Source: an uncultured Myxococcia bacterium (lineage in GTDB: Bacteria; CAZTWC01). Taken from it: DNA of 35,865 bases. Of this stretch, positions 1-35,865 are shown in pieces. Both the position numbers and the translations under genes were made by a program. The stretch is from NCBI GenBank assembly GCA_964617105.1, contig CAZTWC010000007.1:1-35865 (forward strand), read 5' to 3'. Under the pieces are notes generated by a model. It was given only the letters and a program-made list of their open reading frames with translations. It had not been told where the DNA came from and did no database searches. Each line of letters starts with the position of its first letter. Position 1 is the stretch's first letter.

Positions 1-1
1 C

Positions 2-256
2 ACTGATACTCTGGACCCGGATTCTGCCAAATCAGACCCGCCAATTGTCAATGCTGTTGATGCCAAAATAAAAGAGGGAGGTTTTAAAGACCCCTGTTCG
101 GTTCCCATAACCAGATTATCGGGTAAACTGAGTAGTGAAGATATTGAAGAGGCATCGGGGCTGGCCAGACACAGTAAACTGGAAGACCATTTTTTTATCC
201 ACAACGATTCTGGGGATGGACCCTATATTTATCTGAATAATATTGCCGGTCAACAA
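2..256 (+). CDS. 5'-truncated upstream portion of a secreted beta-propeller-like hypothetical protein (HNDSG family); runs into the gap
   Basis: Frame 2 is open from the window start to the Ns: ...LSSEDIEEASGLARHSKLEDHFFIHNDSGDGPYIY... The EASGL and HNDSGD motifs belong to the same family as the VEDI, LADVGDN and QGEAV motifs in ~407-1036. Not listed in the ORF track. Confidence 0.7.
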
Positions 257-266
257 NNNNNNNNNN
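257..266. other. Scaffold gap (10 N)
   Basis: Run of n characters. Confidence 1.
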
Positions 267-322
267 AGAATCCTTTACAATAACCATTGAAACAATAAAG
301 CAGATTATACTCATCTTAATTT

Positions 323-1036
323 ATGCCTATAAAAACTATTTTTCTTGATCGTGATGGAGTTATAAATAAAGAAATAAACTATCTATATAAGATAGATGAT
401 TTTGAGCCCGATGATGTAGAAGATATAACCACCCTGCCTTGCCCTGACCAGGTAGATACAACCTGTCTGGCTTTGGCCGATGTGGGAGACAATAAGAAAA
501 AGCGCAAATCCTATGCCATTATCATTGTTAAAGAACCGCAACCGCCATTTCAGGATAGCACCCTGAAAATTGTGAAAAAGATTAAATTTACCTACCCTTT
601 TGGGCCCAGAAATTGTGAAACCATATTTTATAGCCAGAGCGATAAGAAGATAATCGGGGTCACCAAAACCAAACGGGGAGAATCGGGCAAGGTCTATAGC
701 CTCGATCCAAAACTATTGGACCAACAGGCAAAAGTTATCAGCAATTTTCCCCTGGATAGTATGAGTTTTCGGGATGGAATTGTCACTGGAGGAGCCATCA
801 ACTCTTCATCTCTGGTGGCTTTGCGTCTATATCAATACCTTGAGATTTTCAGATGGCAGGGGATAGAGAAAGGGGGATTGAAATATCTATTTCGTTTTAA
901 ACACTCTTTGGAAAAACAGGGAGAGGCGGTAGAGTTCTCTGCTGACGGAAAAAAATTATTGACCATCTCTGAGGGTAATAACCCCCATTTTTTTAGGGTT
1001 GAGTTAGATAAGGCGGTTGACTGTCTATTTCATTGA
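323..1036 (+). CDS. Chimeric ORF: ~28 aa GmhB-like N-terminus joined to the C-terminal part of the beta-propeller-like protein
   Basis: MPIKTIFLDRDGVINKEINYLYKIDDFE is HAD motif I of GmhB/HisB-N. The rest (DDVEDI, LALADVGDN, NCETI, VTGGAI, QGEAVEFSADG) has no other HAD motifs and continues the family seen at 2-256. Confidence 0.65.
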   Translation: MPIKTIFLDRDGVINKEINYLYKIDDFEPDDVEDITTLPCPDQVDTTCLALADVGDNKKKRKSYAIIIVKEPQPPFQDSTLKIVKKIKFTYPFGPRNCETIFYSQSDKKIIGVTKTKRGESGKVYSLDPKLLDQQAKVISNFPLDSMSFRDGIVTGGAINSSSLVALRLYQYLEIFRWQGIEKGGLKYLFRFKHSLEKQGEAVEFSADGKKLLTISEGNNPHFFRVELDKAVDCLFH

Positions 1037-1063
1037 AATCAAGGACAGATGTAACGGATAATT

Positions 1064-2938
1064 TTATAGTTTCAGGCTGAAGTCTTCCCTTTCCAGAGTC
1101 AAGTTGCGATTGTAATAGGGGTCCTGGTCCAAATGTTGCCATTTGGCCTGAATATAATCTATTTCTCCTTTGAACCGGATCTGTTTTTCAGGGGAATCTT
1201 CATAGCCCCGGGTTTTTGACTCATGATGGTACAACTCCACATAGGGAGACCAGACTATTAAATATCCCCGCTCTCGTATTTTTAAGCATAAATCCACATC
1301 ATTAAAACTGACCGGCAGGTTGGTATCAAAACCACCTATTTCATTAAAAACCTCTTTCCTGATCATCAGGCAGGCGCCAGTAACCGCAGACAGGTTTTGA
1401 ATTACCTGGAGTCGGCTCATATACCCGTAGGCTCCGCGGCGAAAATGCTTGTGGGAGTGACCAGCCACTCCGCCGATGCCTAAAATAACCCCGGCGTGCT
1501 GAATAGTATTATCCGGATAATAGAGTTTTGCCCCCACTGCTCCCACCTCTTTTCTGACTACATGCTCCGCCATTCTTTCTAACCAATCGGGGTTGATAAT
1601 CTCCATATCATTATTGAGCAAAAGGATGATATCGCCCTGGGCATGTTTTACCCCAAAGTTATTGATGGCCGAATAATTAAAGGGCTTGTTCCAGGTAATT
1701 ACCCGAATATTATCTTGTTTTGAGATCTTTTTGTAGTATTTAAAGGTTCGATTTTGTTGGGAATTGTTTTCAATAATGATAATTTCATAATTCTTGTACA
1801 GGGTTTTGGCCAATAGAGTATTCAGGCAGATTTTTAGAGTATTTCTCTGGTCTTTGTTAGGGATAATAATGGAGATCTTTGGCGGCATTGCAATATTAAA
1901 ATTGACCTGGTAGGAACTTATAAACTTGCCATCCTTAACTTGACCCTTAAGTCCCAGGCGATAAAGATGCTCTTTTAGGGCTTTTTTAGCCGTAGTATAG
2001 GCATACATTTTTGAGCCGGGATTGGCAGCAGTGGAGGTGCTGGAAATACGCCAATGGTAGAGTATTTTGGGGATATGAACAATTTTCTGGGCCTGTTCCG
2101 TGGCTCTCAAAATAAGATCATAATCCTGGCTGCCGTCAAATCCATCTCTAAACCCGCCTAACTGATCCAGCAATTTTTTGCTAAATACCGATAAGTGGCA
2201 GATATAGTTGTAACTTCTTAAAGTATCTGGGCTCCAGTCTGGTTTGAAATGTGGTTGCGACCTCTGTTTTCCATTTTCCGATATTTTATCTTCATCAGAA
2301 TAGAAGAAATCGGCGGAACGATTCTGATTAATTGCCCTGGCAACTTCAAAGAGGGCAAAAGGAGCCAGGGTGTCGTCATGATCCAAAAGTGCTATAAAAT
2401 CACCAGTGGCCAGCGAAATTGCAGCGTTTGAATTACCAACTATCCCTTGATTTTTCGTGAGAAATATGACTTTAATTCGCGGGTCTTGTTTTTGATATTG
2501 GCTTAGTAGTGGTTTTATATGAGGGGGGGATTGGCTGCTTCCGCCATCGGCAATACACAACTCCCAATTAGAGTAGGTCTGGGCCAAAACCGATTCTACC
2601 ATTTCTAAAAGAAATGGCTTTGGGGTATTAAAAATCGGCACTATAATGCTGATTTTAGGATTATAGTCAAAAGTTGAGTTTTGCTGTTGGGTCAAAATAT
2701 CTTTACAGGGTTCATTTTGAGCAATAAAGGCGGCATAGGAATTGTCATATTGAACCCCATCCATTGCAATAGGCCCGGAATCATTTAAAACACCGCGTAA
2801 TTTTTCTAGAAATCTGGCCGGGCCATATATTTTTAATATACAAAAGGCCCGGCGTAAATTGCCAATAGATGAGTGTCTGGCTAAGTTTTGGGCTATGCGA
2901 ATGTATTTTCGTCCAACTGAATTTAGGGATTTAATCAT
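1064..2938 (-). CDS. Two-domain family 2 glycosyltransferase (O-antigen/rhamnan synthesis type)
   Basis: Two GT-A modules (KISIIVPIFNT...LLDHDD...GSQDYDL and KISIIIPNKD...LLNND...FNDVDLCL...HHESKTRG); directly downstream of the rml genes. Confidence 0.92.
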   Translation of the reverse strand: MIKSLNSVGRKYIRIAQNLARHSSIGNLRRAFCILKIYGPARFLEKLRGVLNDSGPIAMDGVQYDNSYAAFIAQNEPCKDILTQQQNSTFDYNPKISIIVPIFNTPKPFLLEMVESVLAQTYSNWELCIADGGSSQSPPHIKPLLSQYQKQDPRIKVIFLTKNQGIVGNSNAAISLATGDFIALLDHDDTLAPFALFEVARAINQNRSADFFYSDEDKISENGKQRSQPHFKPDWSPDTLRSYNYICHLSVFSKKLLDQLGGFRDGFDGSQDYDLILRATEQAQKIVHIPKILYHWRISSTSTAANPGSKMYAYTTAKKALKEHLYRLGLKGQVKDGKFISSYQVNFNIAMPPKISIIIPNKDQRNTLKICLNTLLAKTLYKNYEIIIIENNSQQNRTFKYYKKISKQDNIRVITWNKPFNYSAINNFGVKHAQGDIILLLNNDMEIINPDWLERMAEHVVRKEVGAVGAKLYYPDNTIQHAGVILGIGGVAGHSHKHFRRGAYGYMSRLQVIQNLSAVTGACLMIRKEVFNEIGGFDTNLPVSFNDVDLCLKIRERGYLIVWSPYVELYHHESKTRGYEDSPEKQIRFKGEIDYIQAKWQHLDQDPYYNRNLTLEREDFSLKL

Positions 2939-2955
2939 CTGATCACGGGTTATAG

Positions 2956-4107
2956 TTATCGTTGGTTATAATTATTTTCTATCCACTGTTTATACTCTCC
3001 ACTGACAATATTTTGTACCCATTTGAGGTGATCCAGATACCAGAGGATAGTCTGTTCCAGTCCATCTTCGAACCCATAGATCTGTTCCCATCCCAATAAA
3101 GATTTTATCTTGTGGCAGTTAACTGAATATCTCCGGTCGTGACCTGGGCGATCCTTAACAAAAGTGATAAGTTGACAATAGTTATCTATGGGGTTAGGCG
3201 CTCCTTTTAGGGTATCATTTTTTTGGGTGGGATAAATTTTGTCCAAAATTCGGCAGATTTTTTTGATTATCTCCAGGTTTTTCAACTCATTGTCACCGCC
3301 GATATTATAGGTTTCTCCTGGGCAACCCCGGGATAAAATAAGTTCGATGGCCCGGCAATGATCCTCTACGTGAAGCCAATCTCTAACATGGAGGCCGTCA
3401 CCATACACAGGCAAAGATTTACCCTCCAGGGCATTTAGGATCATCAGCGGTATCAATTTTTCCGGAAATTGGCAAGGGCCATAGTTGTTTGAGCAATTGG
3501 ATATGGATATGGGCAGGTTATAGGTATGATAATAGGCGCGCACCAGATGGTCTGATGAGGCTTTGGACGCAGAATAGGGGCTCCGCGGTTGGTAGGGGGT
3601 GTTTTCGTAAAAAGAGCCGGTTTCACCCAGGGAGCCATATACTTCATCCGTGCTTATGTGATGGAATCTAACCGATTTTTGGTCAGCCCAAAAATTTCTG
3701 GCCGATTCAAGCAGATTAAAGGTGCCATTTATATTGGTATCGATAAAATCTTTAGGCCCAAAGATTGAGCGGTCCACATGAGTTTCAGCCGCAAAATGGA
3801 CGACAGCGTTTAACTTATACTTTTCAAAGGCCGAGGAGATGACCTGGTAGTCGCAGATATCACCCTGGATAAAAAAATATTTTTTCCCACCAAATTTTGT
3901 CTCTACTTCAGCCAGATTTTCCAGGTTGCCGGCATAAGTTAAGTTGTCGATATTGATAATGTTTCCGCTAAAATCGGTTTGGTTTAACATATAGTTGATA
4001 AAATTTGAACCGATAAAGCCAGCGCCTCCAGTGACCAGGATATTGGCTTTTTTCAGGTCAAATGCATCATTATCACCTGGTTTGTTGCTTAAATTATGGT
4101 TAGTCAA
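2956..4107 (-). CDS. rfbB: dTDP-glucose 4,6-dehydratase
   Basis: ILVTGGAGFIGSN, HFAAETHVDRSI, HISTDEVYG, SPYSASK and DRPGHDRRY motifs. Confidence 0.97.
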   Translation of the reverse strand: MTNHNLSNKPGDNDAFDLKKANILVTGGAGFIGSNFINYMLNQTDFSGNIINIDNLTYAGNLENLAEVETKFGGKKYFFIQGDICDYQVISSAFEKYKLNAVVHFAAETHVDRSIFGPKDFIDTNINGTFNLLESARNFWADQKSVRFHHISTDEVYGSLGETGSFYENTPYQPRSPYSASKASSDHLVRAYYHTYNLPISISNCSNNYGPCQFPEKLIPLMILNALEGKSLPVYGDGLHVRDWLHVEDHCRAIELILSRGCPGETYNIGGDNELKNLEIIKKICRILDKIYPTQKNDTLKGAPNPIDNYCQLITFVKDRPGHDRRYSVNCHKIKSLLGWEQIYGFEDGLEQTILWYLDHLKWVQNIVSGEYKQWIENNYNQR

Positions 4108-4117
4108 AGTCGCACCT

Positions 4118-4978
4118 CTATCTTTTGTTGAACTGGGTTGAGTTTTTTAAATACTGTTCAACCGCCTCCTCCCAGGAAGGAATATCAATATTTAGTTGAA
4201 GGGCTATGGCTTTATTGCTCATGGCGGAAAAGAGCGGCCGCTTAACTGGTAGGTTAAATGAGGTTATGGAAACCGGCCGGATAAATTTGGGGATCTCAAG
4301 AGTAGCCATAACCTGCAGGGCCCACTGATAGCGGGAACAAAAACCCTGGTTGGTCAGGTGATAAAGCCCGGTTAAATTTTGATCCAGGGCTTTTAGTACC
4401 ACCTCCACCACAGTTTCGGTATAGGTGGGGACGGAAAATTCATCGCAGGAAATTTTTAAAAAGCGATTATTCTGAGCCCAGGTAAAGAGTTTATAGATAA
4501 AATTTTGTTTTCCCTCCCCAAATACCCAACTCAATCTAAAAATAAGGTAATTGTCGGTCTCCTCCTGAACCCATCTCTCACCCATCAGTTTACTGCGGCC
4601 ATATTGATTAAGCGGCTGAGTCTGATCCTCTTCTGAATATAAACCATCCTCTTTTTGGCCGTCAAAGATATAATCGCTGCCAAAATGGACCAGTTTGGCG
4701 TTATATTTTTGGGCAGCCCAGGCCAGCAATTTTGGCCCCAGTCCATTAACTTTAAAAGCATTGCCATAATCTTGCTCAGCCTGCTCAACCAGGTTATAAG
4801 CGGCACAATTGATGATCACTTCTGGCCGGTAGGAGTCCACCACTGACATTATTTTATTGGAATCAGTTATTTCAAACACATCTTCATCTGGCGCCAGAAA
4901 ATCGATAGAATCCTGCTGCAGTCTTTTAATAAAAGCCCTGGCTAACTGGCCCTGTTTACCAGCGATTAATATTTTCAA
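4118..4978 (-). CDS. rfbD: dTDP-4-dehydrorhamnose reductase (start revised to TTG at 4978)
   Basis: KILIAGKQGQLA, INCAAYN, SDYIFDG, YGRSK, RPLFSAM. A GAGG Shine-Dalgarno lies 8 nt before TTG 4978; the longer ORF-track start overlaps rmlC. Confidence 0.93.
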   Translation of the reverse strand: MKILIAGKQGQLARAFIKRLQQDSIDFLAPDEDVFEITDSNKIMSVVDSYRPEVIINCAAYNLVEQAEQDYGNAFKVNGLGPKLLAWAAQKYNAKLVHFGSDYIFDGQKEDGLYSEEDQTQPLNQYGRSKLMGERWVQEETDNYLIFRLSWVFGEGKQNFIYKLFTWAQNNRFLKISCDEFSVPTYTETVVEVVLKALDQNLTGLYHLTNQGFCSRYQWALQVMATLEIPKFIRPVSITSFNLPVKRPLFSAMSNKAIALQLNIDIPSWEEAVEQYLKNSTQFNKR

Positions 4979-4988
4979 TTTTATTACC

Positions 4989-5558
4989 TCAAATTTTATC
5001 AGACAAAAAATTAAAATTATACTCTGCTTCCCGCAACTGGGGAAGATGAGTATCTCGCTCCGAAACCAGCGGGTCACTAGCCGGCCAGTCTATGGCCAAC
5101 TGGGGATCATTCCATAAGATCCCCTTTTCATGTTCTGGTGAGTATTCCTGGTCGCATTTATACATTATCTCTGCATAGTCGCTAACCACTAAAAATCCAT
5201 GGGCAAATCCTGCCGGCACATATAGCATCCGTTTATTTTCATCGGATAACTCTTCTCCCACCCATTGACCAAAGAAAGGTGAGCCTTTTCTTATATCCAC
5301 AGCCACGTCAAATATAACTCCTTTGATGCAACGGATAAGTTTGCTCTGGGCGTAAGGTTCTATCTGATAATGCAGCCCTCTTAAAACCCCTCTTTTAGAA
5401 CGGGAGCAGTTATCCTGGATGAACTGATTCTTTATCCCCGCCGCTTCAAAATCACTTTGTTTATAGGTTTCCATAAAGAAGCCACGTAGGTCGCCAAAAA
5501 TTTTTGGCTCTATCATAATTAGACTGTTCACTTTGAGATGTTTAAATTTAAATGGCAT
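4989..5558 (-). CDS. rfbC: dTDP-4-dehydrorhamnose 3,5-epimerase
   Basis: DLRGFFMET, GVLRGLHYQ, DVAVDIRKGSP, GFAHGF. Confidence 0.97.
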   Translation of the reverse strand: MPFKFKHLKVNSLIMIEPKIFGDLRGFFMETYKQSDFEAAGIKNQFIQDNCSRSKRGVLRGLHYQIEPYAQSKLIRCIKGVIFDVAVDIRKGSPFFGQWVGEELSDENKRMLYVPAGFAHGFLVVSDYAEIMYKCDQEYSPEHEKGILWNDPQLAIDWPASDPLVSERDTHLPQLREAEYNFNFLSDKI

Positions 5559-5627
5559 TAATGTGACTCCTGAAAAACTGAAATGTCTCTAAATCATAAG
5601 GCCGGAATATTTCCTCAATAACCCGTT

Positions 5628-6497
5628 TCATTTAAGCAATGAAGATAAATATTGACCATATTCGTTTTTATACTCCTGGCACAACTGCTGTAAATTTTTT
5701 GGAGATATATAACCGAATTTATAGGCTATCTCCTCTATGCAGGCTATCTTTAGCCCTTGTCTCTCTTCGATGGCGCCGATAAAATCGCTGGCCGCCAACA
5801 GGCTCTCCGGAGTCCCGGTATCCAGCCAGGCGTAGCCCCGACCTAACAATTTTACTTTTAACTGTTTCATGTTCAAATAGGTATTGTTTACATCGGTTAT
5901 CTCCAATTCTCCCCGCCAGGAGGGTTTGATCTTTTTGGCGATCTCCACCACCCGGTTATCGTAGAAATAGAGGCCGGTGACTGCATAATTGGACTTGGGC
6001 TGGCTGGGTTTTTCTTCAATGGAGAGCACATTTTGCTGTTGATCCAACTCAATAATTCCGTATCGCTGCGGGTCTTTTACGTAATAACCAAAAACCGATG
6101 CTCCGCCTTGCTGGTCAATATCCTTTACCGTCCGCTGCAGCAGATCGGTCAATCCATGGCCATAAAATATATTATCTCCCAGAATAAGACAGACATTGCT
6201 TTTTCCCACAAACTTGGCGCCTAAAATAAAAGCCTCGGCCAGACCGTTGGGCGCCAATTGTTCCTGATAGGAAAACTGCAAACCCAACTGTTCTCCATTA
6301 CCCAATAGGGTTTTAAACCTGGGTAAATCTTCTGGAGTCGATATAATTAATATTTCTTTTATCCCCGCCAGCATCAATACCGAAAGAGGATAATAGATCA
6401 TAGGTTTGTCGTATATGGGCAATAACTGTTTACAGACAGAGCGGGTTATTGGATATAACCGGGTGCCACTGCCTCCCGCTAAAATAATACCTTTAAT
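5628..6497 (-). CDS. rfbA: Glucose-1-phosphate thymidylyltransferase, 289 aa, probable ATT start
   Basis: In-frame extension upstream of the tracked ORF gives (I/M)[37 protein letters not shown]; also [18 protein letters not shown]. Confidence 0.95.
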
Positions 6498-6525
6498 TTT
6501 GAACCTCCCAATTTCCGCATATTTT

Positions 6526-9087
6526 TTAGTTGCTTAATCTCAGTGAGTCTATAAAACTCAAGTTTAATAAATGGGTTTTAAATTCCCGGTCGATAAATTT
6601 TGAATAATCCTGTTTGGCTCCACCTGTGATAGATTGCTCCTGGTCATTATGATCCAGGATATGTTTAATGAATAATTTTTTTGAGGCCAGAGGCTGATAA
6701 TTATCCAATTCAAATAAGAGTTTATATTTACCATTGAACAGGGAAAATTTAAAGGGATCATGGACTCCACACACTGCATTGGTAAGAGCATACGATGACA
6801 GACCCGGTTCTATTGGTAAAATAGATTTCCCGTGAAGCCTGGACATTATATCATTATTATAGGTGCCAATATAGTCTAAAATGGTGGGCATTATATCTAC
6901 ATGTGAAATCGGTATTTTTAACTCTTTCGGACCGAGTTTTGGTAATTTGAAGAAAAGTGCAACTCTGATTTGTTCATTAAACAGGGTGGAGGAATGAGCC
7001 AGGTGGCCGTGCTCGAAAAATTCTTCACCGTGATCTCCGGTCACAATAATAATCGAGTCGTCATACCAGCCTTTTTTCTTAATGGCCGCTATAAATTTTC
7101 CAAATAGAGTATCCACATAGTACACTGAGTTTTTATATTTGTTTTTGATCTTTGCTATCTCTTCAGGAGAGTAGTCGATTTTGGTATAATCAATCTCAGT
7201 AATAATAGGTTTAAATTTTAATTTGAAATCCTGGGGGACAAAATAGTTGTGATGTGAACTATCCAGCAAAATAATAAATAAATGGCCATCCTGGTCTGGT
7301 GAGCGGTTAAGTCTTTCCTTAAATTTTTGGAGTACCTGACGGTCAGACTCAGCCGGTCCCAATCCAGTAAAGGGTAAATAATAATCTGCTAATTGTAAAT
7401 TTTCACCAAAGATCAATTGGTTATAACTGAAGTAGGAAAGATCGGGGGAGGGAAAAGCCAAGATCTTATAACCGTTTTTTTTCAAATGAAACAGGGGGGT
7501 ATTGTTTTGCGATCCTTTCTCTTTTCTGATCTGGTTCCAAAATAAAGGATAGATGGAGTGAAATATGGCAAACCAGGAGTGGTGGGTGGCATTAGAATTG
7601 GCAAAAGGATATTTTGAGCTGATATTATTTTCTTTAAAATGAAAAAGATGGGGAGCAATTTTTGGGGTAACAATATCATCACGCAAACTTTCGATAATAA
7701 ACAGGAAAATATTGTTTCTTTTTTTTAAGCCCGGGGCTTTGGCAGGGTGGATATTTTTTGTCTGTTCTTTTGATGCCAAATCTACAGCCGGCCTATTGAT
7801 TTTCAAATCATATATCAACAGAGAATCATCGGGTTTAAATATTTGTATATAAAAGGGAAAAGCATTTTGTTCTTTTTGCCATAGCCTTTGGGCTTTGACT
7901 TTTTTACTTAGTCCCTGCTCTGCTACAATAGCTAAAAATGCGAAGAGAATCAGGATCCACAAATGTTTGGCCCCAATAGTAAAGAGGTAGCGGCGGCAAA
8001 GAGGGAGAGTGTAATGATAAATAAGAGAACCGATTATTGGCAGCGAAAAGATGGTGCCATAATAAAAGTATAATTTTTCCGAAGCAATGCCTGTAGCGGC
8101 AATAGCCCGAAAAAAACTAACTATCCCATCTTGCATCAGAATACTTACCAGGGTTGATATATGTTTTTCCAAATGCACATATAAGAAGGCATCCAGCAAA
8201 TATGCTCCGGCCAGCATCAGCACCAGCCCATGGAGAAAGGAGATTAGTTTTTTACCCATCCAATTATGTGTATAAAGTACCACTATTTGAATCAGTGCGA
8301 TGGCAAAAACCAGGTGCATCACAGCAGAGATGATCAGCAAAATCAAGTAGATAGTAGATAGATGGTTAAAACTATTAAACAAAATATTTTGGGAATAAAT
8401 AACTATTAACCCTGGTAATGACCAGTAAATATAGTTGACCTCTATTTTACCCTGTACCAGAGCGGTGAAGATGGCGGAGAATTTTTCTTTTAATGTTTGG
8501 CGGCTAAAAGAAGACCTTTTTTTGTGAAAAAAGAGGAAAAATATCCCTAAAAATCCAGATAAGGAGATGGCGCAAATTAAAATGATATAGAGAAGATACG
8601 GTGTTTGGTATTTAGCCAGGTTGGGTGACAGTATCAAATATGGATCCTCTCCCTGGGCTACTATGGTTAGGCCCTGATCAACCGATATTTTGGCTATGGA
8701 GTGGAGAGGAATAATCTGTCCCGGGTCAAATTTGAAAGAAAGGGTGCGAAATTTTTTTATCTTAATATTTTTTAATTTTATTGTGCCGGTTGAACCCAGA
8801 GGATCGTAGCGAAGAGTTTTGATGGTCTGGCGAGTGGGTATAACTATCTGATAATGTTGGAATTCCTGAGCAGTATTTTTATTGTATTTGAAATGGACGC
8901 TGTCAGATTCATTAAATCCATGTCCCACATCATAATAAAAAGATCCTTTTTGGTCGCTGCTTTTCAAAGGGGCATCTATCAAAGAGATATCAAACTGCAC
9001 TTCCACATAGGTAGAGGACTTTTGGTATATAAAAGCCAACGTGATAATTATTATCACAGAAATGGCCCAAAAAATGCTTTTAATCAT
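6526..9087 (-). CDS. Multi-pass membrane sulfatase-like (alkaline phosphatase superfamily; YejM/LtaS-like) protein
   Basis: Several hydrophobic segments, then IIESLR, SNATHHS (Thr nucleophile position), [14 protein letters not shown] and SHVDIMPT; adjacent to the polysaccharide genes. Confidence 0.8.
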
Positions 9088-9179
9088 CTTTCCACTTAAG
9101 ATTTTACCAGATTAACTCATCAGGGCTCACTCAAAAATAACTTCCCATTTTCGAGCCCAAAGGGCTGGACCCCATGAAG

Positions 9180-12100
9180 TTACTCCAACATTTTGGTAAC
9201 TTGGCAGTCAAATAACTTGTTGGCCTGGAAAATTAAGTCATCGGTCGGACAGGCCTTATATTTATTGGGTAACGTCAGGTATATAGTTCCGATATCGGGT
9301 AGATCCATCTTGATTTCAATGGGGCAGGAGCCATGATGTATTTCCAGTAACTGTTTTAATTGGTTTAAGACATCGCTCGGGGACTCATTTAAAGGTGGGC
9401 AAGGTAATTCGAATACTATTTTTGCGGTTTTTTCACTGCGCAATGAACTCAAGGTGATTATTTCCTGCGCTCTAACTTTAACTACCTTGCTCTTTTCTTT
9501 TTCTCCGCCAGGTCCATCTGCACCATCATCCTCTGAGGCATCGTCCCTCTTTTGTTCATCCACCATTAAGGTGCCATTGATTATCAATATCTCGAACAGG
9601 TTGGAATGTCTGGGTGGCCCATTATTTTGTTGGCTTTCCTGCCTGGTTTTTATCTCTCCCGTATTGTTCAGAGAGGAGAGCAGATCCCGGTATTTTTCAA
9701 ATACTTTTTTAAAAACCAATACTTCTACCCGACCAGATAAGTCCTCCAGGGTAATAAAAGCCATCTTGTTTCCCCTGGCAGAAGTATGATGCTTTATCAG
9801 GGCGGGAAATCCGCAAATTACCACTGGACTCCGATCTTTGAGTTGAGAGAGACTGGCAATTTCCTGGTTATGGTATTTTTCCACCTCTTGTTGGTAACTC
9901 TCCATGGGATGACCAGATAGAAAGTAACCCAATACCTCTTTTTCATTTATCAGGCGTTCCTGGAAATCCCATTTTTCAATGTCTGGATAGTAAGTCGAAT
10001 AGTCAATTTGAGCCTGTTCCCGATCATCTTTAGCCATCAAGGAGAAGAGATCCATTTGATTATTTTGCTTCTCTTTCTGCAGGCTGTTACCTATTTCCAG
10101 GGCTTTGTTAACTGCCTGAAAAATCCGGGATCTATAAAAATGGGAAAAATCAAAGCAACCAGCTTTTGTCAGGCTCTCAATAACCCGGCGGTTTACTGTC
10201 CGCAAATCAACCCGCTGACATAGATCGAAGAGATCCCGGAAATTTCCCTCTTTCTCTCTACAGCCCTCAATCGACTTTACCGCTTTTTCGCCCACATTTT
10301 TTATGGCTCCCAGGCCAAACCGGATCGCTTTTTTTTCACCAATGTTTTCTACATCAAAATTCCATCCCGATTTGTTCACATCTGCCGGCAAGATTTTAAT
10401 GCCCATTTTTCTGGTTTCGTTAAGGTAATTCATCAATTTGTCGCTTCTATCCATATCCATACTTAATAGGGCGGTCATTAACTCTACTGGAAAATAGGTT
10501 TTCAAATAGGCGGTCTGATAAGAGATTAAAGCATAGGCTGCCGAGTGAGACTTGTTAAAACCGTATTCAGCAAACTTTTCAATGTTGGCAAAAATCTCCT
10601 TTGCCAGTTTAACGTTGATTTGTTGAGCTTGTGCTCCTTCCAAAAAAGCCTGGCGTTGAGCATCCATCTCAGCCTTATCTTTTTTACCCATAGCCCGCCG
10701 CACTATATCTGCTTTGCCCAGGCTAAAACCGGCTAAAACCTGGACCAGTTTCATCACCTGTTCTTGATAGACAATAACCCCGTAAGTTTCTTCCAGAATA
10801 TCTTCCAGCAGGGGGTGAGCATAAGTGATCTCGGCTCGACCATGTTTACAGTCGCAAAATCGATCAACATATCCACTTTTCAAGGGACCGGGACGATGAA
10901 GAGCTACTGCAGCGATTAGATCTTCAAACCGATCCGGTTTGAGATTTTTCATTAAAGATTGAAATCCGAGAGATTCCAGTTGGAATACCCCCAGAGTATT
11001 ACCACCGGTTAAAAACTGGTAAACTTTGGGGTCATTCAACGGGATTGCATCAATATCAACCTGTTTATCAACCGATTGCCCCCGGTTGATCAGTTGTACC
11101 GCTTCATCAATCAGAGTCAGAGTTTTTAGTCCCAAAAAATCGAATTTGACAAGTCCGGTCAATTCCACCTTTTTTTTGTCAAACTGGGTCATTACTTTGT
11201 CGTCTTTGCTCATAAAGAGAGGAGCGTACTCCCACAACGGTTTGTCGCCGATAACTATTCCGGCGGCATGCATCCCCGGATAACGATTTAGATGTTCCAG
11301 TTTGAGAGCCAGTTCTATTAGTTCCTGGTATTTTTTATTTTTCGTCATCATCTTTTGCAACTGAGGTTCTGACTCGAGTGCATCATTCAAGGTGACGTTT
11401 GCTCCTATAGGCACTAACTTGGCCAGTACATCCACCTCGTTGAGAGGTACATCCAAAACTCGTCCAACATCGCGGATTACACTGCGGGCCTTTAACTTAG
11501 TGTGGTTGATAATTTGACCCACATTGTCGGTCCCATATTTTTCAGTTACATAGGTGATCACCTCCTGGCGCCGTTTTTTGCAGAAATCGATATCAAAGTC
11601 GGGCATGCTTACCCGCTCGGTATTTAAAAATCGTTCAAACAGGAGATCATAGGGTAGTGGATCCAGGTCGGTTATGCCCATAGAGTAAGCCACTAAAGAG
11701 CCAGCGCCAGATCCGCGTCCCGGTCCCACCTTGATCCCCTGGTTCTTGGCGTGGGCAATAAAATCCCATACGATCAAAAAATATCCGCTAAATCCCATGC
11801 GGATAATCACCTCCAGTTCATGCTCCAACCGTTGCCGGTAAACTTTTTTATCGGTTTTGGGCGGGCGCTGTTTAAGTCGTTTTTTGAAACCATCCACGGC
11901 CACCTTCCGTAAATAATCGCTTTCGCTCATTCCTGCCGGCACTTGGAATTTGGGCAGGTGGGTACTCTTCAAATCCAGCTCCAAATTACACTGGTCAGCT
12001 ATTCGGCAGGTGTTCTCAATAGTTTCGGGAATATGGGCAAAGGCTTGAGCCATCTCCTGGGGAGGCTTGAGGTAGAACTGGTCGGTGGAGTGGGAGAGCC

Positions 12101-12800
12101 GGTCTGTATCAGTTAATCTTTTGCCGGTTTGAACGCACATCAGTACTTCATGGGCAAAATGATCCTGCCGGGTCATATAGTGGCAATCATTGGTGGCCAC
12201 CATAGGGATATTCATTTGCTCGGAAATCTCTTGCAAACCCTGGTTGACTTTTTTTTGCTCAGGCAAACCATTTTCCTGCAACTCCAGGTAGAAATCATCC
12301 GCAGCAAACAGAGAACGTAACTCTTTAGCCTTGGCCAGAGGTAAATCCAGGGAGTTGTTGGAGAGGATGGTTTTGGGCAACTCACCGCCCAGGCAGGCAG
12401 AAAGGCCTATTAGCCCTTCACTGTGTTTGGCCAAAAGAGGTTTATCTATCCTGGGATGGTAGTATTTTCCCTTAACATGGGCCATGGAAACCAAATAGAC
12501 CAGGTTTTTGTAACCGATATTATTTTTTGCCAGCAGTACCAGGTGATAATCTATCCGTTCGGAGCGGTCCAGCATCCCTTTTTCGCCGGCCACGTAAACT
12601 TCGCAGCCGATAATGGGTTTGATATTATGCTTTAAGGCAGTCTGATAAAAGTCTATAGCCCCAAACAGGTTGCCATGGTCAGTGATAGCCACCGAATTCA
12701 TCCCCATCTCTTTTATGGCGGGAAAGAGGTCTTTAATTTTGATGGCGCCATCTAAGATGCTGTATTGGGTATGAAGGTGAAGATGAGTAAAATCGCTCAT
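9180..12800 (-). CDS. dnaE: DNA polymerase III alpha subunit
   Basis: PHP domain (HLHLHTQYS, TDHGN, TNDCHY), GPGRGSGAGS, catalytic PDFDID, KFDFLGL, YGFNKSH, clamp-binding QMDLF. Confidence 0.99.
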   Translation of the reverse strand: MSDFTHLHLHTQYSILDGAIKIKDLFPAIKEMGMNSVAITDHGNLFGAIDFYQTALKHNIKPIIGCEVYVAGEKGMLDRSERIDYHLVLLAKNNIGYKNLVYLVSMAHVKGKYYHPRIDKPLLAKHSEGLIGLSACLGGELPKTILSNNSLDLPLAKAKELRSLFAADDFYLELQENGLPEQKKVNQGLQEISEQMNIPMVATNDCHYMTRQDHFAHEVLMCVQTGKRLTDTDRLSHSTDQFYLKPPQEMAQAFAHIPETIENTCRIADQCNLELDLKSTHLPKFQVPAGMSESDYLRKVAVDGFKKRLKQRPPKTDKKVYRQRLEHELEVIIRMGFSGYFLIVWDFIAHAKNQGIKVGPGRGSGAGSLVAYSMGITDLDPLPYDLLFERFLNTERVSMPDFDIDFCKKRRQEVITYVTEKYGTDNVGQIINHTKLKARSVIRDVGRVLDVPLNEVDVLAKLVPIGANVTLNDALESEPQLQKMMTKNKKYQELIELALKLEHLNRYPGMHAAGIVIGDKPLWEYAPLFMSKDDKVMTQFDKKKVELTGLVKFDFLGLKTLTLIDEAVQLINRGQSVDKQVDIDAIPLNDPKVYQFLTGGNTLGVFQLESLGFQSLMKNLKPDRFEDLIAAVALHRPGPLKSGYVDRFCDCKHGRAEITYAHPLLEDILEETYGVIVYQEQVMKLVQVLAGFSLGKADIVRRAMGKKDKAEMDAQRQAFLEGAQAQQINVKLAKEIFANIEKFAEYGFNKSHSAAYALISYQTAYLKTYFPVELMTALLSMDMDRSDKLMNYLNETRKMGIKILPADVNKSGWNFDVENIGEKKAIRFGLGAIKNVGEKAVKSIEGCREKEGNFRDLFDLCQRVDLRTVNRRVIESLTKAGCFDFSHFYRSRIFQAVNKALEIGNSLQKEKQNNQMDLFSLMAKDDREQAQIDYSTYYPDIEKWDFQERLINEKEVLGYFLSGHPMESYQQEVEKYHNQEIASLSQLKDRSPVVICGFPALIKHHTSARGNKMAFITLEDLSGRVEVLVFKKVFEKYRDLLSSLNNTGEIKTRQESQQNNGPPRHSNLFEILIINGTLMVDEQKRDDASEDDGADGPGGEKEKSKVVKVRAQEIITLSSLRSEKTAKIVFELPCPPLNESPSDVLNQLKQLLEIHHGSCPIEIKMDLPDIGTIYLTLPNKYKACPTDDLIFQANKLFDCQVTKMLE

Positions 12801-12824
12801 GCGGGTATTCCTGGGGGATTAAAT

Positions 12825-12864
12825 CTCCACCCGTGCCAGCCTTTTGCCGGAAAAGAGGGTGGAG
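12825..12864. promoter_or_regulatory. Intergenic hairpin upstream of dnaE
   Basis: ctccaccc...gggtggag (8-bp inverted repeat) enclosing cttttgccggaaaag; function unknown. Confidence 0.4.
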
Positions 12865-12900
12865 CCTTAGCGGGTTGGAATGTCCAGAACAGGTGTATGG

Positions 12901-13623
12901 CTATTTGTTGCTGTATATCCCATATAGTTTGGTAAAACACTCCTGAAGTTTTTCGCCCAGAAGTTCAGTTTTGGTGGAAGTGTAGTCTTCCTCGTTCTCA
13001 AAGGCTACATAAGGTACTTTGATCCCCTTTATCTCGATATGGGTGGGGGATTGGGCGGTCAACTTTTCCCAGTCGTTCACTTTGTAATAGTGATCCATCT
13101 TCTCCTGGGGCAGAGAGTGGTGCAGGATACTGTGAGCCAAATCCGGTTTGAAACGGCGGTTGTTTTTGCGACAGGATTCATCATAGGAAACTTTGATGTA
13201 GAAAATAGTTGCTTTTTTCAAGATCTCCTCTGACAGGTGTTCAAAAGCTTCACCAAAGCCATTTTCTCCACCCCGGGCAAACTCGATAAGAAGGGTCTTT
13301 TTCTGCAGCATATCCGGCTCTTCCAGTAACCTGGTTTTATGAGCCAAAGCCATTTTTTCGATTAAAAAGTTCCAGAACCATTCATCTTTGAAATAGTAGT
13401 TTTCGTCTGTATAGATTCGGTCGTGTCCCATCTTTACCCGGATGTCGTCCTCTTCGAATTTTTCCCAGATATAGGGAAAATCATCCAACTCTTCCAGTTT
13501 ACCAATTCGCAACAGTTCAATCCTGGAGCCTATAGGGGTTTTTTTGATATAATCTATCACTTCAGATTTGCCCGCTGCCGGACGACCGATTAAAAGAACA
13601 ATATCCAATCCATTCTCAGCCAT
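12901..13623 (-). CDS. P-loop NTPase/kinase-like hypothetical protein (start revised to ATG at 13623)
   Basis: N-terminal Walker A LLIGRPAAGKS and LLIEFARG; a GGGAGG Shine-Dalgarno lies 5 nt before ATG 13623. Confidence 0.75.
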   Translation of the reverse strand: MAENGLDIVLLIGRPAAGKSEVIDYIKKTPIGSRIELLRIGKLEELDDFPYIWEKFEEDDIRVKMGHDRIYTDENYYFKDEWFWNFLIEKMALAHKTRLLEEPDMLQKKTLLIEFARGGENGFGEAFEHLSEEILKKATIFYIKVSYDESCRKNNRRFKPDLAHSILHHSLPQEKMDHYYKVNDWEKLTAQSPTHIEIKGIKVPYVAFENEEDYTSTKTELLGEKLQECFTKLYGIYSNK

Positions 13624-13730
13624 AATTGCCTCCCATTTATAAGTAATATTCATCCGGAAGCGCGCCTTTTGGCGATTTCCAGATAGACACTTGGTAACTA
13701 ATTTTAAATTACCAAATAATAATTCTGGTA

Positions 13731-13759
13731 AGAATACACTGTCTGCCTAGATAAGTAAA
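13731..13759 (-). promoter_or_regulatory. Putative sigma70 promoter for the P-loop gene
   Basis: Minus strand TTTACT-N17-TATTCT. Confidence 0.4.
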
Positions 13760-13815
13760 CAGTTTCTACCCCCGGTGTCAGTTCAAATGACATTTGTTGC
13801 TTGACAGGGTACGGA

Positions 13816-15678
13816 TTAATGTCCCCCCGATCCTTTGGGTTTGGCGTTCCAGATTCTCAAGGAGAGGAGAAAGCCGATTACTCCGAAAGGGATTAAGAAA
13901 AGGGGCCAGTATGACCAGCTTTTGGTGGTGAGAAAGCCCAGACAGATAGATTGAACTCCAGTGCCCAGATAGACAAAGCCATCGATAATCCCCACCGCAG
14001 TGGCAGCTGCTTTCCGGCCGCCGAAATCCATGGTGGCGGTGCCGCTTAACAGGCCGTGGGTGCCGATTACGCACACTGACATAAAAAATATCACCAATCC
14101 CAGGAAAAGAGGGTTAAGGGTAAGTTTGGGACCTGCTTTTAACTTACGTTTCTCGCCCGCTCGCAGGGAAACAGCATGGTCAGGAACTTTTAATTCCACC
14201 TGCTTATCTCCTCGTTGAACGGTAATGGGGATAACTCCGTTGGAGAGTTGCAAATTGGCTGTGGTTTGTTTTGGTCTGCTGGTACACATACACTGCCCGG
14301 TGTCCCACTTGGCTCCGTCCAGGCATTTGGCGGGGATACAGGCCACTGCTCGGGCAACATCTGACCAATCTTGGTTGATTTTAACCCCATTAACCATCAG
14401 GATACGATCACCCTTCTTGAGGGGATAGTCGTCTCCCTTGCTCCAGCCTACCGTTGGCTCAGAGCCGCCCAGGGAGAAGATCATGAAAATGGAGCATATA
14501 GTTAAAATAGCGTAAAGGCCACCAGCTGCTGGAGCCCGGCGACTCTGGAAAAACAGGTCGCTCACCCAACCGGCTACATTGCCGCCAATTACGCCGGCTA
14601 TAAAGAGCAAACCACCCCAGCCGCCTTGAACAAAAGGTGACAGGGCCACCAGGGAGCCGGAGATCAGTAAATAGGCTTTACGTTTTCCACTCGATTTTGA
14701 ACCCAGAAAAAAGAAAACTGCCGCTAAAATAAAAATGCCGATAACAACATAGGTATTACCCCAGGAGCCGTAACGCAGAAGGTGGTTGGAGGGCAGTACC
14801 AAAATCTCTTTGGCGTAAAAAGGAAACCAGTGCATTACGCCGTTGCGCAAAACACCGGTGCAAAACTCTATCAGAGCCAGAGTAAGGATGATGGGATTGG
14901 TAATAATCCGTTTCATTATCTCAAACACTGGAAGATTGGCTTCTCCCTCACCCGAGGAGGCGTCACCAGTGTCGAAATCACGGTGGCCGGCTAATCCTGG
15001 CCGATCCTTGAGTAAAAAGAGTTCAATTGCCAGCATGGTTACCAGGCAGATGGAGGGGGCAAAAAAGCACCACCACTGGCCATCGGTACCTCCCGGGCCG
15101 CTGCCTTTAACAAAACTTAAAACCCATCCATTTACGGTAAAGGCAAAAAAGATGCCAGAGGAGATCATGGTGCCAAAAATACCGGAGAAACCACCTCGTT
15201 CCCTCACATGAAACCAGTGGGCATTGACTTTGACTATGGCCACAGCGCCAAAACTTTGAAAATACATGTTTATAGCGTACATGAATGACATATAAAAGGT
15301 CAGATTAATATCAGTGTCACCAGATATCAGTGTGGTTCGGATAAAAAGTCCCATCAAAAAATTCATTAGCGCCGATCCGGAAAGGGCGATTAAAATGGCT
15401 TTCTTGCCGCCCATTTTGTCGGTTAGAGGGCCATTAAGTAAAAATGAAAAGGCATAAGTAATAGTCCCAGCGGCAAAAATGATACCAAAATCTTCCTTGG
15501 TCATCAGGTCGCCGAGGGCATTTTTAGAAACAGTGAGGTTGTAGCGGCCCATATACAAAAAAGCATAGGCCAGCCCCATGGGAAACCAGTTGAGAGCTCG
15601 CCTTATTTTGAATTTTTTGTCGTGTACGATACGACCATTGTTGTCGAAATGGGGAAAATCCTCTTGAGTGTTAGTCAT
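13816..15678 (-). CDS. MFS transporter, organophosphate:Pi antiporter (GlpT/UhpC-like) family, with an inserted PDZ-like domain
   Basis: YMGRYNL and GVLRNG (the two OPA substrate Arg positions), GPLTDKMGGK, WFHVRERG, GWVSD, AAATAVGIIDGFVYLG; ~115-aa hydrophilic insert. Confidence 0.88.
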   Translation of the reverse strand: MTNTQEDFPHFDNNGRIVHDKKFKIRRALNWFPMGLAYAFLYMGRYNLTVSKNALGDLMTKEDFGIIFAAGTITYAFSFLLNGPLTDKMGGKKAILIALSGSALMNFLMGLFIRTTLISGDTDINLTFYMSFMYAINMYFQSFGAVAIVKVNAHWFHVRERGGFSGIFGTMISSGIFFAFTVNGWVLSFVKGSGPGGTDGQWWCFFAPSICLVTMLAIELFLLKDRPGLAGHRDFDTGDASSGEGEANLPVFEIMKRIITNPIILTLALIEFCTGVLRNGVMHWFPFYAKEILVLPSNHLLRYGSWGNTYVVIGIFILAAVFFFLGSKSSGKRKAYLLISGSLVALSPFVQGGWGGLLFIAGVIGGNVAGWVSDLFFQSRRAPAAGGLYAILTICSIFMIFSLGGSEPTVGWSKGDDYPLKKGDRILMVNGVKINQDWSDVARAVACIPAKCLDGAKWDTGQCMCTSRPKQTTANLQLSNGVIPITVQRGDKQVELKVPDHAVSLRAGEKRKLKAGPKLTLNPLFLGLVIFFMSVCVIGTHGLLSGTATMDFGGRKAAATAVGIIDGFVYLGTGVQSICLGFLTTKSWSYWPLFLIPFGVIGFLLSLRIWNAKPKGSGGH

Positions 15679-15692
15679 TAAATCAAATCCTT

Positions 15693-16250
15693 TTACTTGT
15701 TGTTGCTGCTTAAAAGATATCCGAATCCACTGCCGGTAAGTCCACCAATTATGTGGGCAAATTGGGAGATATTATCATCACGGATACTGTTTAAAATCTC
15801 CTTACCCACAAATAGGAGAAAAACCAGAATAAAGGTTAAAGGGATATGGCCGTTATCGCTTCTGCTCCAAGAGGAGAGGATAATCAGCATGAATACCACC
15901 CCGCTGGCACCTAAAAGACCGGTATCAAAAAAGATCACGTTTAACAACCCGGTTACAAAAGCGGTGATGGCTAAAAGTTCAAATAGTTCCCAGGAGCCGT
16001 ATTTTTCCTCCAAAATAGGGCCTAAAAGGAGAATAAAGGCAAAGTTTCCAGTAAGGTGTTCCCAGTTGGCATGGCCGAGAACATGGGTGAATAGGCGTAA
16101 GTAACTGAAAAAGTTAAAAAAGTCAAAATGGGATGGGCAAATGAAAAAAGTGCCAATTAATCCGGGCAACACCAACATTTCCAGCAACAATAGGGCAACA
16201 CTCAACATGGTATAGGTTAGGACCACTGGCGAGTTGTAAGTAATTCTCAT
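15693..16250 (-). CDS. Rhomboid family intramembrane serine protease
   Basis: HANWEHLTGN, LLGASG (catalytic Ser), AHIIGG (catalytic His). Confidence 0.93.
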   Translation of the reverse strand: MRITYNSPVVLTYTMLSVALLLLEMLVLPGLIGTFFICPSHFDFFNFFSYLRLFTHVLGHANWEHLTGNFAFILLLGPILEEKYGSWELFELLAITAFVTGLLNVIFFDTGLLGASGVVFMLIILSSWSRSDNGHIPLTFILVFLLFVGKEILNSIRDDNISQFAHIIGGLTGSGFGYLLSSNNK

Positions 16251-17215
16251 CCTTTAACCTTTCCCTCTAACACCTTCTTCTCCAGCCACTGGATCATCGC
16301 ATCTTCTAAGGATACGCCGTTTTCCTGGCTGATTTCCCTGAGCATGGTAGGGCTAGTCAGGTTGATTTCAGTCAGTTTTTCACCGATTACATCTATTCCG
16401 GCAAAATAGATACCCTCCCTTTTAAAAACCAGTCCTAACTGCCGGCACAAATCCATTTCTGCATCGTTTATCCCAGCAGGGAAGGCCTGTCCGCCCGAAT
16501 CGACATTGCCCCTGAAATCATTGGACCCGGCTTTCCTTACAATGGCGCCCAGGGGCTGTCCATCTAAGAGGATAATTCGTTTGTCCCCGTTTTCCGCATC
16601 TGGAAGATACTCCTGCACCATTACCGGGGTTTGACCCATATTGGTACTGTGTTGCACCAGGGACATCAAGTTGGGATCGTCCCATCGTAAAAGAAATACC
16701 CCTACTCCGCCTTTGCCGGCCAACGGCTTTATCACTGTTTCTTTTTCTTGGGACACAAAGTCGATAATCTTTTCTTTGTTAGCACTTACGATAGTCCTGG
16801 GAATCAGGTTCGGAAAGGGTAAAATCGACAGTTTTTCGTTATAGGCCCGCAAGGCGGAAGGTCTATTTAGCACCAGGGTCTTGTGAGCCGGAAGGAGATC
16901 CAAAAGTTGAGTAGCATAGATGTAATTCATATCCACCGGTGGATCTTTGCGCATCCAAACTGCCTGCATTTCCGACAGGGGAAGTTCAACAGTTTCTAAG
17001 ATGTTGCACCATGGTTGGCAACCTGGGCGCATCTCAAGTTTTTTCAGGATTCCTCTGGTTTTTCCCTGACTAAAAAAGATATCCTCTACCTGGATCACAA
17101 AAACTTGATGTTCCCGCCTAAAAGAGGCCTCCATCAAGGCTACACTAGAATCGTGATCAGGTTTTATCAAGTGAAGAGGATCGATGATAAAGGCTGTTTT
17201 CATTTGTTTTTCCAT
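16247..17215 (-). CDS. gshB: Glutathione synthetase
   Basis: HDSS, MRKDPP, NEKL, KPL.G.GG, GDKRI, DFRGN, GIDVIG..LTEINLTSPT. Confidence 0.95.
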   Translation of the reverse strand: MEKQMKTAFIIDPLHLIKPDHDSSVALMEASFRREHQVFVIQVEDIFFSQGKTRGILKKLEMRPGCQPWCNILETVELPLSEMQAVWMRKDPPVDMNYIYATQLLDLLPAHKTLVLNRPSALRAYNEKLSILPFPNLIPRTIVSANKEKIIDFVSQEKETVIKPLAGKGGVGVFLLRWDDPNLMSLVQHSTNMGQTPVMVQEYLPDAENGDKRIILLDGQPLGAIVRKAGSNDFRGNVDSGGQAFPAGINDAEMDLCRQLGLVFKREGIYFAGIDVIGEKLTEINLTSPTMLREISQENGVSLEDAMIQWLEKKVLEGKVKG

Positions 17216-17255
17216 TCGCCAGCTGGAAGCCGGATTGCACCGGGTGAATGCCGGG

Positions 17256-17534
17256 TTATCTCCCCAGTAGTCGGTTCAATTTATCATGGGAGTGCATATG
17301 GTAAAGATCGTCACACCCACCGATATGTTGTTGGTCGATAAAAATTTGTGGCACTGTGCGGCGCCCACCGGATCGTTTCAGCATTTCCATCATTTTTTCC
17401 TGGTCACCGTCTACCAGGTGTTCGACAAAACCGATCTCTATCTCTTCAAAAAGTTGTTTGGCCCTTACACAGAATGGGCATACCCGGGTGGTATATATTT
17501 CGACTTTTGCAGGCATTATCTTCTTCCTGTTCAA
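17256..17534 (-). CDS. grxC: Glutaredoxin 3
   Basis: CPFC active site, RTVPQIFI, IGGCDDL; the start may be the downstream ATG (MPAKV). Confidence 0.93.
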   Translation of the reverse strand: MNRKKIMPAKVEIYTTRVCPFCVRAKQLFEEIEIGFVEHLVDGDQEKMMEMLKRSGGRRTVPQIFIDQQHIGGCDDLYHMHSHDKLNRLLGR

Positions 17535-17630
17535 AAATTAAAAGTGGCTATTTTCTATAACATTAATATGCTTAGAAGTCAATTGAGGGAGATTATGAGG
17601 CTTTCAACATGCAATTTCAAACCCTGGTTA

Positions 17631-18470
17631 TTACTGTAGTTGGAGTTTGTCTCTTAGGTGCTTTAGCGTATTGATCAACGAGGTGTGGCCCGAGTTTGTG
17701 GCGGAAATTTTAAATAGGGGAAAGGCCCCCAAAAGAGATATATCGCCATACAAGTCGAGAATTTTGTGGCGTATAGGTTCCTGGTCCAGTCGAAAACCAC
17801 TTGTATTAATTGGCCGGCCATCATTGTTCAGCACCAGGGCATTGTTTAAAGAGCCGCCTTTTATCAGATTTTGACGTCTCATCTTATCTATATCGTGGAA
17901 AAAGCAATAGGTTCTGGCCAGGCAGATCTGTTGCAGGTAGTTACTGGTGGAAAAATCCATAGAATATTGCTGCTCGATTTGCCCGAAAGATTTTACTGCT
18001 ACTGTAAAATTGTTGGCAGGAGAAAATTCAAATTTGGCGCCTTTTTTGTCTTCATAAAAAGGGGGGATTTTTTTTTCACAAGTAAGAATTTTTTTGGGTG
18101 AATTCTGGCATTTAAGCCCAACCCGATTAATTTCAGAGGCAAAAAAAAGGGATGATCCGTCCATTATAGGAATTTCCGGTCCATCCACTTTAATCAAGGC
18201 ATTGTCCACGGCTAAACCAAAGAGAGCCGAGAGGATATGTTCGACCGTGTGGACCATAAAATGGTTGTTGCCCAGGGTAGTGCAAAGAGAAGTTGAGATC
18301 ACCCGGTCCAGATTACCGGGGCAATGATGCCACTTATTGTTTACTTGAACCGCTAAAATAAAGCCAGAGTTTTCATCCAAAGGTTCAACTCTAACGGCAG
18401 TTTTTATGCCGGTATGAAGACCAATGCCAGAGAAACTTATGGAATCTTTAAGGGTGTGTTGATTGGTCAT
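17631..18470 (-). CDS. lpxC: UDP-3-O-acyl-N-acetylglucosamine deacetylase
   Basis: GIGLHTG, TVEHILSA, EIPIMDGS, ARTY, RHKILDLYGD, SGH. Confidence 0.95.
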   Translation of the reverse strand: MTNQHTLKDSISFSGIGLHTGIKTAVRVEPLDENSGFILAVQVNNKWHHCPGNLDRVISTSLCTTLGNNHFMVHTVEHILSALFGLAVDNALIKVDGPEIPIMDGSSLFFASEINRVGLKCQNSPKKILTCEKKIPPFYEDKKGAKFEFSPANNFTVAVKSFGQIEQQYSMDFSTSNYLQQICLARTYCFFHDIDKMRRQNLIKGGSLNNALVLNNDGRPINTSGFRLDQEPIRHKILDLYGDISLLGAFPLFKISATNSGHTSLINTLKHLRDKLQLQ

Positions 18471-18498
18471 TTTAACCTCGAAAAGAAATAATCTGGTT

Positions 18499-18972
18499 TT
18501 AGGGTCTCAAAATCTTTCCTTTAATCTCCTCTAATATAGGCGAAATAGATTTTTCAATTTCCGGGGAAAATTCAAAGCCAAAATCTTGAAACTCTTTGAT
18601 CTCCACCGCAAAGATAGTAACTTTTTGCGGTAAAGGCAGTTGAGCCTGTTGTCCCATAGTAAAGATGTGACCAAAAGTGGTGTGGTGTGGGGAAGTCTTA
18701 TAGGTTGCGCCGGTTAGAATTTGGGGTAATTGGAGTTTAGATATGGTGCCGGGTGGATGTTTGCCGCTGACCATACTGTCGATGACCACCAGGTTTTGAT
18801 AACCGCATATTAAATCCAAAAGAGCCATCCCCGCTTCACCAGAAGCGATAAATTCCCATTCGGTTAAGCGGGAGATCTGCTCATCTTTTTCCAGTTTTTC
18901 ACATAGGAAAATCCCAATGCCATCGTCCTGACGGATGGGATTTCCCAGTCCTAGTACTAAATTTGAGGCCAT
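18499..18972 (-). CDS. Hydrogenase maturation protease (HybD/HycI family)
   Basis: LVLGLGNPIRQDDGIG, VVIDS, SPHH; immediately downstream of mvhA. Confidence 0.93.
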   Translation of the reverse strand: MASNLVLGLGNPIRQDDGIGIFLCEKLEKDEQISRLTEWEFIASGEAGMALLDLICGYQNLVVIDSMVSGKHPPGTISKLQLPQILTGATYKTSPHHTTFGHIFTMGQQAQLPLPQKVTIFAVEIKEFQDFGFEFSPEIEKSISPILEEIKGKILRP

Positions 18973-18973
18973 C

Positions 18974-20440
18974 TCAGCCCTGTTGATCGTGCCAGATCAC
19001 CTGGCCGTCTTTGGCCTGGACTTCAACTTGCAGCCTGGTTTCTCCGGGCAAAGAGTGGGTGGCGCAGGCAAAACATGGGTCATAGGCTCTAAAGGCCATC
19101 TCTACCATGTTGAGCAAGCCATCGGACACATTGCCTTTTTGAATAAGTTTTTTGGCTGCTTTTTCAATGGACATGCATATAGCCGCCGCATTATTAACCG
19201 TGGCCACAATCAGGTTGACGTCGGTTAAAACACCTTTTTCATCGGTTTTATAATGGTGAATCAGAGTCCCCCGCGGGGCTTCCACCACGCCGATACCCTC
19301 CACCGGTTTTTCGGTGGGCACAGTTCTAACCACCGGATTGGTGAGTTCGGGATGCTCAGCCAATTGCTGCACGGTTTCCGCCGCATTCAACAGTTCGATC
19401 AACCTGGTCCAGTGATAGGCCAGAGTATGGTGAGCCGGCCGGCCGCCCAGGATTTCGTACATAGCTTTGCGTTCTGCTTCAGCGCCTTCGGTGCTCATGG
19501 ATTCACAAGCATTTACTCTTCCCAGGGGAGCCACCCGGTAAATTCCACTATCCGGGCCGTCCACAAACCCCTTCCAGCCGATTTGTTTCAAAAAGGGAAA
19601 CTTGATGTAACTCCAGGGTTCCACATGCTCGGCAATGTGGTCGGTGTACTGATCCACGCTGAACTTGGCGATTTCATTGGCCTGCTGATTCACCACTCGG
19701 ATTTTACCATCGTAATAGTCGGCCTGGTTTTGGTCATTTACCAGTCCCATGTAGTGAGTCTGATGGTAGTAGAGGTCTTGATCCACCACCACGTCAACGT
19801 AATCTTTGTTTTTTAATACAATGTCCCGGAAGATATCCAGAGAGAATTTGGCAAAGTCAACCCCCCGCAGGGCTACGCCTTTGATAAAGGTTCGGTCATC
19901 TTCGGTCAGGGCTTTGGAAACACCGCCGGGCAGACCGCAGGTGGGGTGAACCACTTTACCGCCGATCATGGTCATAATCTGCCGGAACTCTTTTCTGGTC
20001 TGGATCACTTTGACGGCATTCTCCATCCCCACTTTGCCGATTACCCCGAGGATATTACGCTCGGCTGCCGGCGCCTGGGGTCCCACCACGAAATCGGGTC
20101 CGCCCAGGAAGAAAAAATGGAGGGCATGGTCTTCCACAAAAAAGGCGTTGTACATCAGCCGGCGTATTAGTTTGGCTGAAAGGGGTGGATCTACTTTGTA
20201 TAGACTATCCAGAGTTTTGGTAGCCGCCATATGGTGAGCAGTGGGGCAGACACCACAGATCATGGTGGTGATGCGCGGCATCTCTTCTGCCGGTCTGTCC
20301 ACGCAAAACTGTTCAAAACCCCGGAACTCGGGAATTTGAAAGGCAGCGTGCTCGACATCACCGTTATCATCTAAAAATATCGATATTTTGCCGTGACCTT
20401 CCAGTCTGGTAATCGGATCAATTGTTATTGTCTTGGCCAT
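18974..20440 (-). CDS. mvhA: F420-non-reducing [NiFe] hydrogenase large subunit (group 3c-like)
   Basis: TRLEGHG, RGFE, ICGVCPTAH, EAPRGTLIHHY, and RAYDPCFACATH followed by a cleavable C-terminal extension. Confidence 0.95.
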   Translation of the reverse strand: MAKTITIDPITRLEGHGKISIFLDDNGDVEHAAFQIPEFRGFEQFCVDRPAEEMPRITTMICGVCPTAHHMAATKTLDSLYKVDPPLSAKLIRRLMYNAFFVEDHALHFFFLGGPDFVVGPQAPAAERNILGVIGKVGMENAVKVIQTRKEFRQIMTMIGGKVVHPTCGLPGGVSKALTEDDRTFIKGVALRGVDFAKFSLDIFRDIVLKNKDYVDVVVDQDLYYHQTHYMGLVNDQNQADYYDGKIRVVNQQANEIAKFSVDQYTDHIAEHVEPWSYIKFPFLKQIGWKGFVDGPDSGIYRVAPLGRVNACESMSTEGAEAERKAMYEILGGRPAHHTLAYHWTRLIELLNAAETVQQLAEHPELTNPVVRTVPTEKPVEGIGVVEAPRGTLIHHYKTDEKGVLTDVNLIVATVNNAAAICMSIEKAAKKLIQKGNVSDGLLNMVEMAFRAYDPCFACATHSLPGETRLQVEVQAKDGQVIWHDQQG

Positions 20441-20449
20441 AATATTACC

Positions 20450-21412
20450 TCATTTAGTTTTTGCTTTTCCCAGCAAAGATGCCGGCAGTCCGTAACGGTA
20501 AAAAGTCCCCGCAGGATCAGGAATAGTTTCAATGATTCTTTCTATCTCTTCGGGGTCGTTGCTGTCAATGATGGAAGCCACAGCACTCATAGCACTGGCG
20601 CCGTGGTCAGTGACATTGTCAAGAGGACCGTAGCAGCCGCTGCAGGGCATGTTGACGTTGATACATTTTTCTTCACAACCGCCTCTGGTGGCCAGCCCCA
20701 TGCAGATGATGCCGTCCAGCAAAAAGCAGCGATCAGTGTTTAAGTCCACATCCCAGTAACGCTGAAATTTTTCTATTTTTAACTTGTCCGGCTTGGTTTT
20801 ATTGCGTGGACAGGTTTCGCAGAGTGCCTTTTTAGAACCGATAACACTGCCGGCCGGTGGAAGTTTATTTTCTACAATAGCGGTAAAAGCGGCAAGGAGG
20901 TTATGGGGCTGTGGAGGGCAACCGGGTATATAGTAGTCCACATGCACCACCTGGTCCAGGGTTTTTACCCACTGGTAAAATTCCGGCAATTTAATAGATT
21001 TGTTGCGGAATTGACTTTGAGTAAGGGGCCTGGTGTTTTCTGGATTGTCCAAAGTTGGCACCTTTTCGTAGGCAGTCTTCAGGCAGGCTTTACCGCCATG
21101 AAAATTGGCCAGCCCGGGGATTCCACCCTGGTGAGCGCAGGCGCCGAAAGCTATCAGCACCTTTGACTTGCACCTGAGTAGTTTGGCGATCTCTTCCTGC
21201 TCATCCAGCCGGATGGCGCCGTTGAGAAAACAAACATCAATATGGCCGTCAGGCATATTTTCCACATCAGAATATTTAAAATCCAGGGCAACCGGCCAAA
21301 AAAGAATATCCGCTTTTTCCACCACATCCAGGATGGCTTCATTCAGATCCACCACCGTCTCTTCACACCCGCCACAACTTGAGCACCAATAGAATGCTAT
21401 TTTTAATTTCAT
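20450..21412 (-). CDS. mvhG: F420-non-reducing hydrogenase small subunit
   Basis: WCSSCGGCE, FGACA..GG, PGCPP, CETC, CFL, ICMG, GCEEKC, PCSGCYG. Confidence 0.94.
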   Translation of the reverse strand: MKLKIAFYWCSSCGGCEETVVDLNEAILDVVEKADILFWPVALDFKYSDVENMPDGHIDVCFLNGAIRLDEQEEIAKLLRCKSKVLIAFGACAHQGGIPGLANFHGGKACLKTAYEKVPTLDNPENTRPLTQSQFRNKSIKLPEFYQWVKTLDQVVHVDYYIPGCPPQPHNLLAAFTAIVENKLPPAGSVIGSKKALCETCPRNKTKPDKLKIEKFQRYWDVDLNTDRCFLLDGIICMGLATRGGCEEKCINVNMPCSGCYGPLDNVTDHGASAMSAVASIIDSNDPEEIERIIETIPDPAGTFYRYGLPASLLGKAKTK

Positions 21413-21421
21413 AAAATACTC

Positions 21422-21830
21422 CTAACCCTGATTAAAGGGGCCCAACTTGATAAGTTGTTCCCGCATATCTTTGACCACCTGGACAAATTTGTCCGCCTCT
21501 GAGGCTGAAACCCAATCCAGCCTGATTCTTCCCTTTTCTATATTCAATTGGGAGAGCACTTTTTCGGTCATTTTATGACGGCGCAGGGCTTTGTAGTTTC
21601 CCTCCTTGTAGTGACAGTCACCCGGGTGGCATCCTAAAATGAGCACCCCGTCTGCTCCTTCGCTAAAAGCCTTGAGCACAAACTGAGGTTCAACTCTTCC
21701 AGAGCACATTACCCTGACCGGAATCAGGTTGGCCGGAATCTCATGCCGCCGGCTACCGGCCAGATCCGCACCGGCATTAGGAACACCAGTTGCATAAAAA
21801 GCCTACAATTTTTGGTTCAAAATCGTTCAT
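21422..21830 (-). pseudogene. mvhD: Hydrogenase [2Fe-2S] subunit MvhD interrupted by a 1-bp insertion (real or a sequencing error)
   Basis: ATG 21830 gives MNDFEPKIVGFLCNWCS then TAA. Deleting one base at 21777/21778 gives CNWCSYAGADLAG...RVMCSGRV...GCHPGDCHY, 135 aa. Confidence 0.9.
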
Positions 21831-21858
21831 TAAGATTACTCCCGTATGTATAATCGGT

Positions 21859-23817
21859 TTATTCCTGCAAACTACCAGAAATTTCCGCCATGATTTGAGT
21901 ATCAGTAAAATGCCGGTTGGTGATAGCACCAGAGGGACAGGCTGGAGTGCACGTACCGCAACCATGGCATAGAACTTCTGTAACCAGTGAAACCTCTTTC
22001 TCCTGGTCAAAGGTGATGGCATCGTAGGGGCAGGTAATGATACAGGTTTTACAACCACTGCAAAGATCTTCGTCTATTTCGCTAGTGGTCACTTCCATGG
22101 TTAATTTTTGACCGGGCACAATGGAAGAGAGGACTTTGCCGGCGCTTGCCTCGGCCTGGGCAACAGCGCCTTCTATTCCAATCGGTCCGGCGGCCGCTCC
22201 CACTACCATGATCCCTTTCAATAATGAAGATACCGGGTCAAGTTTGTTGTGTTCTGTTTCTACAAAACCTCTCTGGTCCGGCTCCATTTTCAGCAGGTCG
22301 AATATCTGTTTGCTCCCTTTGGAAGAAGCCATACCGCCGTTTAAAATAACCAGGTCGCTGGTCAGAGTTTTTTCCTGGCCCCTGGATTGGAAGGCGATTT
22401 GATAATTTCCGTTGTCACCGCCATTGGCCGACCTTACATTAATAGATTTTAGATTGTCCAGCCGGATAAACTGAATATTGCTGTTGTTTGCCAGCGAGGC
22501 CTTGAATTTTTGGGCCCCGACTCCGGGCAGGCACCAGTCCAGAACCAGGTGATTAACTTTGGTCTGTGGCAGTTTTTTATCAATAAGTTTAGCGTATTTC
22601 AAGGCGGTGAGGCAGCAAGTGCCAGAGCAGTAGTCCAAATGTTCATCGTCTCTGGAACCGGCGCAATGAATAATGGTTACCTCTTGCGGCTCCGAGCCAT
22701 CTTGTTTTTTTATTTCACCATTGGTGGGTCCACTACTGGAAAGAATCCGTTCAAACTGGAGGCCGGAGTAAACGTCCTGGTATTTACTACCAAGTGCCGG
22801 TATTTTGTCCAGGTCAAAGGAATCGAAACCAGTGGCTACTACAATTGCGCCCACGTTTAGTTCGTGTAAAATATCTTTTTGCTCAAAATCAAAAGCGGCA
22901 AAGGGGCATATCTCTTCACACTTGTTACACTCCTCACCCTTGAAGCGCAGGCAGTTTTCCTTGTCAATAATAGGAATATTGGGCAATGAACCAATAAAAG
23001 GAACATAAATCGCTTTACGCTCAGACATGCCAAAGTCGATTTTATTAGGCACCGAAACCGGGCAGGGTTCATAGCAGGCCGAGCAGCCAATGCAGGCCTC
23101 CCTAATCACATAGTCCGCTTTTTTAACCACATTTACTATAAAATTACCATACGAACCTACCACTTTTTGCAGTTCACTGTTGACCAGTATTTGGATATTG
23201 TCGTGGTGAAGCACTTTGTCCAGTTTCTCTTCCAACATACAGGTAGCGCACTCCATATTGGGATAGACTTCTTCGTAAGTAGTGACTTTACCGCCAATAT
23301 AGGAGTTTTTTTCTAGCAGATAAACCTGGCGCCCGCTGTCTGCCATCAAGAGCGCGGCTTCTATGCCCGCTATTCCGCCGCCCACTACCAGCACGTTGGT
23401 ACAGGCATCGATCTTTTTGACTACAAAAGCCACTTGATTATTGGTTCTTTCAATGGCTCCCTGGATCATCCGCTTCGCTTTTAGGGTGGCCTTTTCCGCA
23501 TCACTGTGCATCCAGGCGCACTGTTCTCTGATATTGACTAGTTGAAAGAGATAAGGGTTCAGTTCCGCCTCTTCACATACTTTTTTAAAAGTATGCTCAT
23601 GTTGTTTGGGGGAGCAGGCTGCTATTACAAATCTGTCGTAGTTGCCATCAACCAGGTTATCCTTCAGCCAAACCTTTCCCTCTTCACCGCAAAGTAATTC
23701 GTGGGTAAATACATCCACCTGATCGGCAGCAGTAAAATATTGCTGTAATTTATCCAGGGCCAGGTTGTCGGCGATATTGTTGCCGCATTCACATAAATAA
23801 ACCGCTATTTTGCTCAT
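21859..23817 (-). CDS. hdrA: Heterodisulfide reductase subunit A-like flavoprotein
   Basis: YLCECG.NI, AACSP, NIREQCAW.H, VVGGGIAG, CIGCSAC...C, VGAIVVATG, HCAGSRD, CSGTCC...LK, C-terminal 2x[4Fe-4S] CxxCxxCxxxCP motifs. Confidence 0.96.
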   Translation of the reverse strand: MSKIAVYLCECGNNIADNLALDKLQQYFTAADQVDVFTHELLCGEEGKVWLKDNLVDGNYDRFVIAACSPKQHEHTFKKVCEEAELNPYLFQLVNIREQCAWMHSDAEKATLKAKRMIQGAIERTNNQVAFVVKKIDACTNVLVVGGGIAGIEAALLMADSGRQVYLLEKNSYIGGKVTTYEEVYPNMECATCMLEEKLDKVLHHDNIQILVNSELQKVVGSYGNFIVNVVKKADYVIREACIGCSACYEPCPVSVPNKIDFGMSERKAIYVPFIGSLPNIPIIDKENCLRFKGEECNKCEEICPFAAFDFEQKDILHELNVGAIVVATGFDSFDLDKIPALGSKYQDVYSGLQFERILSSSGPTNGEIKKQDGSEPQEVTIIHCAGSRDDEHLDYCSGTCCLTALKYAKLIDKKLPQTKVNHLVLDWCLPGVGAQKFKASLANNSNIQFIRLDNLKSINVRSANGGDNGNYQIAFQSRGQEKTLTSDLVILNGGMASSKGSKQIFDLLKMEPDQRGFVETEHNKLDPVSSLLKGIMVVGAAAGPIGIEGAVAQAEASAGKVLSSIVPGQKLTMEVTTSEIDEDLCSGCKTCIITCPYDAITFDQEKEVSLVTEVLCHGCGTCTPACPSGAITNRHFTDTQIMAEISGSLQE

Positions 23818-23899
23818 TCTAGCCTCATATTATTAATGGAGTTTATAAACTGGAGTTGTTTAGGGCATTTTGGTGCTGTAATCTCACCCAATGTCTGGT

Positions 23900-24124
23900 T
23901 CAGATTTTGATTTGGGCAGTAAATTTGCCACCTCCATCATCGCGACAAAAGAGCAAACTCTTTTTCATCCGGGAACACCAGGCCTCCACGTCATGCTTGA
24001 AGGTAGGGCAGTCACCGAGAATTTCCAAAGTATCACCACCATTCATGGTCGGCACTTTGGCAGAAATTTTTAAAATCGGTTGGGGGCACTTCAATCCTAA
24101 ACAGTCTAATATTTCCTGAGCCAT
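23900..24124 (-). CDS. tusA: TusA/SirA-family sulfur carrier
   Basis: LDCLGLKCPQP (CPxP motif), GDTLEILGD; 74 aa; AGGAG Shine-Dalgarno. Confidence 0.9.
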   Translation of the reverse strand: MAQEILDCLGLKCPQPILKISAKVPTMNGGDTLEILGDCPTFKHDVEAWCSRMKKSLLFCRDDGGGKFTAQIKI

Positions 24125-24217
24125 TATTTTCTCCTTTTCAAGCCTTTTCGATTGAGCACAAATTTATTTAGATTATTATAAAAAGTTCACTTTTTTTCAA
24201 GTTATTTTTTTGTTTTT

Positions 24218-25300
24218 TTAGGAGTACTCTTCAATCATCTCCATCAGGATATCTTCGTTGTTCTGGATGGTTTGGTAAAAGGCGTTTACCACCTGGCCGT
24301 CAAACTGAACTTGGCAACTTTTTTGTAATTGCGCCATAGCCTCAGGTTGATTCATTTTTTTGCCGTACCGGTTGGTGGTCATGGCGTCAAAGGCGTTGGC
24401 CACCGCCAATATCCTGGATATAAGAGGAATCTCATCGCCGGCTAACCCGTTGGGAAACCCCCCGCCGTTGTAGTATTCGTTCAAATGGGTGATGGCCGGG
24501 ATTATTTTGGTAAAGGGTTTAATTTTGGCTAATATCCTGGTGCCGTTTTCAATCGCCTGGACTATTTGGGAAAAATCAGACCGATCCAGGGGCGGGGGTT
24601 TGGTAAGGATATTTTCAGCCAGAGATATTTTGCCGATATCGTGGAGAAGAGCGGCCAACTGCAGATTTTCGCGAAAACTGCGATCAAAACTATAGCCGTC
24701 TTCCATCTCCAGTTGATTAAGTATGTAGAGGGAATAGATATGAACCCGTTTAGCATGGGCAGAGAGGGTAATATCTTTTAAATCCAATATTTCCAGCAGG
24801 GTGCTGACCACGTTGATAAAGGTTAATTGCCTTTCCCGCTTGGCTATTACCTGTTGTTCCTTTACCGAGAGATAGTTGACTATGCTTTCTAAAAACAGGA
24901 TATCCTCCTGGCTGTAATCGAGGTTTTCCGCTTTAGCCGCCAGGAACATATAGCGGCATTTTCTTTCATCAGCCAGAGGAAAAGGGATGACATGCAGATT
25001 AGCCAGTCGTTTTTGATTGTTTCGGTCAATTAGGGGAAAATTTTCCAGGCAGCAGTAGTTATGGTCATCCGTTTTGTGAAAAGATAAGTAGTGCAGCGCC
25101 GATTCCACATCCAGAAGCCTGCAATTGCCTCTCTGGTTTTTTATCGAGTATTGGAGGTAATTATCGCCTGCTTGTAAGATAATAATAAAATCGGGGTTAA
25201 AATTGTTTTCCAACTGCTCCAGAACATACCGGTAAAGGTGTTCCAGAGTGGAAACTTTGTTTAGATTTAGATATATATTTTTTAATTTGTCCAACAGCAT
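24218..25300 (-). CDS. HD-GYP domain protein with degenerate metal-binding motifs and an N-terminal GAF-like region
   Basis: HAKRV, LLHDIGKI, HLNEYYNGGGFP, IPLISRILAVANAFDAM, QFD. Confidence 0.88.
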   Translation of the reverse strand: MLLDKLKNIYLNLNKVSTLEHLYRYVLEQLENNFNPDFIIILQAGDNYLQYSIKNQRGNCRLLDVESALHYLSFHKTDDHNYCCLENFPLIDRNNQKRLANLHVIPFPLADERKCRYMFLAAKAENLDYSQEDILFLESIVNYLSVKEQQVIAKRERQLTFINVVSTLLEILDLKDITLSAHAKRVHIYSLYILNQLEMEDGYSFDRSFRENLQLAALLHDIGKISLAENILTKPPPLDRSDFSQIVQAIENGTRILAKIKPFTKIIPAITHLNEYYNGGGFPNGLAGDEIPLISRILAVANAFDAMTTNRYGKKMNQPEAMAQLQKSCQVQFDGQVVNAFYQTIQNNEDILMEMIEEYS

Positions 25301-25330
25301 AATTATTTATAACCTCGTTAGTATTCAGTT

Positions 25331-25372
25331 CCTGTCCGAAACCCCCCTACGAAGTGAATTCTCGGACGGCAG
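25331..25372. repeat. Intergenic palindromic element, copy 1
   Basis: ctgtccga...tcggacgg stem. The reverse complement ccgtccgagaattcacttcgt...ggtttcggacag matches the element at 31937-31986. Confidence 0.6.
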
Positions 25373-25429
25373 CTGTTATTTTATCATGGAAAATATATAG
25401 GGCAAAAAAAAAGCAAAATCTATTCATTG

Positions 25430-25458
25430 TTGACATTAATAATATGATTCAATAATAT
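25430..25458 (+). promoter_or_regulatory. Sigma70 promoter for the gdhA-like gene
   Basis: TTGACA-N17-TAATAT; AGGAGG Shine-Dalgarno before ATG 25517. Confidence 0.65.
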
Positions 25459-25516
25459 TAATATTTTGTTATTTTTTATGCCTATGATTTTAGGTCCTTG
25501 AATTAGGAGGGTTTCC

Positions 25517-26878
25517 ATGGCTGACTATATAACCACTTTGATGGCTGATGTGAAGGCCAAAAATCGAACGCAACCAGAATTTCATCAGGCTGTCCAGGAG
25601 GTAACGGAGTCATTAACCATTGTTTTGGATCGGTATCCTGAATATAGACAGGCTAAAATTCTCGAACGGATTATCGAACCTGAGCGAGTTATCATGTTTC
25701 GAGTTCCCTGGGTGGATGACCAGGGCGAAATTCAGATCAATCGTGGTTTTCGGGTAGAGATGAATAGTGCCATAGGCCCCTATAAGGGCGGTTTGAGGTT
25801 TCACCCTTCGGTTAATCTAGGCATTTTAAAATTTTTAGCATTTGAACAGGTGTTTAAAAATAGTTTAACCACACTGCCCATAGGTGGAGGACAGGGTGGA
25901 AGTGACTTTAACCCACAAGGTAAAAGCGATAATGAGGTTATGCGTTTTTGCCAGAGTTTTATGAACGAACTCTTTCGATACATAGGCCCCAATACTGATA
26001 TTATAACTGGTGACATTGGGGTGGGTGGAAGAGAAATAGGCTACCTTTTTGGGCAATATAAGCGATTATGCAATGAATTTGTAGGGGTTATTACCGGCAA
26101 AGGGCTCAATTGGGGTGGATTGCTTAAGCGCCCTGAAGCAACCGGATATGGGGCAGTTTATTTTGCTGCTAACATGCTTGAAACCCGCAATCAAACTTTG
26201 GAAGGAAAAACCTGCCTGGTTTCCGGCTGTGGAAACGTAGCCCAGTATACCATTGAAAAGGTGAATGAATTGGGGGGGAAATGCGTTACCCTATCTGATT
26301 TTTTTGGCTATATTTATGATCCAGAGGGCATAAATTCTGAAAAATTAAAATTTGTCATGGAGTTGAAGAACTTGCGTCGTGGTCGGCTGGAGGAATACGC
26401 CGGTAAATTTCCGGGCGCAACTTTTACGCCGGTGGATCTTGACCTCGATTACAATCCTCTGTGGAACCACCAGGCAGACTGCGCCTTCCCAAGCGCAACC
26501 GAGAACGAGATCAATTTAAAGGATGCCCAGAACTTGCTTAATAATGGAGTTTATCTGGTGTCGGAAGGCGCCAATATGCCGACAACTCCCGAAGGTGTGG
26601 ATCTTTTTGTGGGCGATAAAATATTATATGGCCCGAGCAAGGCTGCAAACGCCGGCGGCGTAGTTGTATCTGGCATTGAAATGGCCCAGAACTCATCCCG
26701 GTTTGGCTGGAACGCTAAAGAGGTGGATGATCGTCTGAAAATTATAATGAAGAGTATTCATGATACATGTGTATCAGCGGCCAATCGTTTTGGTACGTCT
26801 GGAAATTATGTGAACGGGGCTAATATTACCGGTTTTTTAAAAGTTGCCGATGCCATGATGGATCAGGGAGTAGTGTGA
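25517..26878 (+). CDS. gdhA: NADP-specific glutamate dehydrogenase homolog with the catalytic Lys replaced by Gln126
   Basis: QPEFHQAV, GPYKGGLRFHPSVN, FKNSLT, RPEATGYG, EGANMP, KAANAGGV; GGGKGG reads GGGQGG. Confidence 0.93.
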   Translation: MADYITTLMADVKAKNRTQPEFHQAVQEVTESLTIVLDRYPEYRQAKILERIIEPERVIMFRVPWVDDQGEIQINRGFRVEMNSAIGPYKGGLRFHPSVNLGILKFLAFEQVFKNSLTTLPIGGGQGGSDFNPQGKSDNEVMRFCQSFMNELFRYIGPNTDIITGDIGVGGREIGYLFGQYKRLCNEFVGVITGKGLNWGGLLKRPEATGYGAVYFAANMLETRNQTLEGKTCLVSGCGNVAQYTIEKVNELGGKCVTLSDFFGYIYDPEGINSEKLKFVMELKNLRRGRLEEYAGKFPGATFTPVDLDLDYNPLWNHQADCAFPSATENEINLKDAQNLLNNGVYLVSEGANMPTTPEGVDLFVGDKILYGPSKAANAGGVVVSGIEMAQNSSRFGWNAKEVDDRLKIIMKSIHDTCVSAANRFGTSGNYVNGANITGFLKVADAMMDQGVV

Positions 26879-26912
26879 AGAGGGTCCATTTTTCGACAAG
26901 GGCGGATTCTTC

Positions 26913-26941
26913 TTGACAAAACATTACAGAGCATATATAGG
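26913..26941 (+). promoter_or_regulatory. Sigma70 promoter for rplM-rpsI
   Basis: TTGACA-N17-TATAGG. Confidence 0.55.
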
Positions 26942-26990
26942 TATCTGTTTCTAATTAATTTTCGCTAACTTTTTTATAAAAGGTGTTCTA

Positions 26991-27419
26991 ATGAGAACCT
27001 ACAGTGCAAAAACTGATGAAGTGACCCACAAGTGGTTCGTAGTGGATGTGGCAGGAAAAATTTTAGGCCGTCAGGCAACTGAAATAGCCAGGATATTGCG
27101 GGGCAAAAATAAACCTCAGTTTACTCCTCATGCCGATACCGGTGATTTTGTGGTAGTAATAAATGCCGACAAAGTCCAATTCACCGGGAAAAAATGGGAG
27201 AAGAAAAAATATTACCGCCATTCCGGTTACGTTGGGGGTTTAAAAACAGTGGTAGCCTCGGAGATGCGAGAAAAATATCCGGAAAGAATTATCCGCCATG
27301 CAGTGCAGGGTATGTTGCCTAAAAATACTCTGGGGCGGAAATTACTGAAAAAACTAAAGATCTATGTTGGGTCTGAACATCCTCACCAAGCTCAACAACC
27401 AACACTACTAGAGATATAA
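26991..27419 (+). CDS. rplM: 50S ribosomal protein L13
   Basis: WFVVD, LGR, LRGKNKP.FTPH.DTGD, YYRHSGY.GG, GMLPK. Confidence 0.99.
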
Positions 27420-27461
27420 TACCCTTACTGGGGCGTGAATTGAAACAGACAGGAGTAATAA

Positions 27462-27854
27462 ATGGATAGGACGCCGATTGTAACTGGAAAAAGGAAATCC
27501 TCTATTGCCCGGTGCTTTTTAAAAGCAGGAAGCGGTAATATTACCATCAACAAGCGTAGCATCGATGATTATTTTGGCCGGGAAACCCTGAAAATGATAA
27601 TTAGGCAGCCTCTGGAACTGGTTGGTTGCCAGGGACTATGGGATATCTTTTTAAATGTTAAGGGTGGTGGTCTTTCTGGACAAGCAGGTGCGATTAGACA
27701 TGCTATCACCAAGGCTCTGTTGGAAGTAGACACTGAAAAATACCGCCCAATATTGAAGAAACAGGGATTTATCACCCGGGATTCCAGAGAAGTGGAACGG
27801 AAAAAATACGGCCAACCTGGTGCCCGCAAAAGATTCCAATTCTCCAAACGTTAA
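27462..27854 (+). CDS. rpsI: 30S ribosomal protein S9
   Basis: [29 protein letters not shown]-terminal QFSKR. Confidence 0.99.
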
Positions 27855-27896
27855 TCTTATCTACCGTCTAAAAATCAATCAGACCAATATCAAACG

Positions 27897-27945
27897 GATT
27901 GGCGCACCACTGCACTATTGCAGTTGGTGCTCAATCTCTTTGTGT
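27897..27945 (+). terminator. Long imperfect hairpin after rpsI, possible terminator or processing site
   Basis: gattg-gcacca-ctgca[ctat]tgcag-tggtgc-caatc followed by tctttgtgttt. Confidence 0.5.
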
Positions 27946-27977
27946 TTATAATTACGGTATCGATTTGAAACTCTGAT

Positions 27978-29093
27978 ATGCGAATTACTTTTTCAGAAAT
28001 TGACCTGGAAGCGTTCAAGTACAACGTTAGACTTATCAAGGAGAAGATATCTCCGGCTGTTTTGCTGGCAACGGTGAAAGCCAACGCTTACGGCCACGGG
28101 ATAACCGAGATAAGTAAGGCTGCGGTGGAGGCAGGAGCGGAATATCTGGGAGTGGGATTTTTGGAGGAGGGGATTTCGCTTAGAAAAAAGGGGATTAAAG
28201 CCCCGATTTTAGTGCTGGGAGGAGTGCTTTTTTCTCAGATCAGGAGGTTTTTGCGCTATAACCTGGAGATAACCGTTTCATCATTAGAGTTAGCCTATAG
28301 AGTTAATAATACCGCCGGGCGGCATGGATGCCCGGCCAAAATACACTTGAAGTTCGATACTGGTATGAACCGGATTGGCATCAACTATCTTAACGCTGCC
28401 CCGGTGCTGGAACGGTTGGTAAACTTGAAACACTTACAGGTAAAGGGACTATACTCCCACCTGGCCACCGCTGATTGCCCGGATAAAGGATTTGTTGATC
28501 AGCAGGTTGCCAGGTTTAAAGAAATAGTCAATTTGGCTAAGGAGATGGGGATCAATCCTGGTTATGCTCATATCGCCAACAGTGCGGCTGCCTGCGAGAT
28601 GCCTTCATCCTATTTCGATATGGTGAGGGGAGGGATGTTGCTGTACGGGGTTTATCCCAGTAAATATGTAAAAACTCTTTTGCCGGTCAAACCGGTTATG
28701 TCATTGAAATCCAGGGTAATTTTTCTGAAAAAGGTAAAGGCTGGCGAGGGGATCAGTTATGGGCACAATTATATAATCTGCGAGCCCACCACCATCGCCA
28801 CTGTGCCCATTGGATATGGTGATGGCTACAACCGTCTGCTGTCTAACCGGGGTGAGGTTTTAATCCGGGGGCGCCGTTTCCCCATTGTGGGAACTATCTG
28901 CATGGATCAACTGATGGTAGATGTGCGGGGGGAGCAGATAAAAATAGGAGACGAGGTGGTGCTTTATGGCCGTCAAGGTGATGAAGAGATAACCATCGAT
29001 CAGGTAGCTGAACAACTGAACACTATCCCCTATGAAATCACCTGCTGGGTGGCCAGCCGGGTGCCCAGGATCTTTCGCCGCAATTCCGGGTAG
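27978..29093 (+). CDS. alr: Alanine racemase
   Basis: VKANAYGHG (PLP Lys), HLKFDTGMNRIG, HIANSA, IGYGDG, CMDQ, TIPYEI. Confidence 0.97.
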   Translation: MRITFSEIDLEAFKYNVRLIKEKISPAVLLATVKANAYGHGITEISKAAVEAGAEYLGVGFLEEGISLRKKGIKAPILVLGGVLFSQIRRFLRYNLEITVSSLELAYRVNNTAGRHGCPAKIHLKFDTGMNRIGINYLNAAPVLERLVNLKHLQVKGLYSHLATADCPDKGFVDQQVARFKEIVNLAKEMGINPGYAHIANSAAACEMPSSYFDMVRGGMLLYGVYPSKYVKTLLPVKPVMSLKSRVIFLKKVKAGEGISYGHNYIICEPTTIATVPIGYGDGYNRLLSNRGEVLIRGRRFPIVGTICMDQLMVDVRGEQIKIGDEVVLYGRQGDEEITIDQVAEQLNTIPYEITCWVASRVPRIFRRNSG

Positions 29094-29135
29094 TAATCGT
29101 TTTGATAGAGGTCGTTTGGTGCGCGGTAGGTATGG

Positions 29136-30308
29136 TCAATGTTCTTTCATCAACTTCTTAATAATTTGAGCGGCCTTAGTAGCGGCTGGTTGACCGGAAT
29201 AGAGCATCTGGTTGATGGTGAAGAGTTTGTTGGCGGTTTTTTGGTAGAGTTTCCGGTCTTGGATAAATTTTTTCGCCAGAAAGAATATATTGGCAGCAGT
29301 AGCCTGGCCTTGGATCAGTTCCGGCACCACTCTTTCCCCTAAAATCAGGTTGGGCATAGCAATATGGGGGGTCTTTACTAAAAGGCAGGCCAGCCAGTAA
29401 CTGAGCGGAAACAGCCGGTAAACCACCACCATAGGGATTCCCGCCAGGGCAACTTCCAGGGTGGCGGTGCCAGAGGCAGCGATTACCAGATAAGAGGCTT
29501 GGATTACCTGCCGTGAGTCAACCTCTCCCTGCTCTATTATCTCTATTCCCAGGTTTTTATTTCCAGTCAGACTGTGATCAAATAGAGCCGGATTTACTCC
29601 CCGGGCTTTTAGCAGAGTAAAATTTGTCTCGCCTATTTCATTATTAATTAATTGGCAGGCATTGACCATGGGTGGCAAAAGCCGCTTGACTTCATTGTCG
29701 CGGCTACCGGGCAAAAGCAAAATTTTTTTAAGTGCTCCATTATCTTTAGTTTTTCTCTCCTGAAGGTGATCAAGGGCCAGAGGATGTCCCACCCATTCAA
29801 TTTTTTCCCTATTCACCCCTTTATTCAGGTAAAATTTTTTCTCAAAGGGAAAAAGGGTTATCACCTTTTGGCAGTATTTGCCCAGGGTCTTGGCCCGGTT
29901 GGGACGCCAGGCCCAGATTTGAGGAGATATGTAATATACTAGCCGGGAAAACAGGGCGGCGTATTTCAACAGTCGAAAATTGAAATCTGGAGCATCCACC
30001 AGAATAGTCAAGTGGGGTTTGGAGCAGCGCAGAAAGGTTTTAATTTTATCTAAAAGTTTAAAAATCGAAAATAGTTTACCCAACACTTCAAAAAAACCGG
30101 TAGCGGAAATATGACCGATATCGCCTATCTTACGGCATCCGCATTCTTCCAGGGCATTACCGCCCAGGGCGGAAAATTGAGCATTGGGGAGGATTTTCTT
30201 TATCTCACCCACCAGTTCCGCCGCCCGTTGGTCACCCGAGGTTTCACCGGTGACAATCAGTATATGGGGATTTTTGTTCAAAATATTATTATCCTGGTTT
30301 GCTGACAT
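29136..30308 (-). CDS. lpxB: Lipid-A-disaccharide synthase
   Basis: GETSGD, DAPDFN, YYISPQIWAWR, LFPFE, VGHPL, LLPGSR, ASGTATLE, PELIQ. Confidence 0.96.
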   Translation of the reverse strand: MSANQDNNILNKNPHILIVTGETSGDQRAAELVGEIKKILPNAQFSALGGNALEECGCRKIGDIGHISATGFFEVLGKLFSIFKLLDKIKTFLRCSKPHLTILVDAPDFNFRLLKYAALFSRLVYYISPQIWAWRPNRAKTLGKYCQKVITLFPFEKKFYLNKGVNREKIEWVGHPLALDHLQERKTKDNGALKKILLLPGSRDNEVKRLLPPMVNACQLINNEIGETNFTLLKARGVNPALFDHSLTGNKNLGIEIIEQGEVDSRQVIQASYLVIAASGTATLEVALAGIPMVVVYRLFPLSYWLACLLVKTPHIAMPNLILGERVVPELIQGQATAANIFFLAKKFIQDRKLYQKTANKLFTINQMLYSGQPAATKAAQIIKKLMKEH

Positions 30309-30314
30309 AAAATT

Positions 30315-31133
30315 CTATCTTACCTCCAAGCCATAATTATCCAAATTCAACTCCATCACTTCTGAATCTGTCTGGTCCTGCGCTTTTTTAAGGCCGGAAA
30401 TAATTTTAATTGCCTCCAGCGCAGTCCAGGATGCGGCCAGATTAATGGCGGCTGGTAAAAATAGATCTTGTTTAGCCGGAGGTTTTTTATCACCAGTTTT
30501 CTTTTTTGGTTGCTGACTGCGCTTTTGAGAGTCAACCATCATTTTCTGGTGATGTGGTTGGGTACAAAGGTGTATAGATATGTTCTTAGCAGTAAAGCGA
30601 GTCAAGATAACCGGTGTTTCCGAAGAGAGGGCCGGGAGAATATCCAGAGTAGACCAAAAATTAGGCAGATGGGGGAGATATTGATCAGGTCCTGCCAGGA
30701 TGATGATCAGGTCAATTGGTTCAGGTAACTTTTTGCCAGGACTGATATTGGCAATATCAATTGTGGTGGTATTGGGGTTTAGTTGCTCCAGATAGTTTTT
30801 TATCTGCTTCGAGGTAGTGGCCGCTTTAAGGGCTCCAGGAAATTGTCCGCCAGGTAAATTGTTTGATGCAATTTCAGGAGGTTTGACCCCAGAATGGCAG
30901 CAGTAGTTTATTTGGCCCAGGCCGGCGGCGGCCAGGTAGTATAATAGGGTTTCACCGCCAGGAGGATAATAGACTAAAAGGTGGGCGGATTTTAATTTGG
31001 CCTGGCCTTTATGGCCAAACTCCTGCACCGTGATTTGTCGACTGTAGCGCTCCTGTTCATTAGGGTCTAATTGGCAATGCTCTGATGGTATTTCGGATAA
31101 ATCCTTTTTAAAGGTGGCCATAATTTTCATCAT
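30315..31133 (-). CDS. Degenerate ThiF/MoeB-fold protein: keeps the RYSRQ Arg-finger helix, lacks the ATP-binding motifs
   Basis: EQERYSRQI...GHKGQAKLKSA, YLAAAGLG, LEQLNP, ALEAIKIISG. No GxGxxG, no D..SNLNRQ, no CxxC pairs. The start could be ATG 31121. Confidence 0.8.
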   Translation of the reverse strand: MMKIMATFKKDLSEIPSEHCQLDPNEQERYSRQITVQEFGHKGQAKLKSAHLLVYYPPGGETLLYYLAAAGLGQINYCCHSGVKPPEIASNNLPGGQFPGALKAATTSKQIKNYLEQLNPNTTTIDIANISPGKKLPEPIDLIIILAGPDQYLPHLPNFWSTLDILPALSSETPVILTRFTAKNISIHLCTQPHHQKMMVDSQKRSQQPKKKTGDKKPPAKQDLFLPAAINLAASWTALEAIKIISGLKKAQDQTDSEVMELNLDNYGLEVR

Positions 31134-31905
31134 CCAACTGAGTTATGTTTTTCTGATCTCCACATAGGGGACATAGGGGGTTTCTTTTTATAGGTATGGT
31201 TCTTATTTGATCCTCCAGCCCTTGAAAAATGAGTAGGCGATTGGAGAGCATAGATGCGTGCTCTACTCCAGACAGATATTTTATTGCCTCTATAACTTGC
31301 AAGGCGCCGAGTATACCGGGCATGGGGCCTAATACTCCAATCTCTGCCGGTTTTAACACCACTCCCTCCGGCGGGATTTCTGGAAAAATACAGCGATAAC
31401 AGGCGCTGATTCCCGGAATAATGGTGAGCATTTGTCCGGTGAAAGCCACCACCCCGCAATGGATCAATGGGGTATTGCTCAAGAAGGCGGCATCGTTCAG
31501 CAAAAATTTTATCTCCAGGCTGTCACAGCAATCTATCACCAGGTGGTATGGGGAAAATAGTTCTATGGCGTTTTGAGCATCGAGTTTGTGGGGATATATT
31601 TTCAGATCCAGGCCAGGATTGATGACTCCTATCTTTTCTGCTGCCGAGTCAACTTTAAGCCGGTCTATATCGCTGGTGTTGTGTAAAATTTGCCGGTTAA
31701 GATTGCTGATCTCCACCTGGTCGTAGTCAATTAATCCCAAATGCCCCAGCCCAGATTGGGCCAGGGCAATACAGACAGTAGAGCCCAAGCCGCCGGCGCC
31801 GACTACCAGAATTTTAGCTGCGGTCAGGGAAGTTGGAGTTTTATGATTCTGCATGAAGCCATGGTTCGAGGCCGGACACTGCCGGACACTGCCGGTTATT
31901 TCCAT
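31108..31905 (-). CDS. ThiF/MoeB/HesA family E1-like adenylyltransferase
   Basis: ILVVGAGGLG, IDYDQVEISNLNRQ, KVD, VIDCCD, CYRC and CPLC zinc sites. The start could be ATG 31854. Confidence 0.93.
   Translation of the reverse strand: MEITGSVRQCPASNHGFMQNHKTPTSLTAAKILVVGAGGLGSTVCIALAQSGLGHLGLIDYDQVEISNLNRQILHNTSDIDRLKVDSAAEKIGVINPGLDLKIYPHKLDAQNAIELFSPYHLVIDCCDSLEIKFLLNDAAFLSNTPLIHCGVVAFTGQMLTIIPGISACYRCIFPEIPPEGVVLKPAEIGVLGPMPGILGALQVIEAIKYLSGVEHASMLSNRLLIFQGLEDQIRTIPIKRNPLCPLCGDQKNITQLDDENYGHL
31871..31895. repeat. 10-bp tandem repeat (gccggacact x2.5)
   Basis: gccggacact gccggacact gccgg. Confidence 0.8.
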
Positions 31906-31936
31906 AATTTTGTTACAAAGTGAAGACAGTATTTAG

Positions 31937-31986
31937 TGCCCGTCCGAGAATCCACCTCGTCTCGAGAATTTGGATTTCGGGCGGCA
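31937..31986. repeat. Intergenic palindromic element, copy 2
   Basis: ccgtccgagaatcca...tggatttcgggcgg hairpin; homologous to 25331-25372. Confidence 0.6.
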
Positions 31987-31991
31987 ACTAT

Positions 31992-32576
31992 TTAAAATGG
32001 AAAAAACATACCTACTTTATTCTTGTATTCCCGGTAATCCTCAGGATGTTCCCTGGATATCAGATCCTCTTCCAGTTGGGCTTTGTGGAGTAGCACTGGC
32101 AGGTAGATAATAACCACAAAGGTAACGGCCAGGTAGGACATTAGAGCCAGGGCGATTCCGAGTTGTAAAAAGATATCTCCCACATATATAGGGTGGCGCA
32201 CCAGGGCAAAAGGCCCCTCCTGCACAACTTTTCCGTCTGATAAGAGTTCTGCACCAGGAGAGTAATATCGATCCAGGGTTTTCATGGCCCAGGCTTCCAG
32301 AAAAATACCGAATATCAAAATAGCCAGCCCCATGCCGCGAAGCAGGATTAGCAATTTATCGCTTGAGGTAAATATTCCTACATTAAAAAAGGCCAGGAAG
32401 GTAAAAAATATGGCTACCAGACCGAAAATTCTAGACCAGCGGCTAATCCAGGATATCTCTTTTTTAATACCAGGATTAGTTTTTTTTCTTAACTGGTAGT
32501 GAATAGACCATAGCCAGGTAAATCCACCTAGCCAAATCATAGCAATTAGCAATTTGTACAACTCTAAGGAATGCAT
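31992..32576 (-). CDS. Isoprenylcysteine carboxyl methyltransferase (Ste14/PEMT-like) membrane protein
   Basis: Hydrophobic helices, VVQEGPFALVRHPIYVG, EEDLI...YREYK..V.MFFP. Confidence 0.9.
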   Translation of the reverse strand: MHSLELYKLLIAMIWLGGFTWLWSIHYQLRKKTNPGIKKEISWISRWSRIFGLVAIFFTFLAFFNVGIFTSSDKLLILLRGMGLAILIFGIFLEAWAMKTLDRYYSPGAELLSDGKVVQEGPFALVRHPIYVGDIFLQLGIALALMSYLAVTFVVIIYLPVLLHKAQLEEDLISREHPEDYREYKNKVGMFFPF

Positions 32577-32595
32577 TAGTTTTCACCTCGTTTTT

Positions 32596-33858
32596 TTATT
32601 TCGGTTCGCAGGCCATAAATCCCTGGCCAGCCTCTTTGCACGCATAGCCAGTAGGGCAAAAGGGGCTGTTTTGAGCGCACAACCGGGTGCAAAAGGTTTT
32701 ATTGTTAACATCACTGGTAACACAGAGGGCTGAGCGGCAATTGGTATTATCCTGGCAGGATTCTCCAAAGCCGCCGCTTCCGCCGCGCAAACATAACTGG
32801 AGCAATTTGTTGTTATCATCTGTCGCCAGGGAGCATCCATATCCTTTTGGACAGCCGCCTATCCTATCGCAATAGGAGGAGCAAAAACTGGCGCCGCCAG
32901 TTTCCGGCAGGCAGATGCCACCTTTGCAGTCATCTGCAGTGGAGCAACTTATACCAAAGGTTTTTTTACCTTGGGAATCGGGTACGCAGACCGATCTCCC
33001 CTGCACCTGGCTACACTGGTGTTTGGTAGGGCAGTCCTGGCTGGTACGGCAGTCTCCAGTGCATAATCCATCCAGGCAAAGTCCGCTGTAGCAGCTGGAT
33101 GCATTATTGCCACAAGCCTGTTCCAGTTGGGTGCAGTACCTATCAGCGCCGCCGGCAGAATTTAAGGTGGAGCAACTGTATCCCCCAGGGCACTGGCTGC
33201 CGCTGTTACACTTTCTGGAGCAAAATCCAGCTGGAATTGCTTTTGATCCCAGACAAATTCCGGTCAGGCATTTTTCAGGCGTCTTTAGGCTGCATTCTTT
33301 TCCTGTGTCGTTGATTACGCAAATATTTTGGCCGCTGTCTCCAAGTGGCAGGCAAATATGATCAGTAGCGCAGTTCTGGTCCTGGCTGCATTGTTTTGAG
33401 CAGAACCGTTTTCCGCTAAAGTTGGTGTTGGCGATACAGAGTTTGCTTTGGCATTCATCGGCCATGCTGCAGGAATCGGTATATTTTTTAGTGCCCGATA
33501 GGGAGGTGGTTCTGCTGTCGCTACCAGTACCGCTATCAGTAGAACTATTTTGATTTTCTGAAGGCGAGCCGCCATCGGCAGTCTGGGAGCCAGAACCGTC
33601 GGTATTGTTGCCTCCTGAATTTGTGGTGCCGCCATCTCCATTTTCTCCGCTTCCCAGGCCATTATTTGGGGAGCCAACCTGGCAGGTATGCAGTTGGGGA
33701 TGGCAGTAATAACCAGGCAGACAGTCCCGGTGTGAAAGGCAGGCTCCAAGAGGGCTGTTCCCCGTTTGGTCATCGCCACAATGGAAAAAGGAAAATATGA
33801 TAAGAGGAAAAAGTATATAAATGGAAAAAAAAGGTTTGGTTAATTTTTGTTTAGTCAT
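32596..33858 (-). CDS. Cys-rich repeat lipoprotein (five 8-Cys repeats)
   Basis: MTKQKLTK, a hydrophobic stretch and FFHC lipobox-like site, a 4-Cys module, a G/S/T/N linker and five repeats. The ORF-track start at 33891 is an alternative. Confidence 0.8.
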   Translation of the reverse strand: MTKQKLTKPFFSIYILFPLIIFSFFHCGDDQTGNSPLGACLSHRDCLPGYYCHPQLHTCQVGSPNNGLGSGENGDGGTTNSGGNNTDGSGSQTADGGSPSENQNSSTDSGTGSDSRTTSLSGTKKYTDSCSMADECQSKLCIANTNFSGKRFCSKQCSQDQNCATDHICLPLGDSGQNICVINDTGKECSLKTPEKCLTGICLGSKAIPAGFCSRKCNSGSQCPGGYSCSTLNSAGGADRYCTQLEQACGNNASSCYSGLCLDGLCTGDCRTSQDCPTKHQCSQVQGRSVCVPDSQGKKTFGISCSTADDCKGGICLPETGGASFCSSYCDRIGGCPKGYGCSLATDDNNKLLQLCLRGGSGGFGESCQDNTNCRSALCVTSDVNNKTFCTRLCAQNSPFCPTGYACKEAGQGFMACEPK

Positions 33859-34037
33859 ATTTACGCAGGGAGATTCTCGGTAGATAACCATTAAATGCCA
33901 CTATGTAAGTGTAATTTATACCTCGAGTCTATCGTCGATTTTAAGGGCGAAAAGATTCCCGGGATTTCAATTCCAAAATGCTACCAGAAATTGAATTATA
34001 ATCAATGATTAATTTCTGCTCATACCTAATTTTTATC

Positions 34038-34066
34038 TTGAAATGCCTTAATTTTTATGTTAAGTT
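34038..34066 (+). promoter_or_regulatory. Putative promoter for the rimP-nusA operon
   Basis: TTGAAA-N17-TAAGTT with an extended TGn. Confidence 0.4.
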
Positions 34067-34292
34067 GACGCGCTCTGAATAGTAGTGGTGGTTATAGCAG
34101 TTGCTGCCCGCTTTTTTATTATCAGGGGCCATTCTGATATTAACACCGAGATTTTTCCCGCCTGCCTGGTTTTATAGTGTCCATTCTGATGGGTATTTTC
34201 TAACCCTTTCTACTCAACAGATGTTTAAGATTCTGGCGGGAAATGAGATTGACCATCTCCGGATGAGATTTACCGGACTGAACGTTTATCCC

Positions 34293-34334
34293 CTCTGGTT
34301 TTAGGGGCTTGCCCCTGGGTAGAGGAGTTTTTTT
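34293..34334 (+). promoter_or_regulatory. rimP leader-like attenuator hairpin
   Basis: agGGGC-tt-GCCCct stem followed by a T-run directly before rimP; GGGC...GCCC is the described core of the rimP leader. Confidence 0.6.
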
Positions 34335-34337
34335 ACT

Positions 34338-34814
34338 ATGAATAATGTCCAACAAAACACCAGAAAAAAAGTATTGGCTATTGTTGAACCAATTTTGGCA
34401 GAGATGGGTTTTGAAGCGGTGGATGTTGAAGTGACTTCTGAAAGGGGCAAATTCATTTTGCGTCTTTTGATTGAAAGAGAAGAGCGGGAGATTACCATCA
34501 ATGATTGTGTCGATGTTTCCCGTCGGCTCGAAGACCAGTTGGAGGTAGAGAGAGTAATGTCTGGGCCTTACTGCTTTGAGGTGGCATCACCTGGAGTTGA
34601 TCGCCCTCTTACCAGAAACAAAGACTTTTTTGCTAACCTGGGACAGGAGTTGAAAGTTTTGACCTGGGAACCAATTAACCAGGAGCGGCGGAAAAAAATT
34701 ATCGGTCGCTTAATTGGATTCGACCCAAAGGAAAAAGTGATAACCATGTTTTATGATCAAAAGCAGGTGCAAATTCACTTGGACCAGATTAAAAAGGCAA
34801 GAATTAAAATTTAA
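34338..34814 (+). CDS. rimP: Ribosome maturation factor RimP
   Basis: [30 protein letters not shown]; upstream of nusA. Confidence 0.95.
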
Positions 34815-34828
34815 CTTTAGGTAGAACC

Positions 34829-35865
34829 ATGAGTGGAGAACTAAAACAAGTAATAGAACAGATAAGTAAAGAAAAAGGGATGGATAGAGAGGTGTTGATA
34901 GAGGCGGTGGAAAACGCTATGCTGCAGGCGGCCAGAAAAAAGTTCGGATATCTTCGAGACTTGGAAGTGCAGTATAGCGATGAAATTGGAGAGGTAGAGA
35001 TTTTTGAATTTAAAAATGTGGTGGAGATGGTCCAAGACACTTTTCGGGAAATAAACCTGAATCATGCTGTGGAGATCGATCCTGAAGCTCAGGTAGGCGA
35101 TAGTTTTGGAATGAAATTGGAAACCAGGAATTTTGGCAGGATTGCCGCTCAAACTGCTAAACAGGTAATAATACAGAAAATCAGGGAGGCGGAGCGGAAC
35201 ATAGTTTATAATGAATATAAAGATAGGAAAGGCGAACTGATCACCGGGATGGTTAGAAGGTTTGAGCGCCGAGATATAATCGTAGACCTGGGACGGGCAG
35301 AGGCTATTTTGCGATATGAACAGCAGATACCCAGGGAATCCTATAAAATAAATGATCGTATAGAGGCTTATATTTTAGATATCCCTCAGGCTACAAAAGG
35401 GGCGCAAATATTTCTTTCCCGAACTTCACCCAATTTCCTGACCAGGTTATTTGAAGTGGAGGTTCCGGAAATTAGCGATGGTCTGGTTCAAATTATCCGT
35501 GCAGTAAGAGAACCGGGCAGTAGAGCCAAAATAGCGGTTTATTCAAAGGATATGGACATCGATCCTATTGGTGCCTGTGTTGGTATCAAAGGCTCCAGAG
35601 TGCAAAACGTGGTCCAGGAGTTACGGGGTGAAAAGATCGATATTGTTCCCTATGATGAAGATTCGGCTAGATTTGTATGTAACGCCTTACAGCCAGCGGA
35701 GGTAAAGCGAGTCTTAATAGACGAGGAGAGCCGCTCCATGGAAATTGTGGTACCCGATGATCAACTATCTTTAGCTATAGGCCGCCGAGGTCAGAATGTA
35801 AGGCTAGCCTCCCAATTGACCGAATGGCGATTGGACATTCATAGCGAAACCCGGATGAAAGAGGT
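34829..35865 (+). CDS. nusA: Transcription termination/antitermination factor NusA (3'-truncated by the window end)
   Basis: [78 protein letters not shown]. Missing from the ORF track because it has no stop in the window. Confidence 0.98.

What the first reader, a model, noticed from the sequence alone, without database searches (positions are those of the whole stretch)
30315..31905. Overlapping ThiF/E1-like pair with complementary motif loss: candidate bacterial heterodimeric E1
Seen: the upstream gene (31108-31905) has GAGGLG, D..SNLNRQ, the catalytic Asp and both CxxC zinc sites. It has no N-terminal RYSRQ helix in any frame, and the crossover-loop Cys position (MoeB-type xCxExG) reads LKPAEIG. 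The overlapping downstream gene (30315-31133) has ERYSRQI...GQAKL but no Gly loop, NLNRQ or zinc sites. Known: in MoeB/ThiF homodimers the RYSRQ Arg reaches into the partner's ATP site in trans. In eukaryotic APPBP1-UBA3 and Aos1-Uba2, an adenylation-dead subunit supplies this Arg. Inference: an obligate active plus pseudo heterodimer with one composite site, an architecture I do not recognise as characterised in bacteria. No ThiS/MoaD-like GG-tailed substrate gene is visible nearby, so the substrate is unknown.
Basis: partly seen in the sequence, partly recalled or inferred. Interest (0 to 1): 0.85.

Follow-up and report, generated by a model that had tools for sequence, protein, structure and literature searches.

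The report
Two-gene bacterial E1 with helper subunit
The only sulfur-carrier-activating (E1-type) enzyme of this marine bacterium has lost two parts that such enzymes normally lend to their twin, and an overlapping, catalytically dead copy next door keeps just those parts, so the two probably work as an unequal pair like the eukaryotic SUMO and NEDD8 activating enzymes.

Summary
ORF A (31108-31905, minus strand) is a strong ThiF/MoeB adenylyltransferase. It lacks the N-terminal RYxRQ arginine-finger helix and the crossover-loop Cys. ORF B (30315-31133, overlapping A by 26 nt) is a degenerate ThiF paralogue. It keeps the helix but has no working Gly loop, no NLxRQ and no zinc Cys.

New here:
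- A is the only E1-like gene in this 96%-complete genome. ThiS and two MoaD-like GG-tailed genes lie on other contigs.
- B has no relative in 1.84 billion representative proteins. The genome is also the only one of its phylum held, so conservation of B cannot be tested.
- A second complementary mark exists: a Tyr invariant in 114 of 114 full-length homologues is Ala in A and kept in B.
- Both marks recur in a split E1 of Candidatus Binatia. All 12 truncated active E1s lack the Tyr; 50 of 52 pseudo-E1s keep it.
- A complex model scores 0.93 (best control 0.04), but it resembles solved homodimers.

Against an obligate pair: the finger is reported non-essential in MoeB and ThiF, and there are no expression data.

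Verdict: a probable heterodimeric E1 (about 0.6). It is a new variant of a known kind. This scan noted the same architecture on other DNA before.

The parts
31108..31905 (-). ORF A: active ThiF/MoeB-type adenylyltransferase, 265 aa. It has no arginine-finger helix. The start is uncertain: an alternative ATG at 31854 gives 248 aa, as one public gene call has it.
   Evidence: Pfam ThiF 224 bits from profile position 17. PDB ThiF and MoeB matched from their residue 26-28. Alternative gene calls P0281 and P0159.
30315..31133 (-). ORF B: degenerate ThiF paralogue (pseudo-E1), 272 aa. Alternative starts lie at 31130 and 31121.
   Evidence: Pfam ThiF 26.6 bits, below the cut-off. Codon-usage score +0.21 in frame against -0.28 and -0.51 in the other frames. 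The AF2 model's best PDB match is ThiF 1ZUD, E 9e-11, TM 0.56-0.65.
31108..31133 (-). Overlap of the end of A and the start of B: 26 nt, or 14 nt if B starts at 31121.
   Evidence: Bridged by contigs in runs X1, X3, X4 and X6.
30993..31052 (-). B residues 28-47, ERYSRQITVQEFGHKGQAKL: the retained N-terminal helix. Arg32 (31038-31040) aligns with MoeB Arg14 and ThiF Arg11.
   Evidence: Alignments. B keeps 9 of the 11 family-conserved columns of this block; A keeps 2. B residues 25, 28-33 and 35-39 are in the model interface against A residues 66-73.
30936..30938 (-). B Tyr66: the retained family-invariant Tyr of the xYLAAAG helix.
   Evidence: In the model it touches A residues 73 and 194.
31765..31767 (-). 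A Ala47: here the family-invariant Tyr (114 of 114 homologues) is lost.
31783..31800 (-). A Gly loop, G36-A-G-G-L-G41.
31690..31704 (-). A N68-L-N-R-Q72, the phosphate-binding loop. Arg71 aligns with MoeB Arg73.
   Evidence: Residue equivalence as named in PMC13139853.
31522..31524 (-). A Asp128, which aligns with the catalytic Asp (MoeB Asp130).
   Evidence: consensus D in 19 of 19. for the residue name.
31390..31401 (-). A first zinc motif, C169-Y-R-C172.
31162..31173 (-). A second zinc motif, C245-P-L-C248.
31348..31350 (-). A Pro186, at the crossover-loop Cys position.
   Evidence: Consensus Cys in 110 of 114 homologues.
31871..31895 (.). 10-nt tandem repeat, 2.5 copies, inside the first codons of ORF A. 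It encodes the 'GSVRQC' stretch that MAFFT aligns to RYSRQ.
   Evidence: The variant gene call P0159 starts MSGSVRQ, which would fit one more copy and a GTG start; this is an inference and its DNA was not seen.

Best explanation
ORF A and ORF B form a two-gene, asymmetric E1-like adenylyltransferase.

A is the catalytic subunit. It binds ATP and adenylates the C-terminal Gly-Gly of the genome's sulfur-carrier proteins: ThiS next to thiG/thiE, and two MoaD-like proteins next to aldehyde:ferredoxin oxidoreductase genes. It is the only E1-like enzyme in the genome.

B is a catalytically dead paralogue that takes the place of the second protomer of the usual MoeB/ThiF homodimer. It supplies in trans what A has lost: the N-terminal helix with the arginine finger (Arg32) and the invariant Tyr66 next to A's phosphate-binding loop. 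The overlapping reading frames would favour coupled, roughly equimolar synthesis.

Shown: the sequence features, the gene arrangement, the sole-E1 status, and the parallel in Binatia. Inferred: the binding itself, the trans role of Arg32 and Tyr66, the substrates, and the translational coupling.
For: 1. Complementary loss in the N-terminal block. B keeps 9 of its 11 family-conserved columns and A keeps 2. A keeps the Gly loop, NLxRQ, Lys, Asp and 4 Cys, most of which B lacks.
2. A second complementary residue. The Tyr present in 114 of 114 full-length homologues is Ala47 in A and Tyr66 in B.
3. The same two marks occur in a split E1 of Candidatus Binatia.
   - Of 15 loci examined, 14 hold a pseudo-E1.
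   - Of those 14, 12 have on the same strand an active E1 with no RYxRQ-type motif anywhere in its open frame.
   - The Tyr is absent in 12 of 12 such active E1s. It is present in 12 of 14 locus pseudo-E1s and in 38 of 38 database pseudo-E1 clusters.
   - In L064 the pair flanks a ThiS-family gene, a PLP enzyme and ATP sulfurylase.
4. Complex model: ipSAE 0.93 (runs 0.93, 0.97, 0.93) against a best control of 0.04. That mark was reached by 58 of 80 solved complexes and 2 of 110 mismatched pairs. The runs share at least 82% of contacts, and the partner's pLDDT is at least 66. B residues 25, 28-33 and 35-39 lie on A residues 66-73, and B's helix 224-243 lies on A 187-205.
5. B is an open 272-codon frame with in-frame codon usage, including its degenerate middle part at +0.14.
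6. A is the only ThiF-family gene in a 96.5%-complete genome; the third weak hit is FtsZ. ThiS-ThiG-ThiE and two MoaD-like genes need an E1.
7. Precedents exist for a dead ThiF-like subunit lending the finger: yeast Tcd1-Tcd2 (PMC13139853, passages), and APPBP1-UBA3 and Sae1-Sae2 (recalled).
Against: [quoted passage not shown] A could therefore work without B.
- A keeps its own dimer helices, so an A:A homodimer is not excluded. I could not model it because the cap is one complex job.
- The complex model may pass by likeness to solved MoeB and ThiF homodimers, and my own alignments were used.
- B has no relative at all, so selection on it cannot be measured. The contigs of four runs show no variation.
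- Over 109 family-conserved columns, complementarity is not significant: p 0.19 overall and 0.61 outside the N-terminal block.
- B's monomer model is only moderate, mean pLDDT 64.8.
- MoaE was not found in the genome, so the role of the MoaD-like genes is unsure.
Confidence: 0.6

Rival explanations
1. A works alone as a homodimer, without finger or Tyr. B is a leftover of a tandem duplication that has lost its function, or is on the way to losing it, and plays no part in carrier activation.
For: The finger is reported non-essential in MoeB and ThiF, and E. coli TcdA lacks it altogether (PMC13139853). B is only 18% identical to A in the alignment, and BLASTP finds only two short matching segments. 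B lacks zinc sites and has low-confidence stretches at residues 82-102 and 208-218. B has no homologue anywhere.
Against: A 272-codon frame with no stop and in-frame codon usage is not expected from a gene that decayed this far. By my own arithmetic from about 44% GC, not from a tool, a random frame stays open that long about once in 10 million. What B keeps is not random: the finger helix (9 of 11 conserved columns), the YLAAAG helix and the C-terminal interface helix, which are the predicted contact segments. In the 19-homologue alignment B keeps 14 of 21 conserved interface columns against 21 of 62 others, Fisher p 0.011. The Binatia pseudo-E1 family shows that such dead copies are maintained.
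Confidence: 0.2
2. B binds A, but as a regulator or specificity adaptor rather than as a catalytic helper. Examples would be tuning which of the three carriers is activated, limiting activity to one site per dimer, or docking a sulfur donor.
For: The complex model supports binding. One E1 has to serve at least three carrier genes. B carries a Lys-rich insert (about residues 200-220) where active enzymes have the crossover loop. A regulatory role was proposed for yeast Tcd1 (PMC13139853).
Against: Nothing here points to a particular regulatory input. The retained residues are those that complete the partner's ATP site, not a new surface. No carrier or sulfurtransferase gene is adjacent.
Confidence: 0.15
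3. ORF B is not a gene, or the arrangement is an assembly artefact.
For: The genome is a metagenome-assembled genome of 489 contigs at low depth, about 3-5x in the runs laid. No RNA run is listed as holding the stretch.
Against: Contigs of four runs from two studies are identical over the stretch and bridge the junction. Three public gene calls predict B. Its ThiF homology is colinear over the whole fold.
Confidence: 0.03

Closest known systems
E. coli MoeB-MoaD (PDB 1JW9) and ThiF-ThiS (1ZUD): homodimeric sulfur-carrier adenylyltransferases
   Same: A matches them over the whole catalytic domain, E 7.5e-42 and 1.9e-37. It has the same Gly loop, Arg/Lys/Asp and zinc Cys. GG-tailed ThiS and MoaD genes are in the genome.
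   Different: In those enzymes both protomers are identical and each lends Arg14 or Arg11 to the other. Here the active protein lacks the helix, the invariant Tyr and the loop Cys, and a separate dead paralogue carries the helix and Tyr.
Eukaryotic heterodimeric E1s: APPBP1-UBA3 (NEDD8) and Sae1-Sae2 (SUMO)
   Same: One adenylation-dead and one active ThiF-fold subunit, with one composite ATP site. A also hits Sae2 and UBA3 by sequence. B's model hits Sae1 and APPBP1 chains at lower rank, 6cwz_C and 3dbr_E.
   Different: There is no catalytic-Cys domain, no UFD, no E2 and no thioester step, so this is a sulfur-carrier-type enzyme. That the dead subunit gives the Arg in those E1s is recalled, not tested here.
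Yeast Tcd1-Tcd2, a ThiF-like heterodimer for ct6A (PMC13139853)
   Same: Paralogous ThiF-like pair. The less active member (Tcd1) lends an arginine finger (Arg59) to the catalytic one (passages read).
   Different: It is eukaryotic and mitochondrial, acts on tRNA, and has extra C-terminal domains. The finger mutant lost only 26% of the product ratio.
Split E1 of sulfur-carrier (CysO/CysM-type) operons in Candidatus Binatia, e.g. locus L064. It is not described in the papers I searched; this scan noted it before.
   Same: An active E1 without the RYxRQ helix and without the invariant Tyr, plus a pseudo-E1 that keeps both and has a dead Gly loop.
   Different: - There the two genes are 2-4 kb apart. 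In L064 a ThiS-family gene and a PLP enzyme lie between them.
- There the pseudo-E1 keeps Cys pairs (L064 sequence), and that genome (G041) also has full-length ThiF genes.
- Here the genes overlap, no carrier gene is adjacent, the pair is the only E1, and B has lost the zinc sites.
- B scores no better on the pseudo-E1 profile (53.9 bits) than on the active profile (54.8).
- A is 43% identical to the L064 E1, against 52-53% to full-length enzymes.
BilD, the E1 of bacterial Bil antiviral operons (PMC10557695)
   Same: A bacterial E1 built from an inactive and an active adenylation domain that form a pseudo-dimer (passages read).
   Different: BilD has both domains in one chain, with a Cys domain and an E2 partner, and it conjugates a Ubl to targets. 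That paper states that all other known bacterial E1-like proteins are homodimers.

Membership tests
ThiF/MoeB family (Pfam PF00899): ORF A | Profile match above the curated cut-off | tested here: met
   224.2 bits against a cut-off of 28.1.
ThiF/MoeB family (Pfam PF00899): ORF A | Nucleotide-binding and catalytic residues: GxGGxG, NLxRQ Arg, Lys, Asp | tested here: met
   G36-G41, R71, K84 and D128 align to invariant columns.
ThiF/MoeB family (Pfam PF00899): ORF A | N-terminal RYxRQ helix with the trans arginine finger | tested here: not met
   The profile match starts at position 17. There is no such stretch in any frame upstream. The motif is present in 115 of the 120 best homologues.
NCBIfam equivalogs MoeB (NF006444), ThiF (TIGR02356), SAMP E1 UbaA (NF047750): ORF A | Score above the equivalog cut-off | tested here: not met
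   222 against 449, 192 against 275, and 215 against 450 bits. It therefore cannot be named MoeB or ThiF specifically.
ThiF/MoeB family (Pfam PF00899): ORF B | Profile match above the curated cut-off | tested here: not met
   26.6 bits against 28.1 (E 3.9e-6), colinear over profile positions 1-206. It is a homologue by fold: Foldseek ThiF 1ZUD E 9e-11, although that model was built from a ThiF alignment.
ThiF/MoeB family (Pfam PF00899): ORF B | Nucleotide-binding and zinc residues | tested here: not met
   YYPPG-GE replaces the Gly loop. There is no N/R/Q of NLxRQ and none of the 4 Cys.
Heterodimeric (active plus pseudo) E1 architecture | One subunit with an intact adenylation site and one without | tested here: met
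Heterodimeric (active plus pseudo) E1 architecture | The two proteins bind each other through the adenylation-domain interface | tested here: inconclusive
   Model only: ipSAE 0.93, best control 0.04 (58 of 80 solved complexes and 2 of 110 mismatched pairs reached the mark). It may pass by likeness to solved homodimers.
Heterodimeric (active plus pseudo) E1 architecture | Activity of the live subunit depends on the dead one | not testable with these tools
   This needs biochemistry. The literature says the finger is dispensable in MoeB and ThiF.
Binatia-type pseudo-E1 family (38 database clusters plus 14 loci) | Specific sequence kinship of ORF B to that family | tested here: not met
   53.9 bits on the family profile against 54.8 on the active-ThiF profile. 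BLASTP to the L064 pseudo-E1 aligns only residues 22-52.
Binatia-type truncated active E1 clade | ORF A groups with that clade in a tree | tested here: inconclusive
   In the quick tree the 12 truncated E1s form one clade (SH-aLRT 97) and A sits among full-length enzymes on a long branch of 1.73. The AU test does not reject A joining the clade: p 0.49, delta lnL 0.44.

The most novel reading that the evidence does not exclude
A deep-branching marine bacterium, the only sampled genome of its phylum, runs all of its sulfur-carrier activation (thiamine thiazole and pterin-cofactor carriers) through an obligate two-gene E1. That E1 arose by tandem duplication and complementary degeneration, independently of the Binatia split E1 and of the eukaryotic E1s. 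In every case the same two trans-acting elements, the arginine-finger helix and an invariant Tyr, are kept only in the dead subunit and lost only in the live one. This would make E1 asymmetry a repeatedly evolved and predictable outcome, and the Tyr a so far unrecognised trans element of the ThiF/MoeB active site.
Probability: 0.3. Interest if true: 0.8.

Novelty: new variant of a known kind. Interest (0 to 1): 0.66.

Why it matters
Bacterial MoeB/ThiF enzymes are the textbook symmetric ancestors of ubiquitin-type E1s. The step to an asymmetric active-plus-dead pair is usually treated as a eukaryotic innovation, with single-chain BilD as the bacterial exception (PMC10557695).

A two-gene bacterial version offers a small, tractable system for asking three questions:
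- Why do E1s become asymmetric?
- What do the finger helix and the invariant Tyr really do?
- Does duplication followed by complementary loss lock paralogues into obligate pairs?

Here the pair is the sole housekeeping E1, which makes those questions easier to pose.

There is also a practical point. Pseudo-E1s of this kind are annotated automatically as active 'molybdopterin/thiamine biosynthesis adenylyltransferase', which misleads pathway reconstruction.

Tried and rejected
- **Relatives of B.** The word-indexed search of 5.8 billion proteins found only B itself plus ordinary MoeB/ThiF at E 1e-6 or worse. Full HMMER over 1.84 billion representatives gave 275 hits at E up to 1e-3, with only itself below 1e-10; all 20 hits I read keep a Gly loop or are fragments. 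The metagenome contig scan confirmed no relative.
- **Kin genomes.** All 40 'relatives' are related only at domain level, and the phylum search returned the genome alone.
- **Population variation for pN/pS.** Contigs of four runs carry no differing letter. The cluster members differ from the window's B by one residue.
- **Expression.** No RNA holder is listed.
- **P0160** (462 aa, the best non-self hit of A) looked like a fusion. It is an exact internal duplication, probably an assembly artefact.
- **N-terminally short homologues of A as further examples.** P0274 and its 40-odd relatives in genome contigs are full length when the frame is extended, so that is a mis-called start. Only L064 of those loci was a true split pair.
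- **Tail likeness.** The similar C-terminal tails of A (LDDENYGHL) and B (LDNYGLEVR) suggested a duplication scar. In the alignment they are not homologous positions, so I dropped the idea.
- **'VRQ' near A's start as a relic of RYSRQ.** It is encoded by a 10-nt tandem repeat with a 4-residue offset, so it is most likely chance.
- **General reciprocal retention of conserved columns.** Not significant with 114 homologues.
- **Promoter and terminator scan.** At background level.
- **ESM Atlas.** The nearest clusters to B are 200-233 aa degenerate ThiF-like clusters of Myxococcota and Binatota (scores 0.92-0.94). This is a lead only and gave no sequences.
- **B derived from A's own lineage.** B shares 8 of A's 72 rare residues, against 0-4 in 10 outgroup sequences. 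This is suggestive only.
Full report
**1. What is there**

On the minus strand the window carries, in order:
- a Cys-rich 431-aa ORF (32596-33891, no Pfam match);
- an ICMT/PEMT-type membrane methyltransferase (31992-32576);
- ORF A (31108-31905);
- ORF B (30315-31133);
- lpxB (29136-30308).

A and B overlap by 26 nt, and lpxB starts 7 nt after B's stop.

ORF A is a strong ThiF/MoeB-family protein: Pfam 224 bits, E. coli ThiF 1ZUD E 7.5e-42, MoeB 1JW9 E 1.9e-37. Every match begins about 25 residues into the reference. It reaches none of NCBI's equivalog cut-offs for MoeB, ThiF or UbaA.

ORF B matches the same Pfam model colinearly over positions 1-206, but only at 26.6 bits, under the 28.1 cut-off. 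Almost all of its score against MoeB-type models comes from residues 21-80.

**2. The observation checked residue by residue**

Against 19 homologues and 114 homologues:
- A keeps the Gly loop, Asp60/Asp62, Asn68, Arg71, Gln72, Lys84, Asp128 and both CxxC pairs.
- A has lost the N-terminal block, keeping 2 of its 11 conserved columns, and the crossover-loop Cys (Pro186; Cys in 110 of 114).
- B keeps 9 of those 11 N-terminal columns (R29, Y30, S31, R32, I34, G40, G43, Q44, K46) with the family's spacing.
- B reads YYPPG-GE at the Gly loop and has none of Asp/Asp, Asn, Arg, Gln or the four Cys.

No frame of 31800-32000 encodes an RYSRQ-like stretch, and a stop lies 10 codons upstream of A's ATG. 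The 'SVRQ' that MAFFT places under RYSRQ is encoded by a perfect 10-nt tandem repeat (31871-31895, 2.5 copies) and sits 4 residues out of register. I read it as chance.

Public gene calls for A start at three different places: MEITG, MSGSV and MQNHK. None of them adds a helix.

Among the 120 best database homologues of A, 115 have an RYxRQ-type motif. One of the 5 exceptions is A's own variant. For another, P0274, the relatives are full length once the frame is extended upstream. The other three look like short gene calls but were not checked. The loss in A is therefore unusual.

**3. Is B a real gene?**

- Its 272 codons are open.
- Its codon usage scores +0.21 bits per codon in frame, against -0.28 and -0.51 out of frame. 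The degenerate middle (residues 82-220) still scores +0.14. A scores +0.16.
- Three public pipelines call it.
- Contigs of four marine metagenome runs from two studies are identical to the window and bridge the A/B junction. Two of those runs may be the source of this assembly.
- An AF2 model built on a small ThiF alignment is moderate (pLDDT 64.8). Its best PDB matches are ThiF, Uba4, MoeB and MccB. That result is not independent of the alignment.

**4. Genome context**

- The genome (4.07 Mb, 489 contigs, 96.5% complete) has one full ThiF-family gene, which is A. The only other hits are B and FtsZ's Gly-rich loop.
- Three ThiS/MoaD-family genes with GG tails lie elsewhere:
  - a 67-aa ThiS directly before thiG and thiE;
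  - an 82-aa MoaD-like gene after an aldehyde:ferredoxin oxidoreductase-like gene;
  - a 99-aa MoaD-like gene in a cluster with a second such oxidoreductase gene, a ferredoxin and a flavoprotein.
- The gene names in those three loci are my reading of the translations. Only the ThiS-family match was tested.
- MoaC is present. MoaE was not found.
- A is therefore the presumptive activator of all these carriers.

**5. Relatives**

B has none. It finds only itself in two very large protein searches and in a metagenome contig scan. This does not show that B is young. The genome is the only one of its phylum in the 199,900-species collection, and all 40 'relatives' offered are related only at domain level.

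A's nearest relatives (52-54% identity, some named Nitrospiria MAGs) are ordinary 275-aa enzymes starting MAFTEEQLVRYSRH.

B shares 8 of the 72 residues that are rare in A's family, including Thr where 114 of 114 homologues have Pro just after the Gly loop. Ten outgroup sequences share 0-4. This hints that B was duplicated from A's own lineage.

**6. An independent yardstick: the Binatia split E1**

Earlier notes of this scan describe 'split E1' pairs in sulfur-carrier operons of other genomes. I met one myself in locus L064, a Candidatus Binatia MAG. It carries, in order:
- an active E1 whose Pfam match starts at profile position 9 and which has no RYxRQ;
- a ThiS-family gene ending AIAGG;
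- a PLP enzyme;
- a 253-aa ThiF-like protein with MLTESQIARYSRQ, a dead Gly loop (VAGGGEM) and no NLxRQ;
- ATP sulfurylase.

That pseudo-E1 has at least 38 database clusters of 224-276 aa with the same features. Sources name them as active adenylyltransferases.

In 101 genomes of that class, 15 places besides L064's own matched from the query's N-terminus. I fetched 14 of them and left G119 out.
- 13 of the 14 hold a pseudo-E1. L109 holds ordinary E1s instead.
- Counting L064, 12 of the 14 pseudo-E1 loci have on the same strand an active E1 with no finger motif anywhere in its open frame and a profile match starting at position 19-31.
- In L117 the partner is cut by the end of the stretch.
- In L122 the contig ends.

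**7. A second complementary mark**

The Tyr of the xYLAAAG helix after the Gly loop is present in 114 of 114 full-length homologues of A. At that position:

| Protein set | Residue |
|---|---|
| ORF A | Ala47 |
| ORF B | Tyr66 |
| Binatia truncated active E1s | Tyr in 0 of 12 (Ala in 9; His, Thr, Ser in 1 each) |
| Binatia pseudo-E1s in loci | Tyr in 12 of 14 |
| Pseudo-E1 database clusters | Tyr in 38 of 38 |

In the complex model, B's Tyr66 touches A residues 73 and 194, next to the NLNRQ loop. The pair in this window therefore shows the same two-part signature as a family in which the dead subunit is clearly maintained. I take the Tyr to be, like the finger, an element that acts on the partner's site. 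That is an inference from a model and from the pattern of losses.

**8. Same origin or convergence?**

Points against a shared origin:
- B fits the pseudo-E1 profile no better than the active profile (53.9 against 54.8 bits).
- B aligns to the L064 pseudo-E1 only over the helix.
- A is less like the L064 E1 (43%) than like full-length enzymes.
- In a quick ML tree of 66 rows the 12 truncated E1s form one clade (SH-aLRT 97), and A sits among full-length enzymes.

Points that keep it open:
- A's branch is long (1.73).
- An AU test does not reject A joining the truncated clade (p 0.49).

The question remains open.

**9. Binding**

One complex job (A with a 20-row alignment, B with a 10-row alignment) gave ipSAE 0.93, 0.97 and 0.93, against 0.00, 0.00 and 0.04 for three controls. 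The mark was reached by 58 of 80 solved complexes and 2 of 110 mismatched pairs. The runs share at least 82% of contacts, and the partner's pLDDT is at least 66.

The interface is that of MoeB/ThiF dimers:
- B's helix (residues 25, 28-33, 35-39) lies on A residues 66-73;
- B residues 62-71 lie against A residues 70-73 and 194;
- B residues 224-243 lie against A residues 187-205.

Because homodimers of this family are solved, the pass may reflect likeness. It shows that B still looks like a dimer partner, not that it binds. Of B's family-conserved columns, 14 of 21 in the modelled interface are kept, against 21 of 62 elsewhere (Fisher p 0.011, 19-homologue alignment).

**10. What speaks against the strong form**

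- A 2026 study states that the arginine fingers of MoeB (Arg14) and ThiF (Arg11) are not essential, that E. coli TcdA lacks one, and that the finger mutant of yeast Tcd1 lost only 26% of the product ratio (PMC13139853, passages read).
- 'Obligate' is therefore unproven, and A may retain activity alone.
- With 114 homologues, the general tendency of B to keep what A lost is not significant: 14 of 36 against 19 of 73, p 0.19. Outside the N-terminal block it is 8 of 27 against 17 of 71, p 0.61.
- No RNA data exist, no variation is available to measure selection, and the A:A homodimer could not be modelled.

**11. Literature**

I ran four full-text searches:
- heterodimeric E1 / bacteria / ThiF / arginine finger;
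- MoeB / heterodimer / paralog / adenylyltransferase;
- inactive adenylation domain / bacterial / ThiF;
- CysO / adenylyltransferase / heterodimer.

The listings show no paper describing a two-gene active-plus-dead MoeB/ThiF enzyme in bacteria, and the last search returned zero papers.

Chambers et al. [quoted passage not shown]

Subscription journals are not covered, and supplements were not seen.

**12. Verdict**

- The heterodimer reading is the best explanation (about 0.6), and the obligate form is less certain.
- It is a new variant of a known kind.
- This scan has already noted the same architecture on other DNA.
- This instance differs in four ways: it is the genome's only E1, its genes overlap, it is not linked to a carrier operon, and its pseudo-subunit is much more degenerate.

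Noticed in passing
window 31871-31895: A perfect 10-nt tandem repeat (2.5 copies) lies inside the first codons of ORF A. One public gene call of a 99%-identical copy starts MSGSVRQ instead of MEITGSVRQ. That would fit an extra repeat copy, which would shift the upstream ATG out of frame. The true start of A may be Met18 (31854).
   Followed up: partly
window 32596-33891 (-): A 431-aa Cys-rich ORF with a signal-peptide-like start, a Gly/Ser/Asn/Thr-rich linker and many repeated CxxxC-type modules. It has no Pfam match.
   Followed up: no
window 31992-32576 (-): An ICMT/PEMT-family membrane methyltransferase lies directly upstream of ORF A. Its weak NCBIfam matches include the Leptospira lipid A methyltransferase LmtA (32 bits against a cut-off of 325). 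With lpxB downstream of B, an envelope-lipid role is conceivable.
   Followed up: no
own genome G000, whole: The genome is the only member of its phylum in the held 199,900-species collection. MoaC is present, but MoaE was not found, although two MoaD-like genes sit next to genes that read as aldehyde:ferredoxin oxidoreductase.
   Followed up: partly
L064:3438-7692 and L110-L121 (Candidatus Binatia genomes): A conserved split E1: a truncated active E1 plus a pseudo-E1, 2-4 kb apart. In L064 the pair flanks a ThiS-family gene, a PLP enzyme and ATP sulfurylase. The pseudo-E1s are named as active adenylyltransferases in public annotation. The gene content between the pair was checked by Pfam only in L064.
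   Followed up: partly
protein P0160 (database hit of ORF A): A 462-aa 'ThiF' with an exact internal duplication of about 190 residues on a 2986-nt contig. It looks like an assembly artefact rather than a fusion.
   Followed up: partly
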